From: a virus
Virus record (IMG/VR): IMGVR_UViG_3300037307_000721
Length of the DNA stretch: 64,000 nucleotides
Direction: 5' to 3' (one strand)
Shown: piece by piece, positions 1 to 64,000 of the stretch
Position numbering within the stretch: position 1 is the stretch's first letter
How the letters are laid out: each line of letters starts with the position of its first letter
Translations under genes and position numbers: made by a program
Notes under the pieces: model-generated
Seen by the model: only the letters and a program-made list of their open reading frames with translations
The model's database searches: none
Told to the model about the DNA's origin: nothing

Positions 1-411
1 CATCTTGGCGCCCTGCTCCTCGAGAGCCTTGGCGATGGAGAGCGCCTTCTCGGCGACCTCGCGGAACGCCGCGGCGGCCGCGCCCGCCTTCTCGATGTCG
101 ACGGCCTGGGGCTCGCCGGCGCCGGTGGTGTCCTTCTGCAGCTCCGTGACCAGAGCCCCGATCTGGGTCGTCATGCTCTCCAGAGCCGCCGCAGCCCTCT
201 CGAGCTCAGACGCCGTCTCGGGGGTGTGAAGCCCACCTTCGCCTTCGATGAGCTCCGGCCCCATGTTCTCGTTCGACATTGCGTCCTCCTTAAAGACGAT
301 GAACCTCCGCTTGTTAGCGGCTCTGTCGACTAGATCGACCTTGTAGGGTTCGATTTCACTCAGCCGTCGCTGCTTTCGACCGTCCGGCACTTTACGCGAG
401 TCAAACGGCAT
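1..411 (-). CDS. capsid scaffold-type protein, runs off window edge (partial)
   Basis: Open frame ATG411 to edge, missing from ORF track. MPFDSRKVPDGRKQRRLSEIEPYKVDLVDRAANKRRFIVFK resembles the 'V(S/D)LVDRAANKRRF' N-terminal motif of scaffold-type proteins that follow XkdF proteases; acidic Ala/Glu helical body follows. Confidence 0.7.
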   Translation of the reverse strand, partial: MPFDSRKVPDGRKQRRLSEIEPYKVDLVDRAANKRRFIVFKEDAMSNENMGPELIEGEGGLHTPETASELERAAAALESMTTQIGALVTELQKDTTGAGEPQAVDIEKAGAAAAAFREVAEKALSIAKALEEQGAKM

Positions 412-588
412 CGTCAACCACGGCCTCGTTCAGCGCAGTATAATAGAAGTGGAGGGACATTGCTAGGGTTTCTGATTACACCAATTGGCCGAGGCCGTCA
501 AGAACCTTCTGCGACTAATTCTACAGATGTCGCCGACGTCGGCTAAAGCGTCCTAAGTAGTGACGCACACTGAAGAATTACACGGAGC

Positions 589-3500
589 CTAGTCGAGGTT
601 GGCGGCGAGCGCGAAGCCCTCGATGCTCCAACCGGTGAGCCGGCCATCCTTGACAGCCTGCCAGAGCGCATCGTCCAGGACGCGCGCGGCCAGGAGCCAG
701 GTGCCCTTCTTGACGAAGTGCCCGTCGAGGTGCAAGTCCGTCGGGGCGATGTAGCTCTCCAGCACGCGGACCTTGTCCCGGGCGAGCGTGCGCTGGTGCA
801 TGAGCCCGAGACGCTGCGTCTCCTCCATGAAGTAGAACGCCGCCTTGCGCACCGATTCAGCGTCGTAGATGTCGCCCTGGCTGTCGAACTCGTCCGGGAC
901 GAGCACGACTCCGAGAACGTAGCGCTCGTCTTCCTGCTTCACGAGCTCGACCCGATGCGAGCACGCGCCGAACGACTTCGCCAGCGCGTCCGAGTACTCG
1001 TCTGCCGACTTCTTCAGCTCGCCTGAGCCGAGCATCTCGTGCACGTCCTTCAACGACGAAGGACCGCCGTCGGCCTTGTCGACGACGACGGGCGTGAAGC
1101 CACGTAGGCGCTTCTTCTCCGCGTTGGACTCGTCCCAGAGGATCTCGGTCACCTCGATTCGGATGACGTCGCCGACCTTGGCCGCGACCTTCGTGTTGAA
1201 CGTGCGGCCCGCCTTCACGTAGGTCTTCCCCGCGACCTCGACGGTCTCGGCCCAGGACCCTGCCTCCTTGCCCGACACGGGGCCAACCGCATAGAAGAAG
1301 TTGTGCACACCGGGCGAACCCTTGACCGGGTGCGCGTCCCAGATGATGCCGCGGATCTCGCGAATCATCTTGAGCTTGGCCCACGAGTCGGTCTCGCGCA
1401 GCGTGACCGTGCTCTGGCTGCTCTTGAACATGGCGCCCTCGGACCCAATGTACCGACGAGCCCATTCGATCGCCGAGCGCAGCTCCTCCTTGTTGCGGAC
1501 GAGCTTGTGCGGCACGTAGACGAGCCGTGTGAAGTCGTGCCCGCGCAGGAAGTCGCGAAGCAGCGCGTTGCGCTCCTCGAGAGGCTTCGCAACCACGTTG
1601 CCCTTCTTCGGGTGGTACAGGATGTCGAACACACGCACTCTGGCGCCCTTGTCCTCGGCCGGGGTCCGGCCGCGAAAGGTGGCCAGCTCGCGACGAGGTA
1701 CCGGGCCACCGCCCGGCTCGAGCGCCGTGAACTCGGCATCGAGGATGAATGGTCCGGGCAGCTTGTCGAGCTCCTCCTTCAATCCAGGGAGCTGGTCGAT
1801 CATGTTGGTGATCGGCGTCTTGCGATCCCAGATGTCCTCGGTGATCATCAGGTAGCGGCCGTCCTCGGTCTTCTGGATCGAGGAGCGGAAGCCGTTGAAC
1901 TTGGGCTCGACTAGGATGCCGCTCTTGAGCATCTCCGGCGTGGCGAAATCGGTGAACAGCCTATCGAGCTCGTTGGAACGGAACTCGTTCGACTCTCTGC
2001 TCGCCGTCTTCATCGGCTTGTAGATCGCGAAGGGGCGCAGCCGTTCGCGATCGTGAGTCTTGTCGTCGCCCGGCTTGATGGTCTTCGGATCCCACACCTG
2101 CACGTCGGCGATCTTCTTGCCCGAGGCCAAGGTGATGGTCTCGAGCTTCTCCGCCTTCTCGATGCCCGCGGGAAGCTCGTGCGTGTGACCCTCGGGCTTG
2201 TCGTGCGCGTGCCCACGCGCGGGCTTGACCTTGCGCCCGGAGATCTCGTGCGTGTGGTCGTCCGCCCGGCGCTCCGACCCCTCGCTGATGACGGTGTCGG
2301 TCGTCTTGCCATTGCCCTGCGCATCGACATGGAAATGGTGCGCATGTCGATGGCTTCGCCCGGCCTCACCCGTCATCGGGGCCGCCGCGCGCTGCACGGG
2401 CTCGCCCACGCCCTCGCTCTTCTCCCAGATCCAGATGGAACCCTCACCAGTCTCCTTCGTCTCGGCACGAAGCACGAGCAGGCCAGAGAGGCCCTTGGGC
2501 AAGTCCTTGCCCTTGAGCTTGAACTTCTTGAACGCCGGCCCGTCCTCGAGGAACTCGATCGAACCACGAGCCAGGACGGAGATGGACGACGGCGTGTCCT
2601 TGGTCGGATTGAGCTCGAGGCCGCCATAGGACTTGCCCGGCTCCACGTCGCCATCGAGCTTCAAGAGCTCGCCGGCGCCCGCGCCTGTCGCCATCCGATG
2701 CACACCGGAGACGCGCTGGCCCGAGCTCGGGTCCTCCAAGAGCTGGAAGTCCTCGACCTTACCTCCTCGGTCGATGAAGAGGTGGTAGAGCATCCGGCTC
2801 GGTGCGGCCCGGATGACCTGCTGGCCCTTCCAGCGCTGCCAGGACAACGTGAACGGCGCCGAGCTCACGCCCTCCGCTTTTTCTTGACAGGTGAGAGTCT
2901 CACCTGTATCGTGGATGGCGGTGGGCGGGCGAGGCATGTTGCTAGGGCTATGCCCTGTCGCCTCGGTCGGCTCGTAGAGGTAGTACTTCGTCACCACCCG
3001 GCGGAACTCGTGGTCGACCAGCTTCACGTTGCTCGGCGTGAAGAAGTGCTCGGCGACAAGGGCATCGCGAATCTGCTTGCGCTCCTTCTCGTCCTTGGCG
3101 TGCCAGTACTGGAACTCCTTGGGCACGACGGCCTTGAGCTTGGGTGGTAGGTAGGAATAGCCCTGGGGCGGGATGCGTCCGACCTCGACGGCGCGTGGCT
3201 TGAGCACCGAAGGCACCAGGTCCTTGGCGAACATGGCGACCCAGAAGGGCACGCCCTTGGGCATCTTGCGGCCGGCCTCGACCTCGGGGTCCGAGGGCTT
3301 GCCAGCCTCGGAGACCAGGAGCCGGAAGGTGAGCAGCCCGGAGAACTTGGGGTCCTTCTCGAGGAAGTACTCGTGGAAGTAGGGCGTCCGCTCGCCCCAG
3401 GTGACCCGCGGCTCGGCGAGGATCACCATGACGCCCGCCTCTTCGCGAGTCGCGCCCACGGTCCCGGGCTCGAAGGCTTCCTCTACGCCCAGCCATTGCT

Positions 3501-5982
3501 TGGGCTCGGGAGCCTTCGTGGCCGCGTAGACCCGGTTGGGCGCGTTGAAAGGCTTGTTCCAGGACGAGCCCTCGACGCTGAAGGTGGCACCGATCTTCTT
3601 GGCCTCGGGCAGGGTGTTCACGTCGGGGACCTTGCCGGCGACCTGCATGGCGAGCGTGTAGCCGATGAGATAGCCGTTGGCGGCGATGCGGAAATCGCCG
3701 TGCACGCTCTTGCCCCGGAAGTGCGCCTGCAGCACAGAGCGCATCGGCTTCTCGCTGTGCGGCGGCTTGAGGAACGGGTCCTCCTTGGCCATGAGCTCGG
3801 CGATCGGTTCGACAGGGAGGTCCGCCTCTCGCATCTCCACGATCGTCTGGTAGTCGTCGCGCCGGCGCACGACGAGGTCGTAGATGGGCACGTTGGCGGT
3901 GAAGGGACCGGCCAGGCCGCTCGCCACATCGTCATCGTCTTTGCCGATGACGCCGCCGTGGAAGGACATGCGCTGCGAGATCTCCTCCGGCATCATGCGG
4001 CCGATGCGAAACTTCACGATGTGGCTCGTGGCTGGATCGAGCGGGCCGCGAACGAGCATGTCGACGTCGTTCTTGGTCACACCGTTGTTGGCCGTCGAGC
4101 CCACGATGTAGACAAAGGGGCTGCGGAGCAGGAACTCCTTGTGAAAGTGCGGCAGGAGCTCCTTGAGCGTGAGCTCGGGGAACTCGCCGTCGCTGCCCGG
4201 ATGCACCGGGGCGTAGCGGTCGCTGGGCCCGGCCTTGTAGAGCGAGGCGAGCTGGGCCGGGTTCGGGATGGCGATGCCGCGACGCTTCAGCTCCTCCTCG
4301 ATGAAGACGATGCCGTTCTCCACGTCCTCGCGAGAGAGGCCGCCGCCCGCGGTCGTCTTGCCCTCGGCGAAGACCGTCTCGAGCAACTGCTTCGCCTGCG
4401 CGTAGAGAGCCAGCAGCACGCCATCGTCCATGCCCTTGAGCGCGTTGGGCGTGAGCCCGCGGAAGCTCATCCAGGGCTCCTCGTCCTCCGCGGGCGGGTC
4501 TTCGGCCTTCTTGAGTGCGGCGGGCAGCTCGATGACGGGACCGTAGCGACGCGAGAGGAGAGGCTTGGCGAGCTGCAGCGGCGGATCGTAGGCCGCCACG
4601 AGGTGCATCTTCATGTAGAAGACGGGGCCCTCGGTCGAGAACTCCTCCCGGGAGAACTTGTCGATGCCGGCGAGGACTTCCGCTGGCAGCTTGCTCATGT
4701 CCTCGTACTCGGCGCCCTCATTCAGGGTGATCACGCCCCAGACGTACTGGGCGCCCGCCTTGGTGGGCTGCACCTCGTTGAGCAAGAACTGGCGCTGGCC
4801 CACGCGGCCAGTGCGGCGCAGGCGAGAAAGGACGCCCGTCTCCTCGTCCGCCTTGAGTCGGCGCAGGTTGAACGCCGGGTCGGGCAGCTTCAGAGTCGGC
4901 AGTTTGCCCTTGGGCTGCTCGGCCATGGCCACCTCGACGAACGTCTCGTCCTCCCGAATGGGCTTGAGGCCCTGAGCATCCAAGATGTAGAGCGCATCGG
5001 GGGCGAGGCCGGACGGCGCCCAGTCCTTGCCGATCGTGGCGCCCTCCTGGCCGAAGCTCTCCTCGAGCTCGAGGAAGGCCTCCAGGTAGTCGATGGCGTC
5101 CTCGGTGAGAGCGAGCGCCCGGGTCTTCTCGGGCAACGAGCCGACCGTGCGATGCAGCTGCTCGAGCAGGCGCTCGGCCAGGATGAACGGGTTGCCCATG
5201 TTCACGGGCGCCGGCGCCGCGACGCCGAGCATGTCGGCGACCTCGCTGTAGGCGGCGGTCAGCATGGGCCCGATCTGCCCCAGGGCTTTGAGCAGGCGCT
5301 GGGCGTGGCCGACGGGCTCCATGAGCCTTTCGGCCTGCTCGCAGATGTCCGGCATGCGCTGGGCGAAGGCCTGCGCCAGGCCGAGCGCGCGCTGGACGGC
5401 AGCCTTCTGGGGCCGGGTCATGCCGGCGAGCTCTTCGGCCTTGGGCGAACGCTTGAAGCGCGGCTCGAGCACGAAGGTCTGTGCACCCTGCGGGGCTTCC
5501 CATGCCTTCGGCTTGTCGAAGGGCTCGAGCTCCTCGATGCGATAGGCATAGAGACGACGAGCCTTCGGCCACCACTTCTTGCGCTCCTCCTCGGTGATCT
5601 TGTGCTGCGAGCGGAGCCGACGGAATTCGGCGAGCGAGATGGGCTTGGGCTTGGCCAGCGACATCACGCCGTACACGAACTCCTTGTCGCCGAAGTAGAG
5701 CTTCTCGCCGACGACGTTGTAGACGCGCGCGTGCACGATGAGCTTCTTCGCTCCCTCCCACACGAGCTTGGCATGCGGCTCGACCAGGATACGAAGGCGC
5801 CTCGGCTTGTCGTCTGAGACCTGAGAAGTCGCCGCCAGGGGCACGTCGGCCGTCGTGATCTCGTCCTTGGCAATCTCCGCCTTGATGGCGGCCGTGCGCA
5901 CGAGCCGGGAAAGGCCTTGCAGGCCAGTCGCCAGCTGCTCCAGGCGCTTGCGAACGTCGTCTCTGCTGTTCCGTTCCATCAT
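589..5982 (-). CDS. 1797-aa polyvalent head protein: ASCH-like x2, pol-beta nucleotidyltransferase, LigD-type 3'-phosphoesterase, His-rich module, ATP-dependent ligase (adenylation+OB), XkdF prohead serine protease
   Basis: Motifs: IVGSTANNGVTKNDVD (NTase); VLQAHFRGKSVHGDFRI (LigD PE); EPKFNGFR / ILDAEF / VFDIL / EGAMFK / WAKLK (ligase motifs I, III, IIIa, IV, V); RYVLGVVLVPDEFDSQGD...GLMH...LTGWSIEG (XkdF/S78_2). Lies between portal and scaffold. Confidence 0.88.
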   Translation of the reverse strand: MMERNSRDDVRKRLEQLATGLQGLSRLVRTAAIKAEIAKDEITTADVPLAATSQVSDDKPRRLRILVEPHAKLVWEGAKKLIVHARVYNVVGEKLYFGDKEFVYGVMSLAKPKPISLAEFRRLRSQHKITEEERKKWWPKARRLYAYRIEELEPFDKPKAWEAPQGAQTFVLEPRFKRSPKAEELAGMTRPQKAAVQRALGLAQAFAQRMPDICEQAERLMEPVGHAQRLLKALGQIGPMLTAAYSEVADMLGVAAPAPVNMGNPFILAERLLEQLHRTVGSLPEKTRALALTEDAIDYLEAFLELEESFGQEGATIGKDWAPSGLAPDALYILDAQGLKPIREDETFVEVAMAEQPKGKLPTLKLPDPAFNLRRLKADEETGVLSRLRRTGRVGQRQFLLNEVQPTKAGAQYVWGVITLNEGAEYEDMSKLPAEVLAGIDKFSREEFSTEGPVFYMKMHLVAAYDPPLQLAKPLLSRRYGPVIELPAALKKAEDPPAEDEEPWMSFRGLTPNALKGMDDGVLLALYAQAKQLLETVFAEGKTTAGGGLSREDVENGIVFIEEELKRRGIAIPNPAQLASLYKAGPSDRYAPVHPGSDGEFPELTLKELLPHFHKEFLLRSPFVYIVGSTANNGVTKNDVDMLVRGPLDPATSHIVKFRIGRMMPEEISQRMSFHGGVIGKDDDDVASGLAGPFTANVPIYDLVVRRRDDYQTIVEMREADLPVEPIAELMAKEDPFLKPPHSEKPMRSVLQAHFRGKSVHGDFRIAANGYLIGYTLAMQVAGKVPDVNTLPEAKKIGATFSVEGSSWNKPFNAPNRVYAATKAPEPKQWLGVEEAFEPGTVGATREEAGVMVILAEPRVTWGERTPYFHEYFLEKDPKFSGLLTFRLLVSEAGKPSDPEVEAGRKMPKGVPFWVAMFAKDLVPSVLKPRAVEVGRIPPQGYSYLPPKLKAVVPKEFQYWHAKDEKERKQIRDALVAEHFFTPSNVKLVDHEFRRVVTKYYLYEPTEATGHSPSNMPRPPTAIHDTGETLTCQEKAEGVSSAPFTLSWQRWKGQQVIRAAPSRMLYHLFIDRGGKVEDFQLLEDPSSGQRVSGVHRMATGAGAGELLKLDGDVEPGKSYGGLELNPTKDTPSSISVLARGSIEFLEDGPAFKKFKLKGKDLPKGLSGLLVLRAETKETGEGSIWIWEKSEGVGEPVQRAAAPMTGEAGRSHRHAHHFHVDAQGNGKTTDTVISEGSERRADDHTHEISGRKVKPARGHAHDKPEGHTHELPAGIEKAEKLETITLASGKKIADVQVWDPKTIKPGDDKTHDRERLRPFAIYKPMKTASRESNEFRSNELDRLFTDFATPEMLKSGILVEPKFNGFRSSIQKTEDGRYLMITEDIWDRKTPITNMIDQLPGLKEELDKLPGPFILDAEFTALEPGGGPVPRRELATFRGRTPAEDKGARVRVFDILYHPKKGNVVAKPLEERNALLRDFLRGHDFTRLVYVPHKLVRNKEELRSAIEWARRYIGSEGAMFKSSQSTVTLRETDSWAKLKMIREIRGIIWDAHPVKGSPGVHNFFYAVGPVSGKEAGSWAETVEVAGKTYVKAGRTFNTKVAAKVGDVIRIEVTEILWDESNAEKKRLRGFTPVVVDKADGGPSSLKDVHEMLGSGELKKSADEYSDALAKSFGACSHRVELVKQEDERYVLGVVLVPDEFDSQGDIYDAESVRKAAFYFMEETQRLGLMHQRTLARDKVRVLESYIAPTDLHLDGHFVKKGTWLLAARVLDDALWQAVKDGRLTGWSIEGFALAANLD

Positions 5983-6040
5983 GAGCCCTTTTCGCAGGAT
6001 TGGCTTTCGGGGAAGAGGTGTCGCCGCATGACTCGTGCCG

Positions 6041-6481
6041 CTAGGTCGGGGTCCAGATGCGAGAGCCAGGCTTCGGTGGATCGAAGGCCTTGCCGTCGAG
6101 CTCGGCGCGAAGCGCGTGGCCCATCAGGTCGAGGGTCTGCTCGAGCGAGTAGCCGACGTCTCCACGTGCGTGCCTGATCCAGTTCTCGCAGATCTTGAAG
6201 CGGCGCTTGACCTCGCTGACGGTCGGCTTGGTGTAGCCGAACGGGTTGCGCCGGACGTCTTCGGCGAAGCTTCGCCAGATCACGCCCTCGAGCGTCTCGA
6301 AAACCCGGCGTAGGTCATCGTCGCTCTTGACCAGCGCGGCGAACGGCTTGCGGTCGAACTCGAGCTGCGGGACTCCGTCCTCGGCCAGCTTCTTGGTGAT
6401 CTCGACGCGCTCGTCCACCTTCTTCGCGCTCTCCACCTCACTCTCGACGAATTGCTCTACTGCTTCCTTTACCTCGCTCAT
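6041..6481 (-). CDS. hypothetical head-module protein (146 aa)
   Basis: ATG6481 overlaps portal stop (ATGA); C-terminal part of track ORF 6041..7366. Confidence 0.7.
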   Translation of the reverse strand: MSEVKEAVEQFVESEVESAKKVDERVEITKKLAEDGVPQLEFDRKPFAALVKSDDDLRRVFETLEGVIWRSFAEDVRRNPFGYTKPTVSEVKRRFKICENWIRHARGDVGYSLEQTLDLMGHALRAELDGKAFDPPKPGSRIWTPT

Positions 6482-8346
6482 TGAGCATCCTCCTCGGTCA
6501 GGCCGCCGCCGATGGCTTGCAACGGCGTGCCGGCCCGACGGATCTGGAGCGGCGCGGGCGCGGGCCCGCGGTTCATGTCCGCCTCGGGTGGCACGGACTC
6601 CTCCGGTTTCACCGGCACGGGGCTCGTGCCGATGCCAAGCTGATCTGGACTCGTCGCAGTGTGCAGCTGCGCCAGGATGTAGGGCAGCGGCTTGTTCGTC
6701 CACTCCTCTGCGAGGTCCTCGAACGTGCGGTTGAAGATGTCTGCGCAGAGCTCGCGCGCCTCGGAGATCATCAACACGCCGGCCTTGACCAGGTTGACGA
6801 CCATCTCGGCCATGGCCTCTGGGTCGCGCACGATCGGCGAGTTCGAGCGGAAGATCCAGAACGTGATGTCGAGCTCGGGGAAGAGCTCGCGGTTGATGAA
6901 CGAGTCGAAGTGCTCGCGCTCCGGCTCGAAGACCTGCTCCTCGGCGAACTTGAGCGCGGCGTAGGCCGTGGCGCGGTTCATCTGCTTGTCGTCGCCGCGC
7001 AAGATGCGTGGCAGGCGGAAGGCACGCGCCACCTTCTCCTCGTTGCGCACGTCGTAGTTCTGGAACAGCGCGTCCTGCAGCTGCGCGTCGCGCAGCGGTA
7101 CGAACATGACCTTGGGCACCGTGCGTGGCCCGACGTCCCCGGCGCCCTTCTGGCTCTCCGCCTCGAGGACCAGGATGCGGTGCACGCTCTTCTTGCCCTT
7201 GAGGTGCTCCTCGATGAACTCCTCGATCTTGGTGGCCACGCCCTTGCCGAGACGGCCACCGGATACGAGCAGCGCCAGTGGAGGCACGACGTTGTTCTTG
7301 AAGTAGTTGAGGTTGACCTCGTCGAGCTCGCGGCTGCCCATGACGCCGGGCAGGTTGGAGATCCACCGCGGCACACCGTAGGGCGTGTCCGGGGTGAAGA
7401 TCGCGAAGTGCGCGATCTCCGTCGCCGGCGCGACGCCGGGCTCTTTCGCCTCGAGGTCCTCGATGGACTCGTAGTACTTGCCGCTCTTCTGCGAGACCAC
7501 GCGCGGGTCGCCGAACTGCTTGAAGTAGACCGTCTTGCCGCGCGGCGCGAGCTTGACGTACCGGCGGAAGTGCTTGCGTACCTTGTAGCTCCGCCAGGTG
7601 ATGTCGGTGACCTTGGCCTTCTCCTCGACGACGATGGGCTCCTCGTCTTCCTTGAGGAGGCGCATGTTCATCGGGTTCGCGTAGTAGATGCGCGAGACCT
7701 CGCCGAGGGCGTTGCGCACGATCTCCCAGAAGGCATTGCCCAGGACTTCGTAGTCCTGGCGCGTGCGCCGTCGGAGCTCGATGAAGGAGAAGGTGGGACA
7801 GACGTAGGAGAAGAAGGCCTTGAGCCGCGAGTACTCGATGCGCGCGACGCGCCGGAGCTCCTCGATCTTGGCCCCCACCTCCTTCGGGTCCGGCGGCATG
7901 CCTGAGGCGGACGCCCCGCCCCGGTCGTGCGCGTCGAGCGCGTCCTCGTAAAGCATTGCGTCTGAGACGCGCTCGGGCGCCCCCTTGCCGGCGAGGTCGA
8001 TCGAGGGCACCAGATGGTGCCCAAACGAGTCGATGTTCGTCACGTAGGCGTCGATGTTGGGACGCAGGATGGTCGACTGCTCGTAGAGCGTGTACAACTT
8101 CTTGAAATCGTAGGGAGGAGCGAGCGCACCGCCTGGCAGGTTGCCCTCCTTCGACGCGAGGAAGTCGAGCAGCTCCGTTGTCCGGCGCTCGCCACTCCCC
8201 AGAATCTCGGCCTTGACGATGGGCGCCGGGGCCCCTCTCTTGCGAACCACTCTTCGGGTTTTAGTCGCCACCTGATAGTTCTCCCGCATTCTGGAAGGAA
8301 GTTCTGCGGCTATGATAGTTAGAGTGCTCTGGACAGTCAAACCCAT
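6478..8346 (-). CDS. phage portal protein (PBSX/HK97-like); start may be ATG8289
   Basis: LYEQS...IDAYVTNIDSFG, QDYEVLGNAFWEIVRN, GVPRWIS, NLNYFKNNVVPP motifs; head-module position. Confidence 0.92.
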   Translation of the reverse strand: MGLTVQSTLTIIAAELPSRMRENYQVATKTRRVVRKRGAPAPIVKAEILGSGERRTTELLDFLASKEGNLPGGALAPPYDFKKLYTLYEQSTILRPNIDAYVTNIDSFGHHLVPSIDLAGKGAPERVSDAMLYEDALDAHDRGGASASGMPPDPKEVGAKIEELRRVARIEYSRLKAFFSYVCPTFSFIELRRRTRQDYEVLGNAFWEIVRNALGEVSRIYYANPMNMRLLKEDEEPIVVEEKAKVTDITWRSYKVRKHFRRYVKLAPRGKTVYFKQFGDPRVVSQKSGKYYESIEDLEAKEPGVAPATEIAHFAIFTPDTPYGVPRWISNLPGVMGSRELDEVNLNYFKNNVVPPLALLVSGGRLGKGVATKIEEFIEEHLKGKKSVHRILVLEAESQKGAGDVGPRTVPKVMFVPLRDAQLQDALFQNYDVRNEEKVARAFRLPRILRGDDKQMNRATAYAALKFAEEQVFEPEREHFDSFINRELFPELDITFWIFRSNSPIVRDPEAMAEMVVNLVKAGVLMISEARELCADIFNRTFEDLAEEWTNKPLPYILAQLHTATSPDQLGIGTSPVPVKPEESVPPEADMNRGPAPAPLQIRRAGTPLQAIGGGLTEEDAQ

Positions 8347-8410
8347 TTCGTGGCAGCATGTGGACGTCTAAGTCGCAAGCTCGACTTGCCCAAACTGCGG
8401 AGGATCTTCC

Positions 8411-8887
8411 ATGACAACGATGCTTGCCCACGTCCACAAGCCGTGCGCCATCCGGCAGCAAATCAAGGCGGGCAGCCAGTTCGACGGTCTGGCGCCGGCG
8501 GACGGGGCCACCGCTCTGGACCCGGCAGCCAGCCTGGACTACTTCAACTTCGACCCGGGCACGCACGGGGGGCTCTTCGACCCCACGGCGAGCTACTACA
8601 GCTTCTACGAGCGGGACGCCTTGAACCTGCTCGGGATGGACTTCAAGAGCGGGGGCCAGTCAAGCTGGAGTCTCTCGCTCGTCGACAAGTTCGGCACCGA
8701 GTACGTCATCTGGAGTGGGACCACCGGGGACACGGTGCAGGGACCCTCGGCCGCGAGCGGACCCGTCATCCTCATCTGGGGGACCAAGCTGAAGTTCGTC
8801 ACCGTCGGTGCCTCAGCCGCCATGGTGTGCACCATCAAGCTCGGGCCGCAGGAGTGGTGCATCGAAGACTCAGACCGTGCCGTGTAG
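8411..8887 (+). CDS. hypothetical virion-module protein
   Basis: 158-aa ORF with GGAGGA RBS, divergent from portal. Confidence 0.6.
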   Translation: MTTMLAHVHKPCAIRQQIKAGSQFDGLAPADGATALDPAASLDYFNFDPGTHGGLFDPTASYYSFYERDALNLLGMDFKSGGQSSWSLSLVDKFGTEYVIWSGTTGDTVQGPSAASGPVILIWGTKLKFVTVGASAAMVCTIKLGPQEWCIEDSDRAV

Positions 8888-8963
8888 TGACGGAAAAGGC
8901 GTAGCGGGTCGGGCGCTTGTGACGTAGACTGCACGGAAGTACTTGAGTCGCTGGCCGAAATTC

Positions 8964-8992
8964 TTGGCAGCAAACGCTTTTTCGGGTATGCT
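8964..8992 (+). promoter_or_regulatory. sigma70-like promoter
   Basis: TTGGCA-17-TATGCT upstream of 9021. Confidence 0.45.
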
Positions 8993-9020
8993 GCCGGCTG
9001 GCGGCTGTTAGGAAGACGGG

Positions 9021-9323
9021 ATGATCCTTCAACCGGCGGCCGCCACTGGTGCGGGTATTTCAGCGAGGTTCCGATGGAACAAGCCGCTCGTCGGTGCGAA
9101 GGATGGCGTGAACCTCACGTTCCACACGCCCGAGCCGTTCCTGCAGGTCGAGGCGACGGCTATCCGTGTGCACCGGAACGGCGTGCTGCTGGAGATGGGC
9201 TCGGGCGCGGACTACACCATCGACGAGAGCGGTGGTCCAGGTACAGGCTGGGACACAATCGTGCTCGAGGCTTTCGCGCCTCGGAGCTGGGAAAAGCTGA
9301 CCGCGGACTACGTCGCGGCCTAG
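9021..9323 (+). CDS. small beta-rich virion structural protein
   Basis: G-x-DG-x-N-x-F...VHRNG...DY...AP...L-x-ADY pattern typical of structural modules in large phages. Confidence 0.6.
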   Translation: MILQPAAATGAGISARFRWNKPLVGAKDGVNLTFHTPEPFLQVEATAIRVHRNGVLLEMGSGADYTIDESGGPGTGWDTIVLEAFAPRSWEKLTADYVAA

Positions 9324-9362
9324 ATAGCTAACACGGCCCCGAGGCCGAGGGAGAGAACAGCA

Positions 9363-10982
9363 ATGTCAAGGACGTTCATTCGGCAGGACGCACAGATCGC
9401 GCAGTCGTTCTCGTACGACGACACTCGGGCGCCGACCGAGGCCAACTACGAGACCAACGCAACCGACATCGAGTACGATCTCAACAGCATCCGGTCGGCG
9501 CTGCAGAGCGCGCTGAACCGGACCGGCGACAGCATGCCGTCGGGCAACTGGTGGGACAACATCGTCCAGCCGACCACGCTCGAGAACGGCACCCGGCGCG
9601 GCGTCTCGGCGCTCAACAGCGCCCTGCACCTCGTCGAGAAGAAGCGCGTTCTGCGCGACCGCTATCGCCCCGGCAACGACGTGGCGGTCACCGCCGCGCA
9701 GAACTGGGAAGTGCTGGCCGCCGGAGAACTGCCGACCAACACCACCGCTGCCGTCGGTTCGGTCACGACGTTGGGCACGGTTGCGGCGTTCCACACGGGA
9801 ACTTTCGGCACCCACTCGCTCGACGAGGTTTCGGGAACGAACAGCCTCAACCCGAAGAACCTCTGCATCGTCACCGACGCCGCTTCCGGCGACCCGATCC
9901 TCTCCAGCGGTCGGACGATCTACGCGCTCTTCCAGACGGAGATCGCCACGGACGGGCACGTGATGAACGGCACGGACCAGCGTGCGCAGCTCTCGTTCGT
10001 CCGGCCGAACGCGACCTTCGACGACCTCGAGGCCTGCCCGGTCGCCGACATCGCCGGCAAGACCATCAACTACGCCACCCGTGAGCGCGTCCGGCTCGAA
10101 GACCTCAACGAGCAGGACTTCCTCAAGGGCGCCGTCGTCGACGTGCCGGCCGGCTCGACCCCGACCCGGCAGACCATCTACGACAACCAGGGCACGACGC
10201 CGGTCGACCTCACGACCAACGCGATCCTCGACCTCGAAGGCGCTGGCCTCGAGTGGCAGATTCGCGATGACCTGGAAGCCATCCTCTTCCGCATCATCGA
10301 GGGCTCGGCGGGCGGCACCTCCAAGGTCGCGATCGAGGACGACGTCGATGAGTTCGACGTCGACGCGGTGGTCTCCGACTTCCTCAACGGCATCAAGGTC
10401 GACACCGGAGCGGCCGGCACCACGATCCAGATCGGCGTGACGGCGAACCAGATCGACAGCGGCGGTGCGCTCACCATCGCGACCGGAGCCACCGGCGATC
10501 TGAAGCTCGACTCCGTGGCCGGCGAGATCCTCTTCGACGACGTGAACCGCACCGGGTCCACCTGGGCAGCCACGGCGATCAAGCTCTCCGAGACCACCCA
10601 GGAGTGGGACGACTACGAGACCTACTTCGGCGAGGTCTCCCTCATGAACGCCATCGTCCAGGCGAGCAAGAAGGCGCGGCGCTGGAAGGCCTACGCCAAG
10701 CTCACCGCGGATGTGCCGGCGGACACCAACGTCACGGGCGCGGGCGGCACGCCCAACCTCGACGCGCAGCTGCCGGACTACGACCTCGTGGGGCTCACGT
10801 TCGTCGAGGACGTGGACGTCTACCTGAACGGCGAGCTTCTGCGCAACGGCGCGGACGCCTCGGCGAACCATGACGTCTACCCGGGCACGACGCGCGCCAA
10901 CGGCGACCTCATGTTCGAGTTCGCCCTCAAGGGCACCGGTTCCAAGCCGGACCAGCTCTGCATGGTCGTCTACGGCAGCTAG
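9363..10982 (+). CDS. virion structural protein, 539 aa (tail/fibre-like)
   Basis: Acidic Thr/Gly/Asp-rich; C-terminal VDVYLNG...DVY module like the 9021 protein; strong RBS. Confidence 0.65.
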   Translation: MSRTFIRQDAQIAQSFSYDDTRAPTEANYETNATDIEYDLNSIRSALQSALNRTGDSMPSGNWWDNIVQPTTLENGTRRGVSALNSALHLVEKKRVLRDRYRPGNDVAVTAAQNWEVLAAGELPTNTTAAVGSVTTLGTVAAFHTGTFGTHSLDEVSGTNSLNPKNLCIVTDAASGDPILSSGRTIYALFQTEIATDGHVMNGTDQRAQLSFVRPNATFDDLEACPVADIAGKTINYATRERVRLEDLNEQDFLKGAVVDVPAGSTPTRQTIYDNQGTTPVDLTTNAILDLEGAGLEWQIRDDLEAILFRIIEGSAGGTSKVAIEDDVDEFDVDAVVSDFLNGIKVDTGAAGTTIQIGVTANQIDSGGALTIATGATGDLKLDSVAGEILFDDVNRTGSTWAATAIKLSETTQEWDDYETYFGEVSLMNAIVQASKKARRWKAYAKLTADVPADTNVTGAGGTPNLDAQLPDYDLVGLTFVEDVDVYLNGELLRNGADASANHDVYPGTTRANGDLMFEFALKGTGSKPDQLCMVVYGS

Positions 10983-11063
10983 TAGCCCCGGCGAGGTGGG
11001 CCGGAGGGGCCTCGCGCTCCTCCGGCCCACGCAGCCGCTATAGGTACAGAAAGGTACAGCGAA

Positions 11064-11693
11064 ATGGCGATCGACAAGGCTCAACTGAAAATCCTGATCG
11101 CGAACGACCTGGGGGCCACGATCGAGGACCGTCTGGAAGGCGAGCGCAAGAGCCAGTACGAGCTCCAGGGCGCAGCGGTTGCCCTCAAGCAGGCGGCGCA
11201 GAAGGTCCCTCGGGACTTGATCGCAAAGCTCGAGCGCGAGCAGACCGAGGGCACGAACGTCATCAAGGACGGGCTCGAGGCGCACCACGTCATCGGGCTC
11301 ATCAAGCTCTGGCTGACCAAGGCCAGCGACTACCTCGGGCACCTGGCCGACGTGGAACAGCAGAAGGCCATCATCCAGGGCGGTCGAGCCGCGGGGCTCG
11401 AGGACGCCATGAAGATCGTGCAGCGCATGCGCGATGAAACCGTCCAGCGCGTGCAGGAGATCGCGGCGGCTGCCGATTCAGACGCGCCGCCGCCGCTCGT
11501 GGACCGCCGGTCCGAGGCGGCTGCCGCACGCGCCGAACACGGGAGCGTCGCCGAGCGTCGCGCGGCGGCGGAGGCTGGCCGGAAGAGCGAGCCGCCGGCG
11601 CAAGACATTCCCGCGCCGACGCCTCCACCTCCGGCACCCGAGCCCGCGCAGGCGCCGGCCAGGCCGAAGCGCAAGAGGAAGAAGGCAAGCTGA
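11064..11693 (+). CDS. hypothetical coiled-coil protein with Pro-rich/basic tail
   Basis: 209-aa ORF in co-directional cluster. Confidence 0.65.
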   Translation: MAIDKAQLKILIANDLGATIEDRLEGERKSQYELQGAAVALKQAAQKVPRDLIAKLEREQTEGTNVIKDGLEAHHVIGLIKLWLTKASDYLGHLADVEQQKAIIQGGRAAGLEDAMKIVQRMRDETVQRVQEIAAAADSDAPPPLVDRRSEAAAARAEHGSVAERRAAAEAGRKSEPPAQDIPAPTPPPPAPEPAQAPARPKRKRKKAS

Positions 11694-12151
11694 TGGCAGA
11701 CGACGGGTCCGGAGTTCGTGGCGAGACCGTAGACGAGGTCCTCTGGCTCGACCAGACAGCGGACCCGTCCGAGCTCGGCATGACCCGGATGGTCAACGGC
11801 GTCTTCAGGTTCGTCGACAAGGACGGAGTCTTCAATCTGCGCACGGGCGGCTCGGGCATCACCGAGGCCCAGCACGAGGCGCTCGACACGCTGGTCCACT
11901 GGATCGACGAGACCAACTGGCAGGAGATCGTGCGGAGCGGAGGCAAGGTCACCAACGTCATCAACTGGGAGACCGATGCCAAGCTGAAGAAGGTTCGCGA
12001 GTGCATCATCACCCGATCTGGCGGCAAAGTGTCGCAGCTCGATGCCATCCAGTACGACGGGGCTGGCGTGGAGAAGATGCGGTTGACCGGCGTGATCACC
12101 AGGGCAGGTGGCAAAGTGGCGTCCATCGCATGGACTAAGACGGTGGCCTGA
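11693..12151 (+). CDS. hypothetical structural protein
   Basis: 152 aa, stop/start overlap; internal repeat I(T/V)RSGGKV x3. Confidence 0.65.
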   Translation: MADDGSGVRGETVDEVLWLDQTADPSELGMTRMVNGVFRFVDKDGVFNLRTGGSGITEAQHEALDTLVHWIDETNWQEIVRSGGKVTNVINWETDAKLKKVRECIITRSGGKVSQLDAIQYDGAGVEKMRLTGVITRAGGKVASIAWTKTVA

Positions 12152-12939
12152 TGTTCTTCGTCATCGAAGTCGACAATGATGGGTTCAAGGTCTACGACTC
12201 CGCCGGGAATCTGATCGACCCCGCCAAGGACTCGTCCGTTCAGTCCGTGCTGACCACGCTCGCTGCCATCAAGGACACGGACGGTATCAAGAAGATCGTA
12301 GATGCTCTACCCGTTGGTGACAACGGCATTGGCCGAGTGAAGATCTGGGACGGTACGACGGTCGCGGATGTTCTGAATTACGCCAACATCCGAAGACTAC
12401 GTGTGGAGTCGCAGGAGTATGAGCTGAACACCTTTGTCGCCACAGCTCAGGGTGTCGTTCTGGGCAATGGCAAGTCGCTGCTGTCTCTCGTCAACGCGAC
12501 TGGCAGCCCGGTAGTGGCGAGGGTGCGGGAGATCTGGATCTCTAATGCAGCGACCACAGCGGTGACCGGCATTGCTGCATTGTTTGAGGGACGGAGAATC
12601 ACGGGACATTCAGGCGGTACGGTTGTTACGCCACTCTCTCACGATACCGTTGACTCCTTGAGCGTTAGTCTGAGTGCTCGGACAGCGGCGACTGTTACGG
12701 GCGAAGATACCTCGGGGCTGTTTGCTCGTCGGGTGTCCACCGACGAGTGGGGACCTGGTACGCTGGATGTCGAGGGTCTGGCTCAAGGGTTGTTCACAAT
12801 GGGCCCGGTGTGGCGCGTGGCCCCGCCCTTGAAGCCCATCGTGTTGAGGGCAAACGAGGGGGTCAGTCTCAAGTGCGTCTCCAATACGACCGCTGGATCG
12901 TTTGATGTGACCTTCATCTTCACACAGGAAACCCCATGA
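12151..12939 (+). CDS. tail fibre/baseplate-like beta protein
   Basis: 262 aa, coupled start; visibly less GC-biased codons. Confidence 0.5.
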   Translation: MFFVIEVDNDGFKVYDSAGNLIDPAKDSSVQSVLTTLAAIKDTDGIKKIVDALPVGDNGIGRVKIWDGTTVADVLNYANIRRLRVESQEYELNTFVATAQGVVLGNGKSLLSLVNATGSPVVARVREIWISNAATTAVTGIAALFEGRRITGHSGGTVVTPLSHDTVDSLSVSLSARTAATVTGEDTSGLFARRVSTDEWGPGTLDVEGLAQGLFTMGPVWRVAPPLKPIVLRANEGVSLKCVSNTTAGSFDVTFIFTQETP

Positions 12940-13262
12940 GATGGCTGTTCTGGAGAAAACGCATGCACGTCAAAGAACTCCTCAAGACCGACAAGGACAC
13001 CGAGGGCAAAGCGATCAACGTCGAGGACTCGCAGGATTTGACCGTCCAGGTGGCTTCGACCGACAAGGCCAAGCCCTTCTCCGGGTCCGTGATCATCGAA
13101 GGGACGCAGGATGACCCAGAGCATCCCGTTCGCTGGTCTACGGTGGCCACGATCAGCAAGGCTGACCTGGTTCGTTTATCGGGCTACACGCTGCGAGCCG
13201 TTCGGGCAGTGACCACTCTGATGGTTGCTGGTGAAGTGCATGTGACGGCTGCCTGGAGGTAG
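12936..13262 (+). CDS. hypothetical structural protein
   Basis: 108 aa, ATGA overlap. Confidence 0.55.
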   Translation: MRWLFWRKRMHVKELLKTDKDTEGKAINVEDSQDLTVQVASTDKAKPFSGSVIIEGTQDDPEHPVRWSTVATISKADLVRLSGYTLRAVRAVTTLMVAGEVHVTAAWR

Positions 13263-13266
13263 ACCT

Positions 13267-14136
13267 GTGGGCGTCCCGAAGACACCAGATGGAAAGCCGA
13301 TCATAGCGCAGATCAAACCATCTGCGCCCAAGCTCACGTTCATCACACCCAACTGGTGTGATCGGACAAGCTGGTATCCTAGCTCTGTCTACGTCGAAGA
13401 GGAAGTTGCCGCCGACAGTGGCGACCACACGACCTACAACCTCACGCATCAGGATGTGATCGATACCTTTCACGGCAAGGTCACATTCGAGGACTTCCTG
13501 AAGGATTCGCAGGGTCGCAGCTACCGCGTAACGGTGAAGGTTGACGACGAACTCCAGTTCGAGCAGGACCCGCACACAGGGTCCGGCGGCGACTTCACTG
13601 TGAACTACGCTGCGGGGACTATCACCTTCCTCACCCTGCTCCAAGGGACAGAGGTGGTGAAGGTCACCTACCACTATGCCAACGGCAGTTCCTTCACCGT
13701 GGCCCCGATTGCAGGCAAGACGCTCGTGATCGAGAAGGTGGAAGTCCAGTGCTCGGACGACCTGGTGATGAACGACACGTTCGTCTTCCAGGCGTACGGG
13801 CTGGTGGACGTGTTCGCGCCCCAGCTCATGGAGCCGCCGTACAACCTGCCATCGGGGACCAAGATCCCTCTCGGCGACCCACTGAAGTACAAGACGATCA
13901 ACGACATCATCAACGACAGCAACCACAGCTACCCGGCATACCCTGCCCTCGGCGGCAGTGGGTGGCGGGCGAACAAGAAGCCGCTCTGGATCTTCGCCTG
14001 GGACTACGACGTGGGCTCGACTCTGCTCCACTCCAGCTACGGGATGGAGGTCAGGATCAGCCTGGAGCACGAGGCAAAGAGTGGCGGAACCAGTGCCACT
14101 GCAACTCTATACTGCACGAGCGAGGACGAGGCGTGA
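13267..14136 (+). CDS. virion structural protein (baseplate/neck-like)
   Basis: 289 aa; DFTVNYAAGTITF...VTYHY motif seen in structural proteins. Confidence 0.6.
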   Translation: MGVPKTPDGKPIIAQIKPSAPKLTFITPNWCDRTSWYPSSVYVEEEVAADSGDHTTYNLTHQDVIDTFHGKVTFEDFLKDSQGRSYRVTVKVDDELQFEQDPHTGSGGDFTVNYAAGTITFLTLLQGTEVVKVTYHYANGSSFTVAPIAGKTLVIEKVEVQCSDDLVMNDTFVFQAYGLVDVFAPQLMEPPYNLPSGTKIPLGDPLKYKTINDIINDSNHSYPAYPALGGSGWRANKKPLWIFAWDYDVGSTLLHSSYGMEVRISLEHEAKSGGTSATATLYCTSEDEA

Positions 14137-14468
14137 CCGGACAGCTTCCGAAGATCACCATCGCTCCGATTGCTGACCTGTGGTCGCTCATCCACTTCGG
14201 TTTCTGGGCGTTCATCTCGAGCTCCGTCGGTGCGATGTGGGAGCCGCCCCTCTGGGTGCATCTGCTCTACACGCTCGTCGGAAGCTACGTCTGGGAGGGA
14301 GTTGAATACCCGCTCCAGCGGAAGTATCCGGCGAGGTGGAGCTACCGGTTGGAGGGCAAGCTCAACGCCTTCGTGGGCGATCCGATCTCCAACTTGCTGG
14401 GCGCCGCCTTCGGCTGGTTCGTCGTGGCCTACTACCGGAAGCACTTCTGGGTCTGGAGGCGGAAGTGA
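14133..14468 (+). CDS. integral membrane protein (about 3 TM)
   Basis: GTG14133 overlapping previous stop; Trp-rich hydrophobic helices; SLIHF...WEGVE...GDPISN. Confidence 0.6.
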   Translation: MTGQLPKITIAPIADLWSLIHFGFWAFISSSVGAMWEPPLWVHLLYTLVGSYVWEGVEYPLQRKYPARWSYRLEGKLNAFVGDPISNLLGAAFGWFVVAYYRKHFWVWRRK

Positions 14469-14596
14469 GCCGTGACCCGAAAACGCATCATCCGACGAAC
14501 CCTTTGGGAGTGCCCCTTCTGTCATCGGGTGAGCCTGAAGATGCTCCAACCCCGGTCGAGCTGCCCAACCTGTGGGGCCCTGGTCGAGGACAGGGG

Positions 14597-15118
14597 TTGG
14601 ATGTCACGGCTGGATACTCCACCACCAACCGGCTCATCTCCAGGATCATCCGGTTCATCACCCGCGGAAGGGTGAGCCACGCCTGGATCGCGTTCCACGA
14701 CGACGTTCTCGACACTCGCCTGGTCATGCAGGCCGAGTGGTGGGGCTTCGAACTTCGCCCATGGCCGCGCTGGGCGCGAGAGAACATCCTCGTCGCGGAG
14801 TTTCAGCTCCTCGTTCCCGCCGAGATGCAGCTCCGGGCGGTGCGGCGCATGCGCGATCACCTGGGCGAGAAGTACGACAAGATCGGCGCGCTGTGGGCCG
14901 GTTTCACCGCCTGGCTCAAGCGCTGGTGGCGCGCGCGGCTCACCATCCGTCCGCGCAGAACCCCGCACAAGCTCATGTGTGCCGAGGCCCAGCTCGTGTG
15001 CCTGAAAGCAGCCGGCATCGAGGTGGTGGCGGACTGCTACGAGGAAACCGTGGACCCGCAGACGCTCCTCGAGCGACTGTCGTCGAGCGGGCAAGTGACG
15101 CGAGTCTACCCGAGGTGA
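14597..15118 (+). CDS. permuted papain-like NlpC/P60 amidase (YaeF/YiiX-type)
   Basis: SRIIRFIT...SHAWI (His) precedes KYD...LMCAE (Cys); probable TTG start at 14597, alternative GTG14465. Confidence 0.75.
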   Translation: MDVTAGYSTTNRLISRIIRFITRGRVSHAWIAFHDDVLDTRLVMQAEWWGFELRPWPRWARENILVAEFQLLVPAEMQLRAVRRMRDHLGEKYDKIGALWAGFTAWLKRWWRARLTIRPRRTPHKLMCAEAQLVCLKAAGIEVVADCYEETVDPQTLLERLSSSGQVTRVYPR

Positions 15119-15121
15119 GTC

Positions 15122-15583
15122 ATGGCTGAGATGATCGAAGCGCAGGGAAACGCCTTCTTCGCCAAGTGCAAGGGCGCCGCCGTCATCATCACGGCGCTCA
15201 CTGGCCTGGTGCTCGGCGTCCTGAACTGGTTCAAGGACGTCAGGGACCCACGGGTGAAGGTCGGCTACGAGGAGCTCTCGAAGCAGGTGGTGGGCCTGTC
15301 GAGTGACGTGCAGAAGCTGGCCACGGCCGTACGCCTGCAAGCGGAGGAGATCTCGACCATCCAGAACTGGATCATCTCCGAGCAGCACAAGCCAGCTCCG
15401 CCCGTGCGGCCGATTCGACCCGGGACGGGCCCTGGCACGGACGCGGCCAGGCCGAGTCCGGAGGTCGCGAAGATCATGAAGTCGGTCAAGGCAGCCAAGG
15501 CGGCGAAGCCCGCGCCGGCGCCGCCTACGCGCAAGCCGGCGAGCTGGGAACAGGTACAGACCCAGGTGCCCAAAGGCCTCTGA
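15122..15583 (+). CDS. membrane-anchored coiled-coil protein
   Basis: One N-terminal TM, heptad region, Pro-rich tail. Confidence 0.6.
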   Translation: MAEMIEAQGNAFFAKCKGAAVIITALTGLVLGVLNWFKDVRDPRVKVGYEELSKQVVGLSSDVQKLATAVRLQAEEISTIQNWIISEQHKPAPPVRPIRPGTGPGTDAARPSPEVAKIMKSVKAAKAAKPAPAPPTRKPASWEQVQTQVPKGL

Positions 15584-15595
15584 GAGGAGAACACC

Positions 15596-16378
15596 ATGAG
15601 ACGCGCGCTGTGCATCGGCATCAACAACTACCCGGGGTCGCAGAACGACCTCACGGGTTGCGTCAACGACATGATCGACTGGGCCAAGCTCTTTCGGGAC
15701 CGTGGCTTCGACGAGGTCGTGACGCTGCAGGACAGCCAGGCGACCAAGAAGAACATCCTGGATGCCATGGAGCACGGCATCACGCAGACCGGGGCGAAGG
15801 ACCTCTTCGCCACAACCTTCAGCGGGCACGGCACCTGGGTGCCCGACGAGGACCACGACGAGGCGGACGGCCGCGACGAGTGCCTGTGCCCGCACGACTT
15901 CGACAAGAACCTCATCACCGATGACGAGCTCTTCGAGCTCTTCTCCACCCGCCACTTCGGCTCACGCATCGTGATGCTCTCCGACTCGTGTCACTCGGGC
16001 TCGGTCGCCCGCATGGCTCCGGCGCTCGGAACCTCTCGCCGCCTCGTTCGCTTCATGCCGCCGTCGATCTTCCTGCCGGACCGTCGCATCGCGGTGGCCA
16101 AACGCCTCGAGAAGGCGCCGTCCAAGGGCAAGATGCGCTCGACGTGCCTGCTCATCTCGGGCTGCAAGGACACCGAGTACTCCTACGACGCCTGCTTCAA
16201 CAACCGGCCCAACGGCGCCTTCACCTACGCGGCGTTGCAGGCCCTCCAGCACAACCCCGCGACCTACCGGGACTGGTACCTGTGCGTTCGCCAGGCACTG
16301 CCCTCGGTGTCGCATCCGCAGACGCCGCAGTTCACCGCGACGAGCTCGCAGAAGAAGTGGAAGATCCTGGAGGACTAG
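15596..16378 (+). CDS. metacaspase (peptidase C14)
   Basis: RALCIGINNY..LTGCVND, FSGHG (His), DSCHSG (Cys), GAFTYA. Confidence 0.93.
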   Translation: MRRALCIGINNYPGSQNDLTGCVNDMIDWAKLFRDRGFDEVVTLQDSQATKKNILDAMEHGITQTGAKDLFATTFSGHGTWVPDEDHDEADGRDECLCPHDFDKNLITDDELFELFSTRHFGSRIVMLSDSCHSGSVARMAPALGTSRRLVRFMPPSIFLPDRRIAVAKRLEKAPSKGKMRSTCLLISGCKDTEYSYDACFNNRPNGAFTYAALQALQHNPATYRDWYLCVRQALPSVSHPQTPQFTATSSQKKWKILED

Positions 16379-16381
16379 AAG

Positions 16382-17200
16382 GTGCAGGCCGAGCGCATAC
16401 AGACCGGATCGACCGAGCCCATCATCGCCATGGTGCTCGACCAACTAGGTGCGCCCCTGACGGGCAAGACGGACATCGTGCTCTCGATGCGCCGCCAGTC
16501 TGACGGCAAGTACCTCGACTGGTCCGACATGCGCTTCAAGAACGGCGGCCCGATCGTCCAGCTCTACCAGGTGATGACGGAGGTGAACCCGACACGCTCG
16601 CCCGGTGAGTACCAGCTCAGCCTCGACACCTCGGCGATCGTGAATGCCATCGACGACGACATCTACGAGACCAGGGCTGAGCAGTTGGGCGGCACGGACG
16701 CAGGCAACCTGCCCCAGATCGGCGAGCTCAAGGTCGACGCCTGGCTGCAGAAGATCTCCGAGGGCGAGCAGATCGTCCGGGACTTCGGCCTCGACCACCT
16801 GGTCTCGGTGAACCCCGGCATCGTGCCGCCCGCAGCGAACACGTACATCCGCCAGATCCTGGACAAGGAGGACCGGCTGCTCATCGGCGGGGACGTCTGC
16901 GTCGTCAAGCAGAGCTACGCCTACGACGCGGTCGCCGACAAGGTCACGGGTCAGGTCTGGGTAGAGAAGAACAACCAAGTCGCGACCGATGCGCTGGCTG
17001 TGACCGTCACCTGGTACAACGAGGACGGGACGGCGCTCTTCGCCATGACGGACTCGGCACCCGACGCACAGGGCGTCTTCAAGGTGAGCAAGCAGACCCC
17101 GGGGCTGGTTCGCAATCGGTCCTACTACATGGTGGCCCTGGTGAACATGGCCACGCTCGGGCTGATCACGTCGGCCAAGGGCACCTTCACGATCGGATAG
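16382..17200 (+). CDS. virion structural protein
   Basis: 272 aa, GTG start, beta-rich. Confidence 0.55.
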   Translation: MQAERIQTGSTEPIIAMVLDQLGAPLTGKTDIVLSMRRQSDGKYLDWSDMRFKNGGPIVQLYQVMTEVNPTRSPGEYQLSLDTSAIVNAIDDDIYETRAEQLGGTDAGNLPQIGELKVDAWLQKISEGEQIVRDFGLDHLVSVNPGIVPPAANTYIRQILDKEDRLLIGGDVCVVKQSYAYDAVADKVTGQVWVEKNNQVATDALAVTVTWYNEDGTALFAMTDSAPDAQGVFKVSKQTPGLVRNRSYYMVALVNMATLGLITSAKGTFTIG

Positions 17201-17207
17201 GTTTCGG

Positions 17208-17732
17208 ATGGAGCTACGCACCTACAGCGATCGAACGTCCCAGGCTCTGCACCTGAGTCCAGCTCTGTGGGGCGACACGCTCATCACGACGTGCGACCGT
17301 GAGACCCAGCCACTCTGGCTGCAGGTCGTCATCACCGTCTACTACCCGGATGCGTGCCGCACGCTCCGGTTCGGCCCGGACGCCACGCTCCTCATCGACC
17401 TCCTGCCGGAGATGCTGCAGGACCTGCGCATCGGTCCCGATGCGGTCCGCCAGCTACAGGACGAAGGCTACGCGAGCGTCGAGCTGGCCATCGGACCCGA
17501 CGCCAACGTCACGGTGGAGCTCAGCACGACGGCCCCGGGCTTCGCCGAGCGCAAGCTGGTCATCGGCGCCCAGGTCGAGGCGCACCTGCAGCTTCTGGCG
17601 GACGGCTCGGCCCAGATCTGCATCGAACCGGATGCGTTGGCCAAGCTGGAAGCCGGAGGCGGCAGCCGAACGCTCCGAATCGGCCCCGACGCCGAGCTGA
17701 AGATCATCCTCGACATCTGTGGAGACGAATAG
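17208..17732 (+). CDS. hypothetical protein with internal IGPDA repeats
   Basis: (L/I)xIGP(D/N)A repeated about 5 times. Confidence 0.55.
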   Translation: MELRTYSDRTSQALHLSPALWGDTLITTCDRETQPLWLQVVITVYYPDACRTLRFGPDATLLIDLLPEMLQDLRIGPDAVRQLQDEGYASVELAIGPDANVTVELSTTAPGFAERKLVIGAQVEAHLQLLADGSAQICIEPDALAKLEAGGGSRTLRIGPDAELKIILDICGDE

Positions 17733-18125
17733 ATGAGCGCGCAATACGACATCACCGCCGACTTCCTGATCAAGTCAGGCTACCGGCCCATCCACGCCGG
17801 CGACGACTACGACCATTCCTTCACCGTCGAGCGCGCTGGCCTCCCGCTGAACAACATGGCCAAGATCTGGTTCACGGTGAAGGAAGACTTCGTCGACCCG
17901 GACTCCGAGGCCAAGCTGCAGTACTCGACGGACGATACGTCGGAGATCGAGATCACGGATCCGGCCAACGGCGCCTTCGTCGTCCACCTGCAGGCGGCGG
18001 ATACCGACGAGCTGGCTGGCACCTGGCAGTACGACCTGCAGGCCCGGCTGAACACCGGCAAGATCATCACCCTCGCCAGAGGCGTCGTGGAGTTCCTGCC
18101 CCACGTCACCCAGGCGCGGACCTAG
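17733..18125 (+). CDS. BppU-N-like Ig-fold baseplate/tail protein
   Basis: GDD...F.V...IWFTVK...ITDPANG.F.V.L...DT..L.GTWQYDLQ pattern. Confidence 0.6.
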   Translation: MSAQYDITADFLIKSGYRPIHAGDDYDHSFTVERAGLPLNNMAKIWFTVKEDFVDPDSEAKLQYSTDDTSEIEITDPANGAFVVHLQAADTDELAGTWQYDLQARLNTGKIITLARGVVEFLPHVTQART

Positions 18126-18140
18126 GAGAGGAGAATAGCC

Positions 18141-18752
18141 ATGAGGACCAAGCACATCGCATTGCTGCTGGCGCTCACGTTGGGCGCCGGAACCGCGTTC
18201 GCGCAAGAGACCAAGAAGACCGAGCCGGCGAAGGTCAAGGTCAAGAAGGAGGAGGCCAAGCCGGCGCCCGCGCCCACGCCCGCGCCCGTCGCCGCCCCAG
18301 CGGCGCCGAAGGCCAAGGAGGCCGCAGCCAGCCAGCCGGTGGCCTCGCAGCCCGCGGCGCAGCCCGACATCGCCCCGGTCAAGCCGCCGGCGGGCGTGAC
18401 GCAGGTCGACCCGGACGACATCGGTTCGCTCATCAAGGCCATCATCGAGTCGGCCAAGACGGGCAAATGGGCGCTCCTCGTCGGCTTCATCATGATGCTG
18501 CTGACCTGGCTCGTGAACAAGGTGCTCAAGAGCAAGATCCCGACGAAGGTGCTGCCCTGGCTTGCCATCGGCCTGTCGACCGTGACCGCGGTCGCCTTCG
18601 CCTTGGGCACAGGAGTCGGCTGGATCAACGCGCTCGTCGTGGGCGTACAAACGGGGCTCATGGCGGCCGGTAGCTGGAGCGCCCTCGGCAAGTACCTGCC
18701 GGGGATCGCCAAGAAGGCCGAGCCCGCGCCGGCTGAAGAGGCCAAGCCATGA
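18141..18752 (+). CDS. signal peptide + Pro/Ala linker + 3 TM protein (holin-like)
   Basis: AFA|QE signal peptide; three hydrophobic helices in the C-terminal half. Confidence 0.55.
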   Translation: MRTKHIALLLALTLGAGTAFAQETKKTEPAKVKVKKEEAKPAPAPTPAPVAAPAAPKAKEAAASQPVASQPAAQPDIAPVKPPAGVTQVDPDDIGSLIKAIIESAKTGKWALLVGFIMMLLTWLVNKVLKSKIPTKVLPWLAIGLSTVTAVAFALGTGVGWINALVVGVQTGLMAAGSWSALGKYLPGIAKKAEPAPAEEAKP

Positions 18753-19084
18753 GCTGGTGGCGACAGCACTGGAGACTCGGGCTGGCGCTCATCGCCACCG
18801 GGCTGGGCCTCGTGCTCCTGCTCGTCCTCTACGCGCTGCACAAGCGCAAAGAGGCCGAGGAACTCAAGACCCAGCTCGGGCTGATGAACACGACGGTGAA
18901 GGTGGCCGGCCTGGAGGCCGACAAGAAGGCCCGAGAGAAGGAGCTCCAGGCCAACGCGGAGGAGGCGGCCAAGCTCGATGCAGCCATCCTCCAGGCGAAG
19001 AAGGACACCGTCGCTGTGGTACAATCGGTCAAGGAGATGTCCGATGAGGAAGTCCTCGAGGCATTCAAGAAGCTGGGCTACTAG
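18749..19084 (+). CDS. i-spanin-like protein
   Basis: N-terminal TM then coiled coil. Confidence 0.55.
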   Translation: MSWWRQHWRLGLALIATGLGLVLLLVLYALHKRKEAEELKTQLGLMNTTVKVAGLEADKKAREKELQANAEEAAKLDAAILQAKKDTVAVVQSVKEMSDEEVLEAFKKLGY

Positions 19085-19487
19085 CCTGGCGCTGGTGTGC
19101 TTGCTGGCCGCGCCCGTGCGCGCCCAGACCGCGCCGGACACCCAGCTCCTGGAGGTCGGCGGGCAAAAGGGCATGTGGTTCCCCATGGCCAAGGCCAAGC
19201 AGCTCCTCTCGGACGTCTCGGAGCTGCCCAAGATCAAGGACCAACTGGCCCTCATCGAGAAGCGCCTCGAGCTCGAGAAGTCGCGCTCGGAGCTCCTCGA
19301 CCGGAACGTCAAGACCGTCGAGCAGATCGCGGTGAACTGGAAGACCACCGCGGAGGGCCAGGCCAAGCTCTTGGCCAACAAGGACCCCTGGTGGCGGCAC
19401 CCCTACCTCTGGACAGCGGTGGGCCTGGTCGTGGGCGTCGGGACAACCGTCGGCATCACCTATGCCGTCAAGCACGGGACGAACTGA
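19044..19487 (+). CDS. spanin-partner-like protein (signal peptide, coiled coil, C-terminal TM)
   Basis: ATG19044 with AAGGAG RBS inside previous gene; VRA|QT signal; hydrophobic C-terminus; no canonical lipobox. Confidence 0.55.
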   Translation: MRKSSRHSRSWATSLALVCLLAAPVRAQTAPDTQLLEVGGQKGMWFPMAKAKQLLSDVSELPKIKDQLALIEKRLELEKSRSELLDRNVKTVEQIAVNWKTTAEGQAKLLANKDPWWRHPYLWTAVGLVVGVGTTVGITYAVKHGTN

Positions 19488-20135
19488 ATGGCCTACGATG
19501 ACGACGACGAGAACGGCGATCTCGCGAAGACGGACCGGCTGGCGGCCATCCTGGTCCACGTGGGCGCCACGCGGAAGGGGATTCGCCGTCTCGAGGGGGA
19601 CGTCAAGGAGGTCAAGGACAAGCTCGAGGACCTTCGAAGCAAGTCCGTCGACAAGGCGCATTGCACCAGCGAGCACGCCAAGGTAGACCAGAGCCTGCGT
19701 GACCTATCGCAAGAGCTTCGCAAGAAGGCGACCGGCACCGCGCACCCGGCGGTAGGCTCGCCCGCGGCGCAGCACATGGCCCAGCAGATGGCCCAAGGCA
19801 ACACCGGCCAGATGCAGATCCCCAAGTCGGCCGAGGAGGTCATCGAGGAGCAGCGCGAGAAGACACGCCGCAGTCTCAGCTTCTGGATCGGTCTCATCGC
19901 CACGGCGAGTGGTCTGCTCGGCGGAGCGGTCTTCGGCCTGATGAAGCTCGGGCGCTACTTCGACCGCATGGACCAGGTTGTCGAGGAGTCCGAGGCGCGC
20001 ACACGCAAGCTCCGGGAGCAGATCCGGGAGGAGCTCAAGGAGCCCAAGATCATCTACGTCAAAGTACCTGTGGCGCCGGACGGCGGAACCACGCCGCCAG
20101 CAAACCGATACGCTCCGCGACGACCGAAACGATAG
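19488..20135 (+). CDS. coiled-coil + TM protein (XhlA/holin-like)
   Basis: Heptads then SFWIGLIATASGLLGGAVFGL TM. Confidence 0.5.
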   Translation: MAYDDDDENGDLAKTDRLAAILVHVGATRKGIRRLEGDVKEVKDKLEDLRSKSVDKAHCTSEHAKVDQSLRDLSQELRKKATGTAHPAVGSPAAQHMAQQMAQGNTGQMQIPKSAEEVIEEQREKTRRSLSFWIGLIATASGLLGGAVFGLMKLGRYFDRMDQVVEESEARTRKLREQIREELKEPKIIYVKVPVAPDGGTTPPANRYAPRRPKR

Positions 20136-20631
20136 ACGGCCTGGTCGGCCGGCGCCGAATCCGCTCCCGCCTGGGCAGGAAGAGCAGGGAGACGTGGGAC
20201 AGGCCCCGCGGCCGGCCCAGCTTGCGCCAGAGCCCCACGGAGAGGTCGACGACCGCGCGATAGCGCCAGCCCTTGGGCGGCCGGCCCGGGCCCGTGAAGA
20301 CCTTCCAGCGGCCCTCCCGGTAGGCGTTCTTGAGCGGCCCGGTGTAGATGCCGAACGGACCGGCGTCCTGCACCGTGGCCATGACGCATCGCGACGTGTC
20401 CCGGGCGCAGACCAGCACGCGCCGCCCGCAGCCCACCTTCCGCCACTTCCGGTAGGCGATGTGGACCTGGTCCTGCGTGAATCGCCCACCGCACGCTAGC
20501 TCGCCGGCATTCCAGCCGTCCCCCGGGTAGTACATGGACAGCGGCCCGGCGTCGTACAGCGCACCCTTGGCGCCCTCGGCCGGCACCAAAGATACAAGTG
20601 CTGCCACCAGAATCCCAAGCAAGTACTCCAC
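20059..20631 (-). CDS. RlpA-like double-psi beta-barrel lytic transglycosylase, signal peptide
   Basis: SMYYPG...LACG..F...AYR...CG..V.V...VQDAGPF...VVDLS. Confidence 0.75.
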   Translation of the reverse strand: MEYLLGILVAALVSLVPAEGAKGALYDAGPLSMYYPGDGWNAGELACGGRFTQDQVHIAYRKWRKVGCGRRVLVCARDTSRCVMATVQDAGPFGIYTGPLKNAYREGRWKVFTGPGRPPKGWRYRAVVDLSVGLWRKLGRPRGLSHVSLLFLPRRERIRRRPTRPSIVSVVAERIGLLAAWFRRPAPQVL

Positions 20632-20700
20632 TTTGCCCTCCTTCGGCGCGAGTCGGGAGGTTCGATCGTATCGAGGATCTGGGCTGCTTGCAACCCGAAA

Positions 20701-21273
20701 TCAGGTGGTCGAGCTTACGATCGCCTGTACCTTCTGCGCGAGCTGGTCGACGGTGCCGTCGTTCAAGATGACCGCGTCCCAGCCGTCGTAGCCGTCGAGC
20801 GCCGTCTCGGACAGGTGCGTGTCCTCATCCGGGCTGGTAGCCGGCGGCAGCAGGTGCGCCGGGCGCTCGACCTTGATGGCCAAGCCGCCGATCCGGTGGA
20901 TGGCTTCCGCCTCGTTGGGAAACCGGAGGTCGCAGACCACCACCGAGGTCTCAGGGTTCGCCAGAGCGCGCCGCTCGAGCGTCTTGACCCAGATGTCTTC
21001 GCCGAACACGCGGCGCATGGCCTCCGTGCCACCCACCTGCAGCGCCCAGCGCGGGGTGAAGCCCCAGAAGGGGTCCACCTCGAACTTCCGGTCGCCATAG
21101 AGCTGGTCCTGGTCGAAGCCGAAGACGACGCGCGCCATCTCCTTCAACGAGGCGGCGAACCAGTCCTGGCGGACAGGTCGACCCTGCTCACGCAGCAGCC
21201 GACAGGCGATCTCGCCGCACAGGTCCTTGCCGCGACGTCTCTTGTGCCCGAAACCGATGATGAGCCTGGCCAT
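20701..21273 (-). CDS. deoxynucleoside monophosphate kinase
   Basis: GFGHKRRRGKD, FAASLKE, RWALQVGGTE, DLRFPNE, HLSETALD. Confidence 0.92.
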   Translation of the reverse strand: MARLIIGFGHKRRRGKDLCGEIACRLLREQGRPVRQDWFAASLKEMARVVFGFDQDQLYGDRKFEVDPFWGFTPRWALQVGGTEAMRRVFGEDIWVKTLERRALANPETSVVVCDLRFPNEAEAIHRIGGLAIKVERPAHLLPPATSPDEDTHLSETALDGYDGWDAVILNDGTVDQLAQKVQAIVSSTT

Positions 21274-21282
21274 GGCTCACCT

Positions 21283-21549
21283 CTACGGCGCGGGTGGGAT
21301 GTCGAGTGCCACGGTGCCCTTGGCCTTCGTGTCCACGTAGACCCGGCCACCACCCTTGATGTGAGCCATGAGCTCGGCGATCTTGCGCACCGAGTATCGC
21401 ACCGCCTCGGAGGCCGTGGTCGCCCGGATCGCCTGCTTCACCAGGCCGGCCTCGCGCTCGGTGTCTTCGTCGAACATGAACGTACGTCGTCGGTATCGCA
21501 CCTCCGCCTTCTTGTTGTTCTTGGGCTTGCGCTTTCTCGGTGTGGCCAT
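21283..21549 (-). CDS. ribbon-helix-helix-like DNA-binding protein
   Basis: ATG21549; RRTFMFD strand then helix-helix with TASEAVR. Confidence 0.55.
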   Translation of the reverse strand: MATPRKRKPKNNKKAEVRYRRRTFMFDEDTEREAGLVKQAIRATTASEAVRYSVRKIAELMAHIKGGGRVYVDTKAKGTVALDIPPAP

Positions 21550-21592
21550 TCTTCGTCTCCATCGCAAGACTGCTCGGAGCGCATCGCGGAGA

Positions 21593-21621
21593 AATCTAGT
21601 ATATGATTCTGCGCGAGTCAA
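21593..21621 (-). promoter_or_regulatory. sigma70-like promoter (leftward)
   Basis: TTGACT-17-TAGATT in AT-rich divergent gap. Confidence 0.6.
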
Positions 21622-21676
21622 GCTCGATTCAAATTCGACAGCGAAAAACAGTTGCAAAAAATTCGCACCTGGGGTA

Positions 21677-21705
21677 TTGACAAAGAGGCTGGTCTCGCGT
21701 ATATC
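21677..21705 (+). promoter_or_regulatory. sigma70-like promoter (rightward)
   Basis: TTGACA-17-TATATC; AAGGAGG downstream. Confidence 0.55.
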
Positions 21706-21735
21706 TTTACGCAAGGAGGCGCAAAGAAGAACGCC

Positions 21736-22143
21736 ATGAAACCTACGCTACCACCACCACAGAGGGGACCCGAAGCCCTGCCGAAACTCGAGGACATTCC
21801 CGGTGCTTTGCCGGAGAACGCCCGCCTGCGCCGGCAGAAGAAGCTGCCCACCCGCGTGTCCAAGCGCGCAGAGGAGAACGAGCCCTCGGCCGACTACATC
21901 GCCCGGATGGAAAAGCTCGGCCCCCGGCCGGGCGAGAGCTTCCTGGCCTTTCGGAAGCGGATGTGCATGATTACCGGCATCCGGGCGCTCTGGGTCGAGA
22001 CCTGGCGCAAGTTCGGCGGCAATCGGGTCGACGCGGCACGGGCTCTGGGCATCCCGACGAACAACATCGCGTTCGAGCTGCGTGCGGTCGGTCTCTCCGT
22101 GCCCATGCTCAACGACATGCTCCTCGGGAAGGTGAAGCTGTGA
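21736..22143 (+). CDS. Fis-type HTH regulator
   Basis: GGNRVDAARALGIP...L; ATG21736. Confidence 0.75.
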   Translation: MKPTLPPPQRGPEALPKLEDIPGALPENARLRRQKKLPTRVSKRAEENEPSADYIARMEKLGPRPGESFLAFRKRMCMITGIRALWVETWRKFGGNRVDAARALGIPTNNIAFELRAVGLSVPMLNDMLLGKVKL

Positions 22144-22409
22144 AGAAGGAAAGTCGCAAGCCCCAGGTCTCCATCCGCGGCGAGACCTACGCCAAGGTCA
22201 AGGCCTACGTCGAGAGGCTCAAGAAGGGCAACCCCGACCTCGAGCACCTGTCCATCGCGGGCTTCATCGAGAACCTGTGCACGGGCTTCTTCGCTCGCGG
22301 CGAGAAGAACTCGCACGCGAGTCGGGCCCGGGCCGCGAAGAAGGCGCCGAGCAAGGGCAACGGAGCAGCGCATCACGAGGACCTGGACGTCCGTTCGTTC
22401 AGATTCTGA
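22140..22409 (+). CDS. small DNA-binding protein (RHH-like)
   Basis: GTG22140; PQVSIRGETYAKVK...SIAGFIE. Confidence 0.5.
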   Translation: MKKESRKPQVSIRGETYAKVKAYVERLKKGNPDLEHLSIAGFIENLCTGFFARGEKNSHASRARAAKKAPSKGNGAAHHEDLDVRSFRF

Positions 22410-22421
22410 GGAGAACCAGCC

Positions 22422-22565
22422 ATGGCACAGCGAGAGCTCACAACCCTGAACGACGTCGCCGACCGAATGGTCGAGCTCGAGAGCGAAAATCGCCTCCTGC
22501 GCATCTTCCTCGGCATCGCCATCGTCGCTGACGTCTGTTTCGTGCTGGCCAAGCTGCTCGGCTAG
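22422..22565 (+). CDS. 47-aa membrane peptide
   Basis: GAGGAG RBS; C-terminal TM; below the ORF-track cutoff. Confidence 0.5.
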   Translation: MAQRELTTLNDVADRMVELESENRLLRIFLGIAIVADVCFVLAKLLG

Positions 22566-22605
22566 AGCCAGCCCTTCATCTGAGGTATAGAGGAGAACCA
22601 CGCTC

Positions 22606-23457
22606 ATGCAGCTCGCCATCGAAATCGTCCAGCCGTCCGCCAAGCTCATCACGCCTCCCGAGTACTTCGACGGCATGATCAAGATCGCCGAGTACTTCGG
22701 CCGTCTCGCGCACAAGAGCGAGGACAAGCAGACCGAGGAGTCCGCCTCGATCTTCTTGCACAAGTGGTGCCTCGACGGTGAGCGCAAGCAGGAGCGGCAC
22801 GAGTCCGTCCTCGAGCACATGGGCCAGGTGAGCTTCCACATGGTCATGTCGCGCGCGGCGAGCCACCAGCTCGTACGGCACCGCCTCTGCGCCTTCACCC
22901 AGGAGTCGCAACGCTACTGCGACTACTCCAAGCCCAAGTTCGGCCAGACCCTGCGGGTCATCTGCCCGCCGTCCATCTTCGCGCCCGGTGAAGGCGACGC
23001 GCGCGTGCCGCATGGCTTGATGGTCGTCGCCGAGACGACCCCGACCAGCCAAGGCACGACCTGGAACGGCATGGGCGACCCGCGCGCCTGGGAGGACAAC
23101 CTCGACTACACCTACAAGCTCGTGGCGCCGGACGCGATGGCCGCGGCTGACCGGCTCATCAACATCGAGCCCTTCCGGCGCTGGGCCTTCGCCATCATCC
23201 GGGCCTATGGGCGCTACCTCTGGCTGCGCGAGCAGCGCGTACCGGCCGAGGACGCTCGCTTCGTCCTGCCCAACGCGGCGAAGACCGAGATCGGCGTGAC
23301 CGCCAACGCGCGCCAGTGGCTCCACATGTTCGACATGCGCCTGGACAAGCACGCGCAATGGGAGATCAAGAAGGTGATGCGCGAGGCCTGGGTCGCGCTC
23401 TGCGCGGTCTGCCCCATCGTCTTCGACAACCCCCGGACGCGCGAGCTGCAGGGATGA
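22606..23457 (+). CDS. thyX: FAD-dependent thymidylate synthase
   Basis: HESVLEH, SRAASHQLVRHR...FTQESQRY, HAQWEI. Confidence 0.96.
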   Translation: MQLAIEIVQPSAKLITPPEYFDGMIKIAEYFGRLAHKSEDKQTEESASIFLHKWCLDGERKQERHESVLEHMGQVSFHMVMSRAASHQLVRHRLCAFTQESQRYCDYSKPKFGQTLRVICPPSIFAPGEGDARVPHGLMVVAETTPTSQGTTWNGMGDPRAWEDNLDYTYKLVAPDAMAAADRLINIEPFRRWAFAIIRAYGRYLWLREQRVPAEDARFVLPNAAKTEIGVTANARQWLHMFDMRLDKHAQWEIKKVMREAWVALCAVCPIVFDNPRTRELQG

Positions 23458-24284
23458 TCGAGCCAAGCAAGGAGAGCTGGGACTGCCTGGTCCTCGTCGG
23501 TGACTGCCTGGCGTGGCTGCCTCAGCTGGCGCCGGGCAGCGTCCACCTGACCGTCACGGATCCACCCTACGAGTCCCTCGAGCGGCATCGGGCGGTCGGA
23601 ACCACGACCAGGCTCAAGGAGTCGAAGGCTTCCTCCAACCCCTGGTTCGCGTGCTTTCCCAACACGGGCTACTTCCGCCTGTTCCGAGAGCTGCACCAGG
23701 CCCACGCGACGAACTCGCACTGCTACGTCTTCTGCGACTCGGAGACCGAGCACGTCATCCTGAGCGGTCGCAACCCCTACGACAAGCGGCTCGACGAGAG
23801 CCTGGTGGCGTTCACGCTCGAAGCGAAGACCTCTCGCGAGCCCAAGGGGCCGTGGACCGCGTGGCCCACGCTCTCCTGGCTCAAGACCAAACGCGGCATC
23901 GAGACCCAGGACGGCGACGAGGCCGAGTACGACATGCTCTCGCCGGGCATGGGCTACCACTGGCGCAGGACCGGCGAGCGCATCCTCTTCCTCGAGAAGG
24001 GCAAGCGCAAGCTCAACAACCTGGGCTGGCCCGACGCGCTCCTCGGACAGAAGGCCGGCCGCGCGGACTTCCCGACGACCAAGCCGGACAAGGTCCTGAC
24101 GCGGCTCATCGCGAACTCGAGCGAGGAGCACGAAGTCGTGCTCGACCCCTTCGCGGGCAGCGGCAGCACCGGCAGAATCGCCTGCCAGATCGGGCGGCGC
24201 GCCATTCTCATCGAGAAGCATCCCACCGACTGGCTCAAGCGCGCCGTCGAGCATCTGGGGCAAGTCGAATGGCGGGAGCTGTAA
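23454..24284 (+). CDS. DNA N6-adenine/N4-cytosine methyltransferase (beta class)
   Basis: GDCL, TDPPY, FPTTKP, VLDPFAGSGST. Confidence 0.93.
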   Translation: MIEPSKESWDCLVLVGDCLAWLPQLAPGSVHLTVTDPPYESLERHRAVGTTTRLKESKASSNPWFACFPNTGYFRLFRELHQAHATNSHCYVFCDSETEHVILSGRNPYDKRLDESLVAFTLEAKTSREPKGPWTAWPTLSWLKTKRGIETQDGDEAEYDMLSPGMGYHWRRTGERILFLEKGKRKLNNLGWPDALLGQKAGRADFPTTKPDKVLTRLIANSSEEHEVVLDPFAGSGSTGRIACQIGRRAILIEKHPTDWLKRAVEHLGQVEWREL

Positions 24285-24289
24285 CAGCG

Positions 24290-24712
24290 ATGGGTTTCAA
24301 CGTCGGACCGGCGCCTCGTGGGATTCCGGGCGGCATGCCCCGGCGATGCCTCATCGAGATGGATGATGGGCGTTGGATCGAAGGCTACGTGCAGCGCATG
24401 GACTGGATGCAGCGCCCGCGCATCTACGACTACGTGCTCGACGACAGAGAAGGGGCGCGCTTCGCGGTGCCCGGTCGTACCCCACCCATCGAGATCGAGC
24501 TGCGACTCTTCGTCGCGAACATGGACGGCCCCGAGCCGACCGATCTGAGCGCAGCGCTCGAGGCGGTGAAGACCGACTACCGGATCCCCGTGCCCGTGCC
24601 GCCCCCGGGGATGAGCCCCGAACCGGTCCCGGAGCCTGAGCCTGAACCCGAGCCTGAGCCGGCGCTGCGTCGCTTCAGCGAACTCGAGATCGACGAGGAG
24701 CCCAAGAAGTGA
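24290..24712 (+). CDS. hypothetical protein with PE-repeat linker
   Basis: ATG24290; (PE)n tract. Confidence 0.55.
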   Translation: MGFNVGPAPRGIPGGMPRRCLIEMDDGRWIEGYVQRMDWMQRPRIYDYVLDDREGARFAVPGRTPPIEIELRLFVANMDGPEPTDLSAALEAVKTDYRIPVPVPPPGMSPEPVPEPEPEPEPEPALRRFSELEIDEEPKK

Positions 24713-25247
24713 CCGGCGCGCAGGAACAGCGGCGAGAGGAGCTCGCCATCGTGATGCACCAGCACTGGACGCTCGCGGTGCGCACGGCACTCACGGCCCT
24801 CGAGCCTCTCATCCGAACCGTGCCGAGGTGTGCGACCTTCCGTGGGGCCTGGCAGGAATTCGACCGCCTGCTCCTGCTCTCGACCAAGAAGTTCGAGTGC
24901 CTCAAGGGCAACGAGTCCTTCCTCGCACTGGCTCAGGCCGACGAGGTCATCAAGCTCCTACAGGAGCTGGGAGAGCTGACATGAACGACCTGAAGCACGT
25001 GCCCCAGTGCCAGGGGAGCCACCTTCGGCCGAACTCCATCATGGAGCGCAAGCTCCTGTTCGATGGGGTCATGGCCTTCTGCAAGAAGATCAAGGCCTGT
25101 CCGGCCTGCGCCACCGCGGCCATCCTCTACGCGGCCACGCTGCCGGCCATCAAGGGCCTGAACATGTCGAAGGAGGCCTTTCTCGACGCGGCCCGGGAGA
25201 TCTACGAGGACGCGGAGAAACAGCTTCAGCATCGGGTGCTCTCGTGA
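24709..25247 (+). CDS. two small hypothetical ORFs (24709-24984, 24981-25247)
   Basis: Coupled GTGA/ATGA overlaps. Confidence 0.55.
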
Positions 25248-25870
25248 AAAAGCCGACCATCATCGTGTCGGACCTCGACGGCACGCTCACCAACACGATG
25301 GACGAGGTCTGCGCCATCATGTGGGATCGACTTCGCGTCGCGCTCTGCGAGAAGGATGTCGCGCAATACGACGTGGCCGCCTCGTTCTGGCAAAACCACG
25401 GCGTGCGCTACTTCTTCCAGCACCTCGAGGCGCTGACCGAGTTTCTCGAGCTCAACATCTGGAGCAATCCGGACGTGTATGCCCGGGTCAAGCCCTACTT
25501 CAACTGGCATCAGGAGCTGCAGCACGCCATCCGCTCGACGGACGTCGAGGTGATCTTGCTCACCTCGCGCCCGCCGGTCCCGCGCATCACGCAGGCCACC
25601 GAGCTGTGGTGCTCGCTCTGGGGCTACGACGACTGCAAGCTCCTCTTCGCCAAGGCCTACGAGCGCGGCAAGCTTGAGGCACTGCAGGAAATCCTCGCCG
25701 CGTCGCACGAGGAGGCCTTCATCTGGTTCGTCGACGACGACCCAGCCTTGTGCGACCACGTGCGCCAGAACCTGCCGCCGGACAAGGTCTGGGTCGCCTC
25801 GCCCGTGCGCCCCTGGACAGGGAGCGCGCTGAACTTCCTCAACAACCTGTCGCCGATGAGCCTGCTATGA
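25244..25870 (+). CDS. HAD-family 5'(3')-deoxyribonucleotidase-like
   Basis: SDLDGTL motif I, LTSR motif II, K, FVDDD motif IV. Confidence 0.82.
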   Translation: MKKPTIIVSDLDGTLTNTMDEVCAIMWDRLRVALCEKDVAQYDVAASFWQNHGVRYFFQHLEALTEFLELNIWSNPDVYARVKPYFNWHQELQHAIRSTDVEVILLTSRPPVPRITQATELWCSLWGYDDCKLLFAKAYERGKLEALQEILAASHEEAFIWFVDDDPALCDHVRQNLPPDKVWVASPVRPWTGSALNFLNNLSPMSLL

Positions 25871-26328
25871 CCGAGACCGAGCCCATGCGCCCCGAGACCA
25901 TCTACTACCGCCGCGAGGCGATCAAGCCGCCCGCGGGCGCCGCGTCCGGCGAATGGGTGCGCGTGCAGGCAGGCTGCAACGCCTGCCGCTACGGGAACAC
26001 GTCCGAAGGCCTGGTGCGCAAGGACTTCAACCACGAGGCCGGCGTGCTCGAGATGCTCTTCTTCGGCGCGGCGAGTGCGCATTGCGCGCACCTCGAACCC
26101 TTCTTGAGAAAGCAGAAAGAACTTGGCGGCCAGCCCGCCGACCACTGGATTGACCTACTGCGGAGACGACAACGTGAGCACGATGACGCTAGAAAAGCTG
26201 AGGCCGGTAGCCGATCACGCAAGCGAGCTCGACGAGTTCGACAAAAAGAACCTGGCAAGCGCGCTGGCCAAGGCGTACCAGGACGAGACCGGAAGCAACC
26301 TCGACGTCCTCGCCGAGAAGATCGGTGA
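25867..26328 (+). CDS. hypothetical protein
   Basis: ATGA overlap; 3' part overlaps next gene. Confidence 0.45.
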   Translation: MTETEPMRPETIYYRREAIKPPAGAASGEWVRVQAGCNACRYGNTSEGLVRKDFNHEAGVLEMLFFGAASAHCAHLEPFLRKQKELGGQPADHWIDLLRRRQREHDDARKAEAGSRSRKRARRVRQKEPGKRAGQGVPGRDRKQPRRPRREDR

Positions 26329-26656
26329 GTGGCGCCGGCGCAAGCAGTTCGACACGTCCTGGTTCATCGTGCCGGAGAAGCTGATGCTCGTCGTCTCCGA
26401 GCTCGGCGAGGCGATGGAGGCGTTTCGGCACCTGCCCAAGCCCATCGTGCGCTGGCTCGACGCAGGCCCGGGTCAGGAGCCTCCCGAGTCGGGCGAGTGG
26501 TGCGTCTGGGAGGAGAACTTCGAGGAGGAGATCGCCGACACGTTCATTCGCCTCTTCGACCTGTGCGACGCGCTCAGGATTCCGATCTCCACCCGCATCT
26601 TCGCCAAGATGGCCAAGAACGAGATGCGACCGATCAAGCACGGGAAGGAGTGCTGA
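26183..26656 (+). CDS. MazG-like NTP pyrophosphohydrolase
   Basis: KLMLVVSELGEAMEA...EEEIADTFIRLFDL. Confidence 0.88.
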   Translation: MTLEKLRPVADHASELDEFDKKNLASALAKAYQDETGSNLDVLAEKIGEWRRRKQFDTSWFIVPEKLMLVVSELGEAMEAFRHLPKPIVRWLDAGPGQEPPESGEWCVWEENFEEEIADTFIRLFDLCDALRIPISTRIFAKMAKNEMRPIKHGKEC

Positions 26657-27191
26657 TGCAGTCCCAACCGCCGCTGAGCTGGAAGAGTGTCGTACTGGAC
26701 CTCGTCGCGGAGCCGCACCGCGCGCGGTTGGGGCAGCTGCTCGACGCGCTCGACCCGCCCTCGGACACGGAGCTCAGCGACTTCCACAAGGAGCTCGAGC
26801 TCGCCCGAGCGCGGGTCATCACCAGCAAGACGTTCCTGCACCCTTCCTTCGTGCACCTGCTTGGCGACCTCGCCGGAGTGGCTGGCGTCGTCGCCGTGCT
26901 CCGCGGCATCACGCTCGTCGCACCACGGCGAGAGGGAGAACCACCATGACGGGTAGCAATGGGAAGGGGGCGCTGGAGCCACGAGAGACCATCGTAGAGT
27001 TCCTCGACGACGAGGACGCCCAGGACTTTCCCTTGGCCTTCAAGGCCGCGGGGTACCGAGGGCCGGGGTGGTACTACTGGAATCGCGAATGGACGCAGTG
27101 CCACGGTCCATTCACCGACGAGCTGGGCTGCGAAGCCGCGTGGAAGGTGTACGCGGCCGCGGCAGAAAGGCCGACGTGCGATATGCCTTGA
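26656..27191 (+). CDS. two small hypothetical ORFs (26656-26949, 26946-27191)
   Basis: Coupled overlaps. Confidence 0.55.
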
Positions 27192-27415
27192 CGGCGCTCC
27201 TACTGGCCGGCTGCTGCGCCTCGGATGTCCATGACGCGCGCCGGGCACTGGAGCTCCGAGGTTGGCGAGTGGTCTCGACGTGGTCCGAAACCTGGACCTT
27301 GCCGGCCCTGTGCCGGACCCGGACCCTCGCACGCTTGAGCCTGCGTCGCGGGACGCAGAGGACCACGGCCTACGTGTGTGAAGGCCGAACGATCGCCATG
27401 AGGAATGAGGAATGA
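27176..27415 (+). CDS. small lipoprotein
   Basis: MRYALTALLLAG|C lipobox. Confidence 0.6.
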   Translation: MRYALTALLLAGCCASDVHDARRALELRGWRVVSTWSETWTLPALCRTRTLARLSLRRGTQRTTAYVCEGRTIAMRNEE

Positions 27416-27903
27416 AATCGCTGAATGAAGTGGGCGCCGCCTTCGCCTGGCAGGCGAATGCCATCGAGCGACTCGCCGCCCTGGCGCACGAGCAGTGGTC
27501 CGGTTGGATGCGCTACCTTTTCTCGAAGTGCGTCGGCGTCATTCCGCACCCCGAGCAACAGCCAGGCGTTCCGGAGGTCGCGGCCATCCCGCCCGACCTC
27601 GAGAAGCGATGGCAGCGCCAGCTCTCCACGCCCTACGCGGACCTGCCCGAGCACGAGAAGGAGAGCGACCGCATCGAGGCGCGCAAAGTCCTCGCCTTGC
27701 TGGTGGAGCTCCTGAACGCCACGGACACGCCCCGGTTCGACATCAAGGTGCACGCGATCGGCGGCGCGACGATCACATGCGACTGCCCGCCGCCCGCGAG
27801 CTGGGAGACCGGACCCGACGGCCTCTCCACCTGTACGTGCTGTGGCAGCAAGCTCGTCGTAGGCGAGCGCCACATCTCCATCATCCCAGGGAAGCGCGCA
27901 TGA
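27412..27903 (+). CDS. hypothetical protein with C-terminal Zn ribbon
   Basis: HEQWSGW...ESDRIEA; CxC...CxCC. Confidence 0.55.
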   Translation: MKSLNEVGAAFAWQANAIERLAALAHEQWSGWMRYLFSKCVGVIPHPEQQPGVPEVAAIPPDLEKRWQRQLSTPYADLPEHEKESDRIEARKVLALLVELLNATDTPRFDIKVHAIGGATITCDCPPPASWETGPDGLSTCTCCGSKLVVGERHISIIPGKRA

Positions 27904-28412
27904 AAAGCGTCAAGGGCGACATCTGGACGGTAGCGACCAAGGACGACGCCATCGTCGTCACGACGAACGTGGGCTGGCGCAAGAACGGCACGGGTGTCCT
28001 GGGCGCCGGCCTGGCGCGCCAGGCCGCGCGTCGCTTTCTGTGGCTCTCGGAGAAGTGGGGGCAGTACTGTCAACAGGAGGGCGCGAACACTGGTCCCGTC
28101 GCCTGGCGCGTCGACTCGAAGTGGTGCCGCTACTTGATCCCGTTCCCGACCAAGGCGCTCAATGAGACCGAGCCCTGGCTGTCCTGGCGCGCGGACTCCT
28201 CTCTCGAGCTCATCGAGCGCTGCCTTGAGCTCCTCGCTGGTCTGGCGCCGGCGCTCTGCGCCTACGCGACCCAGAAGGGCGAGAAGAAGCCCCTCATCCT
28301 GGTGCCAAGTCTCGGCTGCCAGAACGGAAACCTACTCGAGAAGGACGTGGTGCCGGTGATGCAGAAGCACCTCACGCACCCGGCCTTCGTCCACGTGAGG
28401 TATGGAACATGA
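27900..28412 (+). CDS. macro domain protein (ADP-ribosyl hydrolase-like)
   Basis: KGDIW, IVVTTN, GVLGAGLA, FPTK, PSLGCQNG. Confidence 0.85.
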   Translation: MKSVKGDIWTVATKDDAIVVTTNVGWRKNGTGVLGAGLARQAARRFLWLSEKWGQYCQQEGANTGPVAWRVDSKWCRYLIPFPTKALNETEPWLSWRADSSLELIERCLELLAGLAPALCAYATQKGEKKPLILVPSLGCQNGNLLEKDVVPVMQKHLTHPAFVHVRYGT

Positions 28413-28717
28413 TCGAAATCACCGTCACCCACGAGGCGATGGGCGTGAAGGTCTCGGCGAGCGCCAAGATCGGCCCGCACGACGTCGATGGCATCGCCGA
28501 GATGGTCCGGCAGCTCAACGACGCCCTGCGCGAGAAGTCGAAGGTCAAGCGCTGCGCGCTGTGCCTTCGCGCGCTCAAGGACGTTGCGATGCTGGTGACC
28601 TCGTCGACGGGCAACTACGTCTGCGACGACTGCGCCGAGGAAGCCATGAGGCTCGTCACCGAGGACCGCGAGCGCAAGAACAACGCCCTGAAGGAGAACG
28701 CCGATGAACCCGGATAG
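28409..28717 (+). CDS. ClpX-type C4 zinc-finger protein
   Basis: CALC...YVCDDC. Confidence 0.65.
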   Translation: MIEITVTHEAMGVKVSASAKIGPHDVDGIAEMVRQLNDALREKSKVKRCALCLRALKDVAMLVTSSTGNYVCDDCAEEAMRLVTEDRERKNNALKENADEPG

Positions 28718-29448
28718 TGGCAAGCTGCACGGAGTCGATGAGACATTCAAGGCTCTCTACGGGCGCGTGAACCCGCGCCCCGAGGAGTCCATCGCGGAGC
28801 GTCTCGAGCGTGCCAAGAAGCGGCACGCAGAACTCGCCGACGGTGAGCCGGCCCCGGGCTCGCCGGTCCCCGCGGGCTGGCCCATCCTGGTCGTCGGCCA
28901 GGAGCTCAAGCAGGTCAAGGGCTGGAAGATGGTCATCGAGTCCGTCGACCTCGAGAAGCAGGTCATCATCGTCAAGCCCGTGCGGAGGTAGGGTCGTGGC
29001 CGAGACCGAGAAAGAGCTTCCGTTCGGAGCCCATGGGTTCCAACCACCGCCGTGGACGCCGACGCCCTCGGTGCTTGGCGACCACCTCATCGACATCCTG
29101 CCGTCAGGGCGACCCGGCGTCGTGCTCTACGGCGTGCCGAAGAAGCTCGCGCGCAAGTTGATCTTGACGGCCAACAGCTTCAGCAGGTGACCCATGCCCA
29201 AGTGCTTGCTCACACCGACGCAGAAGGCGAAGTACACCAAGACGTTCTTCATCCGCGTTCAGCTCTGGACACCCGAGGGCAATCGCATCGAGATGGAGAT
29301 GCCCTGGGTCTCGAAGCGCGAGGGTGGCCAGCTCCTGAAGCGCATGACCCTGATCTGCGGCGCGACCCACGAGGGCCGGACCAACGAGGACTGGGAAGCC
29401 CTCGCGATGGAGGGACTCGCCCGGGACAAGAAAGCGAGAGCGAAATGA
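28704..29448 (+). CDS. three small hypothetical ORFs (28704-28991, 28996-29190, 29194-29448)
   Basis: Tight co-directional spacing. Confidence 0.55.
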
Positions 29449-30392
29449 ACGACAAACCGATCGTCTTCTACCACAGCGCGGACCTCGACGGGAAGGGCTC
29501 GGCGGCCATCGTCGCCTACCACGAGAAGAAGCTCTGGGACCGCGAGTGCGAGTTCTACGGGATCAACTACGGAGACCCCTTCCCGTGGGACAAGATCACC
29601 GAGGGCCGCAAGGTCTACATGGTGGACTTCTCGCTCCAGCCCTACCCCGAGATGATCAAGCTGGGAGAGCTCTGCGACCGACTCGGCGGCGAGCTCCACT
29701 GGATCGACCATCACCGCTCCGCCATCGTCGAGATGGAGAAGCTCGGCAGGCCCAAGGCCTTCACCGCGGTCGAGGAGGGCAAGGCCGGCTGCGAGCTGAC
29801 CTGGCTCTACTTCAACCAGGACAAGGAGCTCAAGGACATTCCACACCCGGTCATGCTGCTCGGCCGCTACGACGTCTGGGACGAGAAGTGCGCCATCGTC
29901 CCCTGGGACCACATTCTGGCCTTCCAGTACGGCATGCGCCTGCAGGAGACGGAGCCCGAGAGCGAGCTCTGGCCGTGGCTCTTCGGCGCGCATGGCATCG
30001 ACGCCGAGGTCGACCGGACCAAGGCCATCGTCGCTGGAGGCCACGCGGTCCTCAAGTATGAGGCCAAGCAGAACGAGATCGCGATGTCGGCCCTGTCCTT
30101 CGAGACCGAGTTCGAGGGCCTGCGCGCCCTTGCCGCCAACCGCGGCCCTACCAACTCGAAGCTCTTCGACTCGAAGTGGGACCCCGAGCGGCACGACATC
30201 ATGATCAGCTTCTACTGGTCGCATCGCGGCGAGTGGAAGCTCTCGCTCTACACCACCAAGGAAGGAATCGACTGCGGAGACATCTGCAAGAAGCACGGCG
30301 GCGGTGGGCACCCCAAGGCCGCGGGCTTCCAGTGCAAGACGCTCCCCTTTGCCATGGAGAAGAGAGATGCAAGTGCCCAGACTGCCCTCTGA
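29445..30392 (+). CDS. DHH/DHHA1 phosphoesterase
   Basis: YHSADLDG, VDFS, WIDHH, HGGGGHPKAAGF. Confidence 0.92.
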   Translation: MNDKPIVFYHSADLDGKGSAAIVAYHEKKLWDRECEFYGINYGDPFPWDKITEGRKVYMVDFSLQPYPEMIKLGELCDRLGGELHWIDHHRSAIVEMEKLGRPKAFTAVEEGKAGCELTWLYFNQDKELKDIPHPVMLLGRYDVWDEKCAIVPWDHILAFQYGMRLQETEPESELWPWLFGAHGIDAEVDRTKAIVAGGHAVLKYEAKQNEIAMSALSFETEFEGLRALAANRGPTNSKLFDSKWDPERHDIMISFYWSHRGEWKLSLYTTKEGIDCGDICKKHGGGGHPKAAGFQCKTLPFAMEKRDASAQTAL

Positions 30393-32143
30393 TCAGCTTC
30401 TGAAGCTGAAGGCGATGATCGAGCAGGGCCCGCCACCGGAGCCCGGTCCGGAGAAGCCCGGACGCCTGATGCAGATGATGACGGCCTTCGAGCAGCGCTA
30501 CAAGCAGGGCAACAACGGCCGCGACCCCACGCCCATGGAGTACATGGGCTACCTGGTGCACATCCTCGACCACAAGGCCTGGGAAGAGGCCATGATCAAC
30601 TACCAGCAGATGAAGGCGGTCTGCGAGGCGCACGAGAAGCCGCTCATCGAGCGCCCAGGCTTCATCCCGCCCAAGGACCTCAAGCTCGTCGGACCGGAAG
30701 GGAAGTGAACGCCATGCAGATCGAGAAGAGCATGATCCCGACCCTCTGGTACGAGAACGAGAAGGGCGAGCGCTTCGTCCCACCCGAAGGGGGCGAGCCC
30801 GCGCCCGAGGGCTTCATCTACCAGCACACGCAGTTCCCGCGCTCGCTGCACCACCTCGTTCTCCGCGCGGTCTTGCGCGAGGAGGTGGACGCCTGCGAGC
30901 ACCCCGACGAGGACGTGCACGCGACCGGTGGCTGGATCGACGGCGTCGAGGGCCGCGAGTGCAAGCGCTGCAACGGCACGCAGACGCGCAAGACCGGCGA
31001 GCCCTGGCCTGACGACTGGGAGGCCGACGGCGCGCGCCAGCTCGTCCACGGCGAAAACAGCTGGCCGGAGAGCCTCGCGCTCGCCATGGCCAACTCCGGC
31101 AAGTGGACTCTGAGCGAGGCCATCCTCATCGCGGCCAATAGCTGTGAGCGCTGCATGAACGCGCTCGCGCACGAGTACGGCCTCGACTGGGGCTACCCTC
31201 TGCACAGCGAGGACTGGCAGAAGGCGAACACCTCCTGCGCGTTCTGTGCCGATGAAGCACCACCTGTCCGAGGGAGCAACCGCCATGACCTTGCCCGAGC
31301 TGCTCCAGAGGGCGCTTCGGGAGCTACCGAGCCTGCTGCCTAGCTTCCTCGTCGAGGAGCTGGGTGGCCGAGAGCGCATCGCCGAGCGACTCAGTGACGA
31401 GGGAACGCGGGCGAACATGCTCGTCCTGGCCACCCTGAAGATCGCGCACGACGCGACCTTCGGGGAGCAGGAGTACGTGCTCGCCGAGCTCGAGACGCTG
31501 GCGAAGACCTGCCCCGGCGCCGGGGCCGACGGCCTGACGCCGGTGCAGGCGGCCAGCGCGGCCTACAAGACGGCCATGCGGGTCGTGCGCCACGGGAGAG
31601 GCTGATGCCCATCGAAGCCGTGCGGCTCGCCAACGAGCCCCCGTCCCTCGAGCAGTGCCCCAAGTGTGGGGCGCAGCCCTTCTCACCCTTCATGCGAGGA
31701 CAGGTCCAGAAGTCGGGCCTGGGCTTGCTCCTCGAGTTCTGGCGGGCCTGGCGGCAGAAGCGCGCTCCGCGCTACTGCGCCGTCATCTGCTGGGCCTGCA
31801 AGGAGATCGTGGGGTACGAATGAGCGCCAGCTACGACCACCACAAGGCCGAGACGTGGTTCTACGACGCCGACGAGGAGTGCAAACCGCACGAGATGCTC
31901 GTCCTCGCCAGTCTCATCGCGCACCCGGACCTCGAGGAGCTCGTGGCCCACGAGGGCATGGGTGGCATCGAAGCGGTGCTTGTCAGCGAAGGTGCCCGTG
32001 CAGCACTCTCTCGCTGGCACGAGATGCCGCACTGGGAACGCGGCAACGCCCTCGTCGCCTTCGCCGAGCAGATGAAAGAGACCGTCATGAACGTGGCGCG
32101 CCGCGAGTGGGCTCGGGCCCGGCGCGAGGATGGCGAGACATGA
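30367..32143 (+). CDS. five hypothetical ORFs (30367-30708, 30705-31343 Cys-rich, 31285-31605, 31605-31823 Zn ribbon, 31820-32143)
   Basis: Coupled overlaps and coding-like composition. Confidence 0.55.
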
Positions 32144-32685
32144 GCGCCGAATCCCCAGCTGTTGCCTGCATCGGACGCCGAGAGGTGTACCTGCAATCCA
32201 TGCGGGCCTACCTCGAGTTCGTCGGCGCCCACTACGTCGAGCGCGGTTTCATCCTCACCACGGGGAACGCACCCGGCTCCGACCAGCTCTACGCGCTCGG
32301 CGCCATGATGGTCGACCCGACGAAGGTCGAGCTCTATCTGCCCTGGAAGAACTTCGAGAAGCGCGCGGTGGTCGACGGCAACAAGGTCTGGGTGGCCTCG
32401 CAGGCCTGGGAGAAGCACATCGAGCTCGCCGCCTCGGCTTCGCCTGGCTGGGACTACGGCATCCGAGAGACGGTCAAGCCCCTGATGATCCGCAACGCCA
32501 TGATCATCTATCGCTGGGGCCAGCCCGTCGACCTAGTCCTGGCCTACCCGAGCTACCACAAGCACGGGTGGTCCGGGACAGGCCACGGGATGCGCGTCGC
32601 CGCGGCGCTCGGGATTCCGGTCTGGCTGATCGATCGTGGTTGTTTCTGGAATCCAGCCGACGGAATGCCGCAAGAAGCGCCCTGA
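32140..32685 (+). CDS. SLOG-superfamily (DprA/YpsA-like) protein
   Basis: ACIGRR, TGNAPGSD, YLPW, RNA.II, SGTGHGMRVA..LGIPV. Confidence 0.78.
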   Translation: MSAESPAVACIGRREVYLQSMRAYLEFVGAHYVERGFILTTGNAPGSDQLYALGAMMVDPTKVELYLPWKNFEKRAVVDGNKVWVASQAWEKHIELAASASPGWDYGIRETVKPLMIRNAMIIYRWGQPVDLVLAYPSYHKHGWSGTGHGMRVAAALGIPVWLIDRGCFWNPADGMPQEAP

Positions 32686-32710
32686 TCAGCAAAATTCCAG
32701 ATGATAAAAA

Positions 32711-32740
32711 TTGACGAGCGATCTTCGCGTGGCGTATGAT
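32711..32740 (+). promoter_or_regulatory. sigma70-like promoter
   Basis: TTGACG-18-TATGAT. Confidence 0.65.
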
Positions 32741-32772
32741 GCGGCTTCCAACCTCACACAGGAGCGTCCGCC

Positions 32773-33459
32773 GTGAACCTACTCTGGGCCAAACCGCTCG
32801 TCATGATAGAGGGAAACATCGGCAGTGGCAAGAGCACCGCCGGCAAGAAGCTCTCCTCGATTCTCAACCTTCGACTCCTCGACGAGCCCGTCGACGAAGA
32901 ACTCCTCGACCTCTTCTACAACGACAAGGACCGCTGGTCCTTTCCCTTTCAGATCGAGATGCTGCACGCCCGCTGGGCCATGCAGATGAGCGCCGCGTCC
33001 GAGACCATGGTGGCTGGCGGCTACGATGGCTCCATCCTGGACCGGTCGCTCTGGGGCGATCTCGTCTTCGCTCGGGCGTTGTTCGAGGCCGGCAAGATGC
33101 ACAAGAAGGAGTTCGAGATCTACCTCAAGGCCGTCCGGAACATGGCCCTGGTTCTCTACCCGCCGACCGTCCTATTGTACCTGAACGCTCGCCCGGAGAC
33201 CTGCCTCGAGCGCATCCGGCAGCGCGCCCGGCCGCAAGAGCAGGGCATCACCCTCGAGTACCTGCAGACCATCCACAACGGCTACCAGCAGCTCGTGGCC
33301 GAGTCCCAGAGCGGCGCCTTCCCCTGGTCGCATGCAGTGCGCTGTCTGGTCGTCCCCTGGGATCCCCGCACCGTATCGGACGTGGAGTGGTCGCGCACCG
33401 CCGAGATGCTGCGCGAGACCTGGGAGAGCACCCTGCAGCGCGGCGGGCGCTCACGGTGA
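32773..33459 (+). CDS. deoxynucleoside kinase
   Basis: IEGNIGSGKST, EP, FQ, DRS motifs. Confidence 0.93.
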   Translation: MNLLWAKPLVMIEGNIGSGKSTAGKKLSSILNLRLLDEPVDEELLDLFYNDKDRWSFPFQIEMLHARWAMQMSAASETMVAGGYDGSILDRSLWGDLVFARALFEAGKMHKKEFEIYLKAVRNMALVLYPPTVLLYLNARPETCLERIRQRARPQEQGITLEYLQTIHNGYQQLVAESQSGAFPWSHAVRCLVVPWDPRTVSDVEWSRTAEMLRETWESTLQRGGRSR

Positions 33460-34124
33460 GCGGCCCAGACAATCTGGTGCCCGAGCTCGAAGGGTTGCGC
33501 GCTCTCTTCGAGAAGGAATTCGGACACGACCACGAAATCGGAGAGCGCGAGCGCAACCTCCTCGTCGCCTGGGAGCGCCGGGTCCGCGAGCGCGTGCTCG
33601 CCGGCGCACCTTCGCCCATCGCCGAGCCCCACCGGTGGCGACTGCCTGACGAGCGCCTGAGCCTCACCCATTGCTTCGCGATGACGGACCCGGAGGGCTT
33701 CATCGCACGATGCCCCAAGTGCGACTGGGGCTGGCAGGAGGCCATCGAGTACAAGGCCTACCTCACGATGGGCATGTACGACGACGGTCGCCTGGGCGAG
33801 CTCTTCTGCACGATCTCGAAGGAGGGTTCCTTCGTCTCGGGCATCATGGACGCCCTGACCTTCGTGCTGAGCGTGGCGCTCCAGCACGGCGTGCCGCTCG
33901 AGAGCTTCACGCGCCGCATGCGCTTCACACGCTTTCAGCCCTCCGGCATGGTCGTCGGCGCGCCAACAGAGCTCCGCGGCTTCTTCAGCTCGCTGCTCGA
34001 CTACCTGGCGCGATTCCTCGAGCACCGCTTCCCCGAGGGCGTCGAGAGCTCGAGGCACCCCAGGCCCGAGCCCGAGCCCGAGCCCGTGGAGATCGAGGCC
34101 GAGCCCCCGGAGAAGTCGTCATGA
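33456..34124 (+). CDS. stand-alone TSCPD-domain protein (class II RNR C-terminal-like)
   Basis: YLTMGMYDDGRLGELF...KEGS.VSGIMD...SVALQHGVPLE..F..F.PSG...SSLLDYL. Confidence 0.82.
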   Translation: MSGPDNLVPELEGLRALFEKEFGHDHEIGERERNLLVAWERRVRERVLAGAPSPIAEPHRWRLPDERLSLTHCFAMTDPEGFIARCPKCDWGWQEAIEYKAYLTMGMYDDGRLGELFCTISKEGSFVSGIMDALTFVLSVALQHGVPLESFTRRMRFTRFQPSGMVVGAPTELRGFFSSLLDYLARFLEHRFPEGVESSRHPRPEPEPEPVEIEAEPPEKSS

Positions 34125-34732
34125 GTCGAAGCGAGATGCACCATACGGAGCTGCAGAGCAAGTTCATCTACTCGCTCATCGTCGCGGGCAAGTCCGCGGG
34201 CTTCGCCAACGATGCCCTCCAGCGCCTCTTCGAGCGCCTCACGCCCTGGCCGGTCTTCCCCTACCCCGAGGCCATCCACGGGCCCTGCTCGCCCTTCGAG
34301 GCCGTACGCACCTGGATCCATCGGGGCGAGCTGCTCGAGCGCCTGCAGCGAGCCCGCACAGGCAACTACCGCAAGCTCGACAGGGCGCTTCGAGAGGCCA
34401 TCCGGCTCTGGCAGGGCCGCGTCCTCGATCTCGCCAGCTGCACACCGGCCGAGCTCGAGCGCATCCCGGGCGTCGGGCCGAAGACCTCGCGCTTCTTCAT
34501 CGTCTGGACGCGCCCCGAGGAGAACCTGGCGGTCCTCGATGTGCACGTGCTCCGCTGGATGCGCGGCCTGGGCTACGAGGCGCCCGCGAGTACGCCGGGC
34601 ACGAAGCGCTACGCCGAGCTGGAGAAGGCCTTCATATCCGAGGCGAGCAAACGTGGATTGACACCCCGCCAGCTCGATCTGAGAATCTGGGAGGCCGCGT
34701 CCACCGCGGCCAACATCATACCTGGAGGATGA
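34121..34732 (+). CDS. HhH-GPD DNA glycosylase (OGG/EndoIII-like)
   Basis: LERIPGVGPKTSRFF, VLDVHVLRW, LDLRIW. Confidence 0.83.
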   Translation: MSRSEMHHTELQSKFIYSLIVAGKSAGFANDALQRLFERLTPWPVFPYPEAIHGPCSPFEAVRTWIHRGELLERLQRARTGNYRKLDRALREAIRLWQGRVLDLASCTPAELERIPGVGPKTSRFFIVWTRPEENLAVLDVHVLRWMRGLGYEAPASTPGTKRYAELEKAFISEASKRGLTPRQLDLRIWEAASTAANIIPGG

Positions 34733-35184
34733 CCATGGAAGAGAAGGAAGTCACGGCCGGCTCCGAGCTGGCCCGTCGTTTTCAGGAGAGCTGCCGCAGC
34801 ATCTACGCGGCGCATCGCTACGTCGTGACCGTGCCCGAGACGCCCGACAAGGACGGCATGCTGCCGACGATGAGCGTCTACAACGACCCCTTCACCGATG
34901 AGCTCTGGGTTGGCCGGGCGCACATCGAGGGAGAGCGAACCCTCGCCCAGCGCCTGGTGGAGGAGCGTGCCATCGACGTCTGGATGCTCCCGCGTGGCAA
35001 CGGACTGGCCCGGCGCGTCCACGTCGACTTCGAGGGCCTGCGCTCGCTGCCGCTCGAGCTCGACACGTCGCGAGACGCTGTCGCCCTCGAGTGGGTCGCG
35101 CTCAAGAGCGCTCGCTGCTCGACGCCGACCGATGTCCCCTTCGACGAGATGCCCGAGAACATCCGCAACCTGCGACCCCGATAG
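34729..35184 (+). CDS. hypothetical protein
   Basis: 151 aa, coupled. Confidence 0.55.
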   Translation: MTMEEKEVTAGSELARRFQESCRSIYAAHRYVVTVPETPDKDGMLPTMSVYNDPFTDELWVGRAHIEGERTLAQRLVEERAIDVWMLPRGNGLARRVHVDFEGLRSLPLELDTSRDAVALEWVALKSARCSTPTDVPFDEMPENIRNLRPR

Positions 35185-35199
35185 AACAAGGAGACGAAC

Positions 35200-35700
35200 A
35201 TGACCCACACCCTCAGCTGCATCATGGCGGCGGTTCTGCTGACCGCCTGCCCCCACAACACGCCCGACCCCAACACGCCCCAGAAGGACCCCTACGCCAT
35301 CGCCCGGGCCGTCATCCAGGGCGCCCAGCTCACGCTGCTCGGCGCCGACGGCGTCTTCGAGATCACCGTCGCCTTCATGGACCCGGCCAAGGTGCCCGAC
35401 ATCCGCAAGGACTACCTGCGCATCCGCGCCGCGGTGGTTGCCGGGCTGAAGATCGCCTCGGATGGCGTGGACGTCGCCGAAAGCCAGAAGGCCGGCTTCG
35501 ACATCGTGAAGCTCCTGGCCCAGGCCGAGACCGCCTACCAGGACATCCTCAAGTTCCTCGGCGACCTGAAGGCGCCCGCCGGCCCGACCTCGCGCGCGGT
35601 CTACGGCGTGGCGAAGTACGGCACCAGCAAGTGGGGCGAGAAGTACAAGGACCCCGAGCTCGAGAAGTTGCCCAAGACCCTCCTGCCCGCCGCGAAGTAG
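35200..35700 (+). CDS. lipoprotein
   Basis: AVLLTA|C lipobox; AAGGAG RBS. Confidence 0.7.
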   Translation: MTHTLSCIMAAVLLTACPHNTPDPNTPQKDPYAIARAVIQGAQLTLLGADGVFEITVAFMDPAKVPDIRKDYLRIRAAVVAGLKIASDGVDVAESQKAGFDIVKLLAQAETAYQDILKFLGDLKAPAGPTSRAVYGVAKYGTSKWGEKYKDPELEKLPKTLLPAAK

Positions 35701-35739
35701 CTCTCCCCGTTTCCCACTCGTTGCTGCAGAACCTCTTGC

Positions 35740-35760
35740 GATTCGCCTAGCTGGCGAGTC
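35740..35760. terminator. hairpin at convergence of gene blocks
   Basis: GATTCGCC-TAGCT-GGCGAGTC; no clear U-tract. Confidence 0.35.
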
Positions 35761-35826
35761 GATGGCCCATCTCGTTTCCCGCTCGCTGCATAGCCATCAA
35801 CATGCCTCCCCCCCGACCCGACGTCC

Positions 35827-35856
35827 AGTGTACACGAGATATGCCTTACTTGTCAA
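35827..35856 (-). promoter_or_regulatory. sigma70-like promoter
   Basis: TTGACA-18-TACACT. Confidence 0.55.
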
Positions 35857-35875
35857 CACAAGTCGCACTCGATAG

Positions 35876-35950
35876 CACGCGCGACAGGGTTCGAACCTGC
35901 GACCTCCCAGATCCTTGGTCTGAGTGCTCTGCCAGCTGAGCTACGCGCGT
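35876..35950 (-). tRNA. atypical tRNA, anticodon undetermined (9-nt loop ACCAAGGAT)
   Basis: ACGCGCG/CGCGCGT acceptor; canonical D and T arms. Confidence 0.6.
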
Positions 35951-35961
35951 ATGAGGTCAAC

Positions 35962-35991
35962 TTATCCACAGATTCCACAGCTTTGTCCACA
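35962..35991 (+). promoter_or_regulatory. DnaA-box cluster
   Basis: TTATCCACA (35962), GATTCCACA (35971), TTGTCCACA (35983). Confidence 0.6.
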
Positions 35992-35992
35992 G

Positions 35993-36075
35993 TGGGGCGG
36001 GGAGGACTCGAACACTCCGACCCTCCCGGGGCGCCAAGGCGCCGGCGGGATGCTCTACCGCTGAGCTACCGCCCC
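35993..36075 (-). ncRNA. tRNA-like RNA with anticodon loop replaced by GC hairpin
   Basis: GGGGCGG/CCGCCCC acceptor; D arm; TCCCG-[CCGGCGCCTTGGCGCCC]-CGGGA; TTCGA T loop. Confidence 0.6.
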
Positions 36076-36089
36076 GAAAACCTAATCAT

Positions 36090-36383
36090 TCAGCGCAAGA
36101 GGGGCAACCTCCTCACGTGCCTTTTCACGACGCTCCGCAGTGCGGGCTCGAGGCCCAGGGCCATGAGCTCGCCGGCGAAGGGCTCGTCGTTCTCGCGGAC
36201 CTGAACGTGCCTGATCCCGGCGCGAGAAAGGCCCCTGGAGAGCTCCTCGAGCTCGCCAGGGCCGCTCGCGGCCAGGATGACGGCGTAGGTGCCTGCCGGC
36301 AGCCGGCCGGGGCTAGACTCGCCTGCAGCGTGACAGATCTGGGCCGCCAGCATCCCGCGAGGCAGGTCGCTCCGGACGATCAC
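36090..36383 (-). CDS. peptidyl-tRNA hydrolase 2 (PTH2)-like
   Basis: (HY)VIVRSDLPRG..AAQICHA...ALGLEP...LPLL; true start unclear. Confidence 0.8.
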   Translation of the reverse strand: MIVRSDLPRGMLAAQICHAAGESSPGRLPAGTYAVILAASGPGELEELSRGLSRAGIRHVQVRENDEPFAGELMALGLEPALRSVVKRHVRRLPLLR

Positions 36384-36637
36384 GTAGTGGGTGAGGGGAT
36401 TGAAGGGCTCGGTTCGAAGGGCCAGATTAAGGCTGCATTTTCCGCTTCCCGGTTGGTGACGTACTCCAGGATGAGTCTGGTGAAGGCCCCTGTCAAGGCC
36501 TCAGCCACCTGTTCTTGCTTTTCGCGGGACGCAACAACCTCAGTCGCGCAGGCCCAGCAGAGGGCCTGCGTTACGCCGGTGAGATGACCGGTGGCGGGGT
36601 GCGAGGCACCCCGACATTTGGTGCACGGAAGAAACAA
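36380..36637 (-). CDS. hypothetical Zn-finger-like protein
   Basis: CTKC...CWAC; TTG start. Confidence 0.35.
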   Translation of the reverse strand: MFLPCTKCRGASHPATGHLTGVTQALCWACATEVVASREKQEQVAEALTGAFTRLILEYVTNREAENAALIWPFEPSPSIPSPTT

Positions 36638-36723
36638 AGTAGTTGCGCGTTGATGGACATGCTCTGAGCCTAATATGATGGCTCAGGCTGAAATGTCAAG
36701 GGAAAAGTGGGAAGTAGGGGCGA

Positions 36724-37548
36724 CTACCTGGTCCAGTCGCGCGGCGGTCGGCAGAACTTCTGGCCAGGGAAGGCATTGGGCGTGCCCACGATGGGCTTCT
36801 TGCGCGTGTCCACGCCGCGCTTCTGCAGGCCCTCCTTGGAGTCGTAGTGGAGCTCGACGACCTCCTCAGGCGAGTCGCTGGCGCGCTCGAAGGGGACCTC
36901 GTGGACCCGATGGCTGGCCTTGTCGCCGAAGCCCGTGCCCAGGCTGGGCTGGACCTGGTTGAAGTAGACCGACTGCGGCTGGTCCGGCGAGGGCGCCGCG
37001 TTCTGGACTGAGCAGGTCGTCCCGGACGCGCCGGAGTCGACGAGCTGGCTGGCGTTGAGCTCGGAGCTCACGTCGCAGTCGAAGGTGGCCCCGCGGTAGG
37101 TCACCGGGTCTCCGCCCTTGAGCAGAGAGTCACCCATGGGGCAGCTGCGCAGGATGCGCCACATGGGGTCCTGGCGTTCCATGAAGAGCGCGCAACCGAT
37201 GACGCCCACGTTGCGCGGCTTGCCGGTCTTGGCTGCATAGGACTGGCCCGGGGTGCTGAAGAAGAACTTGGCGATCTCGTCCAGGTTGAGCCGCCAGCCC
37301 GGGATGTCGATGAAGTCGTGCGCGTCCAGGATGTACCCGCTCGAGTCGAAGCTCGCCTCCTTGCCGTCCATGACGGAGAGGCCATCGACCGAGGGCACGA
37401 CGAGGACCCTCCGGTCGGTCCTGTTCCGGATGCGCAGCGTGAACTCGCTGCCCTTCCGTCCTTCGATGTAGGTCTTGCCTTCGTGACGGTACTCGCGCAC
37501 GGGCTTGCCGTGCACGCGCACCTCGAGCTCGAGATGCTTCGCTTCCAT
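36724..37548 (-). CDS. conserved hypothetical beta-sandwich protein
   Basis: YIEGRKGSEF.LRIRN...SVDGLSVMDG...GY...IPGWR...GVIG.A.F pattern. Confidence 0.7.
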   Translation of the reverse strand: MEAKHLELEVRVHGKPVREYRHEGKTYIEGRKGSEFTLRIRNRTDRRVLVVPSVDGLSVMDGKEASFDSSGYILDAHDFIDIPGWRLNLDEIAKFFFSTPGQSYAAKTGKPRNVGVIGCALFMERQDPMWRILRSCPMGDSLLKGGDPVTYRGATFDCDVSSELNASQLVDSGASGTTCSVQNAAPSPDQPQSVYFNQVQPSLGTGFGDKASHRVHEVPFERASDSPEEVVELHYDSKEGLQKRGVDTRKKPIVGTPNAFPGQKFCRPPRDWTR

Positions 37549-37672
37549 GATCTTGTCCTCCTGGGCCGCATTTCGCCGAGCCCCGCGCTCGGACTTCTCG
37601 GCCCCTTCGGGGCCGAGAATACCGCGGGGCCGTTCGGGGCTGCAAGGGCGAAGATTCTTGACTAGGCCCGAT

Positions 37673-38674
37673 CTACTCGCTAGGCTCGACGGCAGGGTCG
37701 GGAGGGACGATGTTGCTTGTGGACTGTGGCAGGAAGCGCTCGGCCTCGCACAGCACCGGGCCCGTCTTGTCGACCGCCTTGTGAAGAAGGCGCGCAGCCT
37801 TCGCGCCGAAGAAGGCCCCCATCAAGTCCTCGAAGGACGAGAACGTGTCCAGGCGTTGCTCGATGAGCCGCTGGTGCGGACAACCGGCAATCGTGAGATC
37901 TGGATTGACGTAGATGGCGTCGCAGAGATGTACCTCCGGGTCCACGATCGAGTACTTCTCAGGCCGCAGCTCCTCCAGCTCCGCGAGCGAAATGAAGCCC
38001 TCGGGCAGTGGGCAATCGAACTGGACGACGATACCCCGGGCGCGAAGCCGTCGTGCCACCCCGAGGAGCTTGCCCTTGAACGTGGCGGCTTGCGCCCAAG
38101 ACACGTGCCGATTCCGCCTGAGGATCGACGCCCGGGCCAGGTCGAGACGCACCCTGGCGATTCCGAACTCCTCGCAGTAGCGAAATAGGTGCTCCTCCGG
38201 CTGGTCCAACCGCCAGATGGTGTAGGAGAGCGTCACGCAGTTGTCGCGCCCGCTCACGACTTTCAGATTACGACGAAAGGTCTGCAGCTCCTCCTCGCTG
38301 TACTGATCGAGTGAGTCCGCGTTGGCAAGAATGGTCACGCCGCGAAACGCCTCGAGCTTGGCCTCGTCGCACAGGAGGTTGGAGATGATCCGGAGCCGGG
38401 GATTGAGCCGCAATCGTTTCAATCGCTCGGCGCACGCGACGAAATCCGGGTGCATGGTGGGCTCGCCGCCGGCTAGCGACACGAAGTCGAGCCTCTCGCG
38501 CTCGGCCCAGGCGAAGAAGATGTCCACATCCTCGAGGGAGATCATGGCACGCTGCGGGTAATCGTGGCGTCGAAAGCAGAACTCGCAATGACGGTTGCAG
38601 GCGTTGGTCAGGTACAGGCCGAGAAACCGCCCTCCCAGATATGGGTACCCATCGACCACAATTTTGGTGAGCAT
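37673..38674 (-). CDS. radical SAM protein with SPASM/Twitch-like tail
   Basis: CNRHCEFC, GGEPTMHPDF, C-terminal C..I.VNPDL...GC. Confidence 0.9.
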   Translation of the reverse strand: MLTKIVVDGYPYLGGRFLGLYLTNACNRHCEFCFRRHDYPQRAMISLEDVDIFFAWAERERLDFVSLAGGEPTMHPDFVACAERLKRLRLNPRLRIISNLLCDEAKLEAFRGVTILANADSLDQYSEEELQTFRRNLKVVSGRDNCVTLSYTIWRLDQPEEHLFRYCEEFGIARVRLDLARASILRRNRHVSWAQAATFKGKLLGVARRLRARGIVVQFDCPLPEGFISLAELEELRPEKYSIVDPEVHLCDAIYVNPDLTIAGCPHQRLIEQRLDTFSSFEDLMGAFFGAKAARLLHKAVDKTGPVLCEAERFLPQSTSNIVPPDPAVEPSE

Positions 38675-38717
38675 TTTTCGCCTCCGATTCGCATGCTACT
38701 CGGAGGCACCTGGCTCG

Positions 38718-38980
38718 TCAAGCCTGCTCCTCCTGCCGCGACTTCTTGCCGAAGTGTCGCCGAGGGTTGCCGCAGCCCGGACAGGAGCAGGGCTTGCAAT
38801 GGGTCGAGGCCATCGTGCCGACCCACACGGGCTGGGCTCCTCAACGGACCCGGGGATCGACCAGGCCGCGCCGGGGAGCTTCACGCGGGACTTCACCTGC
38901 CAGACGCGGACGTAGAGATTGCGTGCGCGCTGCTTCGCCTTGGCGAGCTGCGCTCGACGGAACGAACGAGAACGGGACAT
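38718..38980 (-). pseudogene. small basic/Cys-rich protein split by a frameshift (or two ORFs)
   Basis: Frame 0 MSRSRSFRRAQ...; shifted frame 38828-38718 WVGTMASTHCKPCSCPGCGNPRRHFG. Confidence 0.5.
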
Positions 38981-39053
38981 GGCGATGCCTCCTTGATTCA
39001 GGTTGGCATCGTGTCCTCCTCTCCGTTCGCTCCTGGGGGGGCGAGTGGGGCTC

Positions 39054-39326
39054 TTAGCCCTTGAGGGTCTTGAGCGAGACGCCGGCGTTCGTGTTGATGA
39101 TGCCCTTGAGCTCGTTGACCAGGTCGACGAGGGCGTCGTACTCCGCCGCCGTGGGGGCGGCGCCGGCGGCGTGCACGCCGTTCGCGATCACCGCGGTGAC
39201 CGGCTGGATTCCGCCGAGATCATCGGCGATGTCCCGCAGGACCTCGGCCAGTGCCGGCTGGCTGTCGTGCCCGAAGGGGGCCATGTGCCCCCCGCCCGAA
39301 CCGTAGTTGACGGTGATGGTTGCCAT
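39054..39326 (-). CDS. head-fibre/decoration-like protein
   Basis: APTAAEYDALVDLVNELK motif; own promoter. Confidence 0.55.
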   Translation of the reverse strand: MATITVNYGSGGGHMAPFGHDSQPALAEVLRDIADDLGGIQPVTAVIANGVHAAGAAPTAAEYDALVDLVNELKGIINTNAGVSLKTLKG

Positions 39327-39373
39327 GATGTTGTCCTCTCTGCAGAATCCCTGGGTACCAATCAGCGCCCTGC

Positions 39374-39402
39374 AGTATAGGATCGGGCGGGGGCGGGGTC
39401 AA
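39374..39402 (-). promoter_or_regulatory. sigma70-like promoter
   Basis: TTGACC-17-TATACT. Confidence 0.7.
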
Positions 39403-39408
39403 GCAAGA

Positions 39409-39930
39409 TCACGCTCTTGCGCCGAGGTAGAGCTTCCAGGCCTCGGGGAGGGTCAGGGGCTCCCGGGAGAGCTCCAGGGTCAAGACCGGCACCCAGTCCG
39501 GCCGGTAGGGCTTGGACCGCAGACGCATCTTGGCCTGGACCGGCGTCCGGTCGGCCTTCGTGCTGTTGCAGTCCTTGCAGCTCGTGGTCACGTTCTCCCA
39601 CGCGGTCCGACCGCCCTGGGCCCTGGGCACGACGTGGTCCACCGTCAGCTCCGCGGCCGGCTTGCGCACGCCGCAGTACTGGCAGGTCCACCGGTCCCTG
39701 GCGAAGACGTTCTGCTTCCGGTACCGCACCCGCTGCTTCGAGCGCCGGAACACGTTCACCAGGCGCACCACGGCCGGCATCTTCAGGACCAGGCTGGAGG
39801 TCTTGATCTGCTGGTCGTCGTACTCCTCCACCACCTCCACCTTGCCTAGCGTGAGGAGGCAAATGGCGCGCTTCCAACTGATCGTGTTCAGGGGTTCGTA
39901 GCCCGCGCTGAGTAGGAGTGTCCGCTGCAT
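39409..39930 (-). CDS. HNH endonuclease (McrA/HNH_5-type)
   Basis: RD..TCQYCG...TVDHVVPR..GG...WENV..SC..CN..K. Confidence 0.92.
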   Translation of the reverse strand: MQRTLLLSAGYEPLNTISWKRAICLLTLGKVEVVEEYDDQQIKTSSLVLKMPAVVRLVNVFRRSKQRVRYRKQNVFARDRWTCQYCGVRKPAAELTVDHVVPRAQGGRTAWENVTTSCKDCNSTKADRTPVQAKMRLRSKPYRPDWVPVLTLELSREPLTLPEAWKLYLGARA

Positions 39931-40026
39931 GGTAGTTTTCCTATTGCACCCAGGTCATGGTTTCTTCCTCGAGGGATCGCACCCCTCACCGCAGAATAGT
40001 GCAGGTCGTGGCCACTTGTGAAGGAG

Positions 40027-40100
40027 TGCCCAGCGAGGGATTCGAACCCTCACTTGCCGGGGTTTGAAGCCGGTGCCTCTACCGATTGGACTAGCTGGGC
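40027..40100 (-). tRNA. tRNA-Leu(CAA), short variable loop
   Basis: Hand-folded cloverleaf; loop TT-CAA-AC. Confidence 0.8.
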
Positions 40101-40106
40101 GTGAAG

Positions 40107-40190
40107 TGCACGGGAGGGGATTCGAACCCCTACGACCTTTCGATCGCCAGCCCCTCAAGCTGGTGCGGCTACCAATTACGCCACCCGTGC
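40107..40190 (-). tRNA. tRNA-Leu(GAG), long variable arm
   Basis: Cloverleaf; TT-GAG-GG. Confidence 0.9.
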
Positions 40191-40191
40191 G

Positions 40192-40267
40192 TGGTCGGGC
40201 AGGCGGGGGTCGAACCCGCAGCCTCTCGGCCCCCAGCCGAGCGAGCTACCACATGCTCCTCTGCCCG
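40192..40267 (-). tRNA. tRNA-Pro(GGG)
   Basis: Cloverleaf; CCA encoded. Confidence 0.9.
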
Positions 40268-40271
40268 TTGA

Positions 40272-40345
40272 TGCCCCCGGCGAGATTCGAACTCGCAACT
40301 CGCGGGGTTTAGGCCCGCCGCTTCTTCCATTTGCGCTACGAGGGC
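40272..40345 (-). tRNA. tRNA-Leu(TAA), short variable loop
   Basis: Cloverleaf; CC-TAA-AC. Confidence 0.8.
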
Positions 40346-40346
40346 C

Positions 40347-40420
40347 TGGTAGCAGCGTCCGGACTCGAACCGGAGCGACGTCGGTTATGGGCCGACTCGG
40401 GGAGCCCGTCCCTCGCTGCC
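40347..40420 (-). tRNA. tRNA-CAT (Met or Ile2), short D arm
   Basis: CC-CAT-AA; CCA encoded. Confidence 0.75.
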
Positions 40421-40424
40421 AGGA

Positions 40425-40507
40425 TGCCGGAGACAGGAATCGAACCTGCACGGTCTCGCGACCACCGGGTCCTAGGCCCAGCGCGGCTGCCGTTTCGCCA
40501 CTCCGGC
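40425..40507 (-). tRNA. tRNA-Leu(TAG), long variable arm
   Basis: Cloverleaf. Confidence 0.9.
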
Positions 40508-40515
40508 GAGGCGAA

Positions 40516-40809
40516 TCAGGCCTGGGGCCTGCGTAGCGGAATGACCGCGCCCTCGCCCACGAGGCCAAGCTTGGGCGGGTGCACGTCGAAGATGAAGCGG
40601 TCGCTCATCACGCGGTCCTGTGTCACCGTGACGGTGAAGCTCGCGAAGGCGGGCTCGTAGACGGCCATCTCGGCGAGCTTCTTGCGAAGCGCCGTCTGGA
40701 CCTCTTCCTTGAGCTGACCTCCGACGTCGATCTCTCGGCCCTTGAACTGCTCGAGCACGGAGCCGAACTCCTCCTCGAGCACACGCTGCTGGAACTTGCT
40801 GAATGGCAT
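40516..40809 (-). CDS. hypothetical protein
   Basis: 97 aa, AAGGAGG RBS, between tRNAs. Confidence 0.65.
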   Translation of the reverse strand: MPFSKFQQRVLEEEFGSVLEQFKGREIDVGGQLKEEVQTALRKKLAEMAVYEPAFASFTVTVTQDRVMSDRFIFDVHPPKLGLVGEGAVIPLRRPQA

Positions 40810-40828
40810 CGCTCTGTACCTCCTTCGG

Positions 40829-40904
40829 TACCCCCAGCAGGACTCGAACCTGCGACCTTCCGGTCCGTAGCCGGACGCTCTGGTTCCAACTGAGCTATGG
40901 GGGC
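40829..40904 (-). tRNA. tRNA-Arg(ACG)
   Basis: Cloverleaf. Confidence 0.92.
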
Positions 40905-40912
40905 ATTTGCTT

Positions 40913-41524
40913 CTACTTGTAGGCCTCCCTGAGGATCTTCTTGTCGAAGTCCGACGGGAGGACGAACTTCATCTCCTCGGTTTGCCCGGGCTGCACCGGA
41001 TACATGATGCTGCGCGGGGCCTCATCGTGTGCGAGACCGAGCACGTGCCCGAGCTCGTGTGCCGCGTAGCGCATGACGGCATGGACATCGGATGGCTCGC
41101 TGATCTCAACGGCGGCCGAGGTCGGACCGTCGGGCCCACCCTTGTGACTCGTGTTGCCGCCCGCCTCACTGCCCGGCGTCTTGCTGCCCCAGGAGACGAC
41201 GACCTTCGCCTTGGCCTTGTCCGCCTCGAGCTTGAAGACCTCGCCGATCTCCTGGTTCCACATCTTGAGCGCGCCGATGATGCTCTCGCGGTAGTTCGCC
41301 TCGGCGTGCTTGTCGAGGTCGAGCGCGACGGTGAGCGGGATGTCACTCTTCTTCCACTTGAGCTCGACCTTCGGCTGGCAGTCGGGAGCGTAGTTGGCCT
41401 GCCCGTTCGCCCAGCAGACCTGCATGAAGCCCGGCTCCTTGTGCGTGAGGACGCCGTAGAGAACGCCCGCGCCCGCGCCAACGAAGACGATGATGCCGAT
41501 GACGTACCAAACCCACTTCTTCAT
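40913..41524 (-). CDS. matrixin-type metzincin metalloprotease, membrane-anchored
   Basis: HELGHVLGLAH + SIMYP Met-turn; N-terminal TM. Confidence 0.9.
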   Translation of the reverse strand: MKKWVWYVIGIIVFVGAGAGVLYGVLTHKEPGFMQVCWANGQANYAPDCQPKVELKWKKSDIPLTVALDLDKHAEANYRESIIGALKMWNQEIGEVFKLEADKAKAKVVVSWGSKTPGSEAGGNTSHKGGPDGPTSAAVEISEPSDVHAVMRYAAHELGHVLGLAHDEAPRSIMYPVQPGQTEEMKFVLPSDFDKKILREAYK

Positions 41525-41569
41525 GGATGTGCCTCCTGGTTGAGTCATCGGAGACTACCACAAGTGGGG

Positions 41570-41646
41570 TGGTGCTCGCAGCAGGGATCGAACCTGCGAC
41601 CTCCTGGTTGTGATCCAGGCGCTCGTTCCAACTGAGCTATGCGAGC
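41570..41646 (-). tRNA. tRNA-Val(CAC)
   Basis: Cloverleaf; CCA. Confidence 0.92.
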
Positions 41647-41648
41647 GT

Positions 41649-41721
41649 TGGGCGAGACAGGCATCGAACCTGCGACCCTCTGTGTGTAAGACAGGCGCTC
41701 TTCCGACTGAGCTACTCGCCC
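41649..41721 (-). tRNA. tRNA-Val(TAC)
   Basis: Cloverleaf. Confidence 0.92.
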
Positions 41722-41722
41722 T

Positions 41723-41798
41723 TGGTACCGCCAGAAGGACTCGAACCTTCATCCCAGGCTCCGGAGGCCTGTGCCCTGTTCCCTTGGACCATGGCGGC
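41723..41798 (-). tRNA. tRNA-Arg(CCG)
   Basis: Cloverleaf; CCA. Confidence 0.92.
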
Positions 41799-41802
41799 GT
41801 AG

Positions 41803-41874
41803 TACCCCGACCCAGAATCGAACTGGAGCCTTCAGCTTAGGAGGCTGACGTGATGTCCACTTCACCATCGGGGC
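41803..41874 (-). tRNA. tRNA-Arg(CCT)
   Basis: Cloverleaf. Confidence 0.88.
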
Positions 41875-41877
41875 AAG

Positions 41878-41953
41878 CACCCCCGGCGCGACTCGAACGC
41901 GCATCGTCCCGGGTAGAAGCCGGGCGCCCTGATTCCGATTGGACCACGGGGGT
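41878..41953 (-). tRNA. tRNA-Arg(TCT)
   Basis: Cloverleaf. Confidence 0.9.
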
Positions 41954-41957
41954 TCAG

Positions 41958-42028
41958 AGGCACCGCCCGGAGTCGAACCGGGCTCTCGCGGTTTGCAGCC
42001 GCGCGCCTAGCCGCTTGGCTACGGTGCC
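41958..42028 (-). tRNA. tRNA-Cys(GCA)
   Basis: Cloverleaf; U73. Confidence 0.9.
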
Positions 42029-42031
42029 GAG

Positions 42032-42100
42032 CGGGCCAGGAAGGAATCGAACCCTCGCCTCACGGTTTGGAGCCGTGGTGGTCGCCATGACCTCTGACCC
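42032..42100 (-). tRNA. tRNA-Trp(CCA), short D arm
   Basis: CT-CCA-AA. Confidence 0.82.
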
Positions 42101-42103
42101 ATC

Positions 42104-42178
42104 GGAGCCGTCAGCCGGAATCGAACCGGCGACCTCTTCCTTACCAAGGAAGTGCTCTGCCGACTGAGCTATGACGGC
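42104..42178 (-). tRNA. tRNA-Thr(GGT)
   Basis: Cloverleaf. Confidence 0.93.
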
Positions 42179-42187
42179 GATTTCGAT

Positions 42188-42496
42188 CTATCCGCACCCG
42201 GGGCGCGGGAGACCGCCGAACTTGCAGGCCAGGCTCAGGCCCGCGGGGAAGAGCGCGTAGAGCTCGCGAATGCTGGTCGGGAGGTCGACACAGAGCTCGC
42301 GAACTCGAGGGAGCTTGCCGTTCATCGCGTAGAAGGCGCGTAGGAAGCGGATGAGCTGCATGTGCCGCGGCGTCAGCGTGACGCCCGGGCCCTTGGCGAG
42401 AGCGTGCGCGACGCCGTCGGACCACTTCGTGTGGTCTTTGAAGAAGCCGTTGCCGTCGACCTCGTAGCGCGTCTTGCCTATCTCGATGAAGGGCAT
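42188..42496 (-). CDS. dsrC: DsrC/TusE-family sulfur-relay protein
   Basis: VDGNGF....WS...A..LA....LT..H..I.FLR.FY...LY.LFP...ACK.GGLPRPGCG; two C-terminal Cys. Confidence 0.88.
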   Translation of the reverse strand: MPFIEIGKTRYEVDGNGFFKDHTKWSDGVAHALAKGPGVTLTPRHMQLIRFLRAFYAMNGKLPRVRELCVDLPTSIRELYALFPAGLSLACKFGGLPRPGCG

Positions 42497-42497
42497 C

Positions 42498-42573
42498 TGG
42501 TGGGCTGCGCCGGAATCGAACCGACGACCTCTTGCGTGTCGAGCAAGCGCTCTTCCTTCTGAGCTAGCAGCCC
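42498..42573 (-). tRNA. tRNA-Val(GAC)
   Basis: Cloverleaf; CCA. Confidence 0.92.
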
Positions 42574-42578
42574 GTTCT

Positions 42579-42652
42579 TGCTCTCAGCGGGAGTCGAACC
42601 CGCACTTCCAGAGTGAAAGTCTGGCGTCCAGAATCCGCTAGACCATGAGAGC
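42579..42652 (-). tRNA. tRNA-Glu(TTC)
   Basis: Cloverleaf. Confidence 0.9.
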
Positions 42653-42663
42653 TCGTCAAGGTT

Positions 42664-42736
42664 TGTTCCCGACCGGACTCGAACCGGCGTCTCCGGGTTG
42701 AGGGCCCGGGATCCTAGGCCACTAGACGACGGGAAC
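42664..42736 (-). tRNA. tRNA-Glu(CTC)
   Basis: Cloverleaf. Confidence 0.9.
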
Positions 42737-42738
42737 AT

Positions 42739-43125
42739 TCAACGCCGCGCATGCCGGCCGCGATGCACCGACTTGCCAGCGCACGATCGCGAGCAGAAGA
42801 AGATCCTCTGCCCGACCTTTCGCTTCGTGTTCACTTGCCGCGCCTCACGAGTGAAGCACTTGCCGCAATGCCCGCAGTGCAACTCGATGAGCGTTCGCGG
42901 CCTGCTGTGATGCCGCGTGTGTTGCCCGCGGCCCATGAGCTTGAGGTTCTTGCCGACGTTGTCGTGCGGGTCGGTGTTGTCGTGATGCACCACCTCCCCG
43001 CACTGCGGCAAGCGCCGATGCTTTCGCCAGAACACCAGGTGATGCTCGTAGCAATAGCGCCCGCGGTATTTCTTGCCCGGGTAGTCGTCAGGCGCGACGA
43101 CCAGGATGTACTTGCCGTTTCGCAT
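42739..43125 (-). mobile_element. free-standing HNH homing endonuclease
   Basis: YEHHLV...VVHHDNTDPHDN..KNL; own promoter TTGCCA-17-TAGGAT (43160-43132). Confidence 0.85.
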
Positions 43126-43167
43126 GACGCAATCCTACACACCAGTTAACAGCTTGGCAAGCTCTAG

Positions 43168-43238
43168 CTCCGAGACCGGGACTCGAACCCGGAATAAGCG
43201 GTTAACAGCCGCCCGTGATGCCATTTCACCATCTCGGA
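43168..43238 (-). tRNA. tRNA-Asn(GTT)
   Basis: Cloverleaf. Confidence 0.9.
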
Positions 43239-43239
43239 A

Positions 43240-43275
43240 GGAACCAGCCGCTCTACCTGACTGAGCTACGCTGGA
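43240..43275 (-). pseudogene. orphan tRNA 5' half
   Basis: TCCAGCG-TA-GCTC-AGTCAGGTA-GAGC-G-GCTGG, then directly tRNA-Asn. Confidence 0.6.
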
Positions 43276-43287
43276 ATGGAATGCTGG

Positions 43288-43488
43288 CTACTGCGTGGGA
43301 AGCGCATCGGAGGCGGCAGACGCCTCCTTGGGTGTGCTGGCCTCGACCGGAGTTGAGGCCTCCTTGACGCCGACCTCCTGCGCCACGGCGGCTTCCTGGA
43401 CCACCTTGGCGTCGACGGTTGGCGGCTTGGAATCATCGCTGCACGCGACGAAGAGCAGGGCCAATGCTAGGGCTAAGAACAGTCGCAT
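43288..43488 (-). CDS. small low-complexity lipoprotein
   Basis: LALLFVA|C lipobox. Confidence 0.65.
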   Translation of the reverse strand: MRLFLALALALLFVACSDDSKPPTVDAKVVQEAAVAQEVGVKEASTPVEASTPKEASAASDALPTQ

Positions 43489-43553
43489 GATCTTCTTCCT
43501 CCTGTGGAGTCCTTCCCACCCTACACGAGGCGAGGAAGATGGGCAACCAGGCC

Positions 43554-44177
43554 CTAGGCGATGCGAATCAACGAGGAGGGCGTGAGCTGCCAGCTCCGCT
43601 TCTTGCCCTGCTCGAGGAAGGTCTGCGCCACCTGGGCGATGAGCGCGCCGGCCATCGCGTGGAAGGGCAGGTTCTGCCCGTCCTCGCAGGTCGCCGCGCC
43701 GTCGCCGCCGGAGTCGGCGTTGAAGTCCTCGGTCCAGACCGCCCGGGCCACCGTGCCGTCGCCGGACAGGCACCCGTGCAGGCAGGGAACGATGGACTCG
43801 AGAGGCTTGCGCGGGTCGGTGTGCTGGTCTACATGGCAGCGTCCGCAGTGCAGCTGGATGAGCCTCCGCGCCTCGTAGTTGTCCGTGCAGTCGATGACGA
43901 GCGACCCGCCGAGGATGTCGAGGTTGCTCTCGAGCAGCTTGTGCGGGATCGCGTTGACCCGGCACTTGAACATCCCCGACAGGGCCTGCTGCACGGCCAG
44001 CGCCTTGTTCTTGCCCTTGCCGAGCTCGGTGTGAAACTGGCTCTGGATGTTCTTGGCCTCGACCCGATCGAAGTCGACCAGGTTGAGGCTCACGCCCGAC
44101 CAGTTCCGCGCGAAGAGCGCGACGTGGGAGCCCAAGGCGCCCATGCCGACGATGACGACTCGTCTTGGGGCTTCCAT
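43554..44177 (-). CDS. ThiF/E1-like adenylating enzyme
   Basis: VVIVGMGALGS, VDFDRVE.KN..SQ, GKNKA, VIDCTDN..AR, C-terminal TCE. Confidence 0.93.
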   Translation of the reverse strand: MEAPRRVVIVGMGALGSHVALFARNWSGVSLNLVDFDRVEAKNIQSQFHTELGKGKNKALAVQQALSGMFKCRVNAIPHKLLESNLDILGGSLVIDCTDNYEARRLIQLHCGRCHVDQHTDPRKPLESIVPCLHGCLSGDGTVARAVWTEDFNADSGGDGAATCEDGQNLPFHAMAGALIAQVAQTFLEQGKKRSWQLTPSSLIRIA

Positions 44178-44187
44178 GCTGTACCTC

Positions 44188-44793
44188 CTATCGCGAGACC
44201 ACGTGCAGCTTGCGCGGGATCTGGTCCAGCGTCGCGGCGAGAGCTGCGTTGTCCTCCTGGACCTTGCCGGGCAGGTTGCGCTTGACCTTCGCGTAGAACG
44301 GGCTCTCGAGCCACTCGGCGTACTGCATGCGACCGCGGGCCTTGTTGCACTTGCGGCAGCACGCGACGAGGTTGGCTTCGATGCTCGGGCCGCCCTCCTC
44401 CCAGAGCACCAGGTGGTCGACCGTGAGCGGGACCTTGTCGTTCCAGCAGTAACGGCAGCGGTAGCCGTCGCGCCGGTAGACGTTCCAGGAGACGCCCTGT
44501 TCGATCTGGCGCGTCGACTTCCTGATGATGACCTTGGCGAGCTTGCCGTCGCTCGCCTTGGCCAGCACCTCGGTCTCGAGGAGGTCGGTCTGCTTGACGA
44601 TCTGCTCCCAATCGCCCTGGGTCAGGTTGAGGGTGAAGAGCTTGCGCCCATCGAGATGATCATCTGGCAGCAAGCACAGGTAGAGCTTCTCCGAGTCCCC
44701 GTAGATGACGCCGGCGACCTGGATGGTGTGCCCGAACTTCTGGAGCTCGAGCGTGAGAAAATCGATCGAGAGTGGCGGGTTGTCGACAAGCAT
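44188..44793 (-). CDS. HNH nuclease with N-terminal extension
   Basis: RRDGYRCRYC...TVDH...GG....NLVACC..CN..RG. Confidence 0.88.
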   Translation of the reverse strand: MLVDNPPLSIDFLTLELQKFGHTIQVAGVIYGDSEKLYLCLLPDDHLDGRKLFTLNLTQGDWEQIVKQTDLLETEVLAKASDGKLAKVIIRKSTRQIEQGVSWNVYRRDGYRCRYCWNDKVPLTVDHLVLWEEGGPSIEANLVACCRKCNKARGRMQYAEWLESPFYAKVKRNLPGKVQEDNAALAATLDQIPRKLHVVSR

Positions 44794-44799
44794 CGCCGG

Positions 44800-45075
44800 T
44801 CACCCACCGAACTCGGTCTTCGGCCGGAGGAAGATGCGCGGGGGCAGGTCGCCCGTCGCGTCGAAGCGCTCGACGACGAAGTCCCGGAAGTTGACATTCG
44901 GGTCGGCGTCGATGCCCTGGATGTAGCCGGTTCGCACCGCCTCGGAGGCGATCGTCTTCACGTCGCCCTCGGTGGTGTCGATGCCGACCATGTCGGGGAG
45001 GTCCCCGTTCTGGCCGCGCCAGGTCACGTTGAGCCTCGCCTGGTTCCTGTTGAAGACCACGATTTCGTCTGCCAT
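44800..45075 (-). CDS. ubiquitin-like beta-grasp protein ending in -GG
   Basis: 91 aa, ends IFLRPKTEFGG; sits between JAB and E1. Confidence 0.75.
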   Translation of the reverse strand: MADEIVVFNRNQARLNVTWRGQNGDLPDMVGIDTTEGDVKTIASEAVRTGYIQGIDADPNVNFRDFVVERFDATGDLPPRIFLRPKTEFGG

Positions 45076-45096
45076 GGTTGATACCCCTTCCTTTCT

Positions 45097-45471
45097 TTAC
45101 CTCGAGAGGTCTCGTAGTTCCTCGATGCTCTCCTTCGGTATCCTGAAGCGCCGCTGCGTGAGCGGTGCGTAGTCCGTTCGTTCCGGCCCCACCCACTCGA
45201 AGTAGCCCACCTCCGAGAAGGTGACGATCGGCCAGACCAGTCTCTGACCGAGAGCCTCCTCGATCGCGGCGAAGGTCGTCACGTCGATGGAAGATGGGCT
45301 GGCAGCGCCGTGCCAAGGGTGCGTGTGCGCGACGCCACCCAGGTGCTCCCGGTTCTCCCAGAGCACCTCCCAGAGTGACCGACTGTCGGGCAGGTAGCCC
45401 TGGGAGCGATCTGCCGGCACGTGCCAGTGAATGACGCCGCCGTACTTGCTGAAGACGAGTCCAGTTTCCAT
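45097..45471 (-). CDS. JAB/MPN+ metallo-isopeptidase
   Basis: METGLV (Glu)...AHTHP...SPSSID (JAMM motif). Confidence 0.88.
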   Translation of the reverse strand: METGLVFSKYGGVIHWHVPADRSQGYLPDSRSLWEVLWENREHLGGVAHTHPWHGAASPSSIDVTTFAAIEEALGQRLVWPIVTFSEVGYFEWVGPERTDYAPLTQRRFRIPKESIEELRDLSR

Positions 45472-45886
45472 CAGAACGTGCCCTTGCTCTTGCACGAGCG
45501 CTTGCGCTTGCCGCACTCGAAGCACTCGAGCTCGACCCCGTCGCGCACCCGCTGCCGGTATTCCCAGTCGTGCCGTCCGAGCCTGCAGAGCAAACGGCGA
45601 AGGCCCGGGAGCCGATGCCAGTTGTCGACGTGTCGGAAGAAGCCGAGCGCGCCGATGAGATTCTCGATCTTCTTCATCGCTACCCCGCGTCGAACATGCG
45701 AATGAAGGCGCCGCAGTTGGTGCAGTGGATGTCGCCCTCGTGCCACATCATGGAGTAGTTGCGCATCTCCCGATGCTCCGGGTCATCGTCCCCGCACTTG
45801 GGACACGGGATGGCTGCGCGGCCATCCTTCGCTCGCACGCTCATGACGCCGCACTCAACGCCTCGCTCGTCGTACGCCGTTGGCAT
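45471..45886 (-). CDS. two small Zn-ribbon ORFs (45471-45677, 45680-45886)
   Basis: LC.LGRHDW...CFECG; CPKC...CTNC. Confidence 0.55.
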
Positions 45887-46840
45887 TCAGTCGTCCTCCC
45901 ACTCGTTTGGCTCGTCGCCTTCGACGTGCCGCCAGACCACCAGCCGGCCCTCGCGGATGGCCTGTCGGATGACGCCCGGGAGCGTCTCCAGGTTGAACTC
46001 GGTGTCGTACTTCCTGCCTGTCCGGTGGTCGGTCAGGCAGACACCCGCGTCGATGATGTTGAGCGTGCGCCGGTCGCAGGTGCACTCGAGCCGCCTGTTC
46101 TCGAACCGGTACTGCACGATCATCTCGCCGTGGTTGAAGGCCGGCCGCACCGCGATGAGCTCGGCGCCGCCAGCCCGAAGCGCGGCTGCCGCGGCCGCGC
46201 TGAAGTCCGTCTGGGCCAGCAGTCGGCGCCCATGCCCCGTGCCGATGAGCCGCAGGGCCTGCTCGCGAAGCGCCTCTTCCTGGCGCCGGCGCTCGGTCTC
46301 CGCGCGCCGACGCTCGACCTCGAGACGCTGTCGGCTCATGAAGCGAAAGGCCAGGTCCAGGGCTGGCGTCACGTCCTTGACGCGGGCGACAGAGTCCTGG
46401 CGGTCCACGAAGGCCCTCCGCACGGCCACCTCCGCCCCACCTTCGAAGAGCGGCATGGCGAAGATGGCTCGGTGTTCCTCGTCGAATGCGACCAGCACCG
46501 GGATGAAGAGGTCCAGACCGCGATCGACGAGGAACACCGGCACGGTCTGGTCCACGAGCTTGTCCGGGTCGGGGTCGACACGGGCCTTCTCGGGGATGAA
46601 GCGGTCGCCGGCGAGGTAGCCTCTCGCCGTGACCTTGTTGTCCTGGAAGTCCGCCGGCCGGTCCGCCTCGCCCTTGAGCGTGGCGACTCGGCCTGCGAGC
46701 TCGAAGAGGTACCATCCGAACTCGCGCGGGAGGGGGTTGGTTGCTCTCCAGGTACGACCGTCGCGGTGGACCTTCCGTCCGCCGAGCCACGGCAGCACCT
46801 GGCTTTCCGTGGTCGGCTGAAGAAGGTCTTGCCAGGTCAT
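45887..46840 (-). CDS. conserved hypothetical protein, candidate E2-like Cys carrier
   Basis: 317 aa; central coiled coil; C-terminal IIDAGVCL...DT.F.LE.LP motif; operon context only. Confidence 0.5.
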   Translation of the reverse strand: MTWQDLLQPTTESQVLPWLGGRKVHRDGRTWRATNPLPREFGWYLFELAGRVATLKGEADRPADFQDNKVTARGYLAGDRFIPEKARVDPDPDKLVDQTVPVFLVDRGLDLFIPVLVAFDEEHRAIFAMPLFEGGAEVAVRRAFVDRQDSVARVKDVTPALDLAFRFMSRQRLEVERRRAETERRRQEEALREQALRLIGTGHGRRLLAQTDFSAAAAAALRAGGAELIAVRPAFNHGEMIVQYRFENRRLECTCDRRTLNIIDAGVCLTDHRTGRKYDTEFNLETLPGVIRQAIREGRLVVWRHVEGDEPNEWEDD

Positions 46841-46853
46841 GCGCTGGTCTCCT

Positions 46854-48767
46854 CTATGCCCAGGCGGGCTTCTGAAGAAGAGGCGTCTTCAAGATCTGCT
46901 CGATGAGCGAGACCCGCGTCGGCACCGGAGCTGCCGGGCCGGTGACCTTGCGAACCGGCGTGGCAGTGATCAGGTTCCTCAGCGTGCGACTCACCGCGTA
47001 CGGATCGTTGAAGATCTCCTCGTCGATCGGGAAGCAGGGCACGTTGAGACGCCCCGCCGCCTGGTGGATGAGCGAGTCGGGTCTGCCCGGCGCGCCCATC
47101 GAGTCGATGTGAAGCAGGCCGAAAGCAACCGGCTCGACGCCGGACTGCTGGATGGCCCGCACCAGGTAGTCGATCCCCGGGCCGAGGCCCGAAGAGTCCT
47201 GCTCGTCGCCGACGAAGAAGAGGAGCGCGTCCTCGGTCGCCGCCGGCTTGTGCCGCTCGAGCAAGCAGCGGGCTCCCGCCGCGTAGCTCGTCCCGCCGCC
47301 CGCGTTGTGACCCCTGAAGGCCTGGGCCACACCCACCGCCGAGGGGACCTTGATCTCGACTTCGCGCCCCTCGGTGTTGAAGACGCACACGTGCAACCGG
47401 TCGAGCGGGAAGGCCGAGACGAGCCGAGCGAGACACTCCTTCGCCCGCTCGATGGCCCCTTGCATGGACCCGCTCTTGTCGACGATGACGTAGATCCGGA
47501 AGTCCTTCGCGACCTCCGCCACCGCCTTCTGCGCGGCCTGGTCGGCCGCCTGCTCGAGCTGCTCCTTGACCGCGACGTCCTTGACGTTGCGGGCGATGTT
47601 CGCCGCCCGCTGGTTCTCGGCCTTCTCCGTCGCCGCCTTCCACCGCTTGGCGATCTGCTCCACCTGGAGAAGCCCGAGCTCCTCGAGCGTCGGGGTCAGG
47701 ATGATGAGGTCAGCGTCGCTGAGCCCACCGCCCTCGATCGCCGCCGCCATGATGGCCGGCGTCAGCCCGGGGTCCGTCGGGAGCATGCCCACGATGCGCT
47801 TCCACGACAGCCTGCCCACCACGATGCGCTCGCAGATCTGCTTCTCGCTCAGGCCCTTCCAGCTCTCGGCCGCGGCGACTTCCTTGCCGATGGCCAGCCC
47901 TCGCCGCCCGTCCTTGGCCTGCACCTGCTTCCAGCGCAGGAGCTCAAAGAAGCGCTCGGCCTGCGGCTTGTAGCCCACCTTGCGAGCGAGCTGCATGACC
48001 GCCTGGCGAAAGCCCTCCTTGAGCACCTTCTCGAGCAGCTTGATGTTCGCCTCGTGATGCGCGAGCCACTTCTCCACGGCCTTGTAGTACCGGCCGGTCG
48101 GAGCGGTCCGCGCCGACTGCCCGAAGCCAAGCTTCCGGTTGATCTCGACGACCGCCGGGAGCTCGAGCACCTCGCCAACCCGGAGCAGGAGCTTCGGGTT
48201 GAACGTCCCGCCCTTCTTCCTGGACCGGATGAGGCACATGGCCTCGCCCACCGCGCGGTAGTCGTCGTCGAGCAAGGTGGCGTCGCCATCCTTGATCGGT
48301 TCCCCGTAGCGGTTCTGCACCAGGAGGAACGCGGCGAGCAGCACCTTGAGGTCCCGGTTCTCCTCGTGCTCGAAGGCGTAGGACGCCCACTTCGCGGCGA
48401 ACTCGTTGTCGATCCGCCAGACGTCGGCGATCTGCGAGTAGAGATGCGCCACGACCTCGGGGAAGAGGCCCGGCGCACGGAACTCCGCGACCACCCGACC
48501 GGCCTCGATGACCCGAGCGGAGCCCGGCTCGCCGATTCCGATGCGGGTCTTGTGCTGCTTCTTGCCGACCTTCTTGACGGTGTAGACGACCTTCTGCTCG
48601 CCCTCCTTGACCCAGGTCGCCTGCTCCCAGCGCTTGCCCCAGGGCTGACGCTGGTCGTCGAAGACGACGCCGGGCCGGTTGTGGACGGCGTGGTCGGTGA
48701 AACGGGTGATGGTCTGGATGATTCGCTCGGCGGGGCCGAGCGCCTCGAGGCGCTCTTGCGCGTTCAT
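46854..48767 (-). CDS. TROVE/Ro60-like helical protein with C-terminal vWA domain
   Basis: Long helical N-terminal region; IVDKSGSM MIDAS, GGTS, FVGDE; preceded by tRNA-like RNAs. Confidence 0.75.
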   Translation of the reverse strand: MNAQERLEALGPAERIIQTITRFTDHAVHNRPGVVFDDQRQPWGKRWEQATWVKEGEQKVVYTVKKVGKKQHKTRIGIGEPGSARVIEAGRVVAEFRAPGLFPEVVAHLYSQIADVWRIDNEFAAKWASYAFEHEENRDLKVLLAAFLLVQNRYGEPIKDGDATLLDDDYRAVGEAMCLIRSRKKGGTFNPKLLLRVGEVLELPAVVEINRKLGFGQSARTAPTGRYYKAVEKWLAHHEANIKLLEKVLKEGFRQAVMQLARKVGYKPQAERFFELLRWKQVQAKDGRRGLAIGKEVAAAESWKGLSEKQICERIVVGRLSWKRIVGMLPTDPGLTPAIMAAAIEGGGLSDADLIILTPTLEELGLLQVEQIAKRWKAATEKAENQRAANIARNVKDVAVKEQLEQAADQAAQKAVAEVAKDFRIYVIVDKSGSMQGAIERAKECLARLVSAFPLDRLHVCVFNTEGREVEIKVPSAVGVAQAFRGHNAGGGTSYAAGARCLLERHKPAATEDALLFFVGDEQDSSGLGPGIDYLVRAIQQSGVEPVAFGLLHIDSMGAPGRPDSLIHQAAGRLNVPCFPIDEEIFNDPYAVSRTLRNLITATPVRKVTGPAAPVPTRVSLIEQILKTPLLQKPAWA

Positions 48768-48862
48768 TGGACGGCCTCCTGTTAGTGAGAGCCGGCGGAC
48801 CGACCCTCGAGTTCAGGCAGATGCCTATGTAGTGGAGAAGATCAGAGCGCGCGAGTTGCTGA

Positions 48863-48960
48863 AGCGGACTTGGGTTTGTGTAGCAGGACTTGAACCTGCG
48901 ACCTCATGGGTATCAACCATGCGCTCAACCAACTGAGCTGTACACTTGTGTGCTTCCGCT
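48863..48960 (-). ncRNA. degenerate tRNA-Ile(GAT) core inside an outer stem
   Basis: D, anticodon and T arms intact; acceptor only 5 bp (GTGTA/TACAC); outer AGCGGA/TCCGCT helix. Confidence 0.55.
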
Positions 48961-48981
48961 GTTGCACGCTCGACTTCTCGG

Positions 48982-49098
48982 TGGAGGAGCAGGGAGTCGA
49001 ACCCTGGCTAACGTGTAGGCTTGGACTTGGGGAGGCCGGTCACCCGACCCCGAGTCGCCAAGCTGTGACTCGTATCCGCAACCCGTGCGGACTCCTCC
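48982..49098 (-). ncRNA. tRNA/Y-RNA-like chimera 4
   Basis: GGAGGAG/CTCCTCC acceptor; T arm CAGGG-TTCGACT-CCCTG; insert ends CCAAGC-CTACACGT. Confidence 0.65.
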
Positions 49099-49103
49099 AG
49101 TAG

Positions 49104-49248
49104 CGGGGCGCCCAGGATTCGAACCTGGATGACTTGTAGGCTGAAGCTGTTGGGCCTGAGCAGCAAGCTGCCCGCGCTCGAGACCTCCAGCGGGAGTGTG
49201 TTGTGCTGGTCCCAAAAACCAGTGCCTTTTCCGTTAGGCTAGCGCCCC
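49104..49248 (-). ncRNA. tRNA/Y-RNA-like chimera 3 (Gln-TTG core, about 77-nt variable-loop insert)
   Basis: Full cloverleaf plus insert GCTGGAG...CTTCAGC-CTACAAGTCAT. Confidence 0.75.
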
Positions 49249-49288
49249 GATGACGCTTCGTTCTCACTCCTCTTACCAACAACTGCAG

Positions 49289-49419
49289 AGCCGGGGGACG
49301 GAGTCGAACCGTCTGACTTGTAGGCTTGAGCTCGATGGGTCCGACTGCTCGGACCCGAGACGCTCAGGCTGGGATGGACTGGTTGGAAGCCAGTTGCCCT
49401 GCCGTTGGGCGTCCCCGGC
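49289..49419 (-). ncRNA. tRNA/Y-RNA-like chimera 2 (Gly-TCC core, about 65-nt insert)
   Basis: Cloverleaf, U73; insert GCCTGAGC...GCTCAAGC-CTACAAGTCA. Confidence 0.75.
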
Positions 49420-49424
49420 GATAT

Positions 49425-49586
49425 TCAATTTTTGCCCCGAGGGGCTTCTTGCTTTCCTTCCCTGGCCCGCTGAGCCGCCTTCCTGATTCGTTCGGCGTAC
49501 TCGCGAGCCCACTCCCCGAGCGTTTGTGTGCGGCCCGTCTTCGGGTCCGTCAGCAGCTTGTTCTCGGGCAGCTCGTCATCTTCCAT
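49425..49586 (-). CDS. 53-aa hypothetical protein
   Basis: MEDDELPENKLLTDPKTGRTQTLGEWAREY... Confidence 0.4.
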   Translation of the reverse strand: MEDDELPENKLLTDPKTGRTQTLGEWAREYAERIRKAAQRAREGKQEAPRGKN

Positions 49587-49590
49587 CTTC

Positions 49591-49730
49591 GGTGCCGGCG
49601 CGAGGATTCGAACCTCGATTCACTTGTAGGCTTGAGCTGTGAAGCTCTTGCGAGCTCGAGTACCCCAAGCGGGTTGTGGTTGTTCTTGGTTTAGGAGTCC
49701 AAGTGCCTTTTCCAATTCGGCCACGCCGGC
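49591..49730 (-). ncRNA. tRNA/Y-RNA-like chimera 1 (9-nt anticodon loop, about 70-nt insert)
   Basis: GCCGGCG/CGCCGGC acceptor; insert GCTTGGG...CTCAAGC-CTACAAGTG. Confidence 0.75.
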
Positions 49731-49752
49731 AGATTCCTTCTATCGAGCCCTC

Positions 49753-49781
49753 AAGCTAGCAGCTCGCTTTCAGCCTGTCAA
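49753..49781 (-). promoter_or_regulatory. sigma70-like promoter of the chimeric-RNA/TROVE/Ubl operon
   Basis: TTGACA-17-TAGCTT about 20 nt upstream of chimera 1. Confidence 0.7.
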
Positions 49782-49823
49782 CATATTTTTCGCACAATCT
49801 AGTCGAGTGAAATTAGACCGTCG

Positions 49824-49896
49824 AGCTGGCGGCGGGAATCGAACCCGCAGCCTGCTGCTTACAAGGCAGCTGCTCTGCCGATTGAGCTACGCCAGC
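49824..49896 (-). tRNA. tRNA-Thr(TGT)
   Basis: Cloverleaf. Confidence 0.93.
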
Positions 49897-50096
49897 TTCT
49901 TGTTGAGCTCGAGGACAAGACCTGTCGCATCGAGGCCGTGCTCGCTCGCGCGGAAGTACCAGTCGATGAAACTGCGCTTCGCCTCAACGACCGGCTCCTC
50001 GTACTCCCGATCAGGGCCCGGCTCGAACGCCGCCTTGGCCTTGACCAGCTTCGCGTGCGCACTGCGCAACCCCTTCAGAATTTCTCCCTGTTTCAC
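49887..50096 (-). CDS. small hypothetical protein
   Basis: GTG start with AAGGAGG RBS. Confidence 0.55.
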   Translation of the reverse strand: MKQGEILKGLRSAHAKLVKAKAAFEPGPDREYEEPVVEAKRSFIDWYFRASEHGLDATGLVLELNKKLA

Positions 50097-50111
50097 TGGT
50101 GCCTCCTTGTC

Positions 50112-50185
50112 GGAGCCCCCGCCCGGAATCGAACCGGGTCCTCTGGGATACGAAGCCAGCGCGGCACCATGTCCGCCTCGGGGGC
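50112..50185 (-). tRNA. tRNA-Thr(CGT)
   Basis: Cloverleaf. Confidence 0.85.
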
Positions 50186-50229
50186 AGAAATTCTGGCGGG
50201 GGGCCACCGCCTCAGCTATGATCGCCTCC

Positions 50230-50613
50230 ATGCCGTCGGACGAACACGAGCCTATCGACCCCAACGAGAGCGACGTTCAGCGCATCCTCCGCGTCGTGCA
50301 GCGCCTCGATCGAAAACAGACCATCCTGAACGCCGACTTCAACGGCCTCTATCAAACCGTCCTGCAGCTCCAGCGCGATGTCAACTTCTTCACTCGTCGC
50401 TGCGAAGAGCGCGGCAATCTGATCCGTGAGTTCGTTGCGCAGGTTCAGGAGAACGGCTCCGTCGAGAAGGACGCCGCTCTCGAGTTCCTGCATCAGCTCG
50501 AGTGCGCCGGCACGCCGACGAGGCCGCCCTCCGGGACGCATCCCTCGGTGAAGTCCGTGCACGAGGAGTTCGACGTCGACGAGCCGACCGATCCGAACAA
50601 GCGGTTGCCGTGA
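50230..50613 (+). CDS. coiled-coil hypothetical protein, antisense to the array
   Basis: 127 aa, heptad pattern, fills the gap between tRNAs. Confidence 0.6.
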   Translation: MPSDEHEPIDPNESDVQRILRVVQRLDRKQTILNADFNGLYQTVLQLQRDVNFFTRRCEERGNLIREFVAQVQENGSVEKDAALEFLHQLECAGTPTRPPSGTHPSVKSVHEEFDVDEPTDPNKRLP

Positions 50614-50681
50614 AAGGGATTCGAACCCTCACTGGCTGGACTCTCAGTCCAGTGCCTCTACCGAAGTTGGGCTATCACGGC
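50606..50681 (-). tRNA. tRNA-Leu(GAG), short variable loop
   Basis: Cloverleaf. Confidence 0.82.
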
Positions 50682-50682
50682 G

Positions 50683-50760
50683 TGGTGCCACGGGCGGGAT
50701 TCGAACCCGCACTGTCTGGTTCCTGAAACCAGCGCCTCCTTCCAGTTGCGCTACCGTGGC
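50683..50760 (-). tRNA. tRNA-Leu(CAG), short variable loop
   Basis: Cloverleaf; CCA. Confidence 0.82.
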
Positions 50761-50764
50761 GTAG

Positions 50765-50837
50765 TCGGGGTGGACAGAATCGAACTGTCTCCCTCTCGGT
50801 CCCGAACCGAGCGTGCACCCGTATGCACCTCACCCCG
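50765..50837 (-). tRNA. tRNA-Pro(CGG)
   Basis: Cloverleaf. Confidence 0.88.
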
Positions 50838-50841
50838 GAAG

Positions 50842-50914
50842 AGCGAGTGGCGGGACTCGAACCCGCTACATCCAGCTTGGAAGGCTGGCGCTCTGCCTGT
50901 TAAGCTTCACTCGC
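50842..50914 (-). tRNA. tRNA-Gly(TCC)
   Basis: Cloverleaf. Confidence 0.9.
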
Positions 50915-51224
50915 AGAAGGTGATGTTGCCGTCGGTGACGAAGCCGTGCCAGCAACCATGATTCAGAATCGACGGGCTGATCGTCAGGTCTTCGAAGCTC
51001 GTGCCCTTGACCGCCCAACGAGGCGGTGGGTTCCACGAGGCGGGAGCGCCCTTGCCTTCGAACCAGATGAGGATCGAGTGCGTTCCGACCGGCCCGCCGT
51101 TCGATCGAAAGCAGTGCGGACAGAGGAACATGATGCCCTGCGCTTCGGCGAGCGTCTCGACGCTCGTCATCTTTCGATCGTCGAGGGTCTTCATGAAGGA
51201 TGGCTCGAGGTCGGTCAGGCGCAT
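50907..51224 (-). CDS. DUF6527-like protein
   Basis: FLCPHC...W...G...LTISPSI...CWHGFVTDG.I. Confidence 0.65.
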   Translation of the reverse strand: MRLTDLEPSFMKTLDDRKMTSVETLAEAQGIMFLCPHCFRSNGGPVGTHSILIWFEGKGAPASWNPPPRWAVKGTSFEDLTISPSILNHGCWHGFVTDGNITFCE

Positions 51225-51238
51225 CGCGAACCTCCTGT

Positions 51239-51280
51239 TGGAGTGCCCAGCGGGAGTCGAACCCGCTACTCAACCTTGGC
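51239..51280 (-). pseudogene. orphan 3' half of tRNA-Gly(GCC)
   Basis: GCCAA-GGTTG-AGTA-GCGGG-TTCGACT-CCCGC-TGGGCAC-T-CCA. Confidence 0.65.
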
Positions 51281-51294
51281 GCCTGCACAGCCGA

Positions 51295-51573
51295 TCATTT
51301 CTGCGATAGGAGTCGCCTCGCCAGGCGAGACTTCAACTCCCATCTCTTGCAGAACCGCCGAGCCCCAACCTTGTCCACGAGTCGACTTTTGCGACTCGTC
51401 GTGTAGTACTCGTGGACAACTCCAGCGGTCACACCATGATACTCCATGATCCAGGAGATACGGTACACCTCTCCTGGGACGATCTCCTCCACCTTGTGCC
51501 CACCACCAGCTCTCCAGCATTGATGACTGACACTACCTTGGTATGGGATGTCGTCAGGCCACACATCACTCAT
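51295..51573 (-). CDS. hypothetical protein
   Basis: 92 aa between tRNA-Gly and the orphan Gly half. Confidence 0.45.
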   Translation of the reverse strand: MSDVWPDDIPYQGSVSHQCWRAGGGHKVEEIVPGEVYRISWIMEYHGVTAGVVHEYYTTSRKSRLVDKVGARRFCKRWELKSRLARRLLSQK

Positions 51574-51587
51574 GTCCGAACTCCTAG

Positions 51588-51660
51588 AGCGAACGACCGG
51601 GTACGATCCGGCGACCTCCGCCTTGGCAAGGCGGCGCTCTGCCAACTGAGCTACGTTCGC
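51588..51660 (-). tRNA. tRNA-Gly(GCC)
   Basis: Cloverleaf; atypical T loop ATCGTAC. Confidence 0.85.
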
Positions 51661-52259
51661 AGTTTGTCCCACCTCTCCGCTACATCTGGCGTGACCGTGA
51701 TAGTCCTCTTGTGCTTTTCGACCTCTTTCCATGACCACACGTAAGCAACATCCGCCACCAGATCATAGCCCACGATGAAATCGAACTCGCCCTCCTGATA
51801 GCGTCTCCGTGTGTTGTGCCCCTCGACACAGATCAAACTCACATTGGGTAGACCACTGTTCTGAGGTCTCGCCCACTTCACTTGCACCTTCACGATGCGC
51901 TTTCCTACGTCCACCATCCAATCAGTCTTCTCTCCATCGAAAGCCGCACCGAAAGGGATGAACCCGTGCAGTGCCAGCCGGAATAGAACAGCGGCTTCTG
52001 CCACCCTCGCTTTCTGGCTGCGCGTCATGCTCTGCCCCCGTACCACCAAATAAAACTTTGAGGGCGCAAGACGGGGCTTCCTCGTCTGCTTCAAATACGC
52101 CAGGCGGTCATCCTTCTCGTCATCTGTGAGTGGATGATCACGTAGCCACAGGGAGAGAGAACCGCGAGAGGCGCCCGTCTTCCTCTCGATCTCTTTATAC
52201 GACAGGCGCTCCTCTACTCTGAGTCGAACGCACTCAGCCCGCAGATCCGGCTTGGCCAT
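51651..52259 (-). mobile_element. HTH + PD-(D/E)XK homing-type endonuclease
   Basis: AEAAV...G..P....D...D..VD...KVQVK...Y...EFDF; lower GC; promoter TTGAAC-17-TAAATT (52308-52280). Confidence 0.82.
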
Positions 52260-52424
52260 TCTGAACCTCCACAGGGTTCAATTTAGCACAAAGCTGAACC
52301 GGGTTCAAGGTAGCATGTCACCGTGTACACCCTGGGCACAAGAGCGGCGAGCGCGCACTTCAGCAGCCCGGTTCGAAGACGCTCCTTGGGGACCTGAACC
52401 GTTCTCCGTGCTGACCGACTCGCC

Positions 52425-52510
52425 TGGCGGAAGACCGGGGAGTTGAACCCCGCTGGCCTCGCGACCGCACCGCGCTTCCAACGCGGCTGTGCACCTCGCA
52501 CTCGTCTTCC
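52425..52510 (-). tRNA. tRNA-Ser(GGA)
   Basis: Long variable arm, G73, CCA. Confidence 0.85.
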
Positions 52511-52520
52511 AAGATCGAAA

Positions 52521-52655
52521 CCGCGCCCGAGATGTCAGACCTGGATCTTGCTCGATTTTCCGTCGAGTGCCTTCCCGTTAGGCTAGCTCCCCGTAGAGTG
52601 GGGAGCCCAGGGGTCGAACCTGGATGACTTGTCGGGTCTATCTGGTTGGACGCGG
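52521..52655 (-). ncRNA. circularly permuted tRNA-like RNA (YrlA-type topology)
   Basis: Terminal stem CCGCGTCC/GGGCGCGG; order T arm, looped acceptor stem, D arm, anticodon-like arm. Confidence 0.75.
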
Positions 52656-52661
52656 AATCGG

Positions 52662-52745
52662 CGGAGAGCCGGGGAGTCGAACCCCGCTGGCCTTTCGACC
52701 GCACCCGGGTAGCAACCGGGCCGCGCGCCATCGCACACGCTCTCC
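52662..52745 (-). tRNA. tRNA-Ser(GCT)
   Basis: Long variable arm, G73. Confidence 0.85.
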
Positions 52746-52750
52746 AGGGG

Positions 52751-52804
52751 TGGCCTCTCTGCTCGCGCTTGCTCCCTTCCGGGCCTGGACGCAGCTTCGA
52801 GACC
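52751..52804 (-). ncRNA. ffs: minimal SRP (4.5S-like) RNA domain IV
   Basis: CCAGG-CCC-GGAA-GGG-AGCA helix-8 signature inside GGTCTC/GAGGCC hairpin. Confidence 0.72.
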
Positions 52805-52879
52805 GGAGCGACCAGAGGGAGTCGAACCCTCTCCTCAGGCTTGGGAAGCCCGCATGCAGCCGTTCAACACCTTGGTCGC
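52805..52879 (-). tRNA. tRNA-Gly(CCC)
   Basis: Cloverleaf. Confidence 0.85.
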
Positions 52880-52882
52880 AGA

Positions 52883-52954
52883 TAGCGGGAGGAGGGGTTG
52901 AACCTCATCCTCCGGGTTATGAGCCCAGTGTGCGGCCACTACACCACTCCCGCA
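52883..52954 (-). tRNA. tRNA-fMet(CAT)
   Basis: GGG/CCC anticodon stem; 1:72 mismatch. Confidence 0.82.
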
Positions 52955-52955
52955 G

Positions 52956-53030
52956 CGCCTCCGATGGGATTTGAACCCACGTTCTCCTGCGTGACAGGCA
53001 GGCGACCGTTCCAGACCGGTCCGCGGAGGC
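52956..53030 (-). tRNA. tRNA-Asp(GTC)
   Basis: Cloverleaf, G73. Confidence 0.9.
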
Positions 53031-53179
53031 AGTCGTTCTTCGGATCGAGCTCGCGCACGCGCTCTCGCACGGCGTCGCGCATCTTGTTGCTGCCAGCGCC
53101 CGTGAAGCCCAGCGCCAGCGCCACCATCACCTCTTCTAGTTGTCTGCGTTCTTCTTCCATGATCAATCTCGAATCTGAG

Positions 53180-53270
53180 CGGAAGGTGGGAGAGTCGAAC
53201 TCCCAGCGTCCCTTGTCAAGAGGCGCGTCCGCTTTCGAGGCGGGTGGGCCTTCCAATGCCCAAACCTTCC
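53180..53270 (-). tRNA. tRNA-Ser(CGA)
   Basis: Long variable arm. Confidence 0.87.
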
Positions 53271-53275
53271 AGTAG

Positions 53276-53358
53276 CGGAGAGAGAGGGATTCGAACCCCC
53301 GGGGCTTGCACCCTCCGGTTTTCAAGACCGGCGCCTTCAGCCGCTCGGCCATCTCTCC
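53276..53358 (-). tRNA. tRNA-Ser(TGA)
   Basis: Long variable arm. Confidence 0.93.
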
Positions 53359-53359
53359 C

Positions 53360-53435
<76 letters not shown>

Positions 53436-53566
53436 GAGATGCACCGCGCGTCCGTCAAGGGGTGCGACCCCAGAGGTGCGTAACCTCGGCGCGCCGATAG
53501 TTCGTCATCGGGTTCGGGCTGCAGGCCCTTCTCCAACGAACCTGCGTCACGAGACGCGCAGTGCAG

Positions 53567-53639
53567 TGGAACCAGCGAGGGTCGAACTCGCAACCTCCTG
53601 CGTGCAAGGCAGGCGCTCTCCCAGTTGAGCTATGGCCCC
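53567..53639 (-). tRNA. tRNA-Ala(TGC)
   Basis: G3:U70. Confidence 0.93.
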
Positions 53640-53742
53640 GAAGGCGGGTGCTTGCGCACCCGCCAGCCAGTTTGCTGCCGCGAGGACAGGACCAGGTCAA
53701 CTGAACCTCGTAGCAGCTCAACAGAGGTTGGCCAGACCTCGG

Positions 53743-53815
53743 TGGACGCGGCGGGAGTCGAACCCGCGACCTCATCCGTGCGAGGGATGCGCTCTCCCAA
53801 CTGAGCCACGCGCCC
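53743..53815 (-). tRNA. tRNA-Ala(CGC)
   Basis: G3:U70. Confidence 0.93.
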
Positions 53816-53818
53816 GAA

Positions 53819-53893
53819 GGGTGAGCGATGGGGATCGAACCCACCTATACCAGGGCCACAACCTGGCGCCCTCACCAGAAGGCGACGCTCACC
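53819..53893 (-). tRNA. tRNA-His(GTG)
   Basis: G-1:C73 extra pair. Confidence 0.88.
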
Positions 53894-53894
53894 A

Positions 53895-54182
53895 TCACTC
53901 TGTCATCATGAAGACCGGCGTGTTCTCGCCCATCCAGGCCCCGACGACGTTGAACTCCATGTACTCGACGGCCATCTCCGCGCGCTCGTCGAGGTCGAGA
54001 CCGACTTCGTCTCCGTCCAGCTGGCCCGCGATGATCTCCACGCACTTCTTGTAGTCGTAGAGCGCCAAGTGCCGGTTGAACTGCCTGGCGATACCGACCA
54101 GGGCGTCATCGAAACCATCCGCAAAGAGCGCCCCCGGGTTGAGCTCGGCGAGTTGCTCTCGGACTTCTTGCGCCCGGCTCAC
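53895..54182 (-). CDS. conserved phage hypothetical protein
   Basis: ADGFDDALVG...YD...A.EY.EFN..GAW.GE.TP.F. Confidence 0.7.
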   Translation of the reverse strand: MSRAQEVREQLAELNPGALFADGFDDALVGIARQFNRHLALYDYKKCVEIIAGQLDGDEVGLDLDERAEMAVEYMEFNVVGAWMGENTPVFMMTE

Positions 54183-54364
54183 CGTCGGAACCACTTTCTG
54201 ACTGCGGCGATGAGCTCGGCGACCGCCTTCTTGAGCCGCTGGGCCTGCGCGTGCAGAATCGCCTGCTCCTGGGCTATGGCCTCTTCCTTCGAATCGTGCG
54301 TGCCGAGGACGCGCTTGCCGTCCCGCGTGTAGAGCACCCACTTGCCATCTTCGTGTCGGATCAT
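54179..54364 (-). CDS. small phage protein
   Basis: MIRHEDGKWVLY...GKRVLGTH.SKEEA.AQ..AI. Confidence 0.65.
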   Translation of the reverse strand: MIRHEDGKWVLYTRDGKRVLGTHDSKEEAIAQEQAILHAQAQRLKKAVAELIAAVRKWFRR

Positions 54365-54406
54365 GTCTCAGCCACCTCGCTGCCCGATCCTATCAGATGG
54401 CTGTCT

Positions 54407-54481
54407 TGGTCCACCAGGTGAGATTCGAACTCACGACCTGTCGGTTATCAGCCGACCGCTCTGCCTCTGAGCCTCTGGTGG
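54407..54481 (-). tRNA. tRNA-Ile(GAT)
   Basis: Cloverleaf; CCA. Confidence 0.9.
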
Positions 54482-54482
54482 A

Positions 54483-54559
54483 TGGTCGAGGTGGAGGGAT
54501 TCGAACCCCCGATCTCCTGCTCCCAAAGCAGGCGCCCTACCAGACTGGGCTACACCTCG
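54483..54559 (-). tRNA. tRNA-Pro(TGG)
   Basis: Cloverleaf; CCA. Confidence 0.93.
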
Positions 54560-54560
54560 A

Positions 54561-54632
54561 TTCGCGCGGAAGGAATCGAACCTTCGTTCTCCGGGTCAAA
54601 GCCGGGTGCCCTGGCCGTTGGACGACGCGCGA
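54561..54632 (-). tRNA. tRNA-Gln(TTG)
   Basis: U1:A72; cloverleaf. Confidence 0.88.
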
Positions 54633-54653
54633 ATGACGCGAGTGAATCGTCTG

Positions 54654-55265
54654 CTACGTCTCGGGCTCCAGGTCCGTCTTGCGCAGGCCACAACGGACGC
54701 ACGAGCCTTCGACCCAGGTGTGCCGGCATTCCGCCTGCTGCTCGGCGAGTCGCCGCGCCGCCCGATCGGAGCAATTCGGCTTCGAGCCCTCGATGAGCGT
54801 GTCGAGCCGGAGCTTCGCGCGCGCTTGCCCATCGACGGCCGCTTCGACGGCCGCGCGCGGGTCGGGTGCGATGTCCTCGATGACCGAGGCGGCGTCCTGC
54901 ACCGCGGCGACGATTTCCTCGGCGTGCTCCTTGAGCGCGTCGAGCAGCATCGGGAACTGCTTCATGGCCAGCGCCCGAATGCGCAGCGGGCAGACCTGCA
55001 AGCGCCTGACCGGCGCGTTCTCGGGTGCGGTGTTCGCATCGGGCACGTCGCGCACGAGCAGACACCAGCGGTCCTGGCCGGGCGGCTTGGCCCACCCCAG
55101 CTCGCAAACGCCGCCGTCGACCTTGAACGAGACCCAGGCCGCGAGTCCCATTCGAAGGGCGGCGAGTCGGCCCTCGACGATCTTGATGAAATCGTTGTTG
55201 CGCTCGATCTGCTCGACGAGTCCACTCGTGAGCGTCGCGAGCTCGGTAAGTCTGGCACCGATCAT
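54654..55265 (-). CDS. coiled-coil hypothetical protein with C-terminal Zn motif
   Basis: ATG55265 with GGAGG RBS; CRH...CVRCG. Confidence 0.6.
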   Translation of the reverse strand: MIGARLTELATLTSGLVEQIERNNDFIKIVEGRLAALRMGLAAWVSFKVDGGVCELGWAKPPGQDRWCLLVRDVPDANTAPENAPVRRLQVCPLRIRALAMKQFPMLLDALKEHAEEIVAAVQDAASVIEDIAPDPRAAVEAAVDGQARAKLRLDTLIEGSKPNCSDRAARRLAEQQAECRHTWVEGSCVRCGLRKTDLEPET

Positions 55266-55307
55266 TGGATTCCTCCATCTGTCTAGGGTTGGATCTGCCA
55301 GGGCTAG

Positions 55308-55380
55308 TGGAGAGAGGCGGAATCGAACCGCCATGTCCGGATTTTCAGTCCGGCGCCTTGACCACGTAGGCTATCTCTCC
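55308..55380 (-). tRNA. tRNA-Phe(GAA)
   Basis: Cloverleaf. Confidence 0.9.
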
Positions 55381-55396
55381 AAGGTGGTGAAGTCGG

Positions 55397-55468
55397 TGGA
55401 CGTGGCGGGAATCGAACCCGCTCCTCCCGGTTATGAGCCGGTGGCTCGGGCCTTCGAGCTACACGTCC
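55397..55468 (-). tRNA. tRNA-CAT (Ile2 or Met)
   Basis: Cloverleaf. Confidence 0.85.
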
Positions 55469-55618
55469 ATCGTCACCACGTTGTGAGGGACCGTCATCGC
55501 CCTCGCGGGCTCTTGTCTCTCACGTGGCCACGACCACACTATTCAGTTGCCAAAGTCAAGCGCAGCGCCGCGGAACGGCCGCAGCTCCCGCCCGAGACAT
55601 CATGCTCGGACGCTGCCT

Positions 55619-55696
55619 TGGTTCGGGTGGGAGGGGTCGAACCTCCAACAGACGCAGGGTCAGAGCCTGCCGCTCTGCCAGTTGAGCTACACCCGA
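55619..55696 (-). tRNA. tRNA-Gln(CTG)
   Basis: U1:A72; CCA. Confidence 0.9.
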
Positions 55697-55729
55697 ATGA
55701 CCTCTACTTCTTCACCTTCAGCTCCTCAG

Positions 55730-55807
55730 TGCGCCCGGAAGGATTCGAACCTTCAACCACCCGGGTCTCTTCAGTGAGGCCACAGAGATTCGAACTCTGT
55801 GCCTCGC
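55730..55807 (-). pseudogene. orphan tRNA 3' half (55730-55765) and minihelix (55774-55807)
   Basis: GAAGG-TTCGAAT-CCTTC-CGGGCGC-A; GCGAGGC-ACAGAG-TTCGAAT-CTCTGT-G-GCCTCAC. Confidence 0.6.
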
Positions 55808-55809
55808 AG

Positions 55810-55884
55810 TGGGTGTGAGAGGAATTGAACCTCCAACCTGCCGGTTAAGAGCCGGCTGCTGCTACCTAGTTGAGCTACACACCC
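55810..55884 (-). tRNA. tRNA-Lys(CTT)
   Basis: Cloverleaf; 5' strand overlaps HNH stop. Confidence 0.85.
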
Positions 55885-56284
55885 GTCGTTTTTCAGTCCG
55901 TAGCCTATGACAGACAGCACAGACTACTTCGCACTTCTTGATCTCCTCCAAGATCCTCTCAAGTGGCGCTCCTCCCGCTATCGCCGTGGCTATCTCGAAC
56001 TTCTTCTCTCCCCGTACATGATCGAAATCCATGGCCACCGGAGGAAAGCTACGTCCACAGTCGGCACATGATCCTTTCTTGTACTCGTCCGTCACCTCTC
56101 GAATCTTCGCAATCCGCTGTAGCTTGTTCTCCCGCACCTTCTGGTAATGCCCGTCTCGATCCGCCTCGTAGTACCCCTTGAAGCGCTCATGCTGGCACAT
56201 CCTACAGAACGCTTGGAGCCTTTTGCCCTTCTTGTTGAACGCGCTGTCCTTCTTTCTTCGATGGCACATTGAGTATGTCTTCAT
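55862..56284 (-). mobile_element. HNH homing endonuclease
   Basis: CADCG...MDFDHV...KKF.I...E..KCEVVCA.CHR.RT; lower GC. Confidence 0.88.
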
Positions 56285-56314
56285 GCCATCAGTTTATCTT
56301 AATCCAAGCCGAAA

Positions 56315-56352
56315 GTTAAGAGCCCGGTGCATCTCCGGCTATGCTTTGGCCC
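56315..56352 (-). pseudogene. orphan 5' half of tRNA-Lys(CTT)
   Basis: GGGCCAA-AG-CAT-AGCCGGAG-ATG-C-A-CCGGG-CTCTTAA. Confidence 0.6.
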
Positions 56353-56753
56353 CGTTTCCTCTCAAGGTATTCTCGTTGCTGCTTGCTCTTCGCTTTCCGG
56401 CATAGGTCGCATCGACAACCGTATCTGTAGTTTCCTGCCGTTCCGTGAACCCCTTTCGACTTCTTGAACCCTCGTTCCTTGAGTGACTTCTCGTTGTGGC
56501 AGTCGAAGCAGAGCAACTGGCACTTTTCAACCTCGGCCCAAAATCGCCTCTCTGACCAAGCCCACATCTTTGCAATCCTGTGCAGCTTGATCTTCCGATC
56601 ACGGTGGTCAAACTCTAGCTTCTTCCGTGATCCACACCTTGCGCACTTGCCTCCCAGATGCTTCTTAGCCTCCATCCTCCTTCGTCTGATCCGGGTCCGC
56701 ATGTAGACCCGCATGTGCTCGTTGTACTCTTCCCTAGTCATCTTCCGTGGCAT
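56316..56753 (-). mobile_element. HNH homing endonuclease
   Basis: LGGKCARCG...LEFDH...KCQLLC.DCH..K; HGT..Y..GCRC..C. Confidence 0.88.
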
Positions 56754-56799
56754 GGCAGCTCCAGGTTAAAGCTGCACTACTCTACCACGAAACTTGGGG

Positions 56800-56871
56800 T
56801 GCCTCCAGAGGGATTTGAACCCCCAACTCGACGGGTAAAAGCCGTGTGCGATCCCATTTCGCCATGGAGGC
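56800..56871 (-). tRNA. tRNA-Lys(TTT)
   Basis: Cloverleaf. Confidence 0.87.
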
Positions 56872-56966
56872 TCATGCCTCCCTTGCTCGAGCCGCTGAGC
56901 GACGGAGGCGTAGCAATAGCTCTCGCGCTGTCCTGCCTGTTTGAGCTTGTCCACGCTGCACCTCCG

Positions 56967-57053
56967 TGGGCGGTGAAGGAGTTGAACCTCTCGCCCGTTG
57001 GGACCCGGTTTACAGCCGGGCGCTGGCACCGGCCAGCCTTATGCACACCGCCC
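56967..57053 (-). tRNA. tRNA-Tyr(GTA), atypical D arm
   Basis: CT-GTA-AA; variable arm; D region GCTGGC-CGGT-GCCAGC. Confidence 0.8.
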
Positions 57054-57060
57054 AGAAACG

Positions 57061-57095
57061 CCGAAAGCCGCCAGGTTTCCCGTGGCGGCTTTCGG
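57061..57095. terminator. 13-bp perfect hairpin (terminator or processing site)
   Basis: CCGAAAGCCGCCA-N9-TGGCGGCTTTCGG. Confidence 0.55.
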
Positions 57096-57426
57096 TTCGT
57101 CCAGTGCTACAAGAACCTATCAGCCGCCCGGGCCTCCCACTGGGATGGCCTGCTCGGGGTTCGTGGTACCGTAAAGCTTCTCCCCGAACAGGCCGGTCGC
57201 CGGCAGGACGCACGAATCCCAGCGGAAGGAGCGATGCAACCGCATCGCTTTCGGCTGGGATGACATGCGACTGAGGGACCTTGTCTGCACTTGTTGATTC
57301 TCCTCTCTCACAGGTAGCGGAAGTCGCATCGTCTGTCAAGACGGAAAAATGAGAGGTGCGAAAAATTGTTGAGCAGCGGTCGCAAGGCCTGTCCTCTTAT
57401 ATGCGTTTTACTCGAGCAATTTTCAC

Positions 57427-57456
57427 TTGACTAGGGACTGGACTCCGGCCTAGGCT
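57427..57456 (+). promoter_or_regulatory. sigma70-like promoter
   Basis: TTGACT-18-TAGGCT. Confidence 0.55.
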
Positions 57457-57480
57457 CACGGGTCGACTGCGGGAGCACCC

Positions 57481-58086
57481 ATGCCACGACCCAGACTGTG
57501 CCTGCGCTGCGAGCTGTCCTTCGTCGGTGACGAGCCGATCTGCCCAAGCTGTGCACGGCAGGAGTACCGCGACGGCACGCCCTGGCCCTTCGGCCGATTC
57601 GACAAGGAACAGGCCCGCGAGGCGCACGACGACGTGCTTCGCCACGAGGAAGACGCGCTCATGGCAGAGGTGCAGGTGGCCGGTCCGCAGGAAGTGCGCC
57701 TTCGCCGCTTCGCGGCCGCGCTCGAGACCGCGGTGGGCTCTGAGGTTCTCGATCCCGAATGCCGCGTCCGGACGGAGGACCTTCTCGACGTCCTCGGACG
57801 CTCCGTGCGCTTCCAGGTCCGCGGCTTCATCTGGGCCGAGGACGACTGCGTGCGTCGGTTCGAGTTCAAGGTCCCAGCGACCTGGTGGCAGCACTTCAAG
57901 GAGCGCTTCTTCCGGGGCTGGATGCGCAGGCGCTGGCCAGTGCGCTACCAGGTGCACAGCGTCGACGTCGAGGCGATCTACCCCGAGTTCAAGCAGCAGA
58001 TGCCCCGGCGCGAGGCCGGCCTCGCCGTCCTCATGCTGAGCCATCCGCAGACCTCGTTCTGGACGGAAGGCGGGAGTAGGAACTGA
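57481..58086 (+). CDS. hypothetical protein with N-terminal Zn ribbon
   Basis: CLRC...CPSC..YRDGTPW. Confidence 0.6.
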   Translation: MPRPRLCLRCELSFVGDEPICPSCARQEYRDGTPWPFGRFDKEQAREAHDDVLRHEEDALMAEVQVAGPQEVRLRRFAAALETAVGSEVLDPECRVRTEDLLDVLGRSVRFQVRGFIWAEDDCVRRFEFKVPATWWQHFKERFFRGWMRRRWPVRYQVHSVDVEAIYPEFKQQMPRREAGLAVLMLSHPQTSFWTEGGSRN

Positions 58087-58091
58087 TCTTC

Positions 58092-58121
58092 TTGACAAAG
58101 CAGCCCACTCGCACGTACCCT
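58092..58121 (+). promoter_or_regulatory. sigma70-like promoter
   Basis: TTGACA-18-TACCCT. Confidence 0.55.
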
Positions 58122-58183
58122 GGATGGCGGGTGGGTGGGCGAAGCAGATGCTATGCTATGCTGTGCTATCACGAGGTGACCTG

Positions 58184-58411
58184 ATGAGGACGCTGCTGAT
58201 TTCGATCTTCCTGCTGGGTGGTTGCGGCTCGCCGTGCCAGCAGGTCAAGGCCACACGTTGCAACGGCTCGGTCGTCGAGCTCTGCGGCTCGAACCAGAAG
58301 TGGCAGCGCGTGCTGGACTGCGCCGCAGCGAAGCCCATCAAGGACGGGGCGCCGGCGAAGATGACCTGCGGCGAGCTGAATGGCCGCTGCACCTGCATGC
58401 CGGCGAAGTAG
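58184..58411 (+). CDS. Cys-rich lipoprotein
   Basis: IFLLGG|C lipobox; 8 Cys. Confidence 0.7.
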   Translation: MRTLLISIFLLGGCGSPCQQVKATRCNGSVVELCGSNQKWQRVLDCAAAKPIKDGAPAKMTCGELNGRCTCMPAK

Positions 58412-58415
58412 ACCG

Positions 58416-58640
58416 ATGCCAATCCTCCAGGCCACGACCCGCTTGCGCGTCCTCGAGCGCTACTGGAAGGACCCGGCCGGCGACAAGAGCGGCGGCACCT
58501 TCGTCCCACGGCTCATCGACCGCACGATCCAGCAGTGCTGGGTCGACCAGTCGACCGGTGAGGAAGTCTGGCAACCGCTCGAGGTGCGCAAGGAGTTCGT
58601 CGAGAACCCGGGCGTCGAAGCGCCGCGGTACCAGGTATGA
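58416..58640 (+). CDS. hypothetical protein
   Basis: 74 aa, coupled. Confidence 0.5.
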   Translation: MPILQATTRLRVLERYWKDPAGDKSGGTFVPRLIDRTIQQCWVDQSTGEEVWQPLEVRKEFVENPGVEAPRYQV

Positions 58641-59323
58641 GAGAAGAAGACCAACATCCGGAGCTCCTCGAGGCCTATCTGACGGGTCGCTTCGGGAAGA
58701 AAGGAACGAAGACGATGGGCTTGACCCCGATGGACGTGCAGGCCTTCTGGAACCACATGCGGCACGAGTTCGGCTCGGCCTGGGAGGCGAAGAACGAGTC
58801 GAAGCTGATGCAGGTGGCGGGCTCGCTGCTCGAGGCGCTCGACATCCAGAGCAAGGAGACGTTCCTCAAGAACTTCGTCACGACGATCGGCAAGACGATC
58901 TACATCCCCTTCACCGTGGGCGTGGAACAGGGGGACGAGGGCCGCATCTGGCCGCTCTGGAACCAAGTCCGCGTCTGCGTGCACGAGCACGTCCACGTCG
59001 TGCAGGGCGACCGGGAGGGTTGGGCCACCTTCGACGCGCGCTACTTGAGCTCCTCGTCCTACCGCGCCGGCTACGAGGCCGAGGCCTACGGCTCGGAGGT
59101 CGAGATGGAGTTCTGGCGCACGGGCCAGATCATGGACTACGTCTCGCGGCTGCAGACGCTCAAGACCGGCTACGGCTGCTCGGACGACGACGTCGCGCAG
59201 GCGGTGGCGATGGTCGAGATCCGTGCGGGCGTCGTGGCCCAGGGCGTGGTGGAGTCGCGACCGGCGCAGGTCGCCATCGAGTGGCTCGAGAAGAACGTGA
59301 AGGGCCTGCGCATCGCGGGCTGA
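58637..59323 (+). CDS. zincin-like HExxH metallopeptidase
   Basis: CVHEHVHVVQ...YEAEAY. Confidence 0.7.
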   Translation: MREEDQHPELLEAYLTGRFGKKGTKTMGLTPMDVQAFWNHMRHEFGSAWEAKNESKLMQVAGSLLEALDIQSKETFLKNFVTTIGKTIYIPFTVGVEQGDEGRIWPLWNQVRVCVHEHVHVVQGDREGWATFDARYLSSSSYRAGYEAEAYGSEVEMEFWRTGQIMDYVSRLQTLKTGYGCSDDDVAQAVAMVEIRAGVVAQGVVESRPAQVAIEWLEKNVKGLRIAG

Positions 59324-59349
59324 AGCAAGCGACGACAAGGAGCTTTCCC

Positions 59350-61548
59350 ATGAAGATCGAAAAGTACGAGCTGTCGAACGCCGAGGGTCTGCAGGAGCTC
59401 AAGATACCCGCGCAGGCCCGGCCCCTGAAGGTCGGCCTCGAAGACACGACGCTCTACCTCTACGCGCTGACGCTCCTCGAGGACGAAGCGGTCAACAGTA
59501 TGGAGAAGAACACCAGTGTCGACCAGCTTGTCTTCCTGGCAACCGTGGGAGCCGAAGCGGTGAACGTGCCCATCACGGCCGGCAACCAGCAGAGCGTCTT
59601 CCTCGGTGAGGCGGGCGGCAAGTGGGCCTTCCACCTGGGTCCGAAGCCCAAGCCGCCAACGGTCTGAGCCATGCAGGTCAAGATACCGCCGATTGGCTCC
59701 GAGACCACGCCGCGGGAGCGCGGCGGCACCGACTGCTACCAGGACCGCTGCGAGAACATCCCCTTCGCCTCGGTGGGCGGCCTCGAGGCGAGGACCGCCA
59801 TGCGGCGTCCGAAGTGGATCACCGAGGAGGACGAGGCCGAGTACCTCGCCGGCTACCGAGAGATGGCGGAGTCGCTCTATGGCGCGGACTGGCAGACCTG
59901 CTCCTTCGGCTGGACGCCCGCGCTCGAGCTCCCCAACCGGGAGGCCGAGCAGCAAGTGCTCAACCTCATCGCGGGCGGATGTACACCAGAGGGCGCGGCT
60001 CGCCGCGCGGGTCTGATGCTCGGCACGGTAGAGACCATCATCGCCCACGACCTCGAGCGGAGGCGAGCTTGATGGTTCTCGCCTACCGCTACCGCTGGTT
60101 CTTCCGCTCCTGGTACGCGCTCATGTTCATCTGGAACGTGAGCGACTTCATCCGCCGGCGCACCTGGGACAACAAGTTCGCCGCGCTCTCCGTGGCCTTC
60201 GCCATCGTGGTCTGGCTGCTGCTCGAGCTCCGCTACCTGCGGCGCGCGTGCGGCATCTTGTGCGTGACGGGGCGGCCGGGCTTCAGCATCTCGCGGGGCG
60301 CGCTCTTCACCGCGATCGGCGAGCCCCAGTACCGCTCGCTGCACAAGGCTTGGGCGAACAGCGAGGGCAAGGCCGAGGTGCTCATCGAGGAGGTGCACGA
60401 TGGCTGACCGACGAACCTTCAAGCAGACCGAGGACGGAGAGGTCGAGATCGTCTTCGAGGAGCTCCACGAGGGCGACGTCTTCCGGCTCGAGAACCCGGA
60501 CGGCGAGCGCATCGAAGGGCTCTGGCGCGCGGTCGAGGAACCCAAGCCGGTCACGAACGAGAGCGGGGTCAACACGTGGGGCGTGAGGGTCGAGCCCGCG
60601 TGAAGGTCTACCTCGAGTTCAAGCCCGAGGACCTGTGGATCGGCGTCTTCTGGCGCCGGCGGAGGCTGTGGGAGGAGCTCCAGGGCGGCGCGACGCTGGA
60701 CGTGTGGATCTGCCTCGTGCCCTGCTTCCCCATCCACATCGTGCTCTGAGGAGAAGCCATGACGACGATCGTGCAGAGACGGAAGCCCGTCGGCGACTCG
60801 CTGCGGCCCGAGCTGCAGGTGGCGATGCTCGCCGCGGCTGACCGGCTGATGAACGAGGGGCTCGAGCCCATCGCTGCCTTGCGAGAGCTCACGGACCTTC
60901 TCGGCGGCAACTTCGACTACCGGGGCCACATGCTGCACAACCACACAGCGGCCGAGGACGCCGTCTTCCAGCTGCTGATGTGCCTGCACGCCACGCTCGA
61001 ACCGCCGGCGAGGCCCAACTGATGCGCTACTTCCTCTCCCGGGACAACTCCTCGCACTGGTACCTCGTGCCGGCCGACAAGCGGGCCGAGTGGAACGCCT
61101 GGTGCGACCTCGACGAGGACGATGAACGCAGCTGGGACACGCCGGAGTGGGCGCGCCGACTGAGCGGTTCGCCCTCGCGCATCACCTTCACAGACCCGCA
61201 GGAGGAGTCATGAACGCCGTTCGCACCGTCGGGGACCTGCGCAAGGCGCTCAAGGGCCTGCCCCAGGACGAACCCGTCTCGGTCGTCCAGCTCGTCAACA
61301 TGCCCTCGGCCTCGTTCGGCTACCGACTGCTGGGCGAGCTCATCGCCGTCTCGGACTGGGAGAAGAAGCCGGCGCTCGTCTGCCGTCCACCGGAGGGGCT
61401 GGTGCTCTGCCCGGCCTGCGCCGGGGCCGGGGACATGCGCATTGCCACCTTCCGGGACAGCTGCGGCCTCTGTGGGGGTGACGGCCGCGTGACCGCGGAG
61501 AAGGCGGCCGGCTGGGTAGCCAACCGCCAGGGCCACGTGCAGCGATGA
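59350..61548 (+). CDS. run of small hypothetical ORFs (59350-59667, 59671-60072, 60072-60407 membrane, 60400-60603, 60600-60749, 60759-61022, 61022-61213, 61210-61548)
   Basis: Coupled stop/start overlaps; typical early-gene block. Confidence 0.6.
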
Positions 61549-62363
61549 GCGGCCCGGAGGCGCCCAACCTCTGCCGCGTCTGCGGCCTGCCAGTGCCCCG
61601 CCCCTCCATGGGTGGGCCGGACCTCTGCCCAGCGTGCGACTGCGGCGTCTACCGGGACGGCACGCCGTGGGACTTCAAGGAAGCGACGAACCCAGAGCTC
61701 GTCCGGGAGCGCGCCCAGCTCCGCGAGGAGGACGGCTTCGGGTTCCTGGCGCCGGCGCGCGCCCGGCCGCTCAGGCCCCAGGCGCTGGCGACGCTCAAGA
61801 GCATGCTCGAGCGCGCCCAGGCCGCCGGCCAGCGAGGACGCCCGGGCGCTGTGCGTCGCCATCGAGTGCATCGAGCAGCTGCCCAGGCTGCGCAACGCCA
61901 CCGAGCCGGCCGAGCCCTACCGCCGCGGCGCGAACTGGACGCCGCCGGCGGAGGAGCGCCTGCGCTGCTTCTTCGGGCGGGGCGAGGTCTGCGCCCTGTG
62001 CGGCAAGCACATCCGCGAGCACTTCGGCGGCACCGAGTACCGCTGCGATCCCCACCCATGAGTGCCCGACGCTTCCCCGTCCTCTCGCCCACCAGCCGCA
62101 AGCAGCGTGAGCTCCGCGAGCAGCTCGGGTGCCCCACCTCGGTCCCCTGGGAGATGCTCGCGCCCCACGAGGAGCGCGCCCGGCGCAACCACGACCAGAG
62201 CCTCGAGCGCCTCGCCGAGCGCGGAGGCCTGTCCCCGATGGAGATGGTCTGCGTGCTGGGGGACAAGCGCTGGGTGCCTACCGAGCCAGCCTGGGCCATC
62301 CTCCGGCTCAAGGAGCTGGTGGCGGAGTGGGAGCTGCGCACTCGAGCTCTCGGAGCGACCTAA
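61545..62363 (+). CDS. Zn-ribbon ORF from 61545 (probable frameshift near 61830 into frame ending 62061) and separate ORF 62058-62363
   Basis: Coding-like sequence switches frame; ATGA overlap at 62058. Confidence 0.45.
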   Translation: MSGPEAPNLCRVCGLPVPRPSMGGPDLCPACDCGVYRDGTPWDFKEATNPELVRERAQLREEDGFGFLAPARARPLRPQALATLKSMLERAQAAGQRGRPGAVRRHRVHRAAAQAAQRHRAGRALPPRRELDAAGGGAPALLLRAGRGLRPVRQAHPRALRRHRVPLRSPPMSARRFPVLSPTSRKQRELREQLGCPTSVPWEMLAPHEERARRNHDQSLERLAERGGLSPMEMVCVLGDKRWVPTEPAWAILRLKELVAEWELRTRALGAT

Positions 62364-62398
62364 GCGACTTATCACGCGCGCGGCGCGCGTGAGTGCGA

Positions 62399-62866
62399 TC
62401 AGATCAGGCCCCGGGCCAGGTGCCGGGATGCTTCAGGCCGAGGCGGCAAGCACCGCGGCTCCGGCACGCGCGGCGACTCGCGCTCGTCCCTCCAGTCGCA
62501 GCCGGCCGAGCAGTCGGTGACCTGGAGCTCGGACGCACCAAGCGTACCTCGGACGAGCTGGATGATAGCCTGGGCGTCGAACTCGCGGCAGGAGTAGAGG
62601 TCCATGTGGAACTCGCCGCGGGCGGGCCAGGTGTGGATGGCGACGTGGGACGTGGAGAGGCAGCCCAGGACCGAGATGCCGCCCTCATCCTCGAAGGGCT
62701 CCCGGTTCATCTTCCTCAGGTCCAGCTCTACCCGGTGAAGCTGCGGTTCGCCGAGCAGGGTCATGCCGGCGGACCTGACGCTCGCCTGGACCAGCCCGGT
62801 CACCAGCTTGTCCGAGTCGAGCACCGCGGGGCTCGCGCCCCGCCCGAGGATCTTGATGTGCTTCAT
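62399..62866 (-). CDS. speD: S-adenosylmethionine decarboxylase proenzyme (class I)
   Basis: GGISV...LST|SHVAIHTWP...DLYSCREFD. Confidence 0.88.
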   Translation of the reverse strand: MKHIKILGRGASPAVLDSDKLVTGLVQASVRSAGMTLLGEPQLHRVELDLRKMNREPFEDEGGISVLGCLSTSHVAIHTWPARGEFHMDLYSCREFDAQAIIQLVRGTLGASELQVTDCSAGCDWRDERESPRVPEPRCLPPRPEASRHLARGLI

Positions 62867-63540
62867 CGACTTGCCCTCCCGCGCGAAGAGCAGGTTTAAC
62901 CCATGGTCGCTCCAGGCCTATCCCTGAGAAACAGAAGCACAGGATGACGAAGTGCGCGCGGGATTGCAAGAGGAAAGTGTGAGACGCGCCCACAGCCCAT
63001 ATAAGAGGACAAGCGAACGCCCCGCCCGGGAGGGGAACCGGGCGGGGAGCTCAGGAACGGGTTGCCCTTGGAGACCCGTGGTCGGGGAGGGACCGACCCC
63101 GGGCGCGTCGGGTTCCGGCTGTCAGCCACCCGACCAGAGGCACAGAGGAGGAACCGGCCAGCACTGAGCAGGATAGCAAGGTTGCGCCGGTGGGTCAAGC
63201 CCAAGCGGGCTCGAGTGTGCCCACGGTGTGCCTTTCGGTGTGCCGTTCCGTGCCTCGCGGGTCCGCGGAGGCCCATCGTGTGCCCGCCTGTGCACGGCAC
63301 CCCCGCTCCCAGCAGCTATGACGCAGTGCGTCATGAATGCTGCAGTGCGTCATGAAAAAGTGGAGCGAGAGGGGGGAGTAGGTGATAGGAGGTCTCGTTA
63401 TCTGGGGCCCCGCTCGCGAATCGCGAGCACGTGCCCCCCCGGGGCACGAGCTCGCGCTCCGCTCGCGGTGCGAGCGGAGGTGCGTGCTCCGCACGCACCG
63501 CAGGTGCTCCGCACCACGCACCTGCGGTGCATGGTGCGTA

Positions 63541-63601
63541 GTGCGGGACACGCTGCGCGTGTCCCGCACGAGGGGACCCCTACCAGGGGTAGGGGTCCCC
63601 T
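63541..63601. repeat. two adjacent perfect inverted repeats
   Basis: GTGCGGGACACGC-tgc-GCGTGTCCCGCAC; AGGGGACCCCTACC-agg-GGTAGGGGTCCCCT. Confidence 0.85.
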
Positions 63602-63639
63602 GAATCGCGCGGGCGCGATTGTCCGGGGGTACCCCTTGT

Positions 63640-64000
63640 CCCGGACGCGCGCGCGCGAAACGCGCGCGCGATGGTCCGGGACACGCGGGGTACTGCGTAC
63701 CCCGGGTGCGCGCGTGCGCGCGATCCCGAGACACGCGGAGATCGCGGGCGCGCGCAGGCGCGCGCAGGCGCGCGTGCGCGCGGGCGATCCCCCCAGAGAT
63801 CGCGCACGCGCGCGGGCGCGTGCGCGCGGGCGCATGCGCGTGCGATCCCCTCGAGTCCCAGAGATCGCGGGCGCGCGCGCGCGGGCGCGCACGCATGCGC
63901 GCGGGCGCGATGGCACGCACCACGAACCACGGACCACCAGAGATCGCAGGCGCGTGCGCGTGCGCGTGCGCGTGCGCGTGGCGCGTGCTCCGCGGGATCG
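63640..64000. repeat. GAGATCGC-(CG)n-GCGATCCC repeat units
   Basis: GAGATCGC at 63738, 63796, 63861, 63940; GCGATCCC at 63720, 63784, 63842; alternating purine-pyrimidine spacers. Confidence 0.8.

What the first reader, a model, noticed from the sequence alone, without database searches (positions are those of the whole stretch)
48982..49730. Family of four tRNA-chimeric RNAs carrying a conserved Y-like domain in the variable loop
Seen: 117-145-nt elements with 7-bp acceptor stems, D arms and canonical T arms. Two have valid anticodon arms (Gln-TTG, Gly-TCC with U73). Each has a large insert: C/A-rich linker, helix GCY(U)GRG, variable hairpins, CUYAAGC, then a near-invariant CUACA(A/C)GU just before the T arm. 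Primary sequences differ while helices covary. Established: bacterial Y RNAs (YrlA) lie next to rsr and mimic tRNA D/T/acceptor arms. Inference: a new Y-RNA class with open, potentially chargeable acceptor ends, which could bring an aminoacyl group or a ribosome/RNase to the Ro-like protein.
Basis: partly seen in the sequence, partly recalled or inferred. Interest (0 to 1): 0.9.

Follow-up and report, generated by a model that had tools for sequence, protein, structure and literature searches.

The report
tRNA-shaped partner RNAs of phage Ro60-like protein
A huge phage encodes four tRNA-shaped small RNAs (and a fifth, rearranged copy) that carry one conserved extra arm and always travel with a gene for a Ro60-like RNA-binding ring, so they are probably a new, tRNA-topology form of the Y RNAs that partner Ro60.

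Summary
Four elements of 138, 131, 145 and 117 nt lie on the minus strand at 48982-49730. Each has a 7-bp acceptor stem, a D arm, a T arm and a 50-75-nt structured insert in the variable region.

The insert is a conserved module: CC, helix P1, CUC, hairpin P2, then (Y)UACA(A/C)G before the T arm. A covariance model finds about 80 copies in more than 30 related huge-phage contigs, always on the strand of one operon: Ro60-like/vWA protein, 317-aa protein, JAB, ubiquitin-like protein, E1. Every contig tested with a good RNA match (23 of 23) encodes the Ro60-like protein. P1 and P2 covary.

It is circularly permuted: the acceptor is closed by a loop, and P1/P2 are formed by the RNA's own 5' and 3' ends, which is the classic Y-RNA layout. 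This form recurs in at least 15 other phages.

The elements are not Rfam YrlA members, and the protein is Ro60-like by predicted fold only. Binding, expression and charging are untested.

Best reading (about 0.6): Y-RNA-like partners of the Ro60-like protein, released by tRNA-processing enzymes. This scan has noted the same kind of RNP before on other DNA. I found no paper describing it.

The parts
49593..49730 (-). Element A, open-acceptor tRNA-shaped RNA, 138 nt. P1 is 49664-49670 with 49630-49636. CUC plus the P2 hairpin (GCAA loop) is 49642-49660. ACAAG is 49623-49627. The T arm is 49601-49617. The anticodon-like loop has 9 nt.
   Evidence: tRNA model 47.0 bits; R1 61.3 bits
49289..49419 (-). 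Element C, 131 nt. Anticodon loop CUUCCAA (UCC), discriminator U. P1 is 49363-49369 with 49324-49330. CUC plus P2 is 49337-49359. ACAAG is 49317-49321. The T arm is 49297-49313.
   Evidence: 42.9 bits; 53.4 bits
49104..49248 (-). Element B, 145 nt. Anticodon loop UUUUGGG (UUG), discriminator G. P1 is 49185-49191 with 49140-49146. CUC plus a longer P2 is 49158-49182. ACAAG is 49133-49137. The T arm is 49112-49128.
   Evidence: 45.6 bits; 57.9 bits
48982..49098 (-). Element D, 117 nt, with no anticodon arm. P1 is 49058-49063 with 49019-49024. CUC plus P2 (GUGA loop) is 49031-49054. ACACG is 49012-49016. The T arm is 48990-49006.
   Evidence: (51.9 bits)
52521..52655 (-). Fifth copy, circularly permuted (Y-RNA layout), 135 nt. 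In order: P2 3' strand 52648-52655, P1 3' strand 52635-52640, ACAAG 52628-52632, T arm 52607-52623, closed 7-bp acceptor hairpin 52586-52606, D arm, anticodon-like arm, P1 5' strand 52536-52541, CUC plus P2 5' strand 52521-52531. It fills the gap between two tRNA-Ser genes.
   Evidence: R1 32.2 bits on its 5' part; minimum-energy fold gives exactly this layout
48873..48947 (-). tRNA-Ile(GAU)-like gene between element D and the protein gene. Its acceptor stem is imperfect in the Rfam alignment. A second tRNA-Ile(GAU) lies at 54407-54481.
46854..48767 (-). 637-aa Ro60-like protein. It has an N-terminal beta module, a helical-repeat domain (about residues 100-420), and a C-terminal vWA domain with MIDAS residues D430, S432, S434, T493 and D521 invariant among 32 homologs.
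45887..46840 (-). 317-aa protein of unknown family. It is conserved directly after the Ro60-like gene in about 50 loci.
45097..45525 (-). JAB/MPN peptidase (Prok-JAB, 24.2 bits, just under the 25-bit cut-off). Conserved in the operon.
44800..45075 (-). 91-aa candidate ubiquitin-like protein ending in FGG. Conserved in the operon.
43554..44177 (-). E1-like ThiF-family enzyme, the last gene of the conserved operon. An HNH endonuclease gene (44188-44793) is inserted before it in this phage.

Best explanation
These are phage non-coding RNAs built on a complete tRNA scaffold: 7-bp acceptor, D arm, usually an anticodon-like arm, and a T arm with an intact elbow. A conserved extra arm projects from the variable region. 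It reads CC, helix P1 (7-8 bp, with a frequent C.U or U.U at its second pair), a short internal loop holding CUC, hairpin P2, an A/C-rich return strand, P1's 3' strand, then UACA(N)G.

Shown. The family exists in two circularly permuted layouts that give the same fold. In the open-acceptor form (the four elements here) P2 is capped by a tetraloop. In the closed-acceptor form (52521-52655) P1 and P2 are made by the RNA's 5' and 3' ends, as in Y RNAs. Both forms are fixed parts of one operon: Ro60-like/vWA, 317-aa protein, JAB, Ubl, E1.

Inferred.
1. The RNAs are cut out of the tRNA-array transcript by RNase P and the tRNA 3'-end enzymes. The permuted copy is released by processing of its two flanking tRNAs.
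2. The P1/CUC/P2/UACANG arm is the handle held by the Ro60-like ring.
3. The tRNA-shaped body is the effector end. It presents a tRNA look-alike to tRNA-binding enzymes or to RNA-damage and repair factors, as the tRNA-like domain of bacterial YrlA is thought to do.

How the Ubl/E1/JAB genes connect to this particle is unknown.
For: The RNA family is real.
- Model R1 gives about 80 matches above 40 bits in 58 sources, all on the strand of the operon. Many come from loci that were not used to build it.
- P1 covaries at all 7 pairs. Slid controls fall to 48% paired or less, against 91%.
- P2 differs in sequence in nearly every copy, is 5-8 bp, and is mostly capped by GNRA or UUCG loops.
- 64 distinct elements have a perfect 7-bp acceptor complement 25-60 nt upstream, although the model held only the 3' strand.

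Link to the operon.
- The order Ro60-like, p317, JAB, Ubl, E1 is conserved in about 45 loci.
- The RNAs start 50-200 nt after E1 in most loci, or just upstream of the Ro60-like gene (window, L002, L003, L008, L009, L025, L055).
- In five records with nothing inside 5-kb flanks, the RNAs lie 5-10 kb downstream on the same strand.
- A complete, protein-independent pattern scan of 2.9 million viral contigs was combined with R1. All 23 contigs with a match of 35 bits or more encode a homolog of the protein, down to 31% identity.

Ro60-like protein.
- The full-length model's best Foldseek match is the Thermus phage TROVE domain, over 547 columns.
- The N-terminal domain alone, compared with 48,161 chains, finds D. 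radiodurans Rsr (Z 9.2), phage phiLo Ro60 (8.9) and Xenopus Ro (7.3) as its top three. The next chain scores 6.1.
- The vWA domain scores Z 16 and its MIDAS residues are invariant.

Y-RNA layout.
- Permuted copies in the window, in Rctr197k and in at least 15 other loci fold with a terminal stem and a closed acceptor.
- P2 formed in trans is 9-12 bp and beat all 200 shuffles in 13 of 16 copies scored, with one better shuffle in two more and no valid score in one.
- The closed acceptor covaries at all 7 pairs.
- The Rctr197k copy gives a partial YrlA match over T arm, acceptor hairpin and D arm (24.5 bits).

Precedent. Y RNAs with tRNA-like domains are encoded next to Ro60 in bacteria and phages, and M. 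smegmatis YrlA is cut by RNase P and receives CCA (PMC4201824). Phage phiLo Ro60 binds two adjacent Y-like RNAs (PMC12135203).

Same design elsewhere. Felix O1 has clamp helix plus UACAGCAA units directly after a DUF2828 gene, among its tRNAs.
Against: - There are no expression, processing or binding data.
- The protein has no Pfam TROVE or DUF2828 match and no sequence match to solved Ro60. The structural Z-scores are modest for a helical repeat, with rmsd of 11-15 A.
- The RNAs fail the YrlA model and lack the GNCGAA word.
- Co-occurrence with the protein is confounded by shared descent within one phage clade and by the general closeness of the operon to tRNA arrays.
- Four other operon proteins could be the true partner.
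- Some copies keep a canonical anticodon loop with a matching discriminator. All five UCC copies have U73, and all four GUA copies have A73. This hints at selection for synthetase recognition rather than pure mimicry.
Confidence: 0.6

Rival explanations
1. The RNAs belong to the operon, but they are the partner or substrate of another of its proteins: the 317-aa protein, or the E1/Ubl/JAB chemistry. Examples would be a scaffold for Ubl transfer, or an RNA that is itself modified. The Ro60-like ring would then act on other RNAs.
For: The RNAs flank the whole five-gene operon and in most phages sit directly after E1, not after the Ro60-like gene. Ubl plus E1 pairs serve tRNA thiolation in other systems (my knowledge, not tested here). 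The 317-aa protein is as tightly conserved as the others and has no known family.
Against: No operon protein other than the Ro60-like one resembles an RNA-binding protein. The 317-aa protein shows no PP-loop or other tRNA-modifying family in Pfam. Elsewhere, RNAs of the same design sit beside Ro60-shaped genes without a Ubl cassette nearby, as in the 3.3-kb Felix O1 stretch examined.
Confidence: 0.15
2. They are tRNA decoys or spare targets against host tRNA-cleaving defences (anticodon nucleases). They would work on their own, with the extra arm serving stability or nuclease evasion. The link to the Ro60-like gene would be only positional, inside the tRNA array.
For: They lie in an array of 47 tRNA genes. 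Anticodon-like loops are very diverse among otherwise homologous bodies. Several keep a recognisable anticodon triplet while position 33 is changed, for example CGGUAAA and CACAUAA.
Against: A decoy role does not explain the conserved arm with covarying helices and invariant CUC and ACANG words. It does not explain copies that have no anticodon arm at all (D, L025, L028, L040). It also does not explain the strict co-occurrence with the protein in 23 of 23 contigs.
Confidence: 0.1
3. They are working, chargeable tRNAs with a giant variable arm, used in translation or in another aminoacyl-transfer reaction.
For: B and C have canonical 7-nt loops with U33, a purine at 37, and discriminators that fit Gln and Gly. 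18 of 59 family members with an anticodon-like hairpin have a canonical loop. All have perfect acceptor stems and T arms.
Against: A has a 9-nt loop and D has no anticodon arm. Most family members have loops of 3-9 nt or lack U33. Normal tRNA-Gly(UCC) and tRNA-Gln(UUG) genes are present in the same array. The permuted isoform has no free acceptor end.
Confidence: 0.08
4. They are interrupted or permuted tRNA genes. The insert would be spliced out, and the permuted copy re-joined through a circular intermediate, as for the permuted tRNA genes of a red alga, to give ordinary tRNAs.
For: The insert sits at a defined place before the T arm. The permuted gene order (3' half before 5' half) is formally like permuted tRNA genes. 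RNA ligases are common in huge phages (PMC7824862).
Against: There is no bulge-helix-bulge motif, and the insert is too small for a group I or group II intron. The insert is the most conserved part of the RNA. Copies without an anticodon arm, or with aberrant loops, would give no usable tRNA.
Confidence: 0.05

Closest known systems
Bacterial and phage YrlA Y RNAs with Ro60/Rsr (Rfam RF02553; Chen et al. 2014, PMC4201824)
   Same: - A small RNA encoded beside a Ro60-type gene.
- A tRNA-like domain with D and T arms and an acceptor-like stem.
- In the permuted isoform, the same order (T arm, closed acceptor hairpin, D arm) and a long terminal stem with internal loops formed by the 5' and 3' ends.
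- Several copies per locus.
- M. smegmatis YrlA is even opened by RNase P and receives CCA.
   Different: - No match to the YrlA model on the window. The best match, 24.5 bits against a cut-off of 69, is on the Rctr197k homolog.
- The stem leaves the variable region, not the anticodon-stem position, and a separate anticodon-like hairpin is present.
- The GNCGAA word is replaced by CC / CUC / UACANG.
- Most copies have the normal tRNA topology with open acceptor ends.
- The protein is not detected by Pfam TROVE.
Thermus phage phiLo Ro60 with Yrl1/Yrl2 (PMC12135203; PDB 9KOP, 9L5Y)
   Same: A phage-encoded Ro60-type ring with two or more partner RNAs encoded just upstream. It is among the best structural matches of the protein here.
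   Different: The phiLo RNAs are plain stem-bulge-stem Y-like RNAs with a CGAA word and no tRNA scaffold. The phiLo paper describes no Ubl/E1/JAB operon.
Clamp helix plus UACAGCAA small RNAs beside DUF2828 (Ro60-shaped) genes, as in Felix O1, and the Dictyostelium Class I RNAs of the same design (Rfam RF01414; PMC7919456)
   Same: The same order of parts: clamp strand, 1-2 nt, UACA..GCA word, variable insert, clamp strand. In Felix O1 the units lie among tRNA genes directly after a Ro60-shaped gene. For the viral RNAs this family is known to me only from this scan's notes.
   Different: - The word here carries one extra, variable base: UACA-N-GCA occurs 78 times on the gene strand against 14 on the other, while exact UACAGCAA occurs 3 against 3.
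- There is a second outer helix (P2) and a CUC loop.
- The insert is a whole tRNA scaffold.
- RF01414 gives no match.
- The two proteins show no profile similarity.
Ordinary tRNA, including type II tRNAs with a long variable arm (Rfam RF00005)
   Same: Acceptor, D and T arms. In B and C, a canonical anticodon arm. Location in a tRNA array with 2-40-nt spacers. A, B and C pass the tRNA model's cut-off.
   Different: The variable region is 50-75 nt and has its own conserved two-helix structure. Many members lack a usable anticodon loop. A permuted isoform exists.

Membership tests
YrlA (Rfam RF02553) | Scores at or above the family's gathering score (69 bits) with the curated covariance model | tested here: not met
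   No match to any of the five window elements at E up to 10 or 1. The best match is 24.5 bits, partial (model positions 30-81), on the permuted Rctr197k homolog.
YrlA (Rfam RF02553) | tRNA-like domain in the order T arm, closed acceptor-like hairpin, D arm, with the RNA's ends forming a long stem | tested here: met
   Met by the permuted copy at 52521-52655 and by 16 relatives. The four elements of the finding have the opposite, open-acceptor topology.
YrlA (Rfam RF02553) | Conserved GNCGAAN0-1G word in the 5' strand of the Ro60-binding stem (PMC4201824) | tested here: not met
   The word is absent by eye from the five window elements read out and is not among the conserved columns of the two family alignments; no pattern scan was run. 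The conserved words there are CC, CUC and ACANG.
YrlA (Rfam RF02553) | Encoded next to a Ro60 ortholog | tested here: inconclusive
   The neighbour is Ro60-like by predicted fold but has no Pfam TROVE match.
tRNA (Rfam RF00005) | Passes the tRNA covariance model | tested here: met
   A 47.0, B 45.6 and C 42.9 bits against a cut-off of 29, each with a large insert. D does not pass. ARAGORN calls none.
tRNA (Rfam RF00005) | 7-nt anticodon loop with U33 and a purine at 37 | tested here: inconclusive
   Met by B and C. Not met by A (9 nt) or D (no arm). Met by 18 of 59 family members with such a hairpin.
tRNA (Rfam RF00005) | Aminoacylated and used in decoding | not testable with these tools
   Needs charging assays.
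Ro60 / TROVE proteins | Pfam TROVE (PF05731) or the related DUF2828 (PF11443) match | tested here: not met
   Only vWA families match, at borderline scores. No DUF2828 match in the whole record at E up to 10. Profile and sequence searches of PDB find only vWA proteins.
Ro60 / TROVE proteins | Helical-repeat ring followed by a vWA domain with a MIDAS site | tested here: met
   The order of domains and the MIDAS residues are conserved. The vWA domain scores Z 16. The N-terminal domain's three best matches of 48,161 chains are the three Ro60 representatives (Z 9.2, 8.9, 7.3; next 6.1), but rmsd is high, so ring closure is not shown.
Ro60 / TROVE proteins | Binds Y RNA on its outer face | not testable with these tools
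   Needs a binding assay or a structure.
Clamp plus UACAGCAA handle RNAs / Class I RNA (RF01414) | Short clamp helix with the word UACAGCAA one base after its 5' strand | tested here: not met
   The design is the same but the word is UACA-N-GCA. Exact UACAGCAA is not enriched (3 against 3 by strand). No RF01414 match.

The most novel reading that the evidence does not exclude
The open-acceptor copies are real substrates of the CCA-adding enzyme and of aminoacyl-tRNA synthetases. Gly, Tyr, Met and Gln identity would be kept while U33 is often lost, so they could be charged but not used in decoding. The Ro60-like/vWA particle, together with the Ubl, E1 and JAB proteins, would then use the charged or CCA-ended RNA as a substrate or carrier, for instance joining the ubiquitin-like protein to an RNA-borne group. 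That would link ubiquitin-like chemistry to a tRNA-shaped RNA.
Probability: 0.06. Interest if true: 0.92.

Novelty: new variant of a known kind. Interest (0 to 1): 0.72.

Why it matters
Ro60 and its Y RNAs are a conserved RNA-surveillance particle whose bacterial and viral forms are poorly understood. Three points stand out here.

1. One RNA fold is written in two circularly permuted gene orders side by side in the same genomes. One order has ordinary tRNA ends and the other has Y-RNA ends. This shows directly how a tRNA and a Y RNA can be inter-converted. It also tells which parts matter: the tRNA core plus the P1/CUC/P2/UACANG arm, not the termini.

2. It extends Ro60-type particles to a large clade of huge phages whose protein escapes Pfam.

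3. The particle is hard-wired to a ubiquitin-like protein, its E1 and a JAB peptidase. I could find this pairing in no paper.

The system is small enough to rebuild in E. coli, so the partner and the role of the tRNA body are directly testable.

Tried and rejected
Chance or pseudogene tRNAs. Rejected by the model scores, the covariation and the conservation in more than 30 contigs.

The motif match at 40915-40926. It is the end of an ORF just upstream of tRNA-Arg, a chance hit.

Recent derivation from this phage's own tRNA-Gly(UCC) or tRNA-Gln(UUG). The bodies are only about 65% identical to them, the same as to any tRNA of the array.

The 53-aa ORF between A and C (49425-49586). It has no Pfam or PHROG match and no relative in 57 loci, so I treat it as spacer.

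Sequence-level proof that the protein is TROVE. Pfam, PHROGs (only phrog_850 'RNA-binding protein', E 0.0027), a PDB sequence search, a PDB profile search and hhalign against the Felix O1 DUF2828 protein all failed. Foldseek with the N-terminal domain alone gave no match at E 0.001 or better. The two Ro60 entries had the highest probabilities in that list, 0.77 and 0.87.

The 317-aa protein. No family was found by Pfam, PHROGs or the ESM Atlas.

More permuted copies through the Rfam YrlA model in five further loci. The only match was a pair of adjacent tRNAs, the known false positive.

The first loose pattern scan. It was replaced by a tighter, complete scan.

P2 in trans could not be counted on alignment A6, because MAFFT shifts the termini by one column in some rows. 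I used duplex energies against shuffles instead. That script picked the wrong ACAAG in the Rctr197k copy, which the full fold resolves.
Full report
**Where this is**

The window is part of an 82-kb viral contig, about 55% complete. It carries 47 tRNA genes, all on the minus strand. Its nearest named relative is Virus Rctr197k from a methane-oxidising enrichment culture.

**The observation**

Read on the minus strand, 49730-48982 holds four elements:
- A, 49730-49593, 138 nt
- C, 49419-49289, 131 nt
- B, 49248-49104, 145 nt
- D, 49098-48982, 117 nt

Each folds with a 7-bp acceptor stem, a D hairpin and a T arm. The Rfam tRNA model matches A, B and C at 43-47 bits and treats 60-75 nt before the T arm as an insert. 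D and all ARAGORN calls fail. B has a canonical UUG loop with G73. C has a UCC loop with U73. A has a 9-nt loop. D has no anticodon arm.

**The insert is a conserved module**

I searched for relatives of the downstream 637-aa protein. It has more than 2,000 homologs in metagenomes and 56 loci in viral contigs of up to 619 kb. A simple text scan of those loci already showed some 40 elements of the same build, all on the protein's strand.

An alignment of 35 modules (A5) has these invariant or nearly invariant columns:
- a C before P1
- CUCG after P1's 5' strand, which my text scan did not ask for
- ACA(A/C)G
- the T arm

Helix P1 covaries at all seven pairs. 91% of cells are paired against 61% in shuffles, and there are 129 double changes against 33. 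Sliding the partner by one column drops pairing to 48% or less. The second pair is often C.U or U.U.

P2 starts with the G of CUCG and is 5-8 bp long. It has a different sequence in nearly every copy and is mostly capped by GCAA, GAAA or UUCG.

**Census**

Model R1 finds about 80 matches above 40 bits in the 58 sources. All are on the operon strand, and many are in loci that gave nothing to the model. These untrained members show that the true 3' core is ACA(A/C/U)G. The two bases before it vary, and the first of them often pairs with the base before P1 (A-U or G-C).

The model holds only the 3' acceptor strand. Even so, 64 distinct elements have a perfect 7-bp complement 25-60 nt upstream, followed by a D hairpin. 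59 of them also have an anticodon-like hairpin, and 19 of those have a further small hairpin. Total lengths run from 107 to 151 nt.

The window's own record has only these four strong copies.

**A second, circularly permuted layout**

A weak R1 match at 52599-52672 turned out to be the 5' part of a fifth copy in another gene order. Its parts come in this order:
1. P2's 3' strand
2. linker
3. P1's 3' strand
4. ACAAG
5. T arm
6. a closed 7-bp acceptor hairpin
7. D arm
8. anticodon-like arm
9. CC, then P1's 5' strand
10. CUC, then P2's 5' strand

The minimum-energy fold gives exactly this. The energy z-score is only -1.45, so the support comes from homology, not from energy.

The same layout sits just after the operon in Rctr197k. 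There the Rfam YrlA model gives a partial match over T arm, acceptor hairpin and D arm (24.5 bits, E 0.006).

A scan for a T arm followed by a closed acceptor hairpin found 24 candidate sites. I took 17 of them forward, 15 of which lie in other loci. In 16 of the 17 the 5' and 3' ends form P2 in trans: 9-12 bp, -16 to -23 kcal/mol, each with its own sequence. That was better than all 200 shuffles in 13 of these, with one better shuffle in two more. In the 17th, the Rctr197k copy, my script chose the wrong ACAAG, and the full fold shows the same stem. RNAalifold on the 17 sequences recovers P1 in trans, the T arm, the D arm, the anticodon-like arm and the closed acceptor. Compensatory changes occur at all seven acceptor pairs.

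So the family has two topologies that give one fold. The arm in the variable loop is topologically the terminal stem of a Y RNA. The permuted window copy exactly fills the gap between two tRNA-Ser genes, so processing of its neighbours would release it.

**The gene context**

The 637-aa protein has a vWA domain. Its MIDAS residues D430, S432, S434, T493 and D521 are invariant in 32 homologs. It has no TROVE or DUF2828 match and no sequence match to solved Ro60.

Its predicted structure has pLDDT about 80. Full length, the best Foldseek match is the Thermus phage TROVE domain over 547 columns, and Ro60 entries recur down the list. The N-terminal 420 residues alone were compared with 48,161 representative chains without Foldseek. 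The top three are D. radiodurans Rsr (Z 9.2), phage phiLo Ro60 (Z 8.9) and Xenopus Ro (Z 7.3); the next chain scores 6.1. The Z-scores are modest and the rmsd is high. Still, these are the library's three Ro60 representatives, and the domain order matches Ro60. I read the protein as a distant Ro60-type protein with an added N-terminal beta module (about 85% sure).

Downstream follow:
- a 317-aa protein of no known family
- a zinc ribbon
- a JAB peptidase
- a 91-aa protein ending in FGG
- an inserted HNH gene
- a ThiF-type E1

The order Ro60-like, p317, JAB, Ubl, E1 is conserved in about 45 loci.

**Linkage of the RNAs to the operon**

In most loci the first RNA starts 50-200 nt after E1. In the window and six other loci the RNAs lie just upstream of the Ro60-like gene. 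In five records with no RNA inside the 5-kb flanks, whole-record searches find them 5-10 kb downstream on the same strand. One complete 376-kb phage has five copies, and one complete 398-kb phage has four or five. All lie within about 20 kb of the gene.

I also ran a complete scan of 2.9 million viral contigs with a word taken from the RNA only, followed by R1 and protein look-ups. All 23 contigs with an R1 match of 35 bits or more encode a homolog of the protein, some at only 31-41% identity. This is strong co-inheritance, but it is not independent of phylogeny.

**What the tRNA body says**

Anticodon-like loops vary widely among otherwise homologous bodies. 29 of 59 have 7 nt, 18 are canonical, 11 have 8 nt, and others have 3-9 nt. 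Five elements have no such arm.

Some triplets recur together with the discriminator expected for that identity: UCC with U73 in 5 of 5, GUA with A73 in 4 of 4, and CAU with A73 in 4 of 6. Position 33 is often changed in these copies. Because orthologs are not independent, this is only a hint that some open copies keep synthetase identity elements.

The bodies of A-D are no closer to this phage's own tRNA-Gly or tRNA-Gln than to any other tRNA.

**Comparison with what is known**

Y RNAs with tRNA-like domains beside Ro60 are known in bacteria and phages. In YrlA the order is stem, T arm, closed acceptor, D arm, stem, and M. smegmatis YrlA is cut by RNase P and gains CCA (PMC4201824). Phage phiLo Ro60 binds two adjacent Y-like RNAs and recruits host PNPase (PMC12135203). 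A survey of jumbo phages mentions ROT/TROVE proteins with 'a tRNA-like partner' in a few phages, but not this operon (PMC7824862).

The present family differs in five ways:
- It fails the YrlA model and lacks GNCGAA.
- The arm leaves the variable region beside a separate anticodon-like hairpin.
- Most copies have normal tRNA ends.
- The protein escapes Pfam.
- The operon adds Ubl, E1 and JAB.

**Earlier notes of this scan**

Searches show that this scan has met the same kind of system before on other DNA:
- a Ro60-like/Ubl cassette followed by tRNA-mimic RNAs in huge phages
- handles in two permuted topologies
- a 'clamp helix plus UACAGCAA' handle beside DUF2828 genes

I found the permuted isoform and the operon before reading those notes, and I tested one of their claims directly. 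Felix O1 has a DUF2828 gene followed, among its tRNAs, by units of the form clamp strand, U, UACAGCAA, insert, clamp strand. The order of parts is the same as here.

In this clade the word has one extra variable base. UACA-N-GCA occurs 78 times on the gene strand against 14 on the other, while exact UACAGCAA occurs 3 against 3. The two proteins show no profile similarity. I therefore treat the resemblance as a shared design, not as shown homology. The same caution applies to the Dictyostelium Class I RNAs (PMC7919456), whose model does not match.

**Verdict**

The most likely reading (0.6) is a tRNA-topology variant of Y RNA that partners a divergent Ro60-like protein in huge phages. tRNA-processing enzymes would mature it, the conserved arm would be the protein handle, and the tRNA body would be the effector end.

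Rivals:
- partner of another operon protein (0.15)
- free-standing decoys (0.1)
- working tRNAs (0.08)
- spliced or re-joined tRNA genes (0.05)

None of the steps from transcription to binding has been observed.

Noticed in passing
window 43554-48767 (-): The Ro60-like gene heads a conserved operon: a 317-aa unknown protein, a Zn ribbon, JAB, a 91-aa protein ending in FGG, and a ThiF-type E1. In this phage an HNH homing-type gene is inserted. The same order holds in about 45 huge-phage loci. I found no paper that joins a Ro60-type protein to ubiquitin-like chemistry.
   Followed up: partly
window 35993-36075 (-): Rfam calls a tRNA here (45.2 bits) that ARAGORN misses. The anticodon arm appears to be replaced by a long closed hairpin (stem UCCCG/CGGGA enclosing GGCGCC-UU-GGCGCC), so it looks like another tRNA mimic without an anticodon loop.
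   Followed up: no
related loci, e.g. L026:11546-11686, L019:10055-10189, L011:11478-11611: Eleven of 59 family members have 8-nt anticodon-like loops, for example AUUUAGGA, AUAUUGGA and CAUUUCAA. That is the loop size of frameshift-suppressor tRNAs. Several 7-nt loops keep a recognisable anticodon but have G or A at position 33.
   Followed up: partly
L010:10393-10453, L045:11059-11119: Minimal family members in which P1 encloses only 12 nt, with no CUC and no P2, before UUACAAG and the T arm. This suggests P2 is dispensable in some copies.
   Followed up: no
window 48873-48947 (-) and 54407-54481 (-): There are two tRNA-Ile(GAU) genes. The copy next to the Ro60-like gene has an imperfect acceptor stem in the Rfam alignment and may be degenerate.
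   Followed up: no
window 49425-49586 (-): A 53-aa ORF lies between elements A and C. It has no family match and no relative in 57 related loci. It is probably non-coding spacer, but the 170-nt gap is unusual for this array.
   Followed up: partly
L198 and L204 records (G012, G013): Two further viral contigs have weaker RNA matches (36-39 bits) and much more distant homologs of the protein (31-32% identity, ORFs of 491 and 572 aa). The RNA-protein pair may therefore extend well beyond this clade.
   Followed up: partly

What the first reader, a model, noticed from the sequence alone, without database searches (positions are those of the whole stretch)
52521..52655. Circularly permuted twin of the chimeric RNAs
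Seen: 5' CCGCGTCC..AGAT-AGACC-CGACAAGTCAT-[T arm CCAGG TTCGACC CCTGG]-GCTCCCC-actctac-GGGGAGC-TA-[D arm GCCT AACGGGA AGGC]-A-CTCGA-CGGAAAA-TCGAG-CAAGATCCA-GGTCT-GAC-ATCT-CGGGCGCGG 3'. Its core is nearly identical to chimera 3 (49104), but the acceptor stem is closed by a loop and the insert helix is opened as the terminal stem. Established: this T-acceptor-D order matches YrlA, and permuted tRNA genes mature through circular intermediates in some algae and archaea. Inference: one genome holds both permutations, a snapshot of the tRNA-to-Y-RNA transition. The GGUCUGA/UAGACC helix resembles a Ro-binding helix.
Basis: partly seen in the sequence, partly recalled or inferred. Interest (0 to 1): 0.88.

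Follow-up and report, generated by a model that had tools for sequence, protein, structure and literature searches.

The report
Inside-out tRNA-shaped phage Y-like RNA
A large uncultured phage encodes a small RNA shaped like a tRNA whose acceptor end is sealed and whose ends lie in an extra arm; it is conserved in many giant phages and is probably a new kind of Y RNA working with a Ro60-like protein.

Summary
Fifteen distinct homologues from other giant-phage contigs keep every helix: 94% of cells paired, and 29 of 37 pairs show compensatory changes.

It is a circular permutation of the three or four tRNA-like 'chimeras' at 48982-49730. Both forms share one tRNA-like core and one extra two-part helix with a conserved internal loop, which sits in the variable-loop position. 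In the chimeras that helix is capped and the acceptor end is free. Here the acceptor is closed and the helix carries the RNA ends.

It is not a one-genome snapshot. Both topologies co-occur, usually abutting, in at least six other phage records. No BHB motif is present, so the algal/archaeal maturation route does not apply.

The Rfam YrlA model does not match, and the YrlA 5' motif is absent. The architecture is nevertheless YrlA-like, and a helical-repeat+vWA protein (46854-48767) whose best structural matches are Ro60 proteins travels with it.

Best reading, about 50%: a Y-RNA-like partner of that protein. Binding and transcription are untested.

Earlier notes of this scan report similar acceptor-closed tRNA mimics beside Ro60-like genes in other phages, and one describes the chimeras of this genome.

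The parts
52648..52655 (-). Terminal helix (helix b), 5' strand, CCGCGUCC. It starts 4 nt after the 3' end of tRNA-Ser(GCU).
   Evidence: All 9 model pairs of this helix covary and 97.6% of cells pair.
52640..52647 (-). 5' side of the conserved internal loop, AACCAGAU. The family consensus starts A-N-C.
   Evidence: Alignments.
52635..52639 (-). Helix a, 5' strand, AGACC.
   Evidence: In helix 2, 5 of 7 pairs show compensatory changes.
52624..52634 (-). Linker CGACAAGUCAU, the 3' part of the variable region. It is shared with the chimeras (C-U-ACAAGUCAU). Its last base, U, can form the Levitt pair with A15.
52607..52623 (-). T arm CCAGG-UUCGACC-CCUGG, with a canonical G53, U54, U55, C56, R57, A58 and C61.
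   Evidence: Helix 3 has 98.6% of cells paired.
52586..52606 (-). Closed acceptor hairpin GCUCCCC-ACUCUAC-GGGGAGC: 7 bp with a 7-nt loop.
   Evidence: The stem has 7 pairs in 8 of 10 homologues and 6 pairs in the other 2. All 5 modelled pairs of helix 4 covary.
52568..52585 (-). U8-A9, the D arm GCCU-AACGGGA-AGGC (with A14, A15, G18, G19), and A26.
52551..52567 (-). Anticodon-like arm CUCGA-CGGAAAA-UCGAG. The loop has 7 nt but G at position 33, so decoding is unlikely.
   Evidence: Loop sequences differ in every homologue.
52542..52550 (-). Linker CAAGAUCCA, the 5' part of the variable region.
52537..52541 (-). Helix a, 3' strand, GGUCU.
52529..52536 (-). 3' side of the internal loop, GACAUCUC. 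It ends in the family-invariant (A/U)CUC.
52521..52528 (-). Terminal helix (helix b), 3' strand, GGGCGCGG. It ends 10 nt before the 5' end of tRNA-Ser(GGA).
49104..49248 (-). Chimera 3, the non-permuted sibling: a tRNA-like gene with a ~75-nt variable-region insert that carries the same helix module.
   Evidence: Rfam tRNA, 45.6 bits, with the insert in the variable region. R2 scores 135 bits.
49289..49419 (-). Chimera 2.
49593..49730 (-). Chimera 1.
48982..49098 (-). A degenerate fourth chimera-like copy.
   Evidence: R2 scores 36.7 bits; fold.
46854..48767 (-). Candidate protein partner, 637 aa: an N-terminal helical-repeat domain plus a C-terminal vWA domain, Ro60-like by fold.
   Evidence: Pfam finds vWA only. 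Full-length Foldseek puts Ro60 chains on top. The exhaustive structural search of the N-terminal domain puts the three Ro60 representatives at ranks 1-3 of 48,161. The language-model neighbours are TROVE clusters.

Best explanation
The element is a gene for a stable, non-decoding, tRNA-shaped small RNA of about 135-150 nt.

Release (inferred). It is transcribed as part of the minus-strand tRNA array. It is probably set free when RNase P and the 3'-end enzymes process the two tRNA-Ser genes that flank it by 4 and 10 nt.

Fold (shown by covariation and conserved tertiary-contact bases). The core is an L-shaped tRNA mimic with a T arm, a D arm, an anticodon-like arm and a 7-bp acceptor stem sealed by a loop. 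From the variable-loop position a 'handle' emerges: helix a, a conserved asymmetric internal loop (A-N-C opposite (A/U)CUC), and helix b. In this form helix b is made by the RNA's own 5' and 3' ends.

Function (inferred). The handle is the docking site for the phage's Ro60-like ring protein (46854-48767), as the stem-bulge-stem of Y RNAs is for Ro60. The tRNA-like core then tethers or decoys a tRNA-recognising factor.

Relation to the chimeras. The sibling chimeras carry the same handle capped by a loop, with a free acceptor end that could be charged. This permuted form has its termini in the handle, as every known Y RNA does, and its acceptor end is protected.
For: Structure and conservation:
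- The fold is reproduced without constraints.
- On 15 distinct homologues 94.3% of cells pair, 29 of 37 pairs show compensatory changes, and the slid controls collapse.
- U8, A14, G18G19, the UUCGA T loop and G53:C61 are all present.
- The base before the T stem co-varies with position 15 (A15:U48 or G15:C48) in 7 of 10 homologues (read).

Same handle in both topologies:
- The chimeras align as tRNA with the insert in the variable region.
- Both forms share the linker ACAAGU and the CUCG loop motif.
- A handle-only hairpin without any tRNA core lies 330 nt from the permuted copy in one relative (z -4.1). This recalls YrlB beside YrlA.

Protein link:
- Full-length Foldseek is topped by Ro60 chains, E 2e-8 to 2e-6.
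- The N-terminal domain alone, in an exhaustive structural search, ranks D. radiodurans Rsr (Z 8.3), Thermus phage Ro60 (Z 7.8) and Xenopus Ro (Z 6.6) at 1-3 of 48,161 chains.
- The language-model neighbours of residues 1-415 are TROVE clusters.
- Three of the four records found by RNA pattern alone also encode this protein, one of them a 5.5-kb contig.
- The permuted RNA lies on the same strand, 2-20 kb from the gene, in all records where both were placed.

Precedent:
- YrlA has the same T / closed acceptor / D order and is encoded near Ro60 in bacteria and phages (PMC4201824).
- Thermus phage Ro60 binds stem-bulge-stem Y-like RNAs (PMC12135203).
- A Ro60-fold protein of phage Bas63 lies next to its tRNA genes and counters the Ppl defence system (10.1101/2024.10.10.617714).
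Against: - There is no transcript, end-mapping or binding datum of any kind.
- Pfam TROVE does not match the protein or any of 30 homologues. Foldseek on the N-terminal domain alone finds nothing significant. Z of about 8 is within the range that helical repeats can reach by chance (note).
- The published Ro60-binding motif (GNCGAAN0-1G / CGAA on the 5' strand) is absent here. The conserved CUCG lies on the strand of opposite polarity relative to the tRNA-like domain.
- The Rfam YrlA model gives no hit.
- Linkage to the gene is loose (3.75 kb here, up to 20 kb elsewhere) and could simply reflect that both lie in the tRNA-array region of one phage clade.
- The alignment used for pair counts was fitted to the model, which favours the structure.
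Confidence: 0.5

Rival explanations
1. Two-piece tRNA. Host RNase P cuts at G+1 inside the acceptor loop, the 3' side is trimmed and CCA is added. The two halves stay together through the acceptor stem and the handle helices. The product is a split tRNA-like molecule that can be charged, and it may enter translation or carry an amino acid. This could also happen in addition to the Ro60-like partnership.
For: - The acceptor stem keeps the 7-bp length (6-7 pairs formed) in all 10 homologues examined, stacked on a 5-bp T stem. This is the geometry RNase P measures.
- The loop starts with A, like a discriminator base, in 5 of 10 homologues, and reads ACCA in one.
- M. smegmatis YrlA, the only YrlA with a 7-bp acceptor, is cut by RNase P in vitro and is cleaved and CCA-tailed in vivo (PMC4201824).
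- Two-piece permuted tmRNAs set a bacterial precedent (PMC3985003).
Against: - Several homologues close the stem with 4-6-nt loops: GAAA, ACAUC, CGCAAG. These leave almost no leader or trailer.
- The anticodon loops are not conserved. This copy has G33, and one relative has a 6-nt loop.
- The phage already encodes standard tRNAs for the same anticodons.
Confidence: 0.13
2. A tRNA decoy or sponge that does not depend on the Ro60-like protein. The sealed tRNA mimic soaks up a host tRNA-targeting defence nuclease or a tRNA-processing or modification enzyme. The handle serves only for stability or for another protein.
For: - The elbow nucleotides of the tRNA shape are strongly kept while the anticodon loop is free to vary.
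- The element sits in a 47-tRNA array, a kind of locus linked to evasion of tRNA-cleaving defences (PMC11555353, listed).
- The closed acceptor would resist 3' exonucleases.
Against: - This does not explain why the handle's internal loop is conserved in both topologies and in a handle-only hairpin.
- It does not explain the co-occurrence with the Ro60-like gene.
Confidence: 0.15
3. A genuine circularly permuted tRNA gene, matured as in red and green algae and Thermofilum. The leader and trailer form a bulge-helix-bulge motif, are cut and ligated into a circle, and the circle is then opened at the acceptor loop.
For: - The gene order matches: 3' half, intervening loop, 5' half.
- In this copy a 4-bp helix is flanked by bulges on opposite strands.
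Against: - The bulges lie 5' of the central-helix strands, the mirror image of a BHB motif (reasoned from the position-37/38 geometry).
- The AGAU/AUCU helix is absent from the homologues.
- Related phages carry tmRNA, so the hosts are bacteria, which have no splicing endonuclease.
- No RtcB is encoded in the 82-kb record.
- Permuted tRNA genes are known only from six algae and one archaeon (PMC3978253).
Confidence: 0.02
4. Not a functional gene: either a rearrangement relic, or an artefact of reading across the junction of two tandem tRNA-like genes.
For: - Tandem chimeras do give spurious 'permuted' covariance-model hits across their junctions (L082, resolved).
- The YrlA model also hits ordinary tRNA junctions.
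- The Felix O1 hit was such an artefact.
Against: - Here the flanks are two ordinary tRNA-Ser genes, not chimera halves.
- The two acceptor strands are fully complementary.
- The closed acceptor and the terminal helix both covary across 15 homologues.
Confidence: 0.04

Closest known systems
YrlA, the tRNA-like bacterial and mycobacteriophage Y RNA bound by Rsr/Ro60 (Rfam RF02553; Chen et al. 2014, PMC4201824; Wang et al. 2018, 10.1101/312249)
   Same: - The RNA ends form a stem.
- The tRNA-like domain is read in the order T arm, closed acceptor-like stem-loop, D arm.
- The tRNA tertiary-contact bases are kept.
- It is encoded in the same region as a Ro60-type gene.
- The 7-bp acceptor matches M. 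smegmatis YrlA.
   Different: - The RF02553 model gives no match.
- There is no GNCGAAN0-1G motif.
- A complete anticodon-like arm is retained, and the handle leaves from the variable-loop position instead of replacing the anticodon arm.
- The handle has its own conserved internal loop, A-N-C opposite (A/U)CUC-G-R.
- It coexists with non-permuted siblings.
- The partner protein has no Pfam TROVE signal.
Thermus phage phiLo Ro60 with Yrl1/Yrl2 (PMC12135203; PDB 9KOP, 9L5Y)
   Same: - A phage-encoded Ro60-fold protein with stem-bulge-stem RNAs encoded nearby.
- 9L5Y and 9KOP are among the best structural matches of the window's protein.
   Different: - The Yrl RNAs have a CGAA bulge and no tRNA-like core described in that paper.
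- Binding was shown there by experiment; none exists here.
Circularly permuted tRNA genes of Cyanidioschyzon, green algae and Thermofilum pendens (Soma 2014 review, PMC3978253)
   Same: The 3' half lies upstream of the 5' half, with a short intervening sequence in an acceptor loop.
   Different: - No BHB motif at the termini.
- A bacterial-virus context.
- The break is in a long variable-arm insert, not in a standard tRNA position.
- The anticodon loop is not functional-looking.
- Most likely it is not matured into a normal tRNA.
One-piece and two-piece (circularly permuted) tmRNA (review PMC3985003)
   Same: - A tRNA-like RNA family that exists in both gene topologies.
- In the permuted form the acceptor region is transcribed as a loop.
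   Different: - No tag reading frame or pseudoknots.
- ARAGORN finds no tmRNA in the window.
- Here both topologies occur in the same genome.
- Cleavage of the loop has not been shown.
Bas63 gp130, a Ro60-fold anti-Ppl protein of a Felix O1-type phage (preprint 10.1101/2024.10.10.617714)
   Same: - A Ro60-fold phage protein encoded next to a tRNA gene block.
- The authors guess that some of those 'tRNAs' are Y RNAs.
   Different: - No detectable sequence similarity to the window's protein in cultured phages (tblastn).
- My model does not find the Felix O1 RNAs.
- No defence phenotype is known for this clade.

Membership tests
YrlA (Rfam RF02553) | The covariance model scores at or above the gathering cut-off of 69 bits. 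| tested here: not met
   There is no hit on 52521-52655 even at E<=10, either in a 9.5-kb scan or in the whole 82-kb record. The hits listed there fall on ordinary tRNA junctions.
YrlA (Rfam RF02553) | A tRNA-like domain in the order T arm, closed acceptor-like stem-loop, D arm, enclosed by a stem formed by the RNA ends. | tested here: met
YrlA (Rfam RF02553) | A 5'-strand Rsr-binding motif, GNCGAAN0-1G (Chen 2014), or CGAA in the bulge (phiLo Yrl). | tested here: not met
   The motif is absent from the 135 nt. The family conserves (A/U)CUCG-R on the 3' strand instead. A few relatives read CUCGAACG there.
YrlA (Rfam RF02553) | The stem takes the place of the anticodon arm. | tested here: not met
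   A separate 5-bp/7-nt anticodon-like arm is kept, and the handle leaves from the variable region.
YrlA (Rfam RF02553) | Encoded next to a Ro60/TROVE gene, and bound by that protein. | tested here: inconclusive
   A Ro60-like fold protein lies 3.75 kb away on the same strand, but Pfam TROVE does not match it. Binding cannot be tested with these tools.
Circularly permuted tRNA genes (algae, Thermofilum) | The 3' half lies upstream of the 5' half, joined by an intervening sequence at the acceptor. | tested here: met
Circularly permuted tRNA genes (algae, Thermofilum) | The leader and trailer form a bulge-helix-bulge motif for the splicing endonuclease. | tested here: not met
   The bulges lie on the mirror-image sides of a 4-bp helix that is not conserved in the homologues. 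This was read by hand against the 37/38 geometry.
Circularly permuted tRNA genes (algae, Thermofilum) | The product is a decoding tRNA: U33, purine 37, and an anticodon conserved in orthologues. | tested here: not met
   The loop here is CGGAAAA, with G33. The loops differ in all 10 homologues, and one has 6 nt.
tRNA (RF00005 / ARAGORN) | Recognised as a linear cloverleaf. | tested here: not met
   Neither ARAGORN nor RF00005 reports the interval. The non-permuted chimeras do score 43-47 bits.
tmRNA, including two-piece permuted forms | Detected by ARAGORN or RF00023; a tag reading frame is present. | tested here: not met
   No tmRNA is found in the window. At 135 nt the element has no room for a tag frame and pseudoknots.
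Ro60 / TROVE (for the 637-aa neighbour) | A match to Pfam PF05731. | tested here: not met
   No hit in the record at E<=1, nor in any of 30 homologues at E<=1.
Ro60 / TROVE (for the 637-aa neighbour) | A helical-repeat ring followed by a vWA domain. | tested here: inconclusive
   - The vWA domain is clear (Z about 15).
- The full-length search is topped by Ro60 chains, but with TM 0.19-0.25.
- For the N-terminal domain, Foldseek finds nothing.
- The exhaustive search puts the three Ro60 representatives at ranks 1-3, with Z 8.3, 7.8 and 6.6.
- TROVE clusters are the nearest by language-model features, at 0.77-0.79, which is lead level only.

The most novel reading that the evidence does not exclude
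The phage clade keeps one RNA in two circular permutations because each offers a different free end. The chimeras expose a chargeable CCA end with the Ro handle capped. [quoted passage not shown] That hybrid would be the first split tRNA-like molecule in a bacterial virus. It would tether a Ro60-like ring to the translation or tRNA-repair machinery.
Probability: 0.1. Interest if true: 0.85.

Novelty: new variant of a known kind. Interest (0 to 1): 0.68.

Why it matters
Y RNAs and Ro60 are conserved from bacteria to humans, yet how the tRNA-like part of bacterial Y RNAs arose, and what it does, remains open. This family gives a natural comparison. The same tRNA core and the same protein-type handle occur in both gene topologies, side by side, in many giant phages. 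The handle sits in the variable-loop position, which differs from its position in YrlA.

Two things follow:
- tRNA-to-Y-RNA conversion has happened more than one way.
- Matched natural constructs are available (free against sealed acceptor, capped against open handle, handle alone) for testing what Ro60-like proteins read and what the tRNA mimic recruits.

It also flags a protein family of more than 2,000 metagenomic members as a probable divergent Ro60 branch that sequence models miss. And it shows that RNA genes are hidden in the 'gaps' of phage tRNA arrays, for example the unannotated copy in GenBank KX853510.1.

Tried and rejected
- DNA pattern scans. ACAAGTNA...GGTTCGA found only unrelated low-GC tRNAs. 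CTTACAYGC...GGTTCGA was swamped by tRNA-Val(UAC) anticodon loops, although a few true members came with it. A third pattern was mostly chance but added two records.
- Similarity searches against GenBank phages. Megablast and blastn found nothing for the region, a single short hit for the element, and nothing for a relative's copy.
- PDB sequence and profile searches of the protein found only the vWA domain. Foldseek of the N-terminal domain alone found no significant match. The 'second look' VIA list was filled by vWA domains.
- No TROVE and no RtcB family match in the 82-kb record, which is only 55% complete.
- BHB / archaeal-type maturation was rejected on geometry and lack of conservation.
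- Phylogeny of the cores (87 columns) is unresolved. The permuted copies cluster more than chance (2 of 500 shuffles). A single origin is not rejected (p-AU 0.63) and is not shown either. The mosaic identity found suggests exchange between copies.
- The Felix O1 test of family identity gave a weak hit that is just two adjacent tRNAs. Whether the Felix O1-type RNAs noted earlier in this scan belong to the same family is therefore not settled here.
- No promoter-like site and no convincing terminator lie next to the element, which fits co-transcription with the array.
- Complex prediction was not used: it takes no RNA.

Full report
**Context.** The window is bases 13697-77696 of an 82.4-kb IMG/VR virus record, about 55% complete and about 65% G+C. 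It holds a portal gene, a protease-fusion gene and other phage genes. ARAGORN finds 47 tRNA genes, all on the minus strand. The finding lies in the 149-nt gap between tRNA-Ser(GCU) (52660-52745) and tRNA-Ser(GGA) (52425-52510).

**Observation.** The drawing has an 8-bp terminal helix, an internal loop and a 5-bp helix, followed by four hairpins in a row:
- a T arm;
- a 7-bp acceptor stem closed by ACUCUAC;
- a D arm;
- a 5-bp arm with a 7-nt loop.

The bases that build the tRNA elbow are all in place: U8, A14, A15, G18G19, G53, U54U55C56, A58 and C61. Neither ARAGORN nor any Rfam model reports the interval, not even at E<=10. That includes tRNA RF00005 and YrlA RF02553.

**Relation to the 'chimeras'.** With relaxed thresholds Rfam's tRNA model matches three genes, at 49104-49248, 49289-49419 and 49593-49730, with 43-47 bits. 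Two of them are aligned with a 65-75-nt insert between the anticodon stem and the T stem; the third (49593-49730) is placed by the model with a 73-nt insert inside the anticodon arm. A weaker fourth copy lies at 48982-49098.

The insert consists of:
- a C/A-rich linker;
- helix a;
- an internal loop that contains CUCG;
- helix b, capped by a loop;
- the return strand;
- an invariant linker, AGCCUACAAGU, that runs into the T stem.

The finding has the same parts in rotated order: helix b 5' strand, loop, helix a, linker CGACAAGUCAU, T arm, acceptor, D arm, anticodon arm, linker, helix a, loop ending CUC, helix b 3' strand.

Identity to chimera 3 splits by region:
- 33/38 on the T side;
- 25/28 for the acceptor 5' strand plus D arm, including one compensatory acceptor pair change;
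- 9/22 for the anticodon arm, which is unrelated. That arm instead resembles arms in relatives from other phages, including the odd G33 loop CGG(A/U)AAA.

**Is it a family?** The neighbouring 637-aa protein has more than 2,100 metagenomic homologues. Loci around its relatives in IMG/VR contained look-alikes of the element. A covariance model built from the window copy and two of these then found full-length permuted copies in further giant-phage records of 130-530 kb, several with two copies each.

On 15 distinct sequences:
- 94.3% of cells form standard pairs;
- 29 of 37 pairs show changes on both sides;
- the covariation score is 0.62, against 0.19 for shuffles and 0.08-0.13 for slid partners;
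- every pair of the terminal helix, and every modelled pair of the closed acceptor, covaries (for the 10-sequence set).

The alignment was fitted to the model, which leans towards the structure, but the slid controls share that bias. In the 10 copies examined the acceptor stem keeps 7 bp in 8 copies and 6 pairs in the other 2. The loops range from GAAA to a 24-nt loop with its own hairpin. The base just before the T stem co-varies with position 15 (A:U or G:C) in 7 of 10, as expected for the tRNA Levitt pair (read). The structured RNA is real beyond reasonable doubt.

**Both topologies are conserved together.** A second model built from the chimeras shows a chimera ending, often in an encoded CCA, 0-2 nt before the permuted copy. 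This holds in G001 (both copies), G002 (both copies), G008 and G010. Sometimes another chimera follows directly. In closer relatives (L082, L091) three chimeras sit immediately upstream of the protein gene, as they do in this window. One relative also has a handle-only hairpin in which 9 nt replace the tRNA core. It lies 330 nt from its permuted copy and folds with z -4.1.

This rules out a 'snapshot of a transition'. The two forms, and the bare handle, are a maintained set. A tree of the shared core (87 columns) is unresolved. A single origin of the permuted form is neither rejected (p-AU 0.63) nor shown.

**What is conserved in the handle.** The conserved features are:
- the closing pairs of helix b;
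- a 5' loop that starts A-N-C;
- a 3' loop that ends (A/U)CUC, followed by G-R;
- CAGGU at the start of helix a's 3' strand;
- the linker motifs, CUUACA(U/A/C)GCA in relatives and C-N-ACAAGUCA here.

The published Ro60 contact motifs, GNCGAAN0-1G in YrlA and CGAA in the phiLo Yrl RNAs, are not present in this copy. Some relatives read CUCGAACG, which is a resemblance only.

**The candidate partner.** Pfam sees only a vWA domain at residues ~420-550 of the 637-aa protein, and TROVE does not match. The structural and feature-based evidence is:
- An AlphaFold model from 30 homologues (pLDDT 79.6) has Ro60 chains as its best full-length Foldseek matches: phiLo 9KOP/9L5Y, Xenopus 1YVR, human 9NFA and Deinococcus 2NVO, at E 2e-8 to 8e-6. 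These rank ahead of vWA-only hits, but TM-scores are low.
- The N-terminal 415 residues modelled alone gave no significant Foldseek hit.
- In the exhaustive VIA search, however, the three Ro60 representatives are ranks 1, 2 and 3 of 48,161 chains, with Z 8.3, 7.8 and 6.6.
- The nearest named ESM-Atlas clusters by features are TROVE families, at 0.77-0.79, which is lead level only.

These are three weak lines that agree. I put about 75% on a divergent Ro60-like protein.

Of four records found through the RNA alone, three encode this protein. One of those is a 5.5-kb contig on which RNA and gene are 2.3 kb apart. In GenBank the only relative is Virus Rctr197k (KX853510.1). Its gene is an unnamed misc_feature, and an unannotated permuted core lies 9 kb away.

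**Mechanism.**
- Shown: the fold, its conservation, the shared handle, and the co-occurrence.
- Inferred: release from the polycistronic array transcript by processing of the abutting tRNAs (no promoter or terminator lies next to the element); binding of the handle by the Ro60-like protein; and use of the tRNA-like core as a tether or decoy.

Because the anticodon loops vary freely and this copy has G33, decoding is unlikely. The 7-bp acceptor stacked on the T stem makes RNase P cleavage plausible, as shown for M. smegmatis YrlA. The very short loops in some homologues argue that cleavage is not the general purpose.

The permuted-tRNA pathway of algae and archaea needs a BHB motif. Here the bulges lie on the mirror-image sides of a non-conserved 4-bp helix, and related phages carry tmRNA, so the hosts are bacterial.

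**Comparison and novelty.** The closest known kind is YrlA. The element works like it in architecture and probably in partnership. It fails three defining features: the model score, the 5' motif, and the stem taking the place of the anticodon arm. I therefore file it as a new variant of the Y-RNA/YrlA kind, not as a member.

I found no paper describing this RNA family. A preprint on the Felix O1-type phage Bas63 speculates that some tRNA genes next to its Ro60-fold gene are Y RNAs.

Earlier notes of this scan report the chimeras of this genome with the same Ro60-like reading, and similar acceptor-closed tRNA mimics in other phages. I re-derived the structural, covariation and protein evidence independently. 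My model does not reach the Felix O1 RNAs, so identity with those families is open.

Noticed in passing
L099:1082-1171 (-) = G003:C1:94543-94632: A handle-only hairpin. It has the terminal helix, the conserved internal loop, helix a and both linkers, but 9 nt stand in place of the whole tRNA-like core. It lies 330 nt from that phage's permuted copy and folds with z -4.1. It is reminiscent of YrlB beside YrlA.
   Followed up: partly
KX853510.1 175515-175605 (-) (L287:3516-3606): The GenBank record of Virus Rctr197k holds an unannotated permuted tRNA-like core (59 bits) with an extra hairpin in its 5' linker. It lies 9 kb from an unnamed misc_feature that is 50% identical to the window's Ro60-like protein.
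   Followed up: partly
window 56969-57052 (-): A class II tRNA with anticodon loop CUGUAAA, so probably tRNA-Tyr(GUA). ARAGORN missed it, and it shows up only as a sub-threshold tRNA-Sec-model hit (38 bits).
   Followed up: partly
window 35993-36075 (-): An 83-nt Rfam tRNA match (45 bits) that ARAGORN does not call. It has a long G+C-rich hairpin in place of a normal anticodon arm.
   Followed up: no
window 48982-49098 (-): A degenerate fourth chimera-like copy just upstream of the Ro60-like gene. The handle module is recognisable, but the D arm is not.
   Followed up: partly
L082:11487-11867 (+); L107:725-1124 (-): Related phages carry full-length tmRNA genes (101-111 bits) within the same tRNA-rich region. 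None was found in this window.
   Followed up: no
window 52551-52567 (-), and chimeras in G008, G003 and G001: The anticodon-like arm of the permuted copy, loop CGGAAAA with G33, is nearly the same as arms of chimeras in other phages (UUCGA-CGGUAAA-UCGAA). It differs from the arms of this genome's own chimeras. This suggests module exchange, or a conserved non-decoding role for that loop.
   Followed up: no
relatives' linkers, e.g. L110 and L138: The linker before the T stem reads CUUACAAGCAA or CUUACAUGCAUA in relatives. From memory it resembles the conserved 11-nt motif of Dictyostelium Class I RNAs, a link also raised in earlier notes of this scan. I did not test it.
   Followed up: no
window 45887-46840 (-): A 317-aa protein with no Pfam or PHROG match always follows the Ro60-like gene (310-326 aa in L082-L085 and in two other contigs). 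It is a second candidate component of the same system.
   Followed up: no
window 51205-51297 (-): A stretch with a canonical T arm (GCGGG-UUCGACU-CCCGC) but no recognisable rest of a tRNA. It gives weak YrlA-model and reverse-strand hits, and its fold is no better than shuffles (z 0.14).
   Followed up: partly

Follow-up and report, generated by a model that had tools for sequence, protein, structure and literature searches.

SRP RNA is among the few universally conserved RNAs and is used by cells to deliver membrane proteins. In phages, the T4 species 1 and 2 RNAs are non-tRNA stable RNAs of a tRNA cluster, co-transcribed with the tRNAs and released by tRNA-processing enzymes; to our knowledge, no function has been assigned to them. 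Phage tmRNA genes also occur in tRNA clusters, for example at 1928-2292 of L019, one of the phage loci described below (loci carry L numbers). Unlike the hairpin reported here, neither the T4 RNAs nor the phage tmRNAs contain an SRP motif.

In Bacteria, the corresponding RNA is the small SRP RNA (4.5S RNA, gene ffs; RF00169, clan CL00003). Its symmetric loop is defined by an invariant A-C pair and a neighboring invariant G, and the M domain of SRP54/Ffh uses the asymmetric loop as well (PMC4605306). The contact site for FtsY consists of the GGAA tetraloop plus two adjacent C-G pairs (PMC11404819). Up to 10 bp of the distal stem can be removed without loss of function, but once more than 14 bp are gone neither GTPase activation nor cargo targeting takes place (Ataide 2011, as cited in 10.1101/378745 and PMC5499578). 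4.5S RNA is also a verified hairpin-type substrate of RNase P with a 3'-CCC end (PMC5499578). Among full-text literature open to readers without a subscription, we found no report of a phage-encoded or virus-mimicked SRP RNA.

Here, we report a 54-nt RNA hairpin displaying the SRP RNA apex in the tRNA array of a large uncultivated phage. The window (the whole 64,000-nt stretch of DNA analyzed) comes from an IMG/VR virus record of 82,418 bp, which is approximately 55% complete (CheckV) and has a G+C content of 65%. The hairpin fills the spacer that separates tRNA-Gly(ccc) from tRNA-Ser(gct), directly abutting the former (0 nt) and ending 5 nt before the latter (Table 1). The original prediction had placed a hairpin with a CAGG-CCC-GGAA-GGG-AGCA apex between these two tRNA genes, and its coordinates, fold and flanking tRNAs agree with ours.

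Table 1. Coordinates of the hairpin, its parts and neighboring features in the window.
Feature	Position	Strand	Details
54-nt SRP-apex hairpin RNA	52751-52804	(-)	RNA position i = window 52805-i; from fold and SRP model alignments
Upstream tRNA-Gly(ccc)	52805-52879	(-)	ARAGORN; Rfam 30.5 bits; ends ...U-C-C abutting the hairpin's first G
Downstream tRNA-Ser(gct)	52660-52745	(-)	ARAGORN
GGAA (GNRA) tetraloop	52777-52780	(-)	Closed by CCC (52781-52783) / GGG (52774-52776)
Symmetric loop, 5' strand CAGG	52784-52787	(-)	RF01857 alignment; columns invariant in the phage copies aligned
Symmetric loop, 3' strand AGCA	52770-52773	(-)	RF01857 alignment; columns invariant in the phage copies aligned
Inter-loop helix, 3' strand: A36 opposite C17, then GCGC	52765-52769	(-)	Pairs with 52788-52792 (GCGUC)
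Middle helix, 5' strand, continuous, without asymmetric loop	52788-52795	(-)	Fold
GAA of 3x3 internal loop	52796-52798	(-)	Opposite AGA, 52758-52760
6-bp closing stem, 5' strand GGUCUC	52799-52804	(-)	Pairs with 52752-52757 (GAGGCC)
3' tail ACCCCU, closing stem to tRNA-Ser	52746-52751	(-)	Like the ACCC 3' end of E. coli 4.5S RNA
637-aa vWA protein	46854-48767	(-)	Pfam matches just under curated cut-offs

The reverse complement of 52751-52804 folds into one hairpin with a minimum free energy of -25.5 kcal/mol, which makes up 55% of the ensemble. From base to tip it comprises the 6-bp closing stem, a 3x3 loop, a 7-bp helix, a C.A apposition, the 4x4 CAGG/AGCA loop, the CCC/GGG stem and the GGAA tetraloop. 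The sole irregularity of the middle helix is a G bulged on the 3' side (G41, 52764). The stability of this fold is unremarkable in DNA with 65% G+C, since its z-score is only -1.88 and 9 of 200 shuffled sequences are as stable; a plus-strand transcript of the same region folds worse than its shuffles (z +1.64). The significance of the hairpin lies not in its fold energy but in an exact 18-nt SRP apex at the hairpin tip, in a tRNA spacer and on the tRNA strand.

The 18-nt helix-8 apex (52770-52787) is an exact copy and occurs once in the window, where base composition predicts 2.2e-5 chance matches. Covariance model searches at Rfam gathering thresholds returned only tRNAs in the window and no SRP RNA. 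Under relaxed thresholds, the apex aligned free of mismatches to positions 194-221 of RF01857 (24 bits, E 9e-4; cut-off 96.5 bits) and to positions 33-60 of the 97 positions of RF00169 (24 bits, E 4e-4 in the 82-kb record). The search with the bacterial small SRP model, proposed as a check in the original prediction, yields only a local match at the apex, at a score of 24 bits that lies below the gathering cut-off of 40 bits.

The hairpin shares with bacterial small SRP RNA the GGAA tetraloop, the 3-bp C-G stem that it caps and the CAGG/AGCA loop, which at the level of sequence contains the invariant A-C pair and the neighboring invariant G. As in domain IV of 4.5S RNA, a C.A (or U.G) pair is followed by a short Watson-Crick helix, and the stem ends in an ACC(C) tail, a likely RNase P-defined end. 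Unlike 4.5S RNA, however, it is encoded by a phage within a tRNA polycistron, is 54 nt long as opposed to 97 positions, and lacks two parts. There is no asymmetric loop in the fold, which would lie 3-4 bp below the symmetric loop and have a 5' strand longer by 2-3 nt. The 3x3 GAA/AGA loop is not a canonical asymmetric loop because, at 8 positions below the symmetric loop, it is too distant, in contrast to the arrangement in the 44-nt phage copies described below. The extended helix with the distal GTPase-docking site is also absent, with tRNA genes 0 and 5 nt away. By sequence and fold, this is no canonical SRP RNA. It keeps the symmetric loop, which forms the core of the site for the Ffh M domain, together with the elements contacted by FtsY. 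Its description as the Ffh M-domain binding site is overstated: the SRP apex and symmetric loop are present, but the asymmetric loop, also used by the M domain, is not. The absence of the distal end, on which GTPase activation depends, is upheld, with the requirement itself taken from the accounts of Ataide 2011 cited above.

Laboratory RNAs offer a further comparison. Domain IV fragments, the distal truncations of E. coli 4.5S RNA (Ataide 2011 via 10.1101/378745 and PMC5499578) and a 41-nt tetraloop RNA (PMC11404819) are, like the phage hairpin, short hairpins that display the tetraloop. According to these sources, such constructs support early FtsY contact and do not activate GTP hydrolysis at the distal site. 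They differ in being engineered, and those that bind the M domain keep the asymmetric loop that is absent here.

The assignment of the hairpin to a phage holds, given the portal and XkdF protease genes and the origin of the sequence in an IMG/VR virus record. All of the 47 tRNA genes that ARAGORN identified are encoded by the minus strand. The closest cultured relatives of the portal protein are from Rhizobium, Aeromonas and Vibrio phages, with approximately 33% identity to the Rhizobium phage protein. We found no SRP54-type GTPase or M domain in the hairpin's own 82-kb record (approximately 55% complete); because neither Ffh nor FtsY was found there, the partners of the hairpin would be host proteins. 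An archaeal host was considered, as the best-matching member of the Rfam clan is archaeal and a 23-mer around the apex is shared with Archaeoglobales. It was set aside because the Archaeoglobales contigs have 38-44% G+C as compared to 65%, and because of the Rhizobium, Aeromonas and Vibrio affiliations of the portal protein.

The record has other unusual features. The 1797-aa ORF beside the portal gene (589-5982, minus strand) encodes an ATP-dependent DNA ligase domain (residues 1350-1538) and a C-terminal XkdF-type phage serine protease (1681-1791), an unusual fusion. Two minus-strand regions matched the Rfam tRNA model and had no ARAGORN call: 49593-49730 (47.0 bits), which at 138 nt must hold a large insertion, and 35993-36075 (45.2 bits), in which a long G+C-rich hairpin replaces the anticodon arm. 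Between tRNA-Ser(gct) and tRNA-Ser(gga), a spacer of 149 nt (52511-52659, minus strand) forms a closed four-hairpin fold (-57.4 kcal/mol, z -3.0) that none of 200 shuffles equaled; it matches no Rfam family above noise, and one of its 7-nt loops, GGUUCGACC, is T-loop-like. In the 148-nt spacer between tRNA-Ser(cga) and tRNA-Asp (53031-53178, minus strand), an ATG at 53160 opens a frame (MEEERRQLEE...) that runs through tRNA-Asp with no stop; it may be a small peptide gene overlapping tRNA-Asp, or spurious.

We then examined whether similar hairpins occur in other phages. IMG/VR was scanned with two patterns, and the loci obtained were analyzed with Rfam and ARAGORN and by folding. The first apex-pattern scan, of all IMG/VR contigs, yielded 25 loci. 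Three distinct matches are in coding regions (L003, L006=L016 and L017), in agreement with a rough expectation of a few chance matches in the entire collection. These have neither a hairpin nor tRNA context, and a chance origin of the window hairpin was rejected on this basis. Truncated SRP hairpins located in or beside tRNA arrays, on the tRNA strand, were found in at least ten other large uncultivated phages, and every phage copy among tRNA genes shares the strand of the tRNAs.

Phage SRP RNAs fall into three grades. Full-length copies of 93-96 nt (L056, at 8570-8660, L060 and L061) score 57.7-58.7 bits, above the Rfam cut-off, and lie between or beside tRNA genes in records of 497, 372 and 290 kb, respectively. 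Stubs of 44-45 nt that correspond to helix 8 and retain the asymmetric loop occur at L009, L013/L025, L012 and L023. Two of these reach the Rfam cut-off (L009, 42.1 bits, in the region 871-950; L013, 40.7 bits, with the 44-nt copy at 7587-7630 in the region 7587-7660; both minus strand). Unlike the window copy, they are preceded by a promoter-like TTGACA-N17-TAGGGT sequence of their own, and may be independently transcribed or part of an mRNA leader. Approximately 100 nt downstream of both stubs is a gene for a conserved, highly charged protein of approximately 279 aa, for which no Pfam family was found. The L012 stub is located between tRNA-Glu and tRNA-Arg, with the stem followed by ACCUU and then the tRNA.

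The third grade, apex-only, is distinct and recurs in several unrelated phage contigs. It includes the window copy, L005, L018, L019, L062 and L065, all with a continuous or nearly continuous helix. The L005 copy begins 7 nt after tRNA-Gly, and its minimum-energy structure is not the SRP-like hairpin. The L019 copy lies between tRNA-Gln and tRNA-Phe in a 183-kb record that is 95% complete, L062 (28.5 bits) is in a 436-kb record with terminal repeats (100% complete), and L065 (22.6 bits) is in a 417-kb record. In L018 (221-275, plus strand) only a 1x1 mismatch is present at the position of the asymmetric loop, and a run of six U directly follows the hairpin, which looks like an intrinsic terminator made from the SRP apex. 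As apex-only forms score 22-28 bits, under the Rfam cut-off, they are overlooked by routine annotation.

An alignment of nine sequences has 16 invariant apex columns, including GGAA. The three canonical inter-loop pairs are paired in all nine sequences, with compensatory changes at all three, and the flanking position is C.A in seven and U.G in two. The closing stems have no common sequence, yet all pair. L005, L009, L012, L013, L018, L019, L023, L062 and L065 resemble the window copy in four respects: the apex tops a short closed hairpin, the hairpin has the orientation of the tRNA genes, it belongs to or adjoins a tRNA array, and no Ffh-type domain was found in the record. Searches for an Ffh M domain in 11 carrier records and for an SRP54 GTPase domain in five further carrier records, including those with full-length SRP RNA, found none. 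The window copy thus qualifies for an informal class of phage tRNA-array mini-SRP hairpins (at most 55 nt, on the tRNA strand, in a record without ffh). It is the longest of these hairpins (54 nt), belongs to those that lack the asymmetric loop and has an extra 3x3 GAA/AGA loop.

Considered together, we favor the reading that the hairpin engages host Ffh and/or FtsY without replacing the host RNA, as a decoy or modulator, and assign it a probability of roughly 0.5. We rank it above a working replacement, a neutral relic, a processing element and an attP core. In this reading, the hairpin is a genuine RNA that derives from the helix-8 apex of SRP RNA and is maintained by selection in the phage. 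It is probably transcribed within the long minus-strand tRNA precursor, since there is no promoter-like or terminator-like site between it and the neighboring tRNAs. Its 3' end would be generated when RNase P matures the 5' end of tRNA-Ser. RNase P possibly also cuts at the first G of the hairpin, as in pre-4.5S RNA, which the stem-plus-ACC(C) end resembles, and this cut would leave a tRNA-Gly ending in ...UCC, ready for A addition. The released hairpin could then engage host Ffh and/or FtsY via the symmetric loop and the GGAA/C-G pairs. Without the asymmetric loop and the distal docking helix, it would be unable to run the full targeting cycle, and host SRP components would be diverted or modulated, the hairpin acting as a decoy or giving rise to an SRP of altered function. 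Its affinity for Ffh may be low in the absence of the asymmetric loop, and host Ffh already carries its own RNA. The apex alone has been kept independently in several phages even though the full gene would take only approximately 50 bases more, and this repeated reduction suggests that phages either do not need the distal part or are better off without it.

The origin of the hairpin bears on the next reading, that a host ffs was co-captured with tRNA genes and decayed to its most stable piece, which is now functionless. We scanned 185,579 prokaryotic species genomes (one per species) and 241 million metagenome records for exact words of 23 and 24 nt around the apex. The 24-mer is absent from the species genomes, and the hairpin is not a verbatim fragment of any bacterial ffs in that set. 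For the 23-mer, the only matches are SRP RNAs of Archaeoglobales and the phage contig of L005. No close relative or donor was identified in these scans. When 50,697 deposited phage genomes were searched by BLAST with the 54-mer and with two further phage copies, nothing real was returned: matches in the phiCbK group fall within a protein-coding gene, antisense to it, and were discarded, and those in Acinetobacter 'phage' contigs and in one E. coli phage are short and confined to the apex.

Co-capture itself is plausible, as bacterial ffs often adjoins a tRNA-Ser gene. In three host-like loci (L011, L020 and L026) a long-arm tRNA of 88-90 nt is immediately upstream of the SRP RNA gene, and this synteny could be a route by which pieces of ffs enter phage tRNA arrays. 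The distribution is also sporadic. Eleven phage records, the largest of 416 kb, encode full-length relatives of the window's vWA protein (48-60% identity); we found no SRP-like motif within 10 kb of the vWA gene in any of them, nor an SRP-like element anywhere in these huge-phage records at E <= 1. The element is therefore dispensable. The non-SRP-like minimum-energy fold of L005 also fits a decayed piece. Decay does not, however, predict that all 18 apex positions would be intact in each independent phage copy while the flanks are rebuilt as fully paired closing stems, nor that truncation would recur at the same boundaries with the copies among tRNA genes always on the tRNA strand; moreover, the sequence below the apex of the window copy matches no bacterial ffs. 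We regard a functionless relic as unlikely.

Next in rank, and somewhat harder to sustain, is a working mini-SRP, in which the hairpin joins host Ffh and sustains membrane targeting of phage proteins during infection. The huge phages with full-length small SRP RNA and no ffh (L056, L060 and L061) suggest that a supply of SRP RNA is useful, and the tetraloop and symmetric loop of the window copy are intact. Nevertheless, the distal docking site is wholly absent, and a loss of more than 14 bp abolishes GTPase activation and cargo transport in the accounts cited above. The asymmetric loop is missing as well, and only positions 33-60 of the 97-position model are matched by the 54-nt RNA. There is also no sign of host 4.5S RNA destruction. 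The original prediction had offered replacement of degraded host 4.5S RNA as one of two roles; this is unsupported and is disfavored by the missing parts. We find a working mini-SRP quite improbable.

Placed below both is the possibility that the hairpin is a processing or stability element, serving as punctuation for RNase P or RNase E, as a 3'-end former for the CCA-less tRNA-Gly or as an exonuclease block, its SRP ancestry being incidental. It abuts tRNA-Gly between ...UCC and G, and its stem plus ACC(CCU) is like an RNase P minihelix or a pre-4.5S substrate. The same order of stem, ACC and tRNA is found at L012, and at L018 the hairpin, with its U-run, also resembles a terminator. Any G+C-rich hairpin would serve these purposes, however, and the strict retention of the 18-nt apex across unrelated phages is left unexplained, so that we consider this reading very doubtful. 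Least credible by far is that the phage integrates into host ffs and that the hairpin is its attP core: attachment sites within ffs are documented (PMC12540744) and full large SRP RNAs at IMG/VR contig ends (L010, L014, L024 and L026) resemble such junctions or host flanks, but the 82-kb record has no tyrosine integrase (PF00589) or serine recombinase (PF00239) domain, the match is to the central apex and not to the 3' part of ffs, the flanks match no bacterial ffs, and the hairpin is inside a tRNA operon in sense orientation.

Returning to engagement of host Ffh and/or FtsY, the second role that had been suggested, a sponge for Ffh, is compatible with the predicted anatomy of the hairpin. In vitro, FtsY is bound by small hairpins that mimic the GGAA end, and these prevent SRP and FtsY from assembling (PMC11404819). 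Over-expression of truncated SRP RNAs unable to form the docking stem kills E. coli, although these variants are misfolding 3' truncations and not clean apex hairpins (10.1101/378745). We tentatively extend the reading to the apex-only grade as a whole, a step that we hold to be possible and well short of probable: made in bulk from tRNA operons, these hairpins may be anti-SRP decoys that load onto Ffh and/or FtsY by way of the symmetric loop and the tetraloop and, for want of a distal docking site, trap the two GTPases in non-firing complexes, re-tuning or shutting down host membrane-protein biogenesis. If this is the case, the decoys would strike the production of host membrane proteins, including receptors and envelope defenses, during infection.

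The series of full-length, helix-8-only and apex-only copies amounts to an evolutionary deletion analysis of SRP RNA, in which the parts kept by phages are exactly the FtsY contacts and the core of the Ffh site. We know of no phage that targets co-translational membrane targeting. If the hairpins bind host Ffh or FtsY, they would represent manipulation of this process by phages, and they would provide, ready-made in nature, very small molecules with which to inhibit or probe the SRP cycle of bacteria.
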